DNA of 64,000 nt from Vitrella brassicaformis CCMP3155 (taxonomy: Eukaryota > Protista > Chromerida), in NCBI GenBank assembly GCA_001179505.1, contig CDMY01000376.1, positions 1 to 64,000 of the forward strand. Reading direction: 5' to 3'. Below, piece by piece: positions 1 through 64,000 of this stretch. Each line of letters starts with the position of its first letter. Position 1 is the stretch's first letter. The translations under genes and the position numbers were made by a program. The notes under the pieces were generated by a model. It ran no database searches. It was not told the origin of the DNA and worked only from the letters and a program-made list of their open reading frames with translations.

Positions 1-117
1 CCTAAACCCTAAACCCTAAACCCTAAACCCTAAACCCTAAACCCTAAACCCTAAACCCTAAACCCTACACCCTAGACCCTAAACCCTAAATCCTAAACCC
101 TAAAACCCTAAACCCTA
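1..117 (+). repeat. Telomeric repeat array (CCCTAAA)n = TTTAGGG type, left chromosome end
   Basis: Perfect CCCTAAA heptamers from base 1, degenerating proximally (ccctacac, cctagacc, tcctaaa, ctaaaa). The C-rich strand lies at the 5' start, as expected for a left end. Confidence 0.97.
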
Positions 118-151
118 TGGCTTTGCCTTTTGCCTATGGCTTTGCCTTTTG
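114..151 (+). repeat. 19-bp direct tandem repeat (cctatggctttgccttttg x2) at the telomere junction
   Basis: Exact copies at 114-132 and 133-151, overlapping the last telomeric ccta. Confidence 0.85.
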
Positions 152-690
152 GCCGTGGGTCTCTCCTGTGGCCAGAGACGAGGGCCTACGATAAACAAAA
201 AAATATCCGCTTACTAGCGCACGCTGATACCTGTCTGCCTGTCAATGTGTCATGATGGACACACACGAGTGAACCAATGATGGAACGCTTTAATCTCGAC
301 AGCGACATCATCAAAACGGCTTTACAAGTCTTGCACAAGGGCGGGCGGGTGGTGTGTGTGCATAACGTCTGCTTACTGTATGGTTTGTATGCATTCGTTG
401 CTTGGACGGATCGATGCTGCATGTACCTTTGATTGAATGGCTCTGTTATATGCATGAACCATGAAACAATGCAACACAATACTCCTCGTCCTTACACAAA
501 GTGTACGGCCTGATGTCTATCTCCCTACTCTCACTCACATAAGTAGGCACTAAGCACTGAAAGGCGTACGTACGTGGGTGGACTTGCCACAACATGTCTC
601 ACACCGGCCCTCATTGCATGTCGATTGACGTTCAGACATCTCAACTAAGGTCCCCCTTTCGACACCCCTCCTCTGTCAACAGCAGCATTC

Positions 691-3600
691 TCATCTTCCC
701 CTGCCTGCCGCCCACAGAGCTGGCCTTTGAGCTGGCATCATGACTGGCCGCACATAGCCGGACGGCAGCTGTGGGGGAGAAAATAGCGGCGCTGGCATCA
801 TGTGCCCGCGGATCATACTAGGGCGCCCCGATGGGAATGGCCGCGTCATGTGATTGCTATTTGGCTGCACGATGGGAGGCCGCACGGATACTCCCGCTGC
901 TTGTGGGGGCAAGGCCGGCTGGGTGATGGCGGCGTGAGGGGGCTGGTGGTGAGTGTCTTGAGCGAGGACGCTTTCTCTTGGCTGGTGACCACCACTGTCA
1001 CCGTCAGCTATTGTTCTTTCCGGACTATCGGCAGGGCAGCTGTCGAGCAGCGCTCGGGAAGAGTCGTATCTGAAGAAACCCCGTTTGGAAAGTACCGTGT
1101 CTTGGCTGCACGTGTGTCTCACATTGCTCACCTCTTGCTGTGCTCCGTGAGATACCGATCCAGCTGAGATACAATGAAAGCTGCCCCAGACAGACAGACA
1201 GACAGACAGACACAGATAGACAGAGACACATCTATGAGACATACATATTTCTGTGCCTCCTCGTCTCTTTTGTCCGCATACTTTGCTCGTACAGGACATT
1301 AAAGATACTCTCAATCCTATTCAGGCAACTTTCCACGGCCGCCTGTGCGTCGTCCCCTTCCGTGCCTGCAGCAGCAGCAGCAGCTGCTGCTGCTGCTGCA
1401 GGAGTCGCCCTGCCCAGCAGCTGGTCGAATATCTGCACGTCTGCCATGATGGCGGAGGCGATCGACAGCAGCTCCGCCTCGCTGGTCGACAGCTCGGCGC
1501 AGATCTGGCGTGCCGCCGTGATGAGGGCGTGGTAGCTCCTCAGCAAAAGGTCCAGAGAGGAGGGCTGAATGAGAGTTGTGGGCAGATGCACAAGGAGCTG
1601 CTGCTGCTCCATTGTCTGGACGTGCACGTTGACTCCGGCGGGTCTGCCGGACTCTTCGACGGCTTCTTTCTCTTCTGCTGTGGCGAGCATTTTGTCAAAG
1701 ATCTTCTCGAGAATGGAAGACAGCGGCAGAGGCTCCGTGGATGCTACCTCATGGCCGCTTCCATCTTTCAGCTGAGCTGCAACCTGCTTGATACGATCTG
1801 CAGATACACAAAGGGGGTGAGGTGATGGAAGTTGTCAGGCCATGTGTGTCCGCCCACCCACCTGCCATGTTCTCGTCCTGTGTCTTGGTCCTGTCATAGA
1901 GCCTGCCCAGCACTTCCCCCACCGCCTCCACCACAGTCTTGGCGCCCTGATCATCCTCACCACCCCGGCCCTCTCCCTCTGTCGTCGTTGGCCCGCCCGG
2001 CACGAAGGACTCCGTGTCGGTGACAGCTCGGAGCGGCCGTGAGGATGACCGGCCAACGGCTGCCCGTGTCACCACTGTCCCTTGGGCCAACTCCTGCGAT
2101 ATGTGGAGTTGGCTTCTTCTTCTCTCCACCTCCTGCCGCTTCTTCTTCTGGTCCACAAGGGCCTTCTGTACCTGGTCCTGAGCAACCATCGAGGTTGAGG
2201 CACCATTCTCATATGTGTATCCTTTCGAGCTCACCGTGAATATGTTCATGAGCGCAAACGAAGTCCTCCTGCCCTGTTCGCCGCCGCCGGCGGCCGCTGC
2301 TTGGTCTGGTTGGTTTGTTTGGTCTGCAGTCTCGACGCCACCGATCCTGACCGTCTTGGGTGTAGCCCCCTCCTTCTGTGCAAGGACTCCGTGCTCTGTC
2401 CACCTCCTGACTCCTGTAGGTACTGCAGCGGCTGGAAGGCCTGTTGGTGGTGCAGCGGAAGGGAGCCTGTCGGGGGGCTCGATGGCAGGCACATCTGCCC
2501 GGGATTGGCGCAGCGGGCTGGGCACGACTTGCCATGAGGCGACCGACTCCCTGGGCACCATCTCCCAGGAGACCAACGAGTCAAGGGTGTCCCGCCTGTC
2601 GACTGCTGCGTCATCCGGCTGTGTTTGTGGGAAAAAAGGAGTGGAGGGGGAAGAGATGGGTGGCCGAGGGGGTGCGCTCTGGACGGTCGATGACCGGATG
2701 TTCCTTCGGGACGCAGCTGCGGGTGGGCTGAATGTCTGCATTTGTGGGCTCTTCGGCACAGGAAGCTCTTCCATTGAATGAACCACACTGTAATGAAGCA
2801 CAGAGACACAGGCCGGCAGGCGTGTGTTGCCCGTTGCGTTTGTGTGTGTGCGTTGCAAACACTGATGCGGATCTGGCGGCCTTCTTAATGTTGCTCTCCA
2901 TCTGTGTGAGTTCCATGTCGGCCTGGGCTGAACGCACCATTTGCTCAAAGCGCTGGATGCTCCAGCCCTCTGTGTCTCCTGCAGCAGTTTCGCCCTTGTG
3001 CCGCTTCCTGTCGTCTGCTCGTCCCCTGCCGGCAGTGGTGGGGGAGGTCTCGCTGGCGCGTGTAATGGTTGAGCTGCGCTTTAGCTGCTCCCTCTGCTGA
3101 GTGGTCTTCTCTTTACGCCGCTCCTCGACGAAGAGCTTCATGGCCTGCATTTGGGGGATGGCAGAGGCAGCAGGTAGGTGACATTGTGGTGTGGTGCCTA
3201 CCGCTTCTGCCTCCAGCCACACTTTTGCTTTGATGTCAGCCACGCTGGCTTCCAATTCGACGAGTGAGACTTGCATCCACGGGTCGGACTCAAGGGGACC
3301 CTTCTCCCACACACCCTCCTCACAATACTCCTGAATGTGAGACGGGACAAAACATGTATGTGCTCCGGAAGATGGCGTGCGTCTGGTGTATGTATGTTTG
3401 TGCATACGTGGTAAGCGTTTCTCATAAGGTCGAGCCTGGAGAGGAACTCGACGGTGTCCCACATGCACACGGGCTCCACCATTCCCTCTTCGCTGTGGCG
3501 CGACAGACGAACAACTATCGCAGGCGCATCATCCTGACATAACATACATTGATCATCCTGACATTTGCTTGTCAGACGAGCACCGAGTAGTCAAATGGGT

Positions 3601-6600
3601 CGCTGAGCACTCGGGCGGTCATGCTGCGGAGAGAGAAACACGATTCAGTCACTGTGTGCTTTGTCTCCTTCATTCACCTGAGCCTGTCTTCGCTGCGCAT
3701 CTCCTGTGTGATCTCGTTGGCCTCGTCCACTGTCAGCGGGGCCAGACGCAATACATATACACTCCGGTGCTGCCCGTTTCCTACCACTTACCCAGTGCGA
3801 TGATCTCCTTGAACCGCTCGAGGAATGACTGCGCTTTCTTGAACCCAATGCGATCCTGCCAAGGCGCAAGGAGCATACAAACGTGCAGCTTTCTCACTAG
3901 CTCAGCTCACCTGCAGCAAGTTAGCGTATTCGACGGCTCTGCTGACTGCCGTCTCATCCACCAATATCTCACTCAACACCTGACACACACACCAAAGACG
4001 TTTCCATGATGCCGGCCGTTCTTACCGACTCACCTTGGACATATCGACAGCGTCTTCGCCCTCCTCGCTGCCATCGTCCCTCCTCGCTACTTGTGTCGGC
4101 GATTCAGCAGCGGCCGCGATGGCGGATGGGATGATGACGCGGAACACAAAGGCGCGGCCGATGACGATGCGATCGTGGTTGCGCAGCAAGTGACGCACGC
4201 CTTTGGGGACGACCCTGCCATTCACCTGTGCCACACACACAAACCCATTCATACATGTCCTGATCTCTCTCCTCCACCCACCCACCCATTCACCATGACT
4301 TTGGCGTCTTCAGGTATGAGTGTCAGTCGTGTGTTGGCGTCATTGACGATCCGGCATGACATGAGGTGCAGCCCCAAGCCACGCAACACGATCGTGGCGT
4401 CCTCTGCTGTGCCGATGGTGGTGCCCTGGGTGGTGTCGACGTCCTCACCCGGGGCTTCAGGTTTGATGAAATACATGAGAGTGCCGCATAACATCGGGTC
4501 GTCGCTGATGTTCTGTTTCACCACGCACACTCACAGTGGTCGGTGGCTCTCTCTCTCTGTTTCTCTCTGTGTATGTGTGGCTGACAAGTAGGTAAGGCAT
4601 GTCTCCGAAAGGGCTAGTGAAGGCCACACCCACCCCTCCACCGCCAGACGGGCCAAGACCCAGCTCCTGCAGCAGATGAAGCTGACGAGACGCCAAATCA
4701 GCCGCCTCCTTCTCCTGACCACACACAATACGCAATGGATCACATCGTATGTGCCTGCAAAGCCAACCCACCGCGTCTCCCGCTTGGAGTTTGTTGACGA
4801 GTGTCTCCCTGTTGCGCAGCTCATTCCTCATGTCGGCCAGCATGGGCAGCTCACCGCCAATGGCGGTGGTCTTCTTGGCGTCCTCCAGCTGCTGCCGAAG
4901 CTGAGCTATCTCGCTCTTTAGGTCGGCCACGAGCTTGTCGCTCTCGGTCACGTTGAGTTTGGGCTTGTTGGTGATCTTCTTGACACGAGTGGCAAAGCGT
5001 AAGGTTGAGAGGGTCTCTGAGACGTTGGAGAGGGCAGGGGAGATGCATGCGATCATGCAGGTGCGAGAATTGCCGCCAAGTGAGTCGCTGATGGGGAAAT
5101 TGGGGGAGAATAACGTATTGAGTGTGTCTCTTGTTTGTGGCGTGGGTGTACCTGAGTATGTATGTGAGCTTGCTGTTTCGGTAAGGGATGTGGATCGATG
5201 TGGCACCCACATTCACGACGGCTTTGCTCCGCTTCAAGGACGGTCGACTGAACACACACAGAGTGATAAATCAAGGCCATCATTGATGCACCCTGTTTGT
5301 ATGTCTGGTACCCCGGCGCCAGCGATGGTCGTTTCGGCGATCCGGTGGTCTTGCTATCCCTTTCCTGCTGCTCCTGCATCTCCGCCAATCGGCTTATCAC
5401 CATACCCAGCGTCGTGAGTGACTAGAGTACACAGGTATTTGACAGGTATTTGACCTTGGTGTATGGTTGGTTAGGATGGTATTTGACCTTGTTGATGAAG
5501 GAGCCCTCCACCTGCCGCTCGCCACCCGTTTTGCTCTTCTCCGTCCGCTCGCTGCCCGCAAGATCGATGATGTGCAGCCTCGCAAACTTGGCGACACCCT
5601 TCTTGCGGTCACGAGGAATCTATGTGAGTTACAGGGAGAAAGCAATCAATGGGTGTGTGGCTTTGTCAAAGCTGTGGGGCCTCACTTACCTGTTGAACGG
5701 TGAGAGTGAAAACGGTGTGGCTTCTGGATGACATGGCGTTCAGATTGGTGGCAGACACCGTCCGCTTCTTCGAGCCAAATTGGAGTAGACGGTCCACATC
5801 CTGAGTGTAGCATGATGCATCCGTCGGACATCCCTGCACACGTGTCCTATTCTTACATCATATGTCTTGACGGCGGGTTCGGTGAGCTCGGGAATGTACA
5901 CACCGAACACGGGATGGCTGTAGATGTCCAGCACGGGCGGTGCGGCAGCCAAAGGGCCACTCGCAGGCTTGTCGGGGCTGAGCAAATCGTGCAGACGCTC
6001 GTTGTAGATCTCTGAGCACACGAGACACAAATCGATAGATACATAGGTATACGTGTCTCGATCGTTTGTGCATTTTATTGGTGTACGTATATGCATGTAT
6101 ACCTAGGTAGGATGCCTGCACTTTGCACTCGTCCGTGCAGCTGGGGTCTCCCCTGCTGAACGCCTCGTTCTGTGCCTCCACGCGCTCAAAGAGAGTCTTG
6201 CACACGCGCGGCAAGATACCCGGATTGGAGGGGGGACCGAGGATGGTGAAGCTCTTGCCTGCATGTATGCGTACAGAAGAAATTGCCAAAATCGCGTTGT
6301 GCGGTGTCAGGGATGACCTGCGCTCGTCTGGCCATATGCAAAGATGGTCCTGCACAGATCCATTGACTATGCAGGGTTGCCGTGTCCAGGTGTGAATGTG
6401 TGCTTACGCGTTGTATCCACCCAAGGCATTGTCGATGAGCTCCGCGCCGAGGTTGTCATACACATCATGCTGCTCAACACTGACGGGAAAGATGGGAGAC
6501 AACGAACAAGTAACAAGGCCCCAATACCTCTCCCTCCCTCCCGCTCACGATTCGTCCAACACGTGGTCGAAAGTGAACCGATTCTCTCCGTCGCCGCCAA

Positions 6601-6796
6601 ATGAGACAGCCGCCCCACCCACAGCCAGGAGGGGCAGACCGCCGCCTTCATCCACAGGGGCGCCCTCGTGCTGGACAACGAGCGTCGTCGAGTCGTCGCT
6701 GATGGCGATGCAGTTAAGGTCCTTGAGCTTTTTCTCACGCTGGTTGAGCGGCCGAACCCTCACGGCGACCTTGATAGTGCTCGTAGACGGAGCCAT
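691..6796 (-). CDS. Kinesin-3 family (KIF1/Unc-104-like) motor with FHA domain and long tail; multi-exon
   Basis: Spliced motifs: IKVAVRVRPLN, NRFTFDHV, IFAYGQTSAGKSF (P-loop), SYLEIYNERLHDLL, NAMSSRSHTVF (switch I), LHIIDLAGSER (switch II), INKSLTTLGMVISRLAE, HIPYRNSKLTYIL/DSLGGNSRTCMIACISP, ETLSTLRFA. FHA region PYLLNISDDPMLCGTLMYFI...VMVNGRVV...LRNHDRIVIGRAFVFRV; KIF1-like WDTVEFLSRLDLMRNAY. Assigning the low-complexity tail exons down to 691 is inferred. Confidence 0.9.
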
Positions 6797-7067
6797 GGCG
6801 AACCCGTCTTCCGTGGGGGCGGTGGGGGTCTCCGTGCATGTCGAGCTTGCACCTCGCTAAACGTAACGTTAAACACAATAACCAACCAACCAACCAGGCT
6901 GACATAGATGATGTTTCTGGGAAGTGCGTATGCTCGTATCGGTTCTTCGTGTAGCTGTGGTGGACCTGCTGCTGGGATATCTGCCAATTCAAGCTCACTC
7001 CTCATTCATACTACCTCTCTCCCTCTCCCAACGGCGCCCGGCACGGCGGTTGCATCTGCCCACCACC

Positions 7068-8932
7068 ATGGCTGAGCGCTATCCCCTGCGCCACCGCTCG
7101 ACCTCGTTATCTCTTCTCGCAGCCAGCACGGAAGGCGCCCAAGCATCAGCCGATGTGCCAGCTGATCAGCTGATGGATGACGCCGACGACAATGCGCCTC
7201 TGCAGAGAGCGTACCGCAGCAAGATCAAGGTGAAGGCGTCTGTGAGAGGGCAGTCTGCCGCTGTGGATATGGAGGGGCAGGTGGATGATGGGGATGTAGG
7301 AGGGGGTGAGGTGCCGTCGCGTGTGTCTGTCAAGAGGAAGAGGCGGCAGCGGGTGGCTGTGTCCTATGAGGATGGAGAAGGCGAGCGGCAGACTGTGGCG
7401 CCACCAGACAACTTTGAGGAGATTTGGGATGGTATGCACTCCCTGATGTAGCAGATTCATTCTGTGTGGTTTGCGTGTGCCCATGCAGGTGTGTCTGAGA
7501 TGCGGAAGGCCCGCAATGCGCCTGTGGATCACTTCGGCATCGAGTGCTGCGGTACGTCGACACACATGTCCACTACCCTCACCAAGGTCGCACCTGTCCT
7601 CCTTGATGATGGCTGATGCAGGTGACCGTTCACAGCCGCCCCCGATATGGGTACGCACCCTCTCCTCACCTCACCCCACCCCATCTCACACGCCACTCAC
7701 ATGCACAAGGGACGAGGCTGACGTCTTTTCTCTGCTGCGGCTCTTTGCAGCGGTTTCAGACCTTGATAGCTGCGATGCTCTCCTCGCAGACCAAAGACGA
7801 ACACGTAGCAGGTGGGCGAGGTGGGAGGGAAAACACAGAGGGGCGCCAGTGTGCATGCGTGCGAATGCGCGTGTGTGTGTGTTTCCAGCTTGCATGAACC
7901 GGTTGAAGGCGCACGGGCTGACGGTGGAGAACATCCTCGCAACGCCAGATGGTACCAACAGCGGACGCCATTAACACAGAGCACACTGACAATGCCCTCC
8001 CTTCCATGTCTTTGTTATTGGTGTGCAGATGCGCTGAAGGAGCTGCTGTATGGTGTGGGCTTTCACAATAACAAAGCGAAGTGAGCCACCACACCACACC
8101 CACAGACATCAACCAACGTCAGGAACACACCCTCTGTGTTGTCTGATGGATGGATGTATTTATGCAGGTACATCCGTCAGGTGTGTGAGATCTTACAGCG
8201 TGACTACGGCAGTGACATCCCCTCCACCACCGAGGGGCTAGTGGCTCTGGTGGGGGTGGGACCAAAAATGGCACACATCATCCTGCAGGCGGTCAGTGAG
8301 ACAGGAAACAAGCCTCTCAGTTCATTCATTCTCTGTGCTGCCTTCATGTCCATCAGTGTTTCGACAAATCGGATGGCATCGCAGTCGACATCCACGTGCA
8401 TCGAATCGCCAATAGGTGACTGACTCATGGACGGACAGGATGAACAACCAACCACCCCACCCACCCACCGCACCCCTCTTGCTGCTTTTGTCTGTCTGCC
8501 AGGCTGCGATGGGTCAAGACCAAGACGCCTGCACAAACCCAGTCGGCGCTGGAGTCATGGGTCCCCACGGAGAAATGGAGGGAAATCAATCCGCTGCTGG
8601 TGGGCTTCGGACAGCAGATCTGCCTGCCCGTCGGGCCCAGGGTGAGCGCATGACCTGCTGATTGACAAAAGGATGGATGGCTGCACATGGATGCACATGG
8701 ATGCACAACACACCGACCGTGGCTGGGCTGCCTCTCTGCGCCTGTGTGTGTTCATGTGTACGTACAGTGCGTTGAGTGTCTCATCCGTCCTCTATGCCCG
8801 GAGGGCAGACGTCTCAAGGGGGCCCCGGTGACAGAGGGGAATGGCGGTATCGGCACTGCGGCTGATGATAATGGTGTGTATAGGGGTCGATCCAAGAACG
8901 AGCCACTGCGCTTGAGCAAAGGGGATGAGTAG
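7068..8932 (+). CDS. NTH1: Endonuclease III homolog (HhH-GPD DNA glycosylase/AP lyase with 4Fe-4S cluster); multi-exon
   Basis: [35 protein letters not shown], HhH motif [12 protein letters not shown] with catalytic Lys, [14 protein letters not shown] with catalytic Asp, and the Fe-S motif [17 protein letters not shown] across an intron. Confidence 0.95.
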
Positions 8933-9552
8933 TGATGGCTCACGGATGGGTGGGTTGGTGGGCGGGGGTGCGTGTCCATGGTTTTTATGGACGTCTGTAC
9001 AGACGATGACTGGCTGTGTGGTGTTGAATTGCGTTTCTGACTTGCCGTCGGATGCATTTTGGCGGGTTTTCCTCCACTCGCTGTTGCGGCTGGCGGGCAG
9101 CATCACACACCAGGCGTGCGCCGGCAGGAGTGAGCGAATAAATGATTGCCATGTACGTATGTATGCGACTGAGAGCAATCGTGAGGTACTCGGGCAATTC
9201 ATGACGTTGACGTGCACGTCATACACATGCATGGTGTCCGCACACTCATCCATCCATCCATCCATCCAATACACACCCACGAAAGACTCGACTTAGCAAC
9301 GCGCGAACAGCTCCCACCCCAACAAACCAGCAAACGTCCCAATGAAACATGTCCAGCATGCAGCTGCAACAGTGAGCAGACGAGCAATGCATCAATGTCG
9401 ATGGGAAAAGTGCCAAATATAAAATGTAAGCAGCGATTTCAGCATGACGTCTTCAAGTCGTCCAGATCCCGCATTGAAACCCGAAAGAGACACTGAGATA
9501 GCGCCACAGAGATAGCAACTCCCACAACAGTGATGTCTCTGGTGTTTGTTTG

Positions 9553-12500
9553 ATGGCAGACGCAGAGACAAAGGAACAAACAGGACTGCCGTCTTCATGG
9601 TGCACGCCGTTTCCCACCTTGCTCCCACGAACCCGTCGGGGGAGCCGCAGATGTGGTGGGGGCTGGTTGGGTCGCGAACGGGAGTCCATTTTTTATCCAC
9701 AGAGTGCCCACACATGGTCGGCCGCATTCCACATATCAGCCGTACGTAGACTTACCGAGCGAGAATATGTCGCTGTGCGGGAACCATCGGGCTGCTGCAG
9801 GAGCTCTGGGGGGAGGTCGTGCATGGCCATCTTCGAAACATCAACACTGCGAGATACATGCAGCCAGCGGTGTGTGTGTGGTGGTGCCCCCTTTGGTCTC
9901 GTTCTTACATCCATCCTGCTTTGCTTGGCTGAAGTCCGCCAGACTGGGCGTGTAATACAGCTCTCGTGTTTCTATGTGAGCACCTTGACACCACTGACGG
10001 GGCCATACACGAATTAAGGCGCTGCACACATCATTCAACGACTCCACTGGTGGCATGCATTGATGGCCTGGATGAGCGGTGGACTTCGCCATCACACCCC
10101 ACCTGACGTGCACGAGCCCGCCACCCACCCACAGGAAGAAGAGCAGTGACGGCTTTGCTCTGTGTACTTACTTTTCGTCCAGTAAGTGTGTGAACCACCA
10201 CGAACCGATGAACGGGCACGATCTGGTTGCTGGTGTTGGTGATGGTGCGGATCGCCCGGTGACGCATGCAGCCAGTTGGCGCCTAGACCCACCTGCACCA
10301 CATACACGTACACAAAGAGATGGGGACGGACAGACGGTCTCCGGCAGGCTGTCCCTTGCGGGAAGTGTCTTGGTGTGAAGACCGCACAGCAACGAGGCAT
10401 AAAAATCCACGCCGGCCTCCTTTCTGTGTGTATGAATCCTCACCTGTCCCTTGCCTACAGTGGTCACTCCGTATCCTCTCTTCTTGAGCATAGCTGCACA
10501 ATGCTTACAAACGCCAGCGTTATGCAGAAAAGCCGCCCGCCCAATGCCCCCGCAGGAGCAGGTCGTTCATCCAGTCCACCACTGGCACTGCCAAGCAGGG
10601 GCGACCTTGGCGAGGACAGCCAGGCAGCTCCTGCCCACCGCGTGGCAGATGGGGCCGAACCCTCCGCGAACGCCGTCAGCGGATGCGCAGCGCATTGTAG
10701 ATGCCGCCGACCCAGCCGGCAGGTCGCTGACACGTATCTTGTCGAAATTGACCACAAATCTGCAATTTTTGACCACAAATCTGCAAGTTGTCTCCCGTCT
10801 CCCGTCTCGACGGGCCCCCTTGAAGTGCCCACAAACAAGGAAATGAACCCCGAAGAGCCATTGTGGTACTGGGAGCAGCTGTGGATGCTCTGCGGCGAGT
10901 AAGACACATCCATGCTGACCGTCATGACATGCAGATTTTCGTCGGCGGTTGGTGCCATGATGTTGGTGCTGTTGCGTTGTTTGGATGTGCAGGTGGCTGT
11001 GGAGGCCCTGTTGGATGGTCCTGGATGTGATCAGTGAGGTCCTCCTCATTCTGAGGAGGCCTCCAGACTTCCGACAGGGAGTACTGAAGCCACGCAGGCA
11101 CGATCTGCGGCTTCATCTGGACCAATTCGGGGGTAAGAGAGAATTCACGAGCATACGGCCAATTCATCAGTGAGACGCCATGTGTGTGTGGTTGGCAGAG
11201 GTCCAATGGATGCACACAGAGGAGAGCCAGGACAAGTGGCTGAGGGTAAGAGCAAGGGGAGGCGGCGGTTTCAGGCACTCATCGCCGTCTCCTTCTGTGT
11301 GCACAGATAGTCTTCTCTGATGCCCACTCATGCCCAGTCCCGTCCTCACCACGGCAGTCAGCCGATGGAAGAGCTGAGGAAAGCAAGAGCTCATCCTCTT
11401 TTTCACGCGACAAGGAGGCCGTCGCCAGGAGAGCCTGGCAGACACCACGGCCTGGGAGTGGAAGGGCAGCGGTGAGACACCAAGCCAGAATGAACGCGCG
11501 GCAAGCACAGTCCCCCCATAGGATGATGGAAATGATCTTCTGCTTCTGGTCGCCTGAGGCGGCTCAGCACTGGGTAGGGAGGAAGGAATCAATGGCATTC
11601 TCATCTCCGAATGTGTGTCTCTCTCTGTCTCTTTGACATTTCAGGAGTCTGTCCTGCTCAAGGCTGCCGCCCCGTATCTCCGCTCTGACCTGAAGCGGCC
11701 TGCCCTGACCCTGCCCCTCCTGCAGGCATGTCCCTCTCTCGCCGACGAGCCAGCAGTCCCACCGAATGAAGAGCACTCGGACTCTCTCGGTGTCTCCTTC
11801 TGGGACCGCACAGAGGAAGGCCCGCCGCCATCCCTCTGCACCTGCATGTTCTTCCCTTGCCACGGGTGGCGGCTGAGGTGGCTATTCGGGAGGAGACAGG
11901 GCGATCCGGGATGGGCGTGTGTGGAAAGGAAGGACCGCCGGTTCTCTGAGGCTGTGAGGAGGACTGCGGAGTACTGCTCATGGCCGGCAGAGCAGCAGGA
12001 GCTGTATTGCCGCCTGTATGAGGCCCTCCTTCCTATGCTGAGATGCCTCAGGACAGCGGAGATCCGGAAGAAGAGGAAAAGGGGGCGTCGGTCGTGGCTG
12101 CTGTGGTGGGGGTGGTCATGGGGACAGAAAAAGAGGAGGCGCTTCTCGCTCTCGGAAAAGAAGACCGCGGCTGATAGCCAGGACGTTGCCACATCGCCCT
12201 CCCATCTCACAGCATCGACCACCGCCCCCGAATCCGCCGTGTCTCCAACAAACAGCAATGACACCAATGACAGCAAGCAGCCACCTTCGCCCCCCCTACC
12301 GGCACCCACCCCCGCCCCACCGACGCGTTTGCCGGCCGCCCCTGCTGGCCTGGCGTTAAGGGAGCTGCTCCCCATTCCCCTGGAGCGAGCCAAGAGCGAC
12401 CATCTGCTGCGCTCGAGTGCGTCGGCCAGGCCTGAGGGCCATCCCGCGAAGACTCTGTCGCAACTGGGTGTGGCGTCACGGAAGTTCACGGCCAGCAGCA

Positions 12501-13176
12501 GGAGCAAGAGCAAGTCGGCCCGCGCTATGAGCCTTACGTTCAACAAGACACCGCTCGCACCTGGTGAGAGACCGAAGAAACACAATGAGGCCGTTCGTTT
12601 ATGTGTTCTGTGTCTGCATCTCTTTATCTCAGTGCGTGAGGAGGAGGAGCAGCACGGATTGTGCCACATACACGCGGCCCCCTCTGGCGACCGCAGCCCC
12701 CCCTCCCCCTCCCCGCCCCTCTCCCCCTCGCCCCCAGACTTAATCGTCGCCTCAGAGACAGAGCTGCTCTCAGCCAACCTCCACCTCAGCCTGGAGCGGC
12801 TGTGCGTCCAGGAGACACTATTGCAGCAGCAGCAACAGCAGCAGCAGAGGTCGTCTTATTCTTCCCAGTCCTCATTGATGTGGTACGACTGTGTGGGTGG
12901 GGTTGAGGAGCTGCCCGACGACCGGCGGCTGGGCATCAAGGGGCCGCCTGCGTGTCTGCCGGAGCCAATTCCTTTGGTGGACATACCCGATGGGAGACAG
13001 TTTGACGTCCCATTCGTGCCGGGGGTGAGTGAGAAAGAAGCATACGGTGGCACACATCCTCAAGACTGTGTGTGTGTGTGAATGAATGTGTGTCTTAGGG
13101 CCCCACTGCTGCTGCCCCTGTGTTTGGCAAGGCCCTGCAGGCCTTCCAGACGCTCAGACGGGCGCACCAGATGTGA
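9553..13176 (+). CDS. Hypothetical protein with a probable PH-like domain; start uncertain; multi-exon
   Basis: GT-AG exon chain giving LWYWEQLWMLCGE-WLWRPCWMVLDVISEVLLILRR...RLHLDQFGEVQW...WLRIVF...MIFCFWSPEAAQHW-ESVLLKAA, a beta-strand run ending in a Trp-containing helix. It is followed by the long exon from 11645; a probable last exon ALQAFQTLRRAHQM* ends at 13176. Confidence 0.5.
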
Positions 13177-14315
13177 TCAACACATCGGTATGTGGCCATG
13201 CTGTGTGCGCAGGCCCCTGTGGGCGTTGTGAGGGAGTGAGTGGGATGTCGGGAACTATTGGTTGTGGTGTGTTCGTACGTTTAAAACTGCACAATGCGTT
13301 GATTGATGTATCGGTCCACAGACACACATGCAGGCAGCGCACGGACGGACGGACACACCACCGACAGACAAACTGTACGTACGATGGATGATCGCCAACA
13401 AAAACACATACACGCAATAGAATAGAATGGCTGTGAAATGTATGCAATCGGCCGCCACTCAATGGAGAGGTGCATCGTGCGGTTTCTGCACTGCTGCCAT
13501 CTCACCCCACCATCTGTTCCATCTCGATTGGGCCCAACCGAGGTAGAAACGATGACAAGGAAGTCAAGGACAATGCAGAGACCACATGAAGCATTTCTTC
13601 CTCTCTCGCCCATTTGCTCCTCTCTCCTCTCTGCTCGATCGATGACATGGCGACCGACAAACAGACACGACAAATCTGGTTGGCTGGCCGGGGCACATCA
13701 CATCACATCACGTGTGTGTATGTGTGTGTGTGGCAGCTGTCTCCTCCCATGCCGATGGATGGCACGGCGATTGCCACTGTTCATCGACACAGAGGCAAAT
13801 TCCGTGCCACCCACCGTCATGAGAGAAAAGAGCGCCCACAGAGCAGTGGTTGATGGCGCGCACAGGGAATAGCATAGCAAGTGAGTGATACATCCAGGCA
13901 TACGTACCAAGGATCAGAAAGCAGACGCGGGCAGGCAGGCAGGCAGGCAGGCGACTTACACAAGCGAGCGGGCGAGGTGAGGCGAGGCGAGCAGGGGACG
14001 TGTAGTGAGTGCATGGGGGCGAGAGGGCCACGTGTGGTCTGTCGTCTTGTGTGTCGTGTGAGGGTGTAGTGTGTGTACTGACCGACGGACGGATGAATCC
14101 TTCAGGGCGTGCGATGACTGACTGACTGACTGACTGAGCAAAAAGGAAGCCGTGCAAAACCTTCCTCTCTTGGCCCCCACCCCCACCCCCACCCCGCCCC
14201 GCCCGCATCGATAACAAACAAGAAGAGTAAGGGAGTCTTTACATACTCACTCAGACAGACATAAGTAGGCACTTAAGCACACAATAGCGACCGATGGATG
14301 GATGGATGGATCCCA

Positions 14316-17300
14316 TCATGCGACAGTGATCTCATGCGGCTGCTGCGTGCTGCCCTCTCCCTCCCCCTCTTCCCTCTCCTTGTCCACCTCTTTCTCCTCC
14401 TCTGCTGCTGCACCATCAGCAGCACCGCCAGAGGCAGCCCCACCAGCGGCGTCGTCGCCCTCCACACCACCACCACCCGTCCGCTCCTCGCCCTTACCCT
14501 CTACCTCCTTGGCCACCTCCCCCTCCTCCTTATCGATATCGTCATGCTTCTCAGTCACCACCTCACACACAGCCGGGGCCGTCTCCACCTTGCGATCGTC
14601 CTCCTCCTCCTCCGGAGTGCCCTCGATGGGTGCCGTCTCAATGGGGGCGGCCGGGTGCTGCTCGTCGTGCGTTGTGGTGGTGGGCGGCTCCGGCTGCTCG
14701 TGGTCGGCGGCCTCCTGTGTCACGGCGGCGAAGGGCTCCTGCTGGGCATCGGCAGCAGCCTCCCCCTCTCCCTCTCCCTCTCCCCCCTCCTCGAGGTCCT
14801 CCTCTTCCTCCTCCTCTCCCTCAGAGACATTGAGTGCGAATGGGTTGGTGCCCTTGACGCGGGCACTGGCACTACCGCTACCCCCGCTGCCCTCACCGCC
14901 CTCACCCTCGGCCCCCTTCAAACTCACAACACTCGCAGGCGGCGTCTGGGCGTGGGTGCCTGAGGACACACATGAGATGGTCAGTCACTCGGCCATACAC
15001 CATGCCATGGCTGTGCTGTGTGTGGTTTTGCAGGCTTGGCTTACTGGTGCTGTTGCGTTTCTTCTTGGTCTCCACCACACGCCAGCCGTCGTCCTTGGCC
15101 GCAGCTGGCGCAGGCACCGAGGCCACCTTGCCCTCCTCGGCCGTCGGCTCCTTACCCCCCTCTCCCTCTCCCTCTCCCTCTCCCTCCCCCTCCCCCTGAC
15201 CCTGTGTCTGTTCCTCCTTGCCATTGGCCTCCTCACTGGCCTGCTCCGGTGTGCCGCCGTCGCCGTTGCCATCGCCGCCGTTGGCCGACTGCGATTTCTT
15301 CTTTTTCTTGTGTTTCTTCTTCTTGGTGCTGGATGGCGTGGCGCCGGGTGGGCCCGGGTGGGCGGTGGGTGCGGTGGGTGCGGTGGGTGTGTGCGGTCCG
15401 TCGGGTGTGGAGAAGGGGGTCATGAACGCAGAGGGGCGAGGGGGGTGAGGGTGGGGGTGCGCGGTGAGGGCGGATGCGGACGCAGACGACGCCACGCTGT
15501 GGCGGGGGGCATCTGAACCACAAAACCAGAAATAAAGCAAAACGAACAGCAAAGGAAATAAATGGGTTCAGGTCATGGGTGTGGTGGATGGACTGGTGGT
15601 GCGGTTTGCGTACCGTGCTGCTGCTGGTGCTGCTGTGGGGTGTTTGTGTTGTTTGTGTTGGCGGTAGCGAACGTGTAGTTGCGGGCGTTCTTGTAGGCAG
15701 AAAAGTCCTAATGGCAAGCAAAGCATCCATCCATCACATGATATGATTGCAGTGAATGCACCAGCCAGCCATGTCATCATGCCTCCCTGCCTCCCTCCAT
15801 GTCATTCATGTTGGCACGGCTGAGGTGGGCACGGCGTGGCATGTGTTGTGTTGTGTTGTGTGTACCTTACTTTACTTACCTTCATGGCGCTGCTGTTGTC
15901 TTTGTACTGGATGATGTTATTGGCGTCCAAACTGCACACCTCACGCAAACGCTGCCTGCACACCACACCACACAGACAACACAGATAGTAAGCGTCAACA
16001 CAACGCAACACCCCACACATGATGAGGGGGAGGGATGTGTGTGTGTGTGTGATAGGTGGGCGTGTGGTGCGGCCGAGTCTTACCCGATGGCGAATCTGAT
16101 TTTGGGGTTGGTGTCGTTGCAGTCATTCCACAAAGCGATCACGTCCTCCTGACACACACACACATACCACACACATACATGTGTGTGTGTGTGTGTGTGC
16201 GGTTACCTTGTGTCTGCATGAGAGGACGCAGCCGACCACCTCGGCCATCTCAAACACCTCACCGATGCACGCCAACACCTAACACATCAAATCACATCAC
16301 ATCACACACATCATCATGTGTGGTGTCTGTGAATGTGTGGGTGTGGGTGTGGGTGGGATGGCTGATGTGATGACTCACTAGTTTCTCCCAGAGTGTGTTT
16401 AGGGTTTTGCCGTCGTCAGTCTTCTTGACACGTACGATCCAACAACCACCGTTCGGAAATTGCTGCACACACACACACACACACCATTCACACATACAGG
16501 ACCACCCAAACACAGGCACACTGTGTACTCCCTCCCCCCATCCCTCTCCTGTCCTCTCTCCTTGTGTGTGTGTGAGGTGACTGCCGTGACGTTGGCGTAC
16601 CTCCCACATGGGTCTGCATCCCTTGCGGAAGAGCGACAGGTTGAACTCACCCTCGATCTCAGAACCATGATGCATCCAACGATAGTACCTAGGTAGTGGA
16701 CACAACACAACACAACACACCACACCATACCATACCATCACACCGCAACACATCAATCACACAACACACGCAGAGAGAGATCTCCCACACCACTCACCAC
16801 ACACCACCCAGTCCCACGTTGTCTGGGTCCCTACCGGTAGAATCCCTCGACAGTGTTGAAGGTGCCGATGTGTTTGATGTGGCTGAGGTACTCGTCCAGC
16901 GTCATGTGCGGCGGGTGCGGGTGGGGGTGGGGGTGACCCTGACCCTGCTGGTGCTGGTGCTGCTGGTGCTGGTGTTGCTGGTGCTGGTGTTGCTGCTGCT
17001 GCTTGGCCTTGTCCCATGCCGTGTGGTCCCGCTTCTCGAACCAGAAGGTCCAAGCGGTCTCCAACGGATGCTCGCCCTCATTGTACTCACCCTGACGCAC
17101 CTTGATCTCCTGTTGACACACAGGGAACACACAACCACACACACACACACAGACAGACACACACATGCACACGGCGGTGGTGCCGTGTGAGGATGAGGTG
17201 ATGTGTCAGTCGGTGGCACTCACGGCGTGTGTGGGTCGTGGGGGTATGATGATGTTGCCGTGGCTGTCGTGCGCCACCGTGCCGTTGGATGAGGAGGCCG

Positions 17301-17376
17301 ACTCGTGGAGGGACTTCTTCTCCCATGCCGTGCGCAGGTGCACTCCCCCCGAGCCGGAGGATGCGGACCTCTGCAT
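14316..17376 (-). CDS. eIF4E: eIF4E family cap-binding protein, class II (4EHP/nCBP)-like, with long acidic C-terminal extension; multi-exon
   Basis: EHPLETAWTFWF, YLSHIKHIGTFNTVEGFYRYY, LSLFRKGCRPMWE, GGCWIVRVKK, LWEKLVLACIGEVF, VVGCVLSCRHKEDVIALWN, LREVCSLDANNIIQYKDNS. Splice phases continue in frame into A/E/G-rich tail exons ending at 14316. An in-frame stop lies just upstream of ATG 17376. Confidence 0.9.
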
Positions 17377-17639
17377 GCCGTCACAGGAGCCGAATCACAC
17401 AGACGAAACCAACCAGAAAAACGACGGCTATCGATTGTCGCGCCGTGTAACGGTTTGCGAGCTGAGAGCATGCACCAGACAGCACAAGCAAAGCGAGGGA
17501 GGCCGGCAATGGGTGCAGAGATCTGTCATCGTCTGACTCTGATGCGTTTCTGACTGTCAAGATCCGCTTCCCGCACAGCAATCGTCACGAGGCCTGCAGC
17601 AGGTCGCGCCTGGGCGTCCTCTTGGCGTGTGGCTGACGC

Positions 17640-18380
17640 ATGTCGGTTCAGTTCGCCTCGCAGGACGTCATCATCCCCAACCACACACACCTGCCGACTG
17701 CTGCCACTGCCGCTGCCGCCAGCTATTCGTCGCTGAGACCAGCACCCAGCGGATTGGTGCGCTTCACGAGTGTGGCTGCTGGCCGGGGTGGTGAAGGTGA
17801 CAGGGAGGGCAGGAAGGAACATGTGTATGGGGAGGTGGCCTCTGTGGTGGCCTCAAAGCAGGTGGGTGGGTGAGTGAGTCTTCAAGCAATGACACACACA
17901 GACAGACAGTAGCATGCACGGCACGCTGCTAAGGTATGCATGGTTTCTCGGTGTGTGTGTCTGTCTGTGCGTCTGTGTCTGTGTGCTTTGCTTTGCTTTG
18001 CTTCATTCACTCATCTCACTCACTCAGGGCCTTGGTGATGGCATTCCACATCAACCGTCCCACCAGCACCCCGACCACCGCACCAGCACAGCGAGCCACA
18101 GCACCGCCGCCACTTCAGCTGACGGCACATCAATGCAGGACCTCCCTGCAGCCCCTGCTGCATCATCATCATCAGCAGCATCTGCGTCCTCCCGTCCGCC
18201 CCTGCACCCCTCCCTCCCCATCCCCAACAGGCAGGCTTTCGTCCCGCCACCCATTCAGACCAGGCGAGAGCGGACGGCGAGCGATGAAAGAGCCGGGCAG
18301 CCACAGCAGGGCGGTCTGGGTATCGGTGTGGGCCAGAGGCCTGGTGCTGTTGGTGGTGGTGAGAGGGTCTCAGGTGCTGC

Positions 18381-18413
<33 letters not shown>

Positions 18414-20352
18414 GCCGTCAGCTGCAGCAGCGGCGATGCGGTACGCCACTCCAGCTGCGAGGAGGCTGGCTGCGAAGCTCGACCGACTCGACGAAATGAC
18501 CTGGAGGTCAGTCAGTCAGCCAGCCATTCACCAGACTCACCGGTGACGCATACCATAAATAGTCTCCTTTCTGTCCTCTCTCTCTGTTATGTTGCTTGCT
18601 TTATGGACATATCGATTATCGGTCAGGGTGTGTCGGTTTTTGTTTCGTCATCTTTTGGCGTGGCAGCACCGCGAGCGCGACTTGCAGATGGTGCAGTCGT
18701 CCCCAGCCACAACTGTCAACCGGTCGCCGTCACGGCAGCTGGTGGCCTCGAGGGGCCGGTCAGGCTCAGCGAGCAGCAGGAGGGGCGGGGGAGGGGGAGG
18801 GAGTGGGGTTGGGGGAGTGTTCGGCAACAGCCGGTCTGACAGCACCCGGATGGACGCCAACAGCGCATCGGCGCACTTCCAAGAGAGGCTCTTCATCAAG
18901 AAAAAGTAAGTCACTGAGTGGGTCAGTGCAGCGAGGGGAGGGGAGGCAGGCTAGGGTGGGGTGAGTGGGTGGGCCAAAGGAGGTGCGGTGCAGTCAGCTC
19001 AATGTATGTAATGTGTTGTTCGTGTCCGTCTCTCTGGTCTGCGTGTGTGTGTTGTGTTGTGTTGTGTTGTGTAGTTTCCGGATTCTGGTGCCGTTGTGGG
19101 TGGGGATAGTGCCGCCATCGACACTCTACAGGGCCAAGTCCATCAAACGGAATTTCCCGGTACCTGACGTAAAGACGTGACGGTGAATGGGTGTGGTTGG
19201 CCATGACACTCATGGTGCGGACGGACTGGATCGGTGTATCCTTTCCTTCCTTTGTGTGCGTCATGTATGTGGTTTTCAGTTTCCGAAGTTCTCGGAGTTG
19301 TTTCAGTTCATCCGTCGTCTGTGTCGGCGCGCGCAGCTGAGCTCTGAGTGCCCCGTCATCTGCCTCATTTATATCGAACGACTCATGGTATGGTGGGGGA
19401 GATATATGAGACAGACAGACAGACAGAGAGATGGCAGGCAGGCCAGGGTGGGGTGGTGCTTCCATGTTGGCGAAGAGGATGATTTGTTAAATAACACGTA
19501 GCACCGGAGGTCTATCCCAGTGATCGGTCGATGATGGGCTAAGTACCTCTAAGAAGAACTGATGTCCAATCCTTCCATGCATTGAATGCATTTCCATCCC
19601 CATCTATGTCTCTCTCCTCCCTCTACCGATGCGATGCCCACTGCACTGTATGTGTGCTGTGTGTGCTGTGTTGATCTGATCAATCAGTCTTTGACGGATG
19701 TTGAGCTGACGGCGACAACGTGGAAGCCTTTGGTGCTGGCGGGTCTGCTGCTGGCATCCAAGGTCTGGGAGGACATCTCATGCTGGAACATCGAATTCGC
19801 CGACATCTGCGAAGACTTCCCCCTCAAGTCCATCAACCAGGTGAGTAAAGGTACTCACACACAAACTAACGAACGGCACACACATGGCATGGGTTGGTGA
19901 GGGAGGGAGGGAGGGAGGGAGGGAGTGCGATGATTTATTTGTCCTGTGGGGCATGAATGAGTGTAGCTGGAGCGGTGGTTCTGCGGTTACCTTGACTTCA
20001 AACTCCACATCGACGGATCGCTCTACGCCAAGTACTACTTCGAGCTACGGTAGGTACGGTCAGGACAATCCCTCTGCGCCCATACACACACGAAAGAAAG
20101 CGTCAAACCGTCAGACCGTCTGTCATTTTTGATGCAGAGAGCTGGGCCCCCCACCATGGCACCAGCCCACCACTCACCCCAACCCCAGCCCCCACCCCGC
20201 CCAGCAACAGCAACAGCAGGAGCCGTCACAGTTGCCCGACCGCAAGACGTCCTACCACGTGTCGTTCCCCCCGCCCACCGGCTCGCCGATCTCCATCCAG
20301 CGGGCCACAACCGCATTCACCATCACCAGCCCAGCAGCAACAGCTGAAGCTC

Positions 20353-20384
<32 letters not shown>

Positions 20385-21461
20385 TCCTCGGCAGAGCAGG
20401 TCATGATAGAGGAGAGGGCGGCCGAGCCGCTGCCTGTCTCGTTGCCGGCGAGGGTGGTGTCGCCTGCTGCTGGCATGGCTGTGGGTGTTGGGTTTGGCGT
20501 GGAGAAGCGGCCGGCTCTTGCCCCTGTGGCAGTGTCGATTCCTGAGCCGGTGCCTGAGGAGACCGTCACCGTCACGGTTGAGAGGCCTCCGCCCACCACT
20601 ATACAAGAAGAGAAGGACAGGGACAGGGACAGGGAGGAGGGGGAACGGGTCGTGCCTCTCGCGAGGGATGACATCAGGTGACTTGACGACTGCCACACGA
20701 GAAGCGATGGATGTACCGAACCACCATGTTTGTTTATGTGTCGTGTGCTGTGCCTGTCTGTATTCAGGTCTCGGTTTGTGATGCAGCAGCTGGCGCGACA
20801 TCACGTCACCGCCCAGCCACCGCCTAAAGCACAGCCGGCGCAGTCTGGTGGACAAGGGGGGCACAATCACAACCACAATCACACTCACCCCCCCGGCCAT
20901 GGCCATGGCCATCACCGCCCTCCCCACGCCCCCCCCTACCCCTACTCCCACCTCGTGGCCTCCCACCCTGCCCCACACCACCAAGCCTCTATGCCGCCCT
21001 CGGCAGCCATGCACCTGGTGCACTCTCAGCAGCAGCACACCAGACATAGCAACAATAGCAATTCAGACAACAACGGCAACCACCACAGCATCGGCAGCAT
21101 CGGCATTGAGGAGGCGAGTTTGTCTCACTCGTACCCGCAGCAGCCAGCCGGCCACACCGTCATCATGCAGCGGCTGCAGCAGCTGGAGTCGGCGGCCAAT
21201 CATGCAAACAACAACAATGCTGGTGGTGGTGGTGGTGTTAGTGTTTGGGAGAGGGAGACCATCTCGCCGAGGCGTGGGTACGTCAGCAGGCGGCGGGCGT
21301 CGTTTTCTCACCCTCGGTCGCCGGACAGAGATGCCATCAGAGAGGGCAGGCCGACTGTGGTGCGGTTTCCCCCTGTTGTGGTGTATGAGGGGGCCAACGG
21401 CAGCAGCACCAGCAACCACACACACAGGCAGGGCCAGGACAGGCAGCAGGAGGGCAACTGA
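17640..21461 (+). CDS. CCNY: Cyclin Y-like cyclin with long low-complexity N- and C-terminal extensions; multi-exon
   Basis: Cyclin box FQFIRRLCRRAQLSSECPVICLIYIERLM / TWKPLVLAGLLLASKVWEDISCWNIEF / INQLERWFCGYLDFKLHIDGSLYAKYYFELR matches the CCNY-type pattern (AQL..EC.I..L.Y.ERL; LASKVW.D; YAKYYF.LR). Confidence 0.88.
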
Positions 21462-22809
21462 GTCGGTCTGTATGTCTGGGTGAGGTGATCTTCCTTCTGC
21501 TTTTTGGAGGGTTTGTGTGTGTTTGTGTGTCTGTGTGTTGGGAGTGAGTGAGTGAGTCGTTTTTGCTTTGACGGTCGACAGACAGACGAGTGGCGGACGG
21601 ACGGTGGACGATACGATTGCTCTGGTTGATTGAGAGGCTGTATAGCGAACGCCTGATGGGCGGGCGACATGGGGGTGCTGTCTGTGTTATCTATCTACAG
21701 ATTGATTACTTACATAAGCTGTGTGATCGAATCGATGGATGGGTGGCCTTTATTGACAACGAATTTGTCCGTCCGTGTGTATGTATGTGCGTGCATGTGT
21801 GTGTCAATGGATCCATGCATGCCTCCCTCCATGAGCGGGGCACACTAAACATCCATAGACACACAGAGAGCCAGCCAAGCCACAAAGGCAGGATGGAAGG
21901 AAAGGAGGCAGGTCGACACTGTCGACGGTACCCATTCAGGATGGATGGATGGATGGATGGATGGGCGTGTGTGTGTGTTGGAGGGATATTTATGAGGCCT
22001 CTTCGCTTCTCCTGCCTCGATCCCATTTATGTGTATCTGTATGTATGTGGGTGGGGCCACCGCTGTTTTTCGTTGGAAATGTTTGTATGCATGTGACACT
22101 ACACGCACATACATACATACATACACGGACAGGGGGAGGAGGCCCTGACTGCACGGGTGGCCACGTGGGTTTCTGCGTGAATGAATGCAGTGGTTTCTCG
22201 ACGGACGGATGGACGGACAGACGCATTTTAACAGTCAGTCGACAGACACCCCCCGCCCGCCCACAGGCAGACAGACACAGGCAGAAGTGAGTGCGGGAAT
22301 TGCTTTTTTTTGTCACTCTGCTGGCTGCATGTTCTGTATGACTTGCTTGCAAGACGCGTGCGCCCTTACATGTATGGGTGCCTGCTTCACTGGCTGCCAC
22401 ACCAACGGCAATCGCTGCATCCATCGTTCTCTTTCCCGTTCGTTCTTGTTGTCTTCAAACAATGACAGACAGACATGCGACTGTGTGTCCGCATCATATA
22501 TGTGGTGGTGTGGTATGAATGACGTTCGTCTTGTCTTGTCTTGTCGATTGACCAATCGCAACTCTCTCTCTCTCTCATGCAAAAGACTGGCTACGCAGTC
22601 AACCACATCGCTCCGTGGCAGTCAACTACGTGTCCCCTTCCTTCCCTGTCTGTGTATCTATCTATCATGTGTCTGTCCTCCTCCCCTCCCTCTTTGCTAA
22701 TCCATCCGTCAACCCGCCATCGATCATACATACATGCATCTTGGCCCATCTAGCTATCACTCGCCCCCCTCCATACATCGTATGGATATCATTTCTGCGT
22801 ATGAATCAA

Positions 22810-25800
22810 TCACCAGTCATCCTCAGACTCGCTGGATGAGGAACCGGCCACAGATGAGTTAGCGGGGCTGCCAAAGTGGGGGCTGCTGCTGTCGCGGCGA
22901 ATCACCGTCACTGCCTGAGGCGGCCTGTCCGCATCCCCGTCCTCTCCTGCTGCTGCTGCGTCAGGGCCGCCGCTCGGTGCTTGGTCAGCATCGCCAGCCC
23001 CACCACCCGACGCACTGCCAGATGTACCGCCCTCGCCCTCTTGCATCGTGCCGGGCCGCTCTCCTGCTCGTGTCTCCACATTGGTTTGCCCATCTCGCCC
23101 ATCCCCCGTCCCCTCAGCGCCTCGGGAATAAGTGGTGCTGGACAGAGGCGGCGCGTAAGGTCGCTCCGACATGGAACCCCTCTCATCATCAGGTGAAGTG
23201 GGCGGTTCAGGGTTTCTGTTGCGGGAGCTGCGCGCTGGAGACATCGGCCTCGGGCTGTACGAGCCACGCAGAGAGGGTGGTGGATACGGAAGATTGCAAG
23301 GCTCAATGCGAGCTGCCTGCACTCTCCGCATGTCAAGCCGTGGGACTGGGGGACGGTATGGCTGCCTCACGGTTGGCGCGGGTCGAGCAGTAGGGGTCAA
23401 CTGTCGACGCATCTGAGCGACTTCGCGCCTCATGCTGGCAGGGACACGAACAGCAGTATCAGCATGAGAAGGTCCTGGCGCGAATTGGGGTCGGCCAGGG
23501 ATGGGCGGTGGGGGCGTCGAAATACGTGGACCACTTGTACTGGGAAGTGGTGCTGGTCGTGGTCGTGGAGACACGCTGCGAGAACGATCACGCGAGGGAG
23601 AGACGAGCTGGGGAGGGGGCGGGTCGTCTGTGGTGCCTTCCCTCCGGTCTCGGGCGACCTGTCGCCGCTGAACCTGCTCTTGGCGGTACTGGCGGGCGTC
23701 CTGGACAATTTGGTGCCGACAGTGCTCCCACCGCTGTCGGAGTGCGGCAAGACGGCGCTGAAGGGCCGGCGTGTCAAGGCCGTCGATCTCCCTCATGATC
23801 TGGTGAAGCTCGCCAAGGAGCTGGACAGATGGACAAGCAGAAAAGCCATACACGCATACACACATATGTGTGAGTGCAACGACGATGCTGTCTACATACT
23901 CACCTCTGGCGGCAGTGTGTATGATTGCTCAGACGATGCTGTCTCCCCGCTCACCTCGGGCGGCCTGTGTTGCCTGTTCTGTGCAGGTCGGCGAAAAGTC
24001 CTGGCCGGCCCCTCATTCGTCGACTGAGTAGTAGGAGACTCAGATGGACGGTCACCACGAGCGAAGTGGGGGTGCTGCATGCACGCATCCACACAACAAT
24101 GGAGGCAGGGGACACATCAGAAACGTCCAAGTGTCCCCCTGAGCACCCTGAGCACATCGAGGTTAGCTACCGCCATGAGAAACCCGTTTCGCCAGCTTTC
24201 CCACATTGCTCCGTGGCCAGGAGGGGGCACACCACGCTGCTGCTGCTGTGGCTGCGGTGGGTGGAAGTCGGAAAGTGTCTGGTTGCAAAGCGGACAGCGA
24301 GCTGTTGCCTTCAACCAATCATCAATGCAGTACACTGACGAACGAAAGGAGAAAACAAGGAGAGAGACCACATCACATGTGGGTACCGTGCAGCAAGGCA
24401 GGCAGTCTTCCCGTACGTGTCATTTGCTTACCGTGATAATATTTCCGACAACAGAGGAGGCGCCGTACGATCGATCCAATGTGAAACCCTTGCTGACATA
24501 TCACACACAGCTGCACACCCACACACACAGTAAGACACATACAGACCTCCTCTTGAGCTCATGTATGTATTCATTCACCACTTACATCATCCTGCCCGCC
24601 CTTGCCCTTGAGTATGGCTCCATCATCGTTGGCAGCGGATGACGACGCCGAAGATGACGGCTGGGGGCCGGCCGCATCCTCTCGGGGACTGTACAGGGCC
24701 GTTGGGTGCTTTTCCTTGGGATACTTTTTCTTCTCCTTGTCTTTCTCCTTCTCCTTCTCCTTGTTTTTCTTCTTGTCGTCCACCAGTCGCGTGTCCCTCT
24801 CCTCACAGATGTCGCCCTCACCACGATACAGCCCCAGACGCGACACACGCAGCAGACAGCTGATGCACAATACACACAGAGCAAGAGGGGGAATGGTGTT
24901 TGTATTGGTTACGACTTCCTTCCTCTGCCGCCTTTGCCTACTCGAGTGTCATAGGTGGGGCTGGATCGAATGGTGCGCCCCTTCCCCTTCCTCCTGTGCG
25001 GATGCCGACACCTGATTCGATCATCGCGCCATTCTCACGGCCACGACCCCTCTCAACACGACCAGGGAACGGCAGGCCGGTTCGTTGACCAAAGTGGGGC
25101 GGGACAGGCTGGGAGGGAACATTGGCACGAGATACCACGAGAGAGGGCCGTGGGGCCTGCGGTGGGGGAGGCGGCGGATGGGTAGGGGGAGGCGGACGGT
25201 TGGGCATGTTGGGCATGTTCATCTGCTGCCCATGATAAGTCCCCCTGCCTGCAGCTCTTCCCCTGCCCGCCCCACCCTGCCGCTGCCCCTGCACATCCTC
25301 TATGTCTTCCCTCAGCATCCGGCGCATGAGGGCCACACTCGCCCTGTCGACACCACCAAGCCTCTCCAGGTCGGCCAGCCCGGAAGCCTGCCGCTCCTGC
25401 AGATTGGACGGCTCGTCATCGGCACCAGATGGTCCAGGACGCGGATTGAGCCACCCCTCACCATCACCATCACCATCGTCAATGGGGTACGCGAAATCGT
25501 TCGGCCCTTGGCCGAAAGATTCGCCTCGTGCAGACAGCGGCCTCTGGGCTCTCTCAGCATCAGAAGCCACAGAACGGGGAGTCCCCCAGTCGGGTGTGTT
25601 GGACTGCTCAGGCTCTCGCACCACCCGGAACCGGCGAGGCACCTGGGGCTCCTGGGCTCCTGATTCGTTGCCATCGTTGTTTCTTGCTGGCCGTGAGAGG
25701 AACGCCACCCGTGGCACATTGTTGGCCCGGTCTGCTGATGTGCGGGGGTCGAACAGGGCGGCGCTTTCGAGCGGTCGCGTGTTGGGGCCTTCGATGACGG

Positions 25801-26353
25801 CGGCAGATGAGCTGGCAGCAGAAGACACAGAGTATTGCTCAGGGAGAATGCTGCCAGATGAGTCCTCCCCTGCTGGGCTGGCGAGAGGGTTGCGAAGGAT
25901 GGAGCGGAGGGGCCGCTCCTCCCCTCTCCCGCCGCGCCCTGCCATTCTGTTGTTGCGGTCGTCATCGTCTGCTGGCCGTGGCTCTGCCAGGTGCAGCCGA
26001 GCCCCTTCTGCACTGCGGCCTCTGCCTGCCGGGGGCCTGCGCTGCTGCTGCTGCTGCTGCTGCGATGATTGCTGTGGAGGCTTGACACGGTCAGGCGCCA
26101 GGCCAGTGCGGAGGTACCGTGAGGGGGCCGGTGTCTTAGCTGAAGGGTCGGTTCTTCGTTGCTGCGGTGGTTCAACATCCATAAGAGAGTGCGAGGGCGT
26201 TGCGAGGCGGTCTCGCGGCGTCATGGGCTCAGGGCAAGGCTCTGGGCGGGAAGGGGCAGCCGACTGGGCACGGGAAGAAGGATCTTGAGTAGGTCGTTGA
26301 GTAGAAGAGTGGCCATCCATCCGGTGCAGCGCCCTTAGCGCCGGGCCCCTCAT
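22810..26353 (-). CDS. RING finger protein (putative E3 ubiquitin ligase), paralog A; multi-exon
   Basis: Spliced RING: CVICQQGFHIGSIVRRLLCCRKYYH|VYCIDDWLKATARCPLCNQTL, flanked by long P/R/G-rich exons (ORFs 24938-26353 and 22810-23865). Confidence 0.8.
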
Positions 26354-26552
26354 TTTTGCAATTGCGATACGGGATGGATGACAAGGGCTAACTTCGTCGT
26401 CTACATGAGTGACAGTTCAAGACGCCCTGGCCTAAGCAGAGCACAAGACAACCACCGGCGGCAACTCCGGCCTCAGAAGACGCCCCCATCCCATCGCCCC
26501 CATCGCGGATGGATCGACGCCGGCTGTTCTTCAGGTTTTTTCTTTTTCCTTG

Positions 26553-28692
26553 ATGTCCTACCGGCCTCCCACTCCCCACCCCAACGCCCACTGGGCCATG
26601 ACGGCCACCGAAGATGACGCCTTGGACCTCCCCTACAGCACAGATGAACAAGGCTCCAACGCCGCCAATCCGCTGACAGGAGGGCTGACGACGGACATTT
26701 CTGCTGGCCCAGAGGCCCCTCGACAGCCCGATCATCGCACGGCCCGGCTCAGTCGGTCCCCAGCGGTGAGCCCGGTGAGCTACGGTGACCGTGGTCAGAT
26801 AGCTGGGTTGGAACGTGCAGCGAGGGAGGGCTCCATCGACGAGGCGAGTCTGAGGGCCATACGGGAGATCATCGGAGATCAGGAGACGGAGCAGCAAGAG
26901 TGGAGGTCTCCGTCTCCCTTCGATGGCCGCGGACGTGGAGGTGGAGGTGGAGGTGTGGGTGAGGGGTCGAACGACGGCGGGCGGGCGGGGGGGAGACAGC
27001 GGGGGCGGTTGGAGCGGGCGCGCCATCGGCTGCACATACGGGCACCGGCATTTCTGGAACCTATCTTTCTCGACGGGACCGATGGCAGCGACCCGATTTC
27101 TTTGGCGTGAGCTGACAACAGACAGACAGAGAGTGGAGGAAGGAGGAGACATGTGTGTGTGTGGGGGATGGATCTGTGCATGTTGCTCGCCTCGCTGCAC
27201 GCAGGAGTTTGCGGTGTGTGTCGTCGCTGGGTGTGTATCGTGGCGAGGGCGATATAAGTCAGGAGGGCTCTGTTGAGGCTCCAAGCACGGAGAGCAAGGC
27301 TAAGGCGGGCAACAGTGAGGAGAAGCACTCTTCTTCATCGTCATCATCGTCATCGTCGTCGTCTTCATCTGCACCCGCCGCTGCTACTGCCGAGCACGAG
27401 CACGGCGGCAGGAACAGCACCAACACAGATAAAGTCAAGGAGCTTCAGGGAGACGTGAGCGAGCCGCACATATGAGCACATGTACAGGAGCATTCATGGT
27501 TGACGTTGGTGTGCAGTATTGCGTGATATGCTATGAGCGTTTTCGCGTCGGTGACTGGGTGCGCAAGCTCATCTGCTGTCAGAAATATTTCCACGGTGCC
27601 AGAAGTTGAAGGCCAAAACAGAGAGGAACATTCATTTTGTGTGTGTGCTCATGTCTCCTCCTTGTCCTTGTCCTTGTCTGTGTGTCAGTGTCGTGCATCG
27701 AACGGTGGCTGGAAGATCACAGGCGTTGCCCCTTGTGTAACAGAGATCTAGAGGCCATGGGGCGGGACCTCTCCGGAAGGAGCCAGGCCACTAACACCCG
27801 ACCGGTCAGTCATCCGTTGTGGTCAAGAGACGCCCGGACAATGCCAGCCATATTCCCTCCCTGTCATTCCTTTCAGAATGCCTCGCTGCTGCGGTTCATC
27901 TTGCAGAATTTACTTGCGCCTCCCGATGGGGTGCCTTCCGCTGACGGCACGCTGACCATCCATCTGGCGCCGGCTGCCCACGGCAACATCAACATCGGTC
28001 CGCCATCGCAAGAGGCCCACCGGGTGCCACCCCCGCCACCCCCGCCACCCCCGCCACCCCCGCCCCACCCCCACTTCCCTCCGAGGAATCCGCCGCCTGG
28101 TCGTGTGTGGAGGGCCGGTGAGAACGGCGAGGTGATCGACGTGCCGCGACAGGTGTCCCCGCCTGTGCAACGTATCCCGTGTAGTCGTCGGCCGGTGATG
28201 AATCAGCATCGGCCGGTGTCTCCCGGGGCGAGCTGGCAGGACAATGTGAGGCCACTAGTTGACGAGGTGCTGCCAGGGGCGGTGCCGGTGGCGATGCTGG
28301 AGCTGCCGCCCCGGGTGGAGGAGATGCCGCCGGTTTTTGTGCAACATCCCCCCTTCGTCCTGCCCCCCCGATTTGAGGTCGAACGAGCTCAACAAATTAT
28401 GGTCGTCAACCCCCCTCGGCCCCTTCCTCCCCCCCGCATCGTCGCACCTGTACTTGCCCGCCCGCCGCCACCCATTTCCCCTCTGCCCCATGCTCAGCGG
28501 AATCCCCACGACCCTCAGGGCCAAGGGTATCCCTTCCCATCTCCTCAAGGGCATCCCTTCCGACCTCCTGTGTATCGCCATCCCCACCCGCGCATGCCCA
28601 ACGTCAACATACCCCGCCCGCGGCTGTGGGGGCCGCGACTTACATTCCAGGCGATAGACAAAGTGCAGCAGGGCAAAAATGGAGACAAGTGA
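26553..28692 (+). CDS. RING finger protein (putative E3 ubiquitin ligase), paralog B; multi-exon
   Basis: Spliced RING: YCVICYERFRVGDWVRKLICCQKYFH|VSCIERWLEDHRRCPLCNRDL, followed by a Pro-rich C-terminal exon ending at 28692. Confidence 0.8.
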
Positions 28693-29044
28693 ATAAAGGA
28701 CAGCCATGTGTGTCAGACACATTGTGTGTGTAGTGTGGTCGAGATGGGACGGCCAGGGGGGTGGAGTGGGAGAAAGGGGGTGTGAAGGGAAGGGAGAGAC
28801 AGCGGATGGGTTCGTAACACGATGATATATGGGTGGGTGGATGGATGGATGGAATGACACTGGCTGCGATGAACGGAGGGAGTGTCACATGGATGGATGG
28901 ATGGACGGATGGACGGACAGACGGGGAAACCGTATCAGCGATTTTGATAAAAGCGACTGTCGCACGGAGTGAGAACTGACGTCCCTCCCCATACAGTACA
29001 CGGACAGACACACACACATACAGTACGCCACCCATCCCATCCCA

Positions 29045-30624
29045 TCAAGAAGAAGGCACGACGACCCACCAGGAGGGGTTCTGTGTGGGGTACGGTGTGT
29101 CCGTCCTCTCATTACACAGGTCATGCTCATATCGGTCCTCCCGCACATAGCGCACCGTCACCCGCCGCTGCCCAAAGAACTCCAAAACCGCCTTGGCACA
29201 CCCACTGTGGTCGGGACGGTCCCGGCCAGGGATGTGAATCTTTTTCCGACTGATGTCGATGCTCGCGTGGTCAAACTTGCCGCACCATGGCACCTGCAGA
29301 GATCCATATACACGAGACATGAGACGGCTTTCGTTCGTGTGTGGAAGAGGCTCACCTTGACTGTTCTGTGTCCGATTTTGATGGTTTGCATTCTGCGTGA
29401 GGCACAGAAGTCGTGGCCGGCCATGATGGCCCCCGGCTTCATCTTCTGGTGATGAGATGACAGACATGACAAACAGACGGATACGACAAATGGATGGAGA
29501 GACACATCACACACGGGCGGGGCGAGTGGCAGGAGAGACGCGCGTCTGGATGTGTGACATTATGCGTGTATACCGGATAGTATGCGGCGAGGTCTCTTTG
29601 GACCATTGCGTAGCGATGGCTGGCATCGATGTACCTGAAGGCGAAGAAAACTGCGCATAAAGTGGGACCAAGATCAAGACTGACTGACAAGAAATCGAAG
29701 AACTGGTCGGGGAACCGATTCACCACATCTGTGCTCTTGCCCTGATGGCCACACACACACACACATATATCCACACACACGACAGGAAAGCAATCGGTGC
29801 GGTGCTGTGGTGCCCTTTATTCACCTTGTGGAAGTGTAGGGTGAAGTTCCGCTCGTCTTTGATGAGGTCCAGGCGCGCCTTGGCGTTCCGCCGCATGTGA
29901 ATGTCGATCAGGTGGAACCCACGCGGCGCCCATACGTGGACCAGCCGGTCAGAGTACTCGGCGTCCCACATACCTGCACACGCACACAAAAGGACAGAAG
30001 GACAGACAGACAGACAGATGGATGGATGGATGGAATATAATGGTGCCGGCCTGGCTCACCGATTTCTCCCCCGTTGCCCTTGCCATACATGCCGAGGAAG
30101 TTCATGAGCATCGGAAAGGCCTCCCGCGATGCGGCCACCCTCAGGTACTCACGGATCAGCACCTCCTTGATCGAGCTGCTCAACTCCCACGGCGGGGAGG
30201 ACGAGGACGGGCGGACAGCGTGAAACAGCAAAGTCACTGGGGCGTTGCGGTGTGTCGGGGATGAAGAACCGTTGGGCAGCAGGGTCTCTGCCAGCGCCTC
30301 CACAGCTCCGCGTTTGTGCGGTGGATCCCAGCAGAGGGACCCTTGCAGTGCAGAAAGGCCTCGGATGCTGCTGCTGATGGATGGCTGCATTGCAAATTCC
30401 TCACTGTCGTAGGCTTCTCTATCTGTTGTGTGGCTGGCGGCATCTGCGGTATCTGCGGCAGCGCTGGCCCTCTCCATCTGCTGCTGCCGCTGCTGCTGCT
30501 GCTGCGTTAATGTCATGGTTGGGTAGGCTCCCCTCCTCCAGAGGATGGTCAGTGCGACCAAGCAAAGGAAGGCGCCGACGAGCACCCGGGCGCTGACGGA
30601 AGTCTTCGTGCGATGACGCACCAT
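29045..30624 (-). CDS. Class I SAM-dependent methyltransferase (Methyltransf_24-like) with N-terminal signal anchor; multi-exon
   Basis: N-terminal hydrophobic segment RVLVGAFLCLVALTILWRR; motif I GNGGEIGVCAGMWDAEYS; GKSTDVVNRFPDQFFDFLYIDASHRYAMVQRDLAAYYPKMKPGAIMAGHDF, the typical YIDxxHxY...DL..(W/Y)..++KPGG++.GHD pattern. Confidence 0.82.
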
Positions 30625-30694
30625 TGTCTCTTGGCCGCGGCGAGGAAGATCGCTGGGTTCCTAGCGCGCAGACGATCCCTCTCCTTGTGGCCAG

Positions 30695-31172
30695 ATGAGT
30701 GACAGCAAGAGTGATGCCGATGCTGCACTCGAGGGGAAATTGAACGACGAAGAGGGCAAGTTGGAGTTCAGCGGCAAGGGCATCCGTCTGGGTAGCAGCA
30801 GAGAATCATTGTACCGGCGGTGGCTGCTCTCCAATCCCCATTCCGTCCTCTATCGCGTGCCCACCGAGCTGGAGGCCTACGTATCTGACTTCCCTCTCTA
30901 CCAGCCGGCAAGCGAGTCGCCCTTCCATATCGGCACCGGTCCCTCCCCTTCCTTGCTGCGCGAGAGGAGGATACGCAAGCTGGATAACCGGACTCGCACA
31001 CACACACACACCAAGGGCGGTGGCACGACAGCCGAGAAGCATGGCAATGTGCATCAGCAGGTAGGTACACGGAGGGAAAGATCTGGTGGTCGCGACTGAC
31101 TGACAGACTCACTGAGTGTGTGTGTGTGTCGTGCAGGTGCATGAAAGGCGGCGATCTGGGACAGCGAGGTAA
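30695..31172 (+). CDS. Small hypothetical protein (~135 aa or longer); 3' end uncertain
   Basis: ORF MSDSKSDADAALEGK... with a GT-AG intron after ...HQQ leading to VHERRRSGTAR*. No family recognised. Confidence 0.45.
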
Positions 31173-31668
31173 CACTCATTGTCTGTCTGCGCATTCTTTG
31201 CTTGAGAGGGCCGGCTCGGCTGATGGTGAATGAACTGAGGGGGCAGGGAGAGTCGCGTCGACGGATCGATGGATTTTTCGTGACGGGGTGGTGACTGCTC
31301 AACCCAACGCGTGTCGTGTACATTGCTGGCCATATGGGATGTATAGTGAGTGGTATACAGACAGCTAGATACAGACAGACAGACAGATGGATGGATGGAT
31401 GGACAGATGATCAAAGGCTGGACTGGACGGTTACTGATTCTGATCTGATGACATACATACATGTTTCTGTGTGACCGACCGACCGACCGACCGACATGTG
31501 TGGTGTGATAGACAGCTCAGATCAGATGTACGCTACGCTTGTTGCGGTGCATTCATTCATCATCCATCATGATCGCGGGTAAACGAAGGTGCCGCCAATC
31601 AATCGAGTCGTCACGACGTGTTCTCTGCTATATATTGCACTCACTGGTCCGCTTGTCTGGTGTGCACA

Positions 31669-34600
31669 TCAGACGTCACGTCTGCCATTGGCCTTGGCCG
31701 GCACATCCTGAACACACCAGTCAGTCACAAGCCCAGCACACATGCACACACATCCATCACACACATCAATCACATCATATGAATCGCATTGCCGAAAACC
31801 GGCGATACAGACAGGTTTGTTGTGCATTCTTTGGTCAGTACGTACAAGTGCGTTTGCTGGTCTCCGCGCCGGGTGTGTCGGCGGTGTCCCCTCCTTGACC
31901 TCGCCCTCCTCCATCTCGTCGCTCATCCGATGTGCAGCCCGGACAGCCTCGCTGCGGCCGAGCGGCTCGCGTTGCCTGTGCGGCGACAGCAAGGTTGGGA
32001 GCAATAGTGATTCAACCTGATTCAACCCAGTGTCGGTTCGCCTGCCAGTGCGTGTCCTTGTCTGGGTTTGTCCATCTTCCCGTGGGTGGTCATGGTACCT
32101 GTCCCGTCTCCTTCGCTTGTCTGCCCTCCTCTCCCTGTCGTCTTCCCTGTCGTTTTCCCTCCGCCACCTCGACCGCTGATGATGCCGCTCACTATCATGA
32201 CCTCCATCATCCTCCTCGCGCCGAGAACTGACACACACAAGAAAAGGCCTACGTTCGGAATGATATAAACCCATCCAGTTGTCCAACCGGCTCACTTGAC
32301 TCACCGCAGCCTGGACCGCGACCGTGAGCGTGAGGTGGACTCATCGGACCGCCGCCGCTTCTTCTTCTTGTTTCTCCTTTTGCGCCGGTGGCTGCGACTG
32401 TCGTCGGAGTCGCCAGCCCTCTGCTTATCATCATGGTCAGGCTCGTGTGTGGGTCTGGGTGAGTGGTGGTCACTGGGTGGCGGGGACGGCTCGGGCGGCG
32501 GGGCACTGGATGGTGATGCTGAGAGGGCGACATGGTACACACGGGGGGAGCTGGACAGCTGGAAGCAGCTCTGAAGAAAAGAATGGATGACAATGAAAAG
32601 CGGGCCGGGCATCCAAATTAGGGTGTGATTGATCATCGACTGTTGCGCGTGTGTTGGTACCATTTACCATTTGTGTGTCGAGCTTCCTCCTGGGGTCGCC
32701 TCCAGCCAAAAGGATGTCCTCTGCTGGGGTCGGCTTGGCAGCAATGTCATCACCCTATACAAGCATACAAGACACACACATACACACACTTCAAGGCCTC
32801 ACCTTTGATCGTCTTACCGACCTTATCTTCACCCTTTGTCTCGGCTGCCTTCTCATCTGCCTTTCGTTGCTCTGGAGCTGCCCCACCAGCTGCCCCACCA
32901 GCTGCCCCACCAGCAGCACCCTTGACAAATGGGCAGCGAGTGAGAGGGATGATTCTGGTCTGGCCGCCGATCGGGTAGATGAACCAACCCTTTGAGGTGT
33001 GCACCACACAGACGTGCTCCGAATACACTGTGCTCTGCACACACACCACAGGCAGGGGACAATGAGGGCCTGTGTGGGTGCGTAGGGCTGGCCGGTCAGG
33101 TCAGCTGCTGCAGGTGTGTGTGGAGGAAATGGTTGCCAGCCTTCTTTCCTTTGTTTGTTTACTATGTATTGTATGACATACATGAGTGTCGACAATGTGT
33201 GCTTGCATGTTACTCGAACCAATGAAGGTGCAGGGGCGATCCAAAGGCACACACAACACCTCCTGCACACACACACACATGCACACAAACCTGTGTATGT
33301 CCTCTGTGTGTCACATGTGGTTAGTGCCCACTCGCCTTGTTTCTGTGGAATGCGCGCAGTGTGGCCGCGTCGCTGGTGTCAGGACAAGTGGCGTGGGCTC
33401 TGTCCGGGAGGCGGTAGTGGGACTGGCGGGGCTCTACATGCAAAGCACACACACACACATGGATGGATGGATGGACGGATGGCTGCAACCCTCCCCCCGT
33501 CCCGTCCCTCCCCTCCCTCCCTCCCTCCCTCCGTGGTCCACACACCTTTGTGGTTGACAAAAGCGGTCGAGGTGTCCTCATCGTCACCATCATCCTGCAG
33601 CCAGCGAGTTGTACCACCACATGCAGGCAGACAACAGATGCATATAGGATCCACACACCACATCCAGACAGAACACCCCACCCCCACCATGGGCTGCTGC
33701 TGCTGCTCCTGCGCCTGCTGCTGTGTCACAGGGCTGGTCTCATCCTCATCGTCTGCATAGTCTTCCAGCCCAGCTATCACGGCTCTCCTCGGCTGCTGTG
33801 GCGCTTCCTTGCCATTGTGTGGCCTCTGTTCCTCCTGATGCTGATTCTGGGGGGGAGGGGAAGGCTCCCTGGATCGCTCGTGCAAACGGATCTCCAAAGA
33901 GCCCTGATGGGATGGGAATGGAATGGACACGCTGTGGGTGTGGTGTGGTGTGGTGTGGTGTTCTTGACTGAGTGACTGACCTGTCGTTTGGTGGTGGCCT
34001 GGAAGGCCATACGTCCTCTGCTCTCCGCCAGGGCCTCTCTCGCCACCTGACCAAAGGCCTCGTCTGTCACCGACAGCAGAAACTTCATGGCAGCCTGATT
34101 GACCAACACACCACACCATGGCAGACAGACAGAGGCACATGACATATCATTAGGATGCCTCTCGTCATTCCATTCCACCCACCATCTGATCTGTACTTAC
34201 GTTCTTGATCTGCAGGTCCAGCGGGAGTTGGCTTGGCGGGACCTCCTGTACTCCATCGTCAGCGGCCTCTGCCTTGTCGGCATCGATCACCACTGCGCCC
34301 GCCGCTGCAGCTGCAGATGCCGTGCTGGCGTTCTTGGGAGAAGTGGGAGGGGTCAGCAACGCACCCTTCTCGCCCTCCTCCTCACCGGCGTCATCATCCT
34401 TCCTCTAGTACCCCAGACACATACGCAGAGAGAGAGGGAGATCCAGTCCACCGACGCTCGTGTCTATCGATCACGTCTATCATGATGTGCCAGCCAAGCC
34501 CACCTTACTTACCTTGTGTTCCTCTTTCTTCTTGTCAATGTCCCTCAGGCCATCCCGCAGCCACTGAGGCAACACCCTCCCACCGCCACCGCCGCCGCCG

Positions 34601-35692
34601 CCGCCAGCAGGGGGATGATGGACCATCTGCACACCACCACCAGGAGGACTAACATCCCCAAAAGCCCCCACGTCACCACCAGCCATGGCCATCTGCTGCT
34701 GCATGATGGCCGCCAGCTGGGGGTGCATCTGCATCTGCATGGGCCCACCACAGGCAGCTGCCTGTGCCTGTGGTGGGGCTGGTGGGGGAGGGGGAGGGGG
34801 AGGGGGCGGCTGGAAGCGGGTCACCGGTTGCATCCCGGCAAGTGCCGCGTTTGCTGGGCTGCCGGCCTGTATTGCGTGTGGTGTGGTCATCCCTGGTGGA
34901 GTGGTTGGAGGGGGTGGGGGAGGGGGAAAGCCATGCACAGCCACAGCACCAGGAGCAGCACCGAATTGGGGCATCTGCAGACCCACCGGTGCAACACCAA
35001 ACGCCTCTGGAGACAGACAGACGGACAGACGGACAGACGGACAGACGGACAGACGGACAGACGGACGGACGGACGGAAGGACAGGCAGACAGCCATCCAA
35101 CACACGGTGTGTGTGTGTGTGTTGGTTACGAGGTGGTGGTGGTGGCGGTGGCGGTGGTGAGAGATGAGGCACACCCACATGAGGCATCTGGTGAAGCATC
35201 GCTGAAGGCGGCAGACCCCCGCCGAGAGGCGAGCCAGCCTGAATGGATGAATAAACACACAAAGGGACAGTCCTCAGTGCGATGCGAGCCACACTGCTGG
35301 CATTTTGGATTGGTATGACGTCGTGCCCCACCTACCTGCATCCACCGGTCTTGTGGCATCGGGACCGGCACCATCAGAGGGGCGGCGGGAGGCGTCAACA
35401 CTGAATGAACAAACACACAGACAGAAAGGCAGACAGGCAGCCGATGGGAAGAACCGTTCGATTCATCTATGTCACTCTATACTCACTCACAGCCAGCCTG
35501 ACTGAGCACACAGTTCTGCCTGCACAGATCTATCTATGTCGGTTGGTTCACACCATCCCCACCTTGCATGTTGAGCATCATGGCCGCCGCCTCCTGCTGC
35601 GGGAGCACCGAGGCTGCCGGTCCCGCGGCGGCTTGAGCCTGACGCGGTTGCTGCGCCTGTCCCTGTGCCTGTGCCTGCTGCTGGTGTTGGTG

Positions 35693-35723
<31 letters not shown>

Positions 35724-35791
35724 CTCTGCCGCGCCCATTCCTCCACGGCGGCACTCCAATCGATGTTGGCGTCCTCACTCATCTCAACCAA
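31669..35791 (-). CDS. PNISR: PNISR (SFRS18)-like arginine/serine-rich splicing-related protein; 3' end approximate; multi-exon
   Basis: Three conserved blocks in the expected order: IDWSAAVEEWARQR (cf. IDWAALAQAWIAQR), VLPQWLRDGLRDIDKKKEE (cf. LPAWIREGLEKM) and KFLLSVTDEAFGQVAREA (cf. EILLDVTDEEIYYVAKDA), then an R/S/D-rich C-terminus (KKKKRRRSDESTSRSRSRSR). Comparisons are from recall of the human protein, not a search. Confidence 0.75.
35012..35095 (+). repeat. Compound (GACAGACG)n/(GACG)n microsatellite in a PNISR-like intron, representative of many intronic microsatellites
   Basis: Directly visible tandem 8-mer and 4-mer units. Confidence 0.85.
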
Positions 35792-35885
35792 AACACACAG
35801 ATCTCAGTCGACTGGCTCATCAACACAACGCATGCAAATGCCTCTTCCCAGGGCCTCTTCCTTTCGCTTTCGGCTTAGCTCGCAG

Positions 35886-35917
35886 TTTCAGGGTTTCTCC
35901 CTAACCCTAAACCCTGA
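35886..35917. promoter_or_regulatory. Interstitial telomere-like (telo-box-like) elements in both orientations within a divergent promoter
   Basis: tttcagggttt followed by ccctaaccctaaaccctga, between the PNISR-like ATG (35791, -) and the coiled-coil ATG (35958, +). Confidence 0.5.
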
Positions 35918-35957
35918 GCCCTCCTGACTCGCAGGTCCAGTCTACAGGTGTTTCGGG

Positions 35958-38501
35958 ATGCGTTCGCCCTACATGGGATGTGAGCGGCTTGACTGCCCCA
36001 GGCCGCGCGTTGGCACCCGCATGAGTGCAAGGGGGCCTATCGGTTCGCCATTGCTGGATGGCGGGCTGGTGCCAATGTCGCCCGCGGCTACCACAACGTC
36101 GGCCACTGCTCTGCTCGAGGAGGATTTGAGACTAGAGGAGGAGGCAGTGGCCTTCTTGAAGACACAAACAAGACAACTAGAGAGACTGACGCAGGAGAAC
36201 AATCGGTGGGTCGGTTGGAGAGAGGGGGACACACGCAACGCACAGCCCAGTGCAATCATTGTCTGCAGTCAGTGCATTCATTGCATTGTCTGTCGTTTGC
36301 ACTGAGTGGGTCAATGCAGCAAGGATGCGCTGGTGAAGCAGCTGAAGGACCAGGTAGAGGAGCAGAAGCAGAGTCGGGAGGAGGTGGCTGAGGTGTATTC
36401 CCAGCTGCGGGAGCTCGAGGGCCGGGTGCGGTCGAGGGAGGAAATGCAGGCCAAACGCGAGGGCGAGTTGGCTGCTAGAATTGAACACCTCACGGTCAGG
36501 ATGGGATGCACTGGTCTGGTCTGCACTGGACTGGGAGGGAGGGAGGGCATCCTGACCACTTCGAGAGCATGCATGTTGTGTGTGTGGTGTGTGTGTGCAG
36601 CGTGTTGAGCAGTACCTGAAGGAGACCAATCGCGACCTGCAAAGAGACTTGGAGGTCAGGCGCTCACTTACCTGCAGCATTGGTGTTGGTGTTGGTATGT
36701 GTTGATTCACGTGTTGTGTTCATTCAGACGAGCCAGGGGCGGCTGGAGGAGAGTGACAACGAGCTGGCGGCCTGCAAAGACCTCCTCAGGTCAGACAAGG
36801 CACGCATGGGCTGGGCTCTTGTGTCGGCACCTCCCTGCAGCTGTGCTGTCTGTCTGTGTGTATGTGTCTTGTCAATGAATGAATGCACCGACCGCCAGGC
36901 GTTCAGAAGCGACGAAGCAGTCTGTGCTGAGTCAGCAGGAGACCGCCAAGCAGGCGTATGAGGAGGACCTCAACGCTCTCAGAAAGGAGGTCTGCACACT
37001 CAAACAGGACAAAGCAAAAGGTACGTACGTGGGGCTGGCGCAACGATGGATGGACGGATGCATGCGTATGTGTGTGTCGTTGTGTGCATCCATCAGGTTT
37101 GGCTGAGGAGGAGGTTCGTCGTTTGCGCGCTGAGATCAACACCGCGAGGCAGGAATCGGACCAGAGGCTCTACAAGTAAGCGCCGCACACGTGCAACGGA
37201 CACATGCCACCCTACGTATGCTTGTGCGTGTGTGTGTGTGTTGTGTTGTGTTGTGTTTGGTGGCTGGCCATGCAGTGTGTCCGTGTTGGAGGAGAAGTGT
37301 GCTCTACTGCAGAAGGCCAAGGAAGAAGCAGACGAACGGGTCAGCCAGTCGGCCACCATACATATGTGCCTGCATTGATCCATGCATCCATCCACTCATG
37401 TGTTTGTTGATCTATCTGCAGGTGTCTTACATGAAGACTCGCTACCGTGAGCTGGAGCAGCAAGTCGACACCAAACTCAACGCCAGAAGGGCACAGCAAC
37501 AGGAGGTACATACGCCAACCACTCCCACGCACTCCTGCGTCTGTCATGCGCACCATGACGTGGATGGCTGCATTGCATTGATGGCCCCCCGCAGTTGGAG
37601 CGTTGGAAGGAGTCTGCAGCGCACCTGCAGGCAGAGGTCATGCGCAAGGAAGACATCATGGCGCAAAACCTCGCAAGGGTACGCACACGTGAGTCCGTGC
37701 ATTGCATTATACTCACACACACCACTGGCTATGTATGTGTACCATCCATCCAATGTGCGTAGGCCGAGCGCAAAGAGGCCGACCTTCAGAAGGAAATGTC
37801 AAACCTCCGGGTGAGCCGAGCCAAACTGAACAAACGACCGAGCGCACACACGGCATTGACACACACCTGTCTGTCTGTGCTCATGCATATTGGTCAGACT
37901 AAGAATTCTGAGCTGGAGCGCGAGTTGGTGCGTTGCTGGAATGAGGTGCACAAGTTGACTGACGCCCAGGAGGAGGAGAGGCGATGCCGAAGAGAACAGG
38001 AGCTATACCTCAGAAGGAAGAACGAACTCCTGCAGGCAACCAACCAACAGAACCACCCAAACAGACAGACACAGACGCCCACACACACATAAACACAAAC
38101 ATGTCATGCATCTCTTCTTCTCTCCGCAGCGTCGTTTTGAGGCCGAGAACGAGCTCAAGGCAGCGGTTGGCGGAGCTTTGTCGGTGGCTGGTGTCAAGCC
38201 AACCATGTCATTCGACAATCTGCCCCATCCGCCCCACTCGGCAAGACCAAGAATAGGTGGTCAGACACAGACACAGCCTCTCCCCCAGTCGGCGAGACGA
38301 GTCGAGGAAGAGGAGAGGGATATGGGCGGCGACGAGGCGGTCCTGCCCCAACCTGCAGCTAGACCCGAGGGCGGCGGAGGGAATGGCAATGGCCACAGTA
38401 CGAGGGGGAAAAATGGTGGTTGCGGCGGTGAGGGCGGCGGAGGTGGAGAGGGGAGGGTGGAGGGGGACACGGAGAGGGCGGGGGAGCAGAGAGAAGACTG
38501 A
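35958..38501 (+). CDS. Hypothetical long coiled-coil protein; start 35958 or 36021; multi-exon
   Basis: E/Q/K/R/L heptad-rich exons with GT-AG boundaries (FLKTQTRQLERLTQENNR, QLRELEGRVRSREEMQAK, LEEKCALLQKAKEEADER, KTRYRELEQQVDTK); the last exon ends at 38501. Confidence 0.7.
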
Positions 38502-40400
38502 CTGTTTCCATTATATAGTTAATGGGTACGTGTGATATATCTATTTGGTATCTGTCTGCCTTGACATGAGGGCCTCATGTGAGGGAGGGATGGCAACTGA
38601 TTGACACTGTGTGTGTGTGGGGGGGGGGTGTTTGTCCATACTCATTCATTCATGTTGGACGGACGTCGTTTCATGCATATTCATTATCCTGACGAATGAA
38701 TGATCCAAGGGAGTCATGCCATGGAGAGGATAGATTGAGGGAATTGATTCATGAGGCAGTCAGCCAGCCAGAGGATCGATGGGATCACTCACTTACTCAT
38801 CCAATCCACACAGGCAGTGCAGTAGCTACCGACTCCACGATGAAATGCCAGACATGCCATTAAGTGCCAGCGAGTCTGACTGTCGACCGACAGCCCACCA
38901 CAAATCGAGAGTGTGGGTGTGAAAAAAGCAGAGCAAAACATGTGTCTTATCTGTATGTTTGTGTGATCAAGGTCAGAAGCGAAGGTGGGCGGTAGATGAA
39001 ATGGATGTCTGTCTGTGTCTGTCTGTCTGTCTATCTGTCCCTCAATGCAATGTGTGAGATGACCCGAGAGTTTGTGACGACCAGGCAGCACCAAACAAGC
39101 GTCTCCATCCCATCTCTTTCGCTTCCCATCCATCCTTCATGTGTGCGCGTGTGGTGGGCCCATACAGACAAAGCACGTGTGTGTGTGTATCCACAGGCAG
39201 GCAGGCAAACAGATCTCTCTCTCTCTCTCTTTGTGTGTGTGTGTGTGTGTGTGTGTCTCCATTCACTCGCCCACCCCCTTCGTGTGGATCTACGTCACCA
39301 CCCAGCAACCATAGAGAACCAACACCGTTCATGTGCTGATGCTCTGGCCTTGCCACGTGCTGACAGAGAGCATCACAAAGGGAGAGGAAGGACGCATACG
39401 AGGGCAGGACACGACGTCCGATGTCAGACAACACAGGCAGGCTTCTCTTTCCTATCCACACACATGATACAGCCAAGCCGGCAAACGGATAGATCGATGG
39501 GCTGGCTCTGTGCGCGCGTGTTGGCCTGTCTGTCTGTCTGTGAGCCGCCCGTGTGTGGCGGATGCATCGACGAGAGATGAAGACACTCTCGTCAGCATAC
39601 ATCACAAACAGACCACACACAGTCAGACGGCAGACCCAACGCCACAGATACACCCCCATACATCTCTCATGACAATCGGAAGAAAGTGTCGACACATCGG
39701 CCGACATATCTTACACTACACACACACACACAGGCGAGCAGCAGCCAGTAGTGGGCGGAAGGGCGCCAAACCACACAAACCACACGCCACCAGCCAAGCA
39801 CACCTACATGGCACACAAACCACACAGACAGACAGACAGACGCTCGGCTGATTCTGTCCTGTCGTGAGTCACATCCATCCATCCATCCATCCATGTGTGT
39901 GTGGCTGCCTGCCCGCCTGCGTACCAATGCGGCGGCCGCACCCTCACACTGAGGGCAACAAGGTCACAGACGAGAAGGGGCGGGAAAACTGCTGGTGCCA
40001 CAGTTCATCGCTCTTCTACCAGCTGCGAGCCAAGGTCATCACCATCAGACAGTCCTCTCCTTCAGCCGTATTAGCGCCACTCACGTAGACACGATGGTGC
40101 AAGGGCCTGACGACTTCGACTCTCAAGGACTCGAGGACTTCGAGAGTCTAAGTCGTCAAGTCCTCGCAGCATCGTCTTCGAGTGAGTAGCGCTAATACGA
40201 GCACTCCGCCCCTCCTTTTTGAGCTCGCAGATTTTTGCGAGCTTTCCAGCCGAGCGCCTTCTTTTTGACGAGATGTGCTGAGAGGGAGCAAGGAGAAGGC
40301 TGATCTGATGAGAGTTGGCTGTCCCTGACTGTGATCTGGCCTCAGAGCTCCTCGCATCGCCTGGTCAGCTTCATCTCTCGGAGATCCATCGGAGATAGGG

Positions 40401-41796
40401 ATGCAACGACTCGACCTCTTTCCTACCCCGATGATCTCCGATGACGAGGTGGAATCCCCGCTGGCGTTCCTGCAGGCGGTCCGGCAGCACGGCATCGACG
40501 TTATCAAGACGCCGCCGAGCAGCAACCGTGACTATCCGGCGTCAGTCCGCAGATCTCCCCGGTTCGGCATCGACAGCGACGATGACCACAACACCGAGTG
40601 TGAGTCGACTGGCCGCAGATCGGGAGCACCGCCGCGGCGGGCGAGTCCAGACCGGTTCGTGACTGCGAGGAGGGGCCAGGGGAGCACCGGCGAGCGGCTG
40701 TTTATCAGCGATACCACATCGGTGTCGGAGGGGCCGACGCCCTCCACCACGGCTCGCGGCGTGCAGAGCCAGCAGGCGTGGCAGAACATGCTGCTGCAGA
40801 CAGTGGGGACGGTGCAAGAGGACGAGCAGGGCAACGACGATGAGCACGACCCGGATGAGCCTATCCCCTCACTGAGCATATCGAGTATGAGTCTCGATAG
40901 CGTAGCGCTGTCTAACTGCGAGCGGCTGGCGATGGACGTCGACCACATGCTCACTCGGCGGTCGGCTGACGGTGGCCTCTCGATGATGACCCCGTTGCCG
41001 GGCCACCACAGGTCGTCACTGCATCAAGGAGGTGGGGTAGGCATTGTGACCACGAGCGACTCTGACAGCCTGGCCTACAGCGAGGAGCCGGTCACTCTAG
41101 ACGACGTGCAGCCCAGCCCACAGGTGCGGCTCAAGTGGCCCGATAGCGTCCTGGCGGAGCTGTCAGACCGGCTCAAGGACGAGATGCAGGCCGATGACGA
41201 CTTCGATCTGGACCCCCCCACCGACGCAGACCACCTCAAGTCACCCGAGCCGCTCGCTGAGCCTAGACCAGAACCTGATGTGCCTCACGCGGCTTCTCCC
41301 ATGATAGAGGAGAACCACCACGCCTCCCGAGTTACCCCACGGCAGCCCGAGTCCGACCATTCGCCAGCTCACGAGCAGTCGCCCCAGGACCACCATTCAG
41401 CGACCTCCGCGGCCGATGACGGCTCCCCCCACGACAAGACCCCCAACACGGCCTCGGACACCGTCACGCCTGTCAGCCGGCGGATGCTATGGTGGATCCG
41501 GAGCACACCAGTCAGCCCCTATCACGGCGGGAGCACTCGCGACACGACCTACAGGCAGCACGACGAGGCCACGCGGCCGCTCTTCCCGTTGATGCGGTCG
41601 GAGGCGGGCGCTAAGAAGCGTCGGCGGCGGCGGGTGATGCTGTTTGCGTGTGGGGGGGTGATGGTGCTGCTGCTCACACTTGCCTTGGTCGGGATCTATG
41701 GAATACTGCCGGGGGTGGTGCAGAGGTCCCTTGACAAATCGGTGAGTGAACGGCAGCCGCACATACACTCGCCGGCCACCGAACCACATGTTAACG

Positions 41797-41831
<35 letters not shown>

Positions 41832-44800
41832 TGTGTGTGGGTTGGTGATCGATCGGTCAGAGTTTGGTGCTTGATGCCATCTACATCTCTAACCCTTCCC
41901 TGAGCGGCAAAGGCGGCTACGGCTTCGATCTGGCCGTCTCAGGCAGTATGCAACGGCCCGAGGGACTCGCGCGGTCCGTCAGGGTCACCACCAAGCCATT
42001 CAGGCTCGAGATATACGGCGTCGTCAGCGAGAACCACTCCCGACCAATGATAACAGACAACAGCACAAATCGCTCGGGCCTGGGCGGATCTTCCTCATCT
42101 GATCTGCCGATGGGGTCCTTGGAGGCGCCGCCGATGGTGCTGGAGGGCTCGCCAGCGCCGCTGACGCTCGAGTCTCGCGTGAGGGTCGACGATTCGACGT
42201 CGTTCGATGCCTTCACCTACCTGCTGATGGCAAGGCCTGGCGAGCAGGCCGCGAGTGACGGCCTCGGGTGGCGGTTTGTGGGCTTGGAGGGGCTGGACAT
42301 CAAGGTGGAGCTGCCCTTCGGCGCGATCGACCTGCCGTTCCACATCAACAGCCTCAAATACGAGAGATACCTGCCAATCGATGGTGAGAAGAGAGTGTGG
42401 GCATCCAGTCCACCCCACCACGTACGTCACGTCATCTCATCTGTGTGGGTGGGTGTGTGCTGCACATCACATCAGCCATGGGCGGCTCGCTGGGCGCCGC
42501 ACTCGCTGCTGATGGCGTCGAGCTGTCTGACCTGGAGCTCAAGGGAGAAGACGAGATCGGCAAGGGAGTCGACCTCTCGCTCACCGTCGTCTTCCACAAC
42601 CCAAACAAACTCTCCATCGAGACACTCGGCAACGTCCACCTCGCTCTCGCATACAAAGCCCTCCCGATCGGCGAGCTCGTGGCGTCGAGCGCCTCGCTGA
42701 AAAGCGGGCGCAACACGTGGCGATTGAAGGGTCGTCTGGAGCCTGCGTCGCGGCTTGCTGACGGGACGGATGGGCGGGCACCAATGAGCGAGATGGTAAC
42801 TGCCATTCTCAAGCAGGAGAAGCCCGTCGTCGCCGCGAAGGGCAAACACTCGTCGCTGCCCATCTTCTCAAGTCAGCGACAGAAACAACACCGACACACA
42901 GACAGACAGACAGGAGGGAGGGGGTGAACGCTCCCGTTCTCATTTCACGCCCACTTTCTGTCTGCTCAGGTGCTGTGAGTGCCCTCGATCTGACTCTGCC
43001 CTTCGGTGCGTCCACCACCAGTGGCAGCACAGGTCGCGCCAGGGCGATAGGCGAGGAGCCTTTGGTGCAGTCCTTCCGCATGACCAGCTTCAACATCGAC
43101 TTCAACGAGCCGGTCGGCGCTGGCAACAACCGGACGGCAGACAACACGACTCACGTGGTGGGGCTGACCGGCCATGTGGCGGTGGTGGTGGTTAACCCGC
43201 TCGGCGTCTCATCGCCCATTCGCATCAACCACGTCGAGATGGTGGCCGATCTGCATAGCGTCCCCGACGGCGAGCTCCCCGTCAATCTCGGCCGCCTGAG
43301 GGCCACCCTACGGGAGCTGCACAACCAGGATGAGGCGACGGCCGCCCATTTGCTGCCGTCAACCCCACACCCTGAAGCCTTGCTTGAGCTCAACGGGCTG
43401 CTGGACCTAGCTGGCGATGGCGAGCCCTTCGGCGAGTTTGTGCAACACTTCATGGCCAACGACGAGGTGACCCTTCTGCTGGAGAACGGCGTGGCGAACG
43501 TCACCGCTGCGACGGCGCTCGGCGTGCTGGATCTGCCAGGCCTGTCGATCGACATCACCCCCGAGCATTCGACGCCCCTCAAGGGCCTTGGCGGGATGAA
43601 GGGCATCTCCCTCGAGGGCTTCCAGGTCACCGAGGTCGACTCGGACGGCAGCTGGGTCCTGGCGGCCAACGTCTCGATCCCCAACCCTTCTGCAGCAGAG
43701 GTGCCCATCCCGCCCGGCGCGCGATTCGAGATGACTTACCAGGGAGTTCAGTTGGGCTACTTCGACTGGCCCGTCGACGACCGGGGCGAGATGCTGCCTC
43801 TGCAGCCAGGCAACAACTCCTTCACTCTCGAGGGCAAGTTCGAGCCAGAGACAGAAGATGAGGGGGTGCTGGATCGGGTGGAAGACTTCTTCAGCGACTA
43901 TGTGAGCGGCAGATCGCCCCCAATCGATATCAAGATGACGTCTGGGCCGACCAGGGCGCAGAGGCCCCTTCCTGGGGCAAGCAGGAGCGGCGGCAAGTCC
44001 GCGCAGAGAGAGGAGTCGGTGCCGGGGTGGTTCAGTGCCGCCATCAACGCGTTCAAGTTCACGACAGCGGTGCGGCCGCCGACGGCCATGGTGGGGGTGG
44101 GGCAGCAGCAACCAGGACCCGCCAACCTGATCGAGACGGTCGACTTATCACAAGTGCAGCTGCAGCTGGAGCCGTCCGAAGGCGTTGCCGTGGCGGAGGA
44201 GCTGGCGGATCGACCGAAGGTGTGGGTGGTTGGGCCGCTGGTGGTCATCATGCGCAACCCAGTGGGCAGCCCCGAGGCCATCAAGGTCGACGCCGTCAAG
44301 TGGAACATCACACTCACGCCCCTCAACGGCGCGACTTCGCCCCTTGGATGGGCCTTCCTGCCCTGGACAAGCGCCACTGACGTGCATCACGTCGCACCCA
44401 GCCCCCTGAAGCGGGGCGAGTGGATCAAGTACGAGCAGGGCCAGTGGATGAACATGACGCTGCCCGTCGCTGCCCCCCTGGTGGGCTACTCGTCCGCGGC
44501 CCTGTCGGACTTCGTTGTCGACTTCTTCAACGAGAAGAAGACTGACTTGCGGATCGACGGATCGGCAGAGGTGGCCATCCAATCGTCTTTCGGAGAGATG
44601 ACGCTCGAGGACGTTACTGTGGAGTCGTCGCTGAGCCTGACGGGCATGCAGGGACTCGCGGGCACGCGTGTGACCAACCTCACCATCGCAGGCGCACAGG
44701 CGCTCCCCTCTGGCGACGGCTACGCGTTGGGGCTGACCCTCAAGGCCACCCTCAGGAACCCATCTTCTGCGTCGATCCGCCTTGGCCGTCTGACGCTCGA

Positions 44801-47800
44801 TCTGGTGTATGGCGACGACGGCGAGACGTTTGGCGAGGTGGAAGCGGCCGATGTGAACATCAGGCCGGGGGAGAGCGAGACCGACTTTGCTGGCGCCATC
44901 ATGATGACACCCAAGACGGCTGGGGCGCTGTCGAGGTTTCTGTCAGACCTGCTTGATGGCCGGGAGCCCCCTTTGAGGAGTCAGTTGCGGTCGTCGGATC
45001 AGTCGCTGCTGCCGTGGCTGGCCGATGCTCTGCAGGAGGTGACGCTGCAACCTTCTCTCAACACAAGTGACCTTAGGGAACAGTTCCTGCCCGCTGCAGG
45101 GTGAGCACTGAGGCAACACATACAGTCACGCACACATGTGTGCCCTTCGACATGTGACTGTGATCTCTCACTCTCAGGTCGGGTGGTCTCATCAGCGACG
45201 CCACTTTCGCTAACCTGTCCCTCTGGGCCGTCAACGGCACTCACGTGTCGCTGGCGGGCGACCTCAGCGTCGTGGCCTTTTCTCCGCTCACCGACCACCT
45301 GGCCTTCACCATCCAGCACGTCGGCATCGATGGCGCTCTCTTGTGGGCACGCAACGGCACGCAGACATCCCTGGGCCAGCTGCAGCTCGCCCCCACACGC
45401 CCCAGCCAAGTGGGAATCAACGGCACCGAATCTCTCGGCCTCGCACTGCCCTTCGACGCACTCCTGGCGCTCAACGAAGTGCATTCGGCCGATGAAGGGA
45501 CGCTTGCTTTCGGCGACTTTGTGGCCACGTTTGCCCGGGAGGGGCTGGTCGACATGGTCCTCGACGGCAAGGCGGACATCGGCGTGACGGTGAAGGCGCT
45601 CGGCAACGACAGCGAAGCCCTCGACCCACTCGCCCTGAACCTCACTGGCCTGTCCCTCAATCTCACCTCATCTCTAGGTCAGGAGCGCCCACCAGACAGC
45701 CAGGGCCTGGGAGTCGACCTGCAGAAGCTGACGTTCACTGGCGAGGCGCCGACCGGCGGGATTGCCATCGAGACAGCAGTGGAGATCAGGAACCCCGCCG
45801 ACGCAACCATCGACCTCGGCCCGGTCACACTCGGCCTTCTCATCCCGTGCGGGCCGTCGGGGGATGCGAATGTCACGCTGGGGTCCGTCGGCACAGATGC
45901 CCTCAGGCTGCGGCCTGGCAGCAACGTGCTGACGCTGCGAGGGGCCATCAGCCCTGATAAGGAGGACCTGCCTCACGTGTCGGAGGCCTTCTCGACGTCG
46001 GTGGGTGGCGGCGCGATCCCTATGCGTGTGGTGCCGGTGAGGGGCGAGGGGGCGCCGTGGATCAGCCAAGTGCTCGAGAACATGCAGCTCACGACCACGC
46101 TCCCGTCCATCAGTCAACTGCAGGCGGGAGCTACGGACGCGAATGCGACAGCCAGGGCCGGGCTGGTCCGGCAGGTGACACTCGTGAGCTTCAACCTGGA
46201 CCTCGGCTCGGTCATGGGCGTCAGACGGGTGCTGATGGGCCGGCGGCTGCAGGCCGCGACGCTACCGGTGAGTGGGCAGCTGGAGGCCAGCGTGTCCAAT
46301 GTCTTCGGCAGCGAGGTGCCCCTCAACGTGACCTCGATTGCCATCTCCACCCTTCTCGAGTTCGACGGGGAGCCCTTCGGCCGCCTTATTATTCCTAGGG
46401 TCACTATCGCACCATCCGCGCAGAGGACGTCGTCTGACGGCAAGTCGCTGAACCTCACCATCGAGCTGGACGGATCTCTCAAGCTCATTGACGACGGACG
46501 GGGGTTTGTGGCCGTCACGGACCAGCTGCTGAACCGGCCGGCGGGGGCGCCACCCAGTCCGCTGTCGGCCAATGGGTACGTGTCCGTTGCTGTCGACACA
46601 CCCATCGGCCTGCTGGACCTCAAGGGCCTCCCGCTGTCCAACGAGCTCCCACTGGGCACCAGAGAGGGGGAGGGGGGCGGCGACGCTCTCTCCGTCAACA
46701 TCACGAGCTTTGAGATCGGGGGTGGTGGTCCAGAGGCGGTGGAATACGACACCGACCGGTTTGTGACCATCGACACGGCCGTGACGCTGGGCAGCGTCCT
46801 CGGGGTGGGCCTCTCCTTTGGTCAGGCCGACATCGCCCTCAGCATGGAGTACGCTAACCAGACTGTCGGAGAGCTGCAGACGACTAATGGGGTCACCATC
46901 CGATCGGGCGGCAGCACTGAGATGGAGTTTGCCGGCGCGCTGATCCGGACGAAGAGCAATGAGGCGGCCTTGACGCAGCTGCTCGAGGCGGCTGTGTCGG
47001 CTCCCGACCCGGCTGCTGGGAGTCGGCTGAGGCTCGTCGGGAGGGAGGTGTTGCTGCCACGGGACTCTCCTGCCAAGGAAGTGCCCGAATGGCTTGTCAA
47101 CGTCACGCGAAAGGTCGCCATGGACCTGCCCGTGCCATCGTAAGCCACTCCCTCCAGCCACAGATCGGACGGATGTGAGGATCTTTGNNNNNNNNNNNNN
47201 NNNNNNNNNNNNNNNNNNNNNNNNNNNNNNNNNNNNNNNNNNNNNNNNNNNNNNNNNNNNNNNNNNNNNNNNNNNNNNNNNNNNNNNNNNNNNNNNNNNN
47301 NNNNNNNNNNNNNNNNNNNNNNNNNNNNNNNNNNNNNNNNNNNNNNNNNNNNNNNNNNNNNNNNNNNNNNNNNNNNNNNNNNNNNNNNNNNNNNNNNNNN
47401 NNNNNNNNNNNNNNNNNNNNNNNNNNNNNNNNNNNNNNNNNNNNNNNNNNNNNNNNNNNNNNNNNNNNNNNNNNNNNNNNNNNNNNNGTCACTATCGCAC
47501 CATCCGCGCAGAGGACGTCGTCTGACGGCAAGTCGCTGAACCTCACCATCGAGCTGGACGGATCTCTCAAGCTCATTGACGACGGACGGGGGTTTGTGGC
47601 CGTCACGGACCAGCTGCTGAACCGGCCGGCGGGGGCGCCACCCAGTCCGCTGTCGGCCAATGGGTACGTGTCCGTTGCTGTCGACACACCCATCGGCCTG
47701 CTGGACCTCAAGGGCCTCCCGCTGTCCAACGAGCTCCCACTGGGCACCAGAGAGGGGGAGGGGGGCGGCGACGCTCTCTCCGTCAACATCACGAGCTTTG

Positions 47801-50800
47801 AGATCGGGGGTGGTGGTCCAGAGGCGGTGGAATACGACACCGACCGGTTTGTGACCATCGACACGGCCGTGACGCTGGGCAGCGACCTCGGGGTGGGCCT
47901 CTCCTTTGGTCAGGCCGACATCGCCCTCAGCATGGAGTACGCTAACCAGACTGTCGGAGAGCTGCAGACGACTAATGGGGTCACCATCCGATCGGGCGGC
48001 AGCACTGAGATGGAGTTTGCCGGCGCGCTGATCCGGACGAAGAGCAATGAGGCGGCCTTGACGCAGCTGCTCGAGGCGGCTGTGTCGGCTCCCGACCCGG
48101 CTGCTGGGAGTCGGCTGAGGCTCGTTGGGAGGGAGGTGTTGCCGCCACGGGACTCACCTGCCAAGGAAGTGCCCGAATGGCTTGTCAACGTCACGCGGAA
48201 GGTCGCCATGGACCTGCCCGTGCCATCGTAAGCCATTCCCTCCAGTCACGGATCGCATGGATGTGAGGATCTTTGTGTGCGTGTTGTACAGGCTCGGTGA
48301 GCCCTCTGACTTACTGCAAGAGGTGGAGCTGCTGTCCCTGAGCCTCGGCCCGCTGGCGAACGAGTCGAGCAAGGCGTCCCTCGAGCTGCGGCTGGACCTC
48401 ACCCTCGGCGGCCCCCTCGACTACTCCGGCCTGGGGCTCACCTTCAACGCCATCAACGCATCCATCGCACTCGCGTCATCAGACCCCGCAGACACCGCAT
48501 CCGTCCACCCCATCGGCCTGGCCGTGGTGTCCTCCAGTGACACGCTGGCCATGCGCCTTGCGAACAACACACTGAGGGCCAACTTCACCGGAATCCTCGA
48601 CATGGATGACGACGGCAACGGTCTCGCCACATTCGCTCGGCTGCTGCTCGGCCCCAACACGACACACACCACCCCGGCCACGCTGGGACTCAACGGCACG
48701 CTGGACGTGGCGGCACTGGTCGGCCGACTGGGTGTCCCCGTTCAGCTGCGAGGCGTCTCCATCACCCAGCTGCTGCGCTTCACGCGCAAAGATTCGGCAC
48801 CCAGACCAGCGTCTATGGCCGTGCGTCCATTCGGCGCCCCCACAGCTGCTGCTGCTGCTGCTGCTGCTGCAGGGGGCCTGGCCATCAGGCTGTCAGAGGT
48901 GGACTTCACTGGGGCGGTGGCGGGGGGAGGTCTGGGGGTCAAGACGGTCGCTCTGGTCGACAACCCCTCCCTCGCACAAGTCACTCTCGGCGACGTGGCC
49001 TTCGTCCTCACCCTGCCGGCCACAACCGAGGGAGAAGCACCGGTCGTCCTGGGGTCTGTCGGCGGCAAAGGTGTGCATCTGCCATCTGGGCGGTCCAAGA
49101 TCCACCTCACCGGTCAGCTGAGGCCTGACGAGGCCGACATGGCGGCCGTCTCGAGCGCCTTCTCAAGCTACATCCAGGGGGGCGGTCTGCCCGTCGACAT
49201 CCGCGTGACGGGCGCCGGCAACACCACTCTGCCGCGGTGGCTCGAGACCCTCACCTCCACCTTTGACCTCAACGCCAGCCTGCCGCCCCTCCACACGCTC
49301 AGCGGTGTCACGACGGAGGCGGCTGGTGCGGCCGGTGCAGTGGGGGGAGAGTTCGCGCTGATCGAGCAGATGGAAGTGACAGCATTCGAGCTCGACCTGA
49401 GCAACACCACTGCTGCAGAGAACCGTATCGGCGTCACGGGCGGCCTCCGCGCGACCCTCCGCAACCCACTGGGGGCGTCGGCGCCCATCACAGTCGACAG
49501 GTTGAGCCTCGCGTCAGATCTGCACATGGTCGAGAATGACACGCAGTGGGGCGAGCCTTTCGGCCATCTGGAGGTGCCGCAGGACAACTTGGCCATCACG
49601 CCGGCCGACGGCAATGCGACGGGCCTGATCGACCTCACAATGAACCTGACGGGCGTCGTGGAGCTGCTGGATGGCGGCAAGCCGTTCACCGAGTTCGCCA
49701 GGCGGCTCCTGGATGCCGACATCGAAGCAGATGCAGACACTTCTGTTGCTGGATCGCTGTCGATGGGTCTGAGGGGCGAGATGGTCAGCGCAGTGGGCAC
49801 CCCGATGGGCATGCTGACCCTCAGCGGCCTGCCCCTTTCAGAAACAGTCGACTTCCGGTCCTTGGGCTCTCTCCGTGACAGCGTGAACCTCACCCAGTGG
49901 TCGATCGAGGGCGTCGATGAGGCCGCCAACGGGACCGCCCCGAAGCTGCATCTCGCGGCAACTGTGGAGCTCAAGAACCCCTCCTTCCTCGGCCTATCCC
50001 TCGGCGACGTCATGTGGACGCTCACCCGACTTGATGAGAGTAGACGAGGGGCGAGAATCGGGCAGCTGGTGTCGTCCAACCTCACCATTCAGCCGAAGCC
50101 GGCGGTCACGACGATCGGCCTGCTGGGGAGCCTGGAGCCGCCAGACGGCAAGTCGGCCGGGGTTTTCTTCTCGGAGGTGCTCAACGACATGCTTCTGAGC
50201 GACACCCCCAACCCCGTGACGGTGCGGCCGAGCCCCATGGGCAGAGACACCCCCTGGCTGAGTGAGGTCATGGGCAGCATGGAGCTGCAGCTGTCGCTGG
50301 GGGGGCTGTTCGAGGGCTCACTTCTGCAGTCCATCACGCTCGAGCGGCTCCATTTCGCACCCAATGCTGACGGAACCGTTGAGCTGAAAGGCAGCCTTCT
50401 GCTGGCGGCGCGCAACCCGTTCACCAAGGTGGGTGACGTGAGCATCGACACCATCTCCATGACCGCCCAGCTGGTGGACAGCAAGTCCCGCCCCGTCGGC
50501 CGCCTGACCATCCCGACACAACCCGCCCAGCGCATTGAAGCCGACGACACCAGCAACGGAACCACCAACGCGACGGACTCCCTGCGAGCGCGGTTCGTCT
50601 TCCGGTCATCCCTGACGATCGACGAGAACAGCGCGGCCATCGGCGACTTCGTGTCGGCCCTCACTGCGACCGAACCCGTCCCCAGCTCCGCCCTCAGGCT
50701 GCGGCTGGTGGGCTCATCCAACGTGTCTGTGGAGAGCCCGCTGGGTCTGATTGAGATCCGTGACCTGCCGCTGGACGACCCACTGCCCCTTACCGACGGC

Positions 50801-53800
50801 GACGAGCCCGCCTTCGACCTCGCTTCAGCCAAGCTGGGATCCATCGCCTTCGGCAGCGAATCGGGAGACGAAGGTGTGGCCTTCACCACCGACCTGTCAG
50901 TGAGTGTGCCGCCGGACTTCCCCCTCTCCGTCGATCTGGGCAACGTGCTCTTGGCGCTCAAGTACCCTGCCGGCGGGGCGAACGAAAGCATCACGCTGGG
51001 CGAGCTGGCAATGGAGCCTCTCCGCATTCGAGCGGGCAACAACTCTCTGCCTGTGAGAGGCCGGCTGTTGCCGCCTGACCCCGAGGACCCAAATGCCATG
51101 CTGCAAGCGAGCGAGTTCATCTCGACATACCTCTCCGGCCAGAACGCCACCGTGCGCGTGCAGGGCATGTCCATTACCATCCCGGGCGCAGAGACCGCCC
51201 CGTCGTGGCTCGAGAAGGCCGTCAAGGCCATCGCCGTCGACATCACGCTGCCCGGCAGGCCGCAACAGACGCTCCAGGAGCTGAGGATTGCCGATGTATC
51301 CCTTCGGGCAGCGGACAACGCGACGGCGGGCGCCACTTTCTCCGCGTCGGTCCGCGGAGGGTTCACCAACCCGCTGGGCGAGGGCTCCGAGGTTACTATC
51401 AAGCGGGCACGTGTTGACGTGGCCATGAGGCGCCCGGGAGCTGCTGGTGACGAGACCCCACTGGGCACTCTGACCACCCCCTTCATGGCTGTGAAGACCT
51501 CGGTCGATGAGAGCGCTCAGCGGAACATCTCCCTTGAGCTGCAGGACGGCATGATCGTCTTCCCCGACGGCGGCGAGGGCTTCGGGAACCTGGCTGCCGA
51601 CTTGCTGAGGTCGCGAGACGACGACAACCTCACCAGCTCGACGGACGACGGCCCCGACGAGCCAGAGGCAGAGCAGCGGCTGGTGGTGGGTGGCTGGATC
51701 GAGGCAGAAGTCGACTCCCCTCTCGGCGAGCTCACGCTCCGCCTTCCCATCGAGACGGATGTCACCATGGGAGGTCTCTCTCTCAGCAGCCAGGGGGGAG
51801 CTGGCGGTTTGAGGGAGTGGTCCGTCCGCGACGCCGCCAACGTCGACGAGGGGTTTGTCATGGAGGCAGCCTTTGACGTGGTCATCGGAGGCGACAGCGA
51901 TGGCTCCCTTGCCTCCATCGAGCTGGGCGACATCGAGCTTGAGGTTTGGTACGACAGCGGCCGCCTGGCGGAGCTGGTCGCGCCTGACGTGACGTTGAAG
52001 CGTGGCGCCAACCGGCTGGTGGTCAGCGGTGTGATCCAAGAGGGCATCACCGACCGCGACACCGCCTCCGCGTTCCTCAGCGCCATGGTGGACAGACGGC
52101 CGCTGCCCATCACCATCAAAGGCAAGAAGGCCGCCGACGGCGAGGAGAGGTCGTGGGTGCTCATGGCCATGGAGGCTTTGTCGCTGGATGTGGAGCTGTC
52201 ACCATCCTCCAGAGGAGATGTGGCCGTGGCGGAGGGGGAGGGCAATGGTGAGGGTGCTGGTGTGGGTGCTGTGGGTGTGGAGAGCGGCGAGTTCATTGTC
52301 AATGTGGCGCTGGACTCACTCATGTTCGACTTCACCACTTCTGCGGGAGGTGGTGGAGGTGGAGATGGCGGCGGACCGGTGCTGCAGGGCAAGGTGGAGG
52401 TGGTCTACCAGTTGCCTGAGGCGGTCGATGTCACACACACGGTAACCTTCACACACTCACACACACTCACACACACTCACACACACACAGAGACAGTCAT
52501 GTCCCTGCTGCCGCTGCAGGTCATCGAGTTGAACCAGACGGTCGAGCTCTGGCGCGTCAAGGACAGCTCCCTCGAGCCCCCCCTCGGCCGCGTCTCCCTC
52601 TCCACCACCAGCGTCTCGCCTTTCACCCCTTCCGCAGAAGCCTTTCCCGCCCACAATGCCTCCCGGCTGCGGGCTTTCAGGGCGTCATTCGCCGACGCGA
52701 CCCTGCAGATAGAAGAGGGCGAGGAGCGGGAGCGTTTCCAGGCTTTCCTGGCTTCACTTGTGGAGGAGAGTGGGCCATCGATGCTGGAGCTGAGCGGGAG
52801 GGCGAGTCTGGCTGTGCGGACCGCCGTGGGCGAGCTCGAGGTGCGCGAAGTCGACCTTACCCTCAGGAGAGACATCGAACGTAAGACGGCCGCCAATGGT
52901 CTCCGTGTAGAGGGTGGGTTGGTCCATGTCTCTCTGTGTGTGTGTGTGTGTGAGCAGATATCGGTGGCACCCTGGAAGACCGCAGTGGTGTGTTCGGGAC
53001 CGAGGTCACAGGCGGCACCGCCGACGCCCTCATCGTCGAGACCGACCTGTGGATCGCTCACCAAGGCTTTCTCTCCGCCCACCTCGGCGACGTCTCCCTC
53101 GACCTCTACCTGCCCACCGACCGCTCTCTCGAATCGTCCCTCCCCGACAGCATGACAATCCTCGACGAGAGCGACGGCGAGGGCGACACCATCCTGGTCA
53201 AGGTGGGGGAAGTGACGGTGCCAGATCTCGCGCTTGTCAACGGGGAGAACCGCACGACCCCCGTGCAAGTGCGGATCGACCCGGCTCCCGGCCCCGACTT
53301 GCGTGCGGGGACCCGTGTGTTCCTGTCGAGGTATGTGAGCCAGCTGCCGACGGAGTTGGAGGTGAGGGGTCGGGGGGACAGTTCGCGGAACGAGCTGCTG
53401 AAGGTGCTGTTTGGGTCGTGGAAGAGCCGGATGACCATTCCTGGGGCGAGGAACAAACTCATGCAGGGGGTGGAGCTCGACCTTAGGGTGAGTGGAGTGG
53501 ATCTCTCTCTGTGCGGACGTGACGTGTGTGTATCATCCTTTGTGTGTGGTGTGTGGTGTGTGTGGTGTGTGTAGGGCATCCCGCTGATCAACATGCGGGT
53601 GCTGGCGCGGCTGACGCTGCGCAACGCCTTCCCAGTGGACATCGCCATCCGACACATCAACTCGAGCGTCTACAACGATGGAACGTACGTATGGGTCTGC
53701 ACACACACACACAGAGAGCAGCATGGGTGGGCCATGCGGGCACTCTCCCTGTGTGTGTCTCTCTCTGTGTGTGTGTTGATGCTTTGCAGGCTGATAGGTC

Positions 53801-54232
53801 GCACGATAGTGGATTGGCGAGACGACCCGTCGGTGATCCGCGCGGAGAGCACCAGCACCACAAGATACTACAGGCTTAACACGTCCATCTCGGGGGCCGC
53901 CATACGCACCGTAAGACAAGACACGCTGCACCCACCGCAAGGAAGGCCATTCATGTGTTGGTTGGTCCATGCCGTCTGTCTGTGTGCGCGTGTGTGTGCA
54001 GCTGTTCCGGTCGCTTGTGGGGACGGCCTACGTGGAGGTGAGGGAGCAAACAACAGAGGCACACTCACCACTCACTCACTCACTCACCATGCCCACCACA
54101 CGAGTGTGTTGTGTCATTGATGGCATGGCTTGCCTCTGTGTGTGTCAGTCCGACGGCACGGTTGAGTTTTCTGTCGAAGATTACATCGCGTATGTCGACT
54201 ACGACGAGAAGGACGTCCCCACAACCTTCTAG
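40401..54232 (+). CDS. Giant type II membrane protein with about 21 tandem LEA_2/DUF3712 (Tag1-like) modules, roughly 4000 aa; a possible extra 5' exon at 40093; multi-exon
   Basis: Low-complexity N-terminus, polybasic KKRRRRR, then TM segment VMLFACGGVMVLLLTLALVGIYGIL (~41634-41705) followed by PGVVQRSLDKS. Repeated motif xLxNPSxxxIxLGxLxLxL...G.L....L.+.PG.N.+.L.G.L.P....+..F+S....G.......PWL...+..+.L...LP. Dozens of NxS/T sequons. Terminates ...YVDYDEKDVPTTF* at 54232. Confidence 0.8.
46400..48275 (+). repeat. 788-bp near-identical direct duplication flanking an assembly gap (46400-47187 and 47488-48275)
   Basis: Same sequence at offset 1088. About 10 substitutions counted by eye: 5 exonic and 5 within 48 intronic nt. 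Confidence 0.92.
47188..47487. other. Assembly gap (300 N)
   Basis: Run of N. Confidence 0.99.
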
Positions 54233-54944
54233 CGCATCACACGCTCCGAACGTTTCGAGCAGTCTCGGGGAAGGGCGGGCGCGGTGTTTTATCCATCCGT
54301 CGGCAATTCGTCCTTTGCTGCGTGCTGACTGCTGCCTGTGTGGGGGATGGATGTGTGTCTAAATGGCTGTGTGTGATGACATCAGCAGATCAGCCAGCGG
54401 GGTGGGGTGGGTCTCAGAGAGGGGCAGTAAGTAGGGGGTACGGTGCGTACGTTATTTCTTTATGGCCGGCCAGCTGCTGTGGTCGGTTCATAGATGTCAT
54501 CCATCGACCACTGCTGGCTTTGCGGGCTTTCTTTGTTTCTCAGTGTCCAGAAAAGTGCCCATAGCTTTTTTGGTGTAATTGGGTGGGCGCGCTGTGTGTG
54601 GTGTGGCTGTCAGATAGGTACGTAGGCTTGTGTTGAGTATAGGGCCGGGACGGGGACAGGGAGGCAGGGAGGGGAAAGGGGGGCTGATTCATTCCTGTAT
54701 GTGGTGTGCTGTGGTGTAGGGCTGTGTGGCGTGGTGTGTGTCAGATCTAGAGGCGCAGACAGGCCAGGCCAGGCCAGCCGCCTCGTTGTTTGTTTGTCCA
54801 GAACGTAGCTAGATGGGTGGAGGGAGGGATGTGTTGTGTGCATCATCATGTGTGTATCATCAGCCATTTAGGTGTCGGGCGCTCAGTTTTGTCTTTTGTT
54901 TTAAAGCCCAACCCAACCACACAACCAACCACCAACCAACCACC

Positions 54945-55244
54945 NNNNNNNNNNNNNNNNNNNNNNNNNNNNNNNNNNNNNNNNNNNNNNNNNNNNNNNN
55001 NNNNNNNNNNNNNNNNNNNNNNNNNNNNNNNNNNNNNNNNNNNNNNNNNNNNNNNNNNNNNNNNNNNNNNNNNNNNNNNNNNNNNNNNNNNNNNNNNNNN
55101 NNNNNNNNNNNNNNNNNNNNNNNNNNNNNNNNNNNNNNNNNNNNNNNNNNNNNNNNNNNNNNNNNNNNNNNNNNNNNNNNNNNNNNNNNNNNNNNNNNNN
55201 NNNNNNNNNNNNNNNNNNNNNNNNNNNNNNNNNNNNNNNNNNNN
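54945..55244. other. Assembly gap (300 N) in a microsatellite-rich convergent intergenic region
   Basis: Run of N flanked by (ACC/AACC)-type repeats and poly-C. Confidence 0.99.
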
Positions 55245-56873
55245 CCCCCCGTTGACGGAAACGGTCCACACACATGGTCACATGACATACATCTCACCTC
55301 ACATGACATGCATGGAGAATTCGAGAGAAGAGGGGGGCAGGGCTGCCCTCACCTTTTTCTCACCGCCCTCGATGCTGGATGGATTGATGGATGGATGGCC
55401 TGCCTCTCTCTTCGTTCCTTCCTGCCCGCTTGTCGGCTCTGTCTCTCTTTCTTTGTCTCTATCGCTCTCGATGTCGCTATCGCTCGTCGTTGTTGGTCGA
55501 TCGATCGCATTCCTTCATTCATTCACACCCTTCTTCTTCTTGATGGATCCGATCCCTTCGTTCCCTTATAAGGGATGGATAGCCAATGACATGACAATTT
55601 ATGTGTGTGCATACGTACGTACGTACGGACGTACAACAAGAGTACAATCTCTCTTGAGACTTATACACACACCCATACCTACCTACCTACCTACACCGGA
55701 CTGACTACCCACTCACTCTCTCTCTCTCTCTCTCTCTCACGTCGCGTCACCCACGTTATATTATTTGTATGTGTGTGCGCTGGCCGTCGAGTCAGTGTCT
55801 TTTTCTGAAGTGCACAAACAAAGAAAAACCCCGGGTGCCCGACGAGGGAACCAAGGCAGGCGCACGTGTGAGCGATGCGTATTGTTTGGTGTGTGGGCCG
55901 GGGGTGAGTGCCACATACATATCAAGGCAGCGATGGAAGCACGACTGACTGTACTGCACTGCTCTCTGCAATGGGTGGTGTGCTACTGATTCATGGATGG
56001 ATGGATGGATGTTTGATGGCCGATTGATGATGTGTGATTCATTCATGTGAGACGGACGGCCGGGCCATGGTGGATGGCATGGCGATGTGCGTGGCGTGCG
56101 TGTGGTCATGTGTCATGTCATGTGTGGCTGGCTGGTCAATGGCTAATTCACATGAGCAAGAAGGCTACTTGATGGACATCACGCACACGCACACACACAC
56201 AAGTCGCGTCAGCTACCCATCCGACAGCACACCACACCACACCACACCGCCCCTGCCTGTCTGTGTCCCATTTCCCACCCCGGCCGATGAATGAATAAGA
56301 CGCCACGACGTACGGTCACAGACACAGCACAGCCACAGACAGCAAGGGCATAGGAGTGAGTGAGACTAGCTCAATTTCTGCCAGAAGGCATAGCCGACCG
56401 GGCCATCCTTCCCTCCCTCCCTCCCTCCCTCCCTCCGTCCACCCGTCGTGCTTCGACCAGCCAGCCAGCCAGCCACCCATCGATCTCCTAAACCTTTCCT
56501 GCATACGAATTAGGCACTCTACAGAGCTGGACATACACACACATGCACCCACCCACCCACCCACACACACACACAGATATACACCGAATTAGACACTTAG
56601 ACAGAAAGAAACCAAGCCATTCAGCAAGCAGGCAGGCAGGGAGACAGGCAGGCAGGCAATCGCCCCTCTCGCCGCACCCACACCCAAAGGACCGAAAAAG
56701 CACTCGCTTTTAAGGCAGTGTGTCCGTCCGTCCGTCGCATTTATGCAGCCACTACACTACCTGTCTCTCTGCCATCCATCCATCCACCATTCCAACGCGA
56801 AGAGGTCTCATTGCTGACTGCTCTACCTACGCACTACCTACACTTTCGGCCGGCCACCCTTGTGTGTGTGTGT

Positions 56874-59861
56874 CTAGAGTTCGTCCTTGGTGCTGGTCTT
56901 CTTGGCCTTCTTGCCCTTCTTCTCCTCGTGGATCCGCTTCAACTCATCGTAGCTATCCAACTGCACACACACACACACGCACACACACGTGATGTGTGTG
57001 TGCGTGTTGGATGGATGGATGGATAGATGGGAACATACCAGTGCGCCGAGCTCTTCGATCTTTTCTGTGGTGTCCTGCATCCACTCGCGCCAGCCAGCAG
57101 TGTCAACAAATGGCAGCTGCGCACACAACACACACACACACACACATGCGTCCGTCCGTTCACCAAAGCCACACCAGCCCCCCCACCCACCTGTGGCTCC
57201 TTTGTAGCAGCGGCTTTGGTCTCGGTGATTTCGACGGGCTTTGACGCGTTCTTCTTGATGAACTTGATGATGCCCTTCTTGGTGCGGTCGCCCTCGTACG
57301 GGATGGGCTTCTTCTCGCCCGCCTTGACGTAGAAGATGGTAGGGAAGCCCTCGTACTGGAAGTCGGAGTGCGCCACCTCGTTGGCCGTCCCGTCCACTGT
57401 CACAATCACACACGATCGTGTTGGTGTGTACCGGTAAGCGGTGTAGCTTCCGTACGTTTGGCGAGCATGATGTGTTCGTTCTTGGCGAGCATCTCTGCGA
57501 CAGCGTTATACTGGGGCTCCAACTTCTGCACACACACACACACACACACACGTGGGAGGGAGAAGGAGGCATGAAGGGGTGAGAGAGCGTGTGTGTGTGT
57601 GTGATGCTTGCCTTGCAGTGTCCACACCAGGGCGCGTACACCTCCAGCATCACATCCTTGTCGGCGTGGAACACCTAAGCAACGAACCAACGAAACCAAC
57701 CAAGGAAGAGACGTATCCGGTGTGTTTGGTATGTCCTGCTCGATCGGCCATTGGACGGACAGACGGACCATTTCATCAAAGTTCTTGCCGACGACCACCT
57801 TGACGGGCTCATCGTTGGTCTCGGGGATGGGCTGCGACTTGAGGAAGGGCTCCACCTTGCCGGCGCGGACGTCCTCGATGAACTGCTTGATGGCGCTCTT
57901 CTCTATCGCCGGGCCCGTCCAACGATACCTGCGCACACACACACACGACAGAGAGGCTCAGAATCCCGCTTGCGTGTGTGGCGCCCCCTCTCTCTCTCTC
58001 TCTCTCTTTGGTTGTGTTGGGTGTGTACTTCTTGTCCTCCTTTGTAGTGATAACCATGGCGGGGTAGTCGTCGTCACTGATGCCGAGGAAACTCTCGACT
58101 GCAACGGAGAGGGAGGACATAACAAGACCATGCTCTCTCGCACCGAGCTAGGCCCGCCGGCCGGCCTACAGGGTTTGCTTTGCTCACCGTGTTCGCCGAA
58201 CTGTTGGGTGTCTAGCCAGACGAAGCTGTACTGGGGATACTCCTTGGCCATTGCGCGGAAGATAGGCGTCACCGCCGTCACGTTAGCCTGGTTGCTCTTC
58301 TCCATCTTGACACACACCCACGCTATGCCTGCAGGCATCACACACCACACCACACACCGGACACATATACGAGTTGTCTGTGTAGATGTGCGGGTCTGTG
58401 TGTGTGTGTGTGACCGACCCTCTCTCTTTCGCTCGTCGTATGACTGGAAGTTCTCAGCGTTGATCTCGCCGAAGAGGTGGAAGCGCTCCTCCTCAACCCA
58501 GGCGCCGAGTTCCTCTGCATCGGCGGCCCCGCTGTACACAATCGGGGCGTCCTCGCCCTTGCGGTGGATCACGATCTGACGGATAAATGAATGGACTCAC
58601 ACCAGGCGCGTGGACGGTGTGTCGGGCCCTGGGAATGTGTGTGTGTGTGTGTGATGGGTGTGTGCCTGCCTTGTTCTGGTTGTCGTCGATCTGGACGAAC
58701 TTGGCTGCCATCCTCATGAGGTCTGCGACCTCCTCGAACACCTTGTAGAGGCTGTGGGACTTGTCGGTGAACTTAGCAGACACCACCACCTGCACACGCC
58801 GCCCAGACAATACCCCCCCCATTCAGGCCAACACACACAGAGAGACAAACACCCCTACTGACCGTTTCGGTGTCGATCATGGTCTTGAACTCGTCCTTAG
58901 TCATGTTCGTGACGGCAGGTCCCGTCTGCTTCTCCAGCCACTCGACGATGTCGCTGCTAGTGCGGCCACCGTCATACTCCTACAGGAAGGACACCACGCA
59001 GACACACACAAGGAGTCATGGGTGGGTGGCTGAGCACCTGCACGTGCAGGTACCTGTACCTGTGGTTTGCCCTTCTTGAAGAACTTGATGGTGGGGAAGC
59101 CCTGCACGTCGAACTCCTGGGCCAGCTTCTCCTCTACTGTCGCGTCAACTGCACACACAAAGTCAGTCATCACACCACAGAGATGTCACTTTGAGCATCC
59201 TGGATCGCATCACATGCCGCTTCGCTTCATGAGTACCCACCCTTTGCGAGTGGTATCTTGCCCTTGAGTTCCTTGGCGGCTTTCTCGTACTCGGGTGCCA
59301 ACTGCTTGCAGTGACCACACCTGCACACACATGGAAGGATGGACGACATATCAGACAACACCACACTCACGGCAGATGCGGATGGATGTCGCCTGGCTCC
59401 CTATAGTGCCGTGCGCATTTGCGTCAACGCGGCACCTACACATGCAGGCTATCGCTGTTGGCACACGACACTCTAACCGAACAACCTCATGAGGCGGGAG
59501 GCCACCCTACTACTCGCAGTCGCATGTGCCGTGCGCACCTATCTCCTTCCCTCCCTCTCTCCCTCCCTCCCTCCCTGTGTCCCTCCCTCCCTGCCCGCCT
59601 GATGGGCTCACCAAGGAGCGTAGAACTCCACTGCACGCGCACACACACGCACGACAGCGCAGGCAAGTCGAGCGGTTGTCAGTGTCTGGCCTTGCAAAGC
59701 GTGTGGCGTGTCGGGTATACGAACGTACCGAGGCTGATGGGATTCTCGTCTATGAAGGGCTTGAAGGTATCCTGCGTCAGCGAGACCACCGCCTCGTCAG
59801 CAGCAGCAGCCAAGAGGGCAAGCGAGGCCACCAGGCCACACACACCGACGCGAACCAGCAT
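56874..59861 (-). CDS. PDI: Protein disulfide isomerase (a-b-b'-a', ER-retained); multi-exon
   Basis: Signal peptide [21 protein letters not shown]; VEFYAPW|[15 protein letters not shown]; [24 protein letters not shown]; second site [15 protein letters not shown]|KLEPQY; YEGFPTIFY; C-terminal KDEL*. Confidence 0.97.
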
Positions 59862-60087
59862 CTGAACCACGTAGTCACTTGGATCTGTGCGGATCTCTCC
59901 TCCTCTCCACCATATGCGTGCGCTCTCTGCGCTCACCACGTTCGTTCTGACGATATCCCGGCGTGTGCAGATCTTCCCTCGTCGTGTACTCTTTCCACCC
60001 GTGTGATGGCTGTGCGTCCTTCTCCTCTTTCACCTCCCTGATTTGCGAGCTCGGATCTTTGGCCGGGAAGTCTGGCCAACAGCGAGG

Positions 60088-62831
60088 ATGGATGTCAGGT
60101 GGGTTTCATTGTTGTCGGCGTCACCCTTGCCCTCGTCAGTGCACTGGTGCTGGTCAGCTCCTGCATCTACCTTGCACGGGCAGGGACGTCTGTTCGACGG
60201 CAATCTCCGACAGAACTTGAAGGGAACATGGGGGCATGGTGGGGGTCGCGTCTCAACACGGCAGGCTTGAGTTGAGGGATGATGGAGAAGAGTGTGCAGC
60301 AGATGCAGGAGGCCACCAACCGCCTACTTGAAGCCACGTAAGAGCATCCGGCGTTGCTCATGTGTCCGCCATTCATTCCCACCCGTCGATGTGCAGTCCC
60401 GAGTTGGCTCAGCCCGACAGGGGCAGTCGCCACACGACCAAGAAAGACACTCTCATCCAGCCGCCGGAGACCAAGAGGGACAAAAAGTCCGCACGGGTGC
60501 GCGGAGGACCAGAAAGAGATGAGAATCTCCATTCAATCGCGCGTGTAAGTGTGTGGCTGGCTGCAGAGTTCGTATGACGAGGCGGGTGGAGCACCGAGTG
60601 GTGGCGGTGGTGGTGGCGGTCCCTCGTCTGCCATGGCAGAGCTGCGGCGGCGGAACCAGGAGCTCGCCGATCAGGTCAAAGAGCTCGAGCAGCAACTCAA
60701 GTACAGAACGGTACCAGCGCACGGACGACACGACACATGGCCGGAATGCATCGTTTCATGTGTGTCGGTCGGTCTGGCTGGCTGGCTGTCTGGCCTGCCG
60801 TTCATCAGAGCACTTACATCGAGCAGGAGGCGCGTTTCAAGGAGCAGATAGGCCTGCTTGAGAAGCAGTTGCAGCACAGAACAGACGACGACTACCACAA
60901 GAGAATGCAGGTAGGTGTGCATTCGTGGACGTCGCCGGCCTTTCCATGCGGTGTGTGTTATTCCCTCAGAGCATCAGGGGCCTGCATGAGGACACTCTGC
61001 ACGGGCTGGAGCTCATCCAGGGCAACACAGCCAGAATACTGCAGGGTAGGGTGGAGGAAGAGGGAGGGAGGGAGGGAGGGAGGAACACACGGTCGCCGTC
61101 GCTCTCCTGGTCGACATATGTGTCATGTGTGTGGCGTGCAGACCAGGAGAAGGACCTCATGAGGGCGTTCAGAGCCAGGTGGGTGGGCGGGCGGGTCAGC
61201 AGCGGCGACTCTCAACAGGGTGGAGACACACACACACACACACACACCCCACGGCGCTCGATGTCTCTGTCTTCTTTCTGCAGGATCCAAGACCTCAACA
61301 AAGAGCTCAAGACAAAAGAAAACATGGTAGCCATACGCCACACACACAACATTTTGACGTCCAGCCCGCCCCTCTCTCTCCCCTCCACTCCCCTCCCTCT
61401 GTCTCCATCGATCTGCAGAAGGGGGACTATTCGGCGGAGCTGCAGGCGCGCCATCGTCGTGTGTTGCATGAGCTGCACGCCGCCCAGGAGCTGGCGCAGA
61501 TCTTTGACAAGAAGAACCGGTCGTTGCAGGGCGACAACCAGCGGCTGCAGGAGCGGCTAAGGACCAGGGAGGACGACCGGCAGGCCGTCATGAAGGAGCT
61601 CGTGGCCGCCAGACGGGAGAACAAGAGACTGAACAATGAAGGTGCGGGCCCGGTGCGGAGAGAGTTGCTGGCTGGCTGTGTCTCCCTTTCTGTCTCTCTC
61701 TCTCTCTCTCTGTGTCACATATCTGTGTGTGGCTGTCCATCGTCACTGTCTGTTGTGTCAGTTGAGGAGCTGACGGACGCTCGACTCAGAGAGCAAAAGG
61801 GTCGGTCAGTGACTGCCTGCCTGCCCACCCAGAAAAAACGCTAGATCGGATTGAGTGGTGCACTGCACTGCATCCATATTCTTGTATGTACACAGCGGGC
61901 AGCCAGATGGAGGCGACGGCGTCCTCAGCGCCCCAGCGTGATGGCCAGGAGGGAATGAAGCCGCCGCATGGCATCGACTACAACGCCAACCGGATCTACG
62001 AGCGCGACCTGCAGCGCAGAGAGGTAGGTGCCCCCGCGTATCTAACGACACATATATGCTCAGGCAGTGGGTGAGTGATCTTACTCTTTTTGTCTTCCCA
62101 ACGAGCTCTGATGCAGGAAGTGCAGCGTCTCAGGAGGTCAGACAGACGGGACGGTCCGTCTGTGGACACTTGACAGACAGACATTGATGCGCGTGTGTGT
62201 GTGTGTGTTTACGTATGTTGTTATGAGTGCAGGGCTTTAGAGGCAGAGAGGCGGGCCAACGCGGGTCTGCAGCGCCAGCTCAACAACTTCCTCGCCTCAC
62301 GCTCAGAGTGCGAAATACTTCTCAGAGGCGCACTCGACGACGTCAAGCACGAGGTCCGAGGATGGATACAAGAGACACACGTCTTTGCGGCGTTGGGTGC
62401 GCGTGTGTTTATGTGGGTAATGCAGATCCGTCGTCGTCGTGCGGCAGCAGCGCAGGAGGGCGACCGGCGGACCCCCGTGCCGCCGACGGAGGAGGTGCCA
62501 GTGCAGGAATTCTCAGTCGCAGACAGAGAACGGGTCAGTCAGGCAGGGATGGAGGGACACAGACTGTTGGGAAGAGAAACTATGTTTGTGTATGTGCGAG
62601 TCAGGTCATCGAGTTGCTCTTATCGCAAGAGAGGTCAGCAAGCAGCCTCACACCAAGGGGACACACGACGGAGACACACATGATCACATGATGAACGCAC
62701 ACACAGCGATTTGGTGTTCTCGTGTTTTGTGTGTGTCATCACCGTGTGTTCTGTATGGCTGCAGGGTGGTGCAGTGTCTGTACGAGCGCACCTTCCCCGA
62801 CGTCCAGCAGACGACGCCGCCGGCAGACTGA
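60088..62831 (+). CDS. Hypothetical coiled-coil protein (possibly flagellar/basal-body associated); start uncertain; multi-exon
   Basis: Many short heptad-rich exons (ELRRRNQELADQVKELEQQL, LQGDNQRLQERLR, SECEILLRGALDDVKHE); C-terminal DRER|VIELLLSQER|VVQCLYERTFP motif. The functional guess is weak. Confidence 0.65.
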
Positions 62832-63406
62832 CAGACCTGTCTGTCTACATGTACGTGTGCCCGTCTGGTCTGTCCCCGGGAGGACAATGGATGTCTGCTA
62901 ACGTGTGTGTGTGGTGTGTTTTTCCTTTCTGCTCGGTCGGAGTCCGGAGTTGGTGCGTCTCTCGAGAACGGAACGCCTCTTCCGTCTGAGCGTATCAATC
63001 CATTCAATGGACGGCGGCGAGCACACACGAATCACAGGCCTCTTCGATCGACAAACATCCATCCATCCGTCCATCCATGCATCCAGCAGACATGCAGGCG
63101 CTCACTGACTGATAAGTACCCAGACAAATCACCCCACCGACCCCACCCACCATTTGGTCGTTGGTTCGCTTCTAGAGTATCTACATCAACCAATCAATGA
63201 GTCCATGTGTGGATGCACAACCAACCCACAATTGAGGCAACGAATGGGGCCCGGCTAACCAACCAGTCAACACACACGTCACGGACGGCTTCTCACCCTA
63301 GTGCGTATGACAGGCAGACAGACAGGCAGACAGACAGACAGGCAGACAGGCAATGCATCGTGTGTATCCACACCCGCCATCCATCCATGTGGTTGTGCTG
63401 CGCCAG

Positions 63407-64000
63407 TCAAAAATTGGGCACGAGTCCCCTGTCGCTCCCCGCCTTCTTGATGCCCGCCGACGCCTTCCCATCTCCCGCCTTGGCCTTGGCCGGCGGCTCC
63501 TGGTGCACCACACCCACGTTGTGGTGACCGCCTGAACCATCACCTCCCTCACCACCTACACCACCACCACCACCACTCTCCTCTGACGCACCCCCGCCAC
63601 CCTTGCCCAGGTGGATCCCCGCTACGTGTCCAGCAGCTGCCGGCTCCTGCTGCTGCGCCTCGAGCGCACTCAGCCCCTTGCTGACTCGGTGGTGTGGGTG
63701 CGTCAGGTTGGATGGGGACACAACTCCCGCCTCTGCTGCTGCTGCTGCTGCCTGGGAAAGGGGCGTCAATGTCTGGTTGGTCGCCGTCACGGGTGGTGCG
63801 GCAGCTGGACCACCAGAGAGGTCGGTGCCACCCGTACCAGCCCTGGACGCCTCTGCCGCCTTCTGAGATTGGACCAGCTCCCTCAAGAGCGCCTCATGCT
63901 GCAGGATCTTGTGTTCGAGCGACGCGACGGTGTCCTTGAGCCCCTGCAGTTGGATCTGCAGGGGGCGGTCCAGCGGGCCACCCTGCACCACCATGTGCTG
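63407..64000 (-). CDS. 3' end of a gene extending beyond the window (short coiled coil plus G/A-rich tail)
   Basis: Open frame from the window edge: LQIQLQGLKDTVASLEHKILQHEALLRELVQSQK...GLVPNF*. Confidence 0.55.
   Translation of the reverse strand, partial: QHMVVQGGPLDRPLQIQLQGLKDTVASLEHKILQHEALLRELVQSQKAAEASRAGTGGTDLSGGPAAAPPVTATNQTLTPLSQAAAAAAEAGVVSPSNLTHPHHRVSKGLSALEAQQQEPAAAGHVAGIHLGKGGGGASEESGGGGGVGGEGGDGSGGHHNVGVVHQEPPAKAKAGDGKASAGIKKAGSDRGLVPNF

What the first reader, a model, noticed from the sequence alone, without database searches (positions are those of the whole stretch)
40401..54232. Giant (~4000 aa) single-pass protein built from about 21 strictly alternating LEA_2/DUF3712 (Tag1-like) modules
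Seen: after a ~410-aa disordered acidic N-terminus, a polybasic KKRRRRR and one TM helix, the rest of the protein reads as alternating module types. Type A: L+..+.+..+.+...L.G.+...+.NP+G...+.+..+.+...L...G.L.+P...F..F...++.....L.L.G...+.+.T.+G.+.L..L.+. Type B: +...+.+.NPS...+.LG.+.+.L.Y....G.+....L.+..G.N.+.+.G.+.P....+S.F+S....G....+.+.....PWL..++..+.L...LP. By eye there are about 10 A/B pairs plus a terminal LEA_2-like domain (RLTLRNAFPVDIAIRHINSSVY), with about 50 N-glycosylation sequons. Known: DUF3712/LEA_2 repeats characterise the fungal Tag1-type vacuolar type II membrane proteins; yeast Tag1 acts in autophagy termination and is much shorter. Inference: the beta-rich modules may stack into a very long luminal or extracellular rod or hydrophobic groove, i.e. 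a candidate bridge-like lipid conduit or wall-spanning spacer whose length is tuned by repeat number. I am not aware of this being described in an alveolate-type genome.
Basis: partly seen in the sequence, partly recalled or inferred. Interest (0 to 1): 0.8.

Follow-up and report, generated by a model that had tools for sequence, protein, structure and literature searches.

The report
Giant Tag1-like LEA-2 repeat membrane protein
This is a real, expressed gene of the alga Vitrella for a roughly 3,900-residue single-pass membrane protein made of about 21 LEA-2 (Tag1/DUF3712-type) beta-sandwich modules; the kind is already known from fungi, but it turns out to be conserved, unit by unit, in malaria-related parasites such as Toxoplasma, where nobody has studied it.

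Summary
Window 40401-54232 (+) is one 12-exon GT-AG gene, public model CEM07275.1 of Vitrella brassicaformis. It encodes an acidic disordered tail of about 404 aa, KKRRRRR, one TM helix, ten A/B module pairs of about 330 aa, and a conserved C-terminal cap.

Pfam DUF3712, LEA_2 and (borderline) Tag1_C match. Predicted models give the LEA-2 topology for every module and superpose on fungal Tag1/DUF3712 models (TM 0.63-0.69).

The N gap is flanked by a 788-bp duplicate, 98.7% identical. Transcript contigs from two studies splice 47139 directly to 48292, so the frame is continuous. The protein is about 3,915-3,926 aa, and the public 4,152-aa model carries a 237-aa artefact.

The kind is known: Levine (2021) described fungal DUF3712 chains of over 4,000 aa and proposed that LEA-2 domains bind lipid.

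Two results looked new in the literature I could search:
- Orthologues of 3,700-4,300 aa exist in Toxoplasma, Hammondia, Besnoitia and Rhytidocystis, plus a shorter one in Chromera.
- Pair units group by position in the array rather than by species.

The continuous lipid bridge is untested; the fold is not that of bridge-like lipid transfer proteins.

The scan noted a paralogue elsewhere in this genome (s1-218540).

The parts
40401..41741 (+). Exon 1: start codon, disordered acidic cytosolic tail (aa 1-404), polybasic KKRRRRR (41613-41633), TM helix (41634-41708)
   Evidence: identical to P0002 aa 1-447
41861..42383 (+). Exon 2: first A-type LEA-2 module (divergent)
   Evidence: pair HMM covers it only from the A-module helix onward
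42476..42871 (+). Exon 3: first B-type module
   Evidence: 97 bits; Pfam DUF3712 17.8 bits, below cut-off
42970..45100 (+). Exon 4: A/B pairs 1 and 2 (43029-44126, 44127-45098)
   Evidence: Pfam DUF3712 86.3 bits; the intron 4 joint 45100/45178 is seen in RNA contigs of X1
45178..47139 (+). Exon 5: A/B pairs 3 and 4 (45179-46138, 46139-47137)
   Evidence: donor at 47139 joined to 48292 in X1 and X2
46400..47187 (.). Left copy of the gap-edge duplicate (end of exon 5 plus the first 48 nt of intron 5)
47188..47487 (.). Assembly gap (300 N)
47488..48275 (.). Right copy of the gap-edge duplicate, 98.7% identical to 46400-47187. Transcripts skip it. The public model wrongly includes it as an exon (P0002 aa 2119-2355)
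48292..52441 (+). Exon 6: A/B pairs 5-8 (48293-49327, 49328-50326, 50327-51268, 51269-52252) and the start of the last A module
   Evidence: (DUF3712 42 bits); structure models
52520..52913 (+). Exon 7: rest of the tenth A module. The donor is either 52913 (GTGGGT) or, as in the public model, 52880 (GTAAGA). Both keep the frame
52955..53487 (+). Exon 8: tenth B module
   Evidence: 105 bits
53575..54232 (+). Exons 9-12 (53575-53684, 53790-53910, 54002-54037, 54149-54232 with stop TAG): conserved C-terminal cap domain, probably a 21st LEA-2-like module, ending ...DYDEKDVPTTF

Best explanation
The gene encodes a member of the Tag1/DUF3712 branch of the LEA-2 superfamily. It is a type II single-pass membrane protein of about 3,915-3,926 aa.

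Shown here:
- one 12-exon reading frame;
- expression, with splicing of introns 4 and 5;
- a non-conserved disordered tail, a polybasic stop-transfer stretch and one TM helix, followed by the family's P-x-[IV]-[VA]-[QR] motif;
- ten A/B pairs of LEA-2-type modules plus a conserved C-terminal cap;
- predicted models with five strands, a helix and two strands per module, and confident relative placement of two and of four modules;
- an ectodomain with one cysteine in 3,473 aa and three times the expected number of N-glycosylation sequons;
- pair units that are positional orthologues of those in apicomplexan proteins.

Inferred:
- The tail is cytosolic and the array faces the lumen of an endolysosomal or vacuolar compartment, or the topologically equivalent cell surface.
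- The array forms a fairly stiff, glycan-coated rod several tens of nm long.
- Like yeast Tag1, it reports a luminal state across the membrane to its long cytosolic tail. The state would most plausibly be sensed by hydrophobic ligand binding in individual LEA-2 grooves.
- The position-specific units act as distinct binding or spacing stations, not as interchangeable length units.

My confidence in family identity and architecture is about 0.9. My confidence in this mechanism is about 0.3.
For: - Frame and splice sites. The same exons appear in CEM07275.1.
- Transcript joints: 45100/45178 in X1, and 47139/48292 in X1 and X2.
- Pfam: DUF3712 143 bits, LEA_2 45.7 bits and Tag1_C 27.1 bits on the public protein, plus exon-wise DUF3712 hits.
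- Repeat structure.
- Models: pLDDT 75.7 with pTM 0.72 for a pair, and pLDDT 83.7 with pTM 0.71 for four modules. Both show LEA-2 strand and helix order.
- ESM Atlas: the pair model superposes over 280-298 of 333 residues on fungal DUF3712/Tag1_C/LEA-2 clusters at TM 0.63-0.69, and on bacterial tandem LEA_2 at 0.43/0.50.
- Solved structures: the longest alignments are to the TMEM106B luminal domain 8B7D and Arabidopsis LEA14 1XO8 (Z 5.0; 139 and 132 residues).
- Topology: polybasic stretch before the TM and a conserved motif after it in all homologues. Sequons are 55 against 17.5 +/- 3.8, with none in the tail.
- Positional orthology of units.
- The Toxoplasma orthologue TGME49_281440 is detected in tachyzoite membrane-type gradient fractions (PMC7670262 Table S2).
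- Family biology: Levine, bioRxiv 10.1101/2021.03.12.435176.
Against: - No localisation, glycosylation or ligand data exist for this protein or its orthologues.
- Matches to solved LEA-2 structures are weak (Z 5.0, amid generic Ig-like folds with Z up to 6.2). A profile search of PDB sequences found nothing.
- Exon-wise LEA_2 scores are below the cut-off, and Tag1_C is at its cut-off.
- The sequon excess is strong in this gene and its recent paralogue, mild in the other Vitrella paralogues and absent in the apicomplexan orthologues. It may therefore reflect a Vitrella-specific role.
- The spliced contigs differ from the reference at clustered sites. They could come from the 91-97% identical paralogue, whose matching part lies in its own gap.
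- A single full-length transcript was not shown.
- Yeast Tag1 has three domains, and nothing shows that a 21-domain chain works the same way.
Confidence: 0.7

Rival explanations
1. Bridge-like lipid conduit. The stacked modules would form one continuous hydrophobic groove along which lipids slide between two membranes, or between membrane and wall.
For: [quoted passage not shown]
- Modules follow each other without long linkers, and two- and four-module tiles are predicted with pTM 0.71-0.72, so a fixed stack is plausible.
- The strand 1 and strand 7 motifs are the best conserved parts of the A module.
Against: - In 3BUT the groove is closed at one end, and it is absent from the plant NMR structures.
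- The modules are predicted as beta-sandwiches capped by a helix, not open repeating beta-groove units. Nearest structural neighbours are Tag1/DUF3712/LEA_2 clusters.
- No VPS13, ATG2 or other BLTP Pfam family matches.
- The array is not cytosolic.
- Only one end carries a membrane anchor.
- Groove continuity could not be measured here.
Confidence: 0.1
2. Extracellular spacer or coat protein. The glycosylated rod would project from the plasma membrane into or through the thick Vitrella wall, or form a glycocalyx, with length set by the number of pairs.
For: - Sequons are enriched threefold in this gene and its recent copy.
- There are four paralogues of differing length in Vitrella: 2,524, 3,136, 3,801 and about 3,920 aa.
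- The recent copy has lost three pairs in register.
- The type II anchor leaves the C-terminus outside.
Against: - Orthologues of the same length are kept in wall-less Toxoplasma tachyzoites, where the protein is detected.
- The characterised relatives Tag1, Vac7 and TMEM106B are all vacuolar or lysosomal.
- Units are position-specific and ancient, not interchangeable spacers.
- The near absence of cysteine is unusual for an exposed wall protein (own judgement).
Confidence: 0.2
3. The giant size is largely an assembly or annotation artefact: collapsed or duplicated repeats, or several genes fused.
For: - The locus holds a gap with duplicated edges.
- The public model is inflated by 237 aa.
- A 91-97% identical paralogue confuses read placement.
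Against: - Outside the 788-bp duplicate, units are only about 20% identical, so they cannot be mis-assembled copies.
- The frame stays open across all twelve exons.
- Independent transcriptome-derived orthologues, such as Rhytidocystis at 4,270 aa, have the same architecture and unit order.
Confidence: 0.03

Closest known systems
Saccharomyces cerevisiae Tag1 (YLR173W), Pfam DUF3712 / Tag1_C
   Same: Type II membrane protein with a cytosolic N-terminal tail and one TM helix followed directly by tandem LEA-2-type domains. The same Pfam families match. The two-domain model superposes on Tag1-type clusters at TM 0.69.
   Different: Tag1 has three LEA-2 domains in about 600 aa; this protein has about 21 in about 3,900 aa. 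The vacuolar location and autophagy-termination role of Tag1 are untested here.
Giant fungal DUF3712 proteins (e.g. Ustilago maydis UM15053 with 15 gapless LEA-2 domains; members over 4,000 aa; Boletus edulis 2,384 aa)
   Same: Long gapless chains of LEA-2 domains behind one TM helix. DUF3712 lies out of register with the true domain borders. The Boletus protein was the only hit in the exon 6 search.
   Different: The fungal proteins examined match mainly the B half of the Vitrella pair profile, at irregular spacing. The alveolate proteins keep a regular A/B pair unit and a shared C-terminal cap.
Apicomplexan and chromerid orthologues: Toxoplasma gondii TGME49_281440 (3,689 aa), Hammondia HHA_281440, Besnoitia BESB_030960, Cyclospora, Rhytidocystis pertsovi (4,270 aa), Chromera Cvel_765
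   Same: Same tail, TM helix, A/B pairs and cap. First, third, penultimate and last units are orthologous by position.
   Different: They show no sequon excess. The coccidian units are more broken up by insertions. All are annotated only as hypothetical or transmembrane proteins.
TMEM106B, Vac7, archaeal tandem LEA-2 (PDB 3BUT) and plant LEA14 (1XO8)
   Same: [quoted passage not shown] Where membrane-bound, the anchor is type II with luminal domains. 8B7D and 1XO8 are among the structural matches.
   Different: These have one or two domains only. Sequence similarity to them is undetectable by profile search against PDB sequences.
Bridge-like lipid transfer proteins (VPS13, ATG2, BLTP1-3)
   Same: A very long beta-rich repeat protein anchored at one end, possibly handling lipid.
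   Different: BLTPs have a different fold (an open repeating beta-groove), lie in the cytosol at contact sites, and share no sequence or model similarity with this protein.

Membership tests
Tag1 / DUF3712 multi-LEA-2 type II membrane proteins | Pfam DUF3712 (PF12505) above the gathering score | tested here: met
   Exon 4: 86.3 bits; exon 6: 42 bits; exon 5: 24.2 bits (cut-off 24.1). Public protein: 143.4 bits in 4 stretches.
Tag1 / DUF3712 multi-LEA-2 type II membrane proteins | Pfam LEA_2 (PF03168) match | tested here: met
   45.7 bits against a cut-off of 25.4 on the whole public protein. Exon by exon the scores are only 20.3 and 18.1 bits, below the cut-off.
Tag1 / DUF3712 multi-LEA-2 type II membrane proteins | Tag1_C (PF22786) match | tested here: inconclusive
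   27.1 bits against a cut-off of 27, and on an internal module rather than the C-terminus. Orthologues score 43.7-61 bits.
Tag1 / DUF3712 multi-LEA-2 type II membrane proteins | Type II topology: cytosolic N-tail and one TM helix directly followed by the first LEA-2 domain | tested here: met
   KKRRRRR at aa 405-411 and TM helix at aa 412-436. There is a single hydrophobic window. P-x-[IV]-[VA]-[QR] follows the TM helix in homologues from fungi to alveolates. This is prediction only.
Tag1 / DUF3712 multi-LEA-2 type II membrane proteins | [quoted passage not shown] | tested here: met
   The order of secondary structure in all six modelled modules fits. TM is 0.63-0.69 to DUF3712/Tag1_C/LEA-2 clusters. 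Support from solved structures is only weak (Z 5.0).
Tag1 / DUF3712 multi-LEA-2 type II membrane proteins | Vacuolar or lysosomal location and a role in ending autophagy | not testable with these tools
   The only lead is the detection of TGME49_281440 in tachyzoite gradient fractions. The classification table is cut in the held copy.
LEA-2 lipid transfer domain (Levine's proposal) | [quoted passage not shown] | not testable with these tools
Bridge-like lipid transfer proteins (RBG superfamily) | Repeating beta-groove units and Chorein_N / VPS13 / ATG2-type sequence families | tested here: not met
   No such Pfam family matches at E up to 0.1. The models and their nearest neighbours have the LEA-2 fold.
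Bridge-like lipid transfer proteins (RBG superfamily) | Cytosolic rod spanning two membranes at a contact site | tested here: not met
   The polybasic stretch lies on the N-side of the TM helix, and the sequon-rich array lies on the C-side. That places the array in the lumen or outside the cell, by prediction only.

The most novel reading that the evidence does not exclude
The chain of about 20 LEA-2 domains is an ancient organelle-lumen device. It was already differentiated unit by unit in the common ancestor of chromerids and apicomplexans and is still present in Toxoplasma as TGME49_281440. Each position-specific unit would bind or hand on a hydrophobic ligand, so the protein would act as a luminal lipid relay or a molecular ruler of fixed length, coupled to cytosolic signalling. 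That would be a new class of luminal, non-RBG long-range lipid-handling protein.
Probability: 0.12. Interest if true: 0.75.

Novelty: new member of a known kind. Interest (0 to 1): 0.4.

Why it matters
LEA-2 proteins (TMEM106B, Vac7, Tag1) are linked to lysosome function and neurodegeneration, yet their molecular activity is unknown.

A giant, positionally differentiated LEA-2 chain kept from a free-living alga to Toxoplasma gives that question a genetically tractable test case. It also shows that the long forms are not a fungal oddity.

On the practical side, the public Vitrella model is 237 aa too long because of a gap-edge duplicate. A near-identical paralogue also complicates read mapping at this locus.

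Tried and rejected
- Foldseek against PDB with the two-domain model gave only generic two-sandwich proteins at TM about 0.2. VIA-align gave no match above Z 6.2.
- Profile searches of PDB sequences with the pair profile and the cap profile found nothing meaningful.
- The terminal domain has no Pfam hit, alone or in eight of nine orthologue C-termini; the ninth scored a weak LEA_2 14.4 bits. A single sequence against the A or B profile gave nothing. Only the profile of orthologue C-termini aligned, and weakly.
- The word-index search with exon 6 found one fungal protein because of its length window.
- Paper searches for TGME49_281440 found nothing in main texts. The 2024 CRISPR screen supplements lack it. 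The hyperLOPIT classification table is cut in the held copy.
- The laid contigs could not show whether the spliced contigs come from this gene or its paralogue. No DNA contig bridges the gap, so I cannot tell whether the duplicate is an overlap artefact or a real tandem copy.
- I considered RNA editing for the clustered differences in RNA contigs and rejected it. A DNA-like run (X4) carries both versions, and the paralogue explains them.


Full report
**What is there**

ORF listing and translation show long open stretches on the + strand from 40401 to about 54230, with G+C of about 0.61-0.66.

Reading the junctions gives twelve GT-AG exons with no stop:
- 40401-41741
- 41861-42383
- 42476-42871
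- 42970-45100
- 45178-47139
- 48292-52441
- 52520-52913
- 52955-53487
- 53575-53684
- 53790-53910
- 54002-54037
- 54149-54232

That is 3,926 aa. With the public model's better donor at 52880 it is 3,915 aa.

I joined exons only inside scripts, to check the frame. My own joined protein was handed to no search tool. All searches were made exon by exon by reference, or with the public protein id P0002. The search or fold of a joined model of my own was left out.

**The gap**

The 300 N at 47188-47487 are flanked by two copies of the same 788 bp: 46400-47187 and 47488-48275. They differ at 10 positions, five in coding sequence and five in the intron.

The left copy ends 48 nt into intron 5. The right copy runs on into the rest of that intron and exon 6.

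I laid Logan contigs of four runs on 44500-50400:
- Runs X1 and X2, from different studies, hold contigs that join 47139 to 48292 with GT..AG.
- X1 also joins 45100 to 45178 (intron 4).
- No run shows the joint into the right copy that the public model CEM07275.1 uses.

That public model (P0002, 4,152 aa) repeats aa 1881-2117 as aa 2119-2355.

Two caveats apply:
- No DNA contig bridges the gap. I cannot say whether the duplicate is an unmerged contig overlap, which I think likely, or a real tandem copy that is spliced out.
- The spliced contigs differ from the reference at clustered sites. They may come from the close paralogue described below.

**Identity**

The genome has 72.7 Mb in 1,064 contigs. 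The protein is CEM07275.1 / A0A0G4F5N5 of Vitrella brassicaformis CCMP3155, annotated as uncharacterised.

Pfam gives DUF3712 on exons 4, 5 and 6 (86.3, 24.2 and 42 bits) and weak LEA_2. On the public protein it gives DUF3712 143 bits, LEA_2 45.7 bits and Tag1_C 27.1 bits.

**Repeat anatomy**

- An internal HMM finds modules that alternate in score, about 100-120 bits for B and about 61-65 bits for A. Single-module seeds find mostly their own type.
- Eight pairs that lie within exons align over about 330 aa at 18-26% identity.
- The pair profile finds ten pairs on the protein.
- A and B profiles align in register, NP motif on NP motif (hhalign E 1.4e-4). Both are therefore versions of one domain.
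- The last 133 aa are conserved in orthologues, at 44% identity to a Vitrella paralogue and 36% to Rhytidocystis, with a shared C-terminal D-x-D/E-x-x-[VL]-P/x-x-F ending. They align weakly but in register with A and B. A 21st LEA-2-like module is likely but not proven.

**Fold**

AlphaFold models were made of one pair (pLDDT 75.7, pTM 0.72, eight rows) and of two pairs (pLDDT 83.7, pTM 0.71, 35 rows). In both, every module has five strands, a helix, then two strands; B adds a short helix. This is the LEA-2 topology as Levine describes it.

The pair model superposes over 280-298 residues on fungal DUF3712/Tag1_C/LEA-2 clusters of the ESM Atlas (TM 0.63-0.69) and less well on bacterial tandem LEA_2.

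Solved structures give only modest scores. The TMEM106B luminal domain and Arabidopsis LEA14 have the longest alignments (Z 5.0).

A pTM above 0.7 for a four-domain tile suggests a defined stack rather than loose beads. I could not inspect coordinates.

**Topology and composition**

The tail (aa 1-404) is acidic, rich in S/T/P and not conserved. A polybasic run precedes the single TM helix, and a P-x-[IV]-[VA]-[QR] motif follows it in homologues from fungi to alveolates.

The 3,473 ectodomain residues hold one cysteine, 2% lysine and 55 N-x-S/T sequons, against 17.5 +/- 3.8 in shuffles. The tail has none. The excess is shared by the recent paralogue, is mild in the other Vitrella paralogues, and is absent in apicomplexan orthologues.

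**Relatives**

A profile of the pair searched against 1.84 billion representatives finds 887 proteins. Named ones fall into these groups:
- Three further Vitrella paralogues.
- Rhytidocystis pertsovi (4,270 aa, ten full pairs).
- Toxoplasma gondii (3,689 aa), Hammondia HHA_281440 (3,680 aa), Besnoitia (4,043 aa), Cyclospora and Chromera Cvel_765.
- Corallochytrium, the CRuMs protists Diphylleia and Rigifila, and many fungi.

A tree of 43 pair units groups them by position in the array, not by protein:
- The first units of Vitrella, Chromera and Rhytidocystis group together.
- The third units of Vitrella and Rhytidocystis group together (98/96).
- The last units of Vitrella, Rhytidocystis and Chromera group together (99/98).
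- The penultimate units likewise.

The array was therefore already differentiated before chromerids and apicomplexans split.

**Paralogue**

C376:275401-284083 (-), which is CEM07615.1, is 91-97% identical in DNA. It lacks 43005-46117, that is three pairs removed in register, and it has its own 300-N gap where this gene has 46375-48786. Its junction sequence is the loose end seen at 46118 in three runs, including RNA.

**Literature**

The only paper in the library that mentions DUF3712 is Levine's. It shows the following:
- DUF3712 is an out-of-register view of tandem LEA-2 domains.
- Such proteins are almost all fungal and reach over 4,000 aa.
- A Ustilago protein has 15 gapless LEA-2 domains.
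- Tag1 has three LEA-2 domains.

I found no main-text mention of the Toxoplasma orthologue. It is present in the hyperLOPIT intensity table, rising towards fractions 8-9 and low in fraction 10, so tachyzoites make it. Its class was not readable.

**Verdict**

The kind, including giant forms and the lipid idea, is published for fungi.

Two results looked new in the literature I could search: the conserved apicomplexan and chromerid orthologue set, and the positional orthology of units. The correction to the public model is a by-product. The bridge-conduit reading remains an untested minority view.

Noticed in passing
window 47488-48228; public protein CEM07275.1 aa 2119-2355: The public gene model includes the gap-edge duplicate as an extra exon, through a cryptic AG near 47513. 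This adds a 237-aa repeat that no transcript contig supports.
   Followed up: yes
G000:C376:275401-284083 (-), loci L008, L011, L014: A recent paralogue (CEM07615.1, 2,524 aa as annotated) is 91-97% identical in DNA. It has an in-register loss of three A/B pairs (window 43005-46117) and its own 300-N gap at 280789-281088. It is transcribed: its junction appears as loose ends at 46118 in X1.
   Followed up: yes
G000:C613:284949-293303 (-), G000:C356:94699-105010 (+), weak hits on C298: Two more giant paralogues exist: CEM26372.1 (3,136 aa) and a 3,801-aa protein. Vitrella therefore has a family of at least four such genes.
   Followed up: partly
window 46388-46611, 46939-46960, 48323-48423: Clusters of differences appear in contigs of X1, X2 and X4, while X5 has the reference letters at nearly all these sites (it shares the variant at 48390-48423). 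X4 holds both versions at 46450-46641. These are most likely cross-laid paralogue sequence, not editing.
   Followed up: partly
window 49314: Nine bases (three codons) in the alanine/glycine-rich linker between pairs 5 and 6 are left out in contigs of X2, X4 and X5.
   Followed up: no
introns, e.g. window 41806-41840, 52925-52952, 53540-53572, 54140-54146: Nearly every intron carries a (TG)n/(TC)n microsatellite just upstream of its acceptor site.
   Followed up: no
runs X9, X12-X20: Marine sediment and microbial mat metagenomes of 2023-2025 hold up to 0.53 of this gene's sampled words. A Vitrella-like organism seems to be present there.
   Followed up: no
Toxoplasma TGME49_281440 (P0181), PMC7670262 Table S2: The Toxoplasma orthologue is detected by hyperLOPIT in tachyzoites. 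By eye, its gradient profile resembles those of an ABC transporter and a V-ATPase subunit listed in the same excerpt. Its assigned class could not be read.
   Followed up: partly
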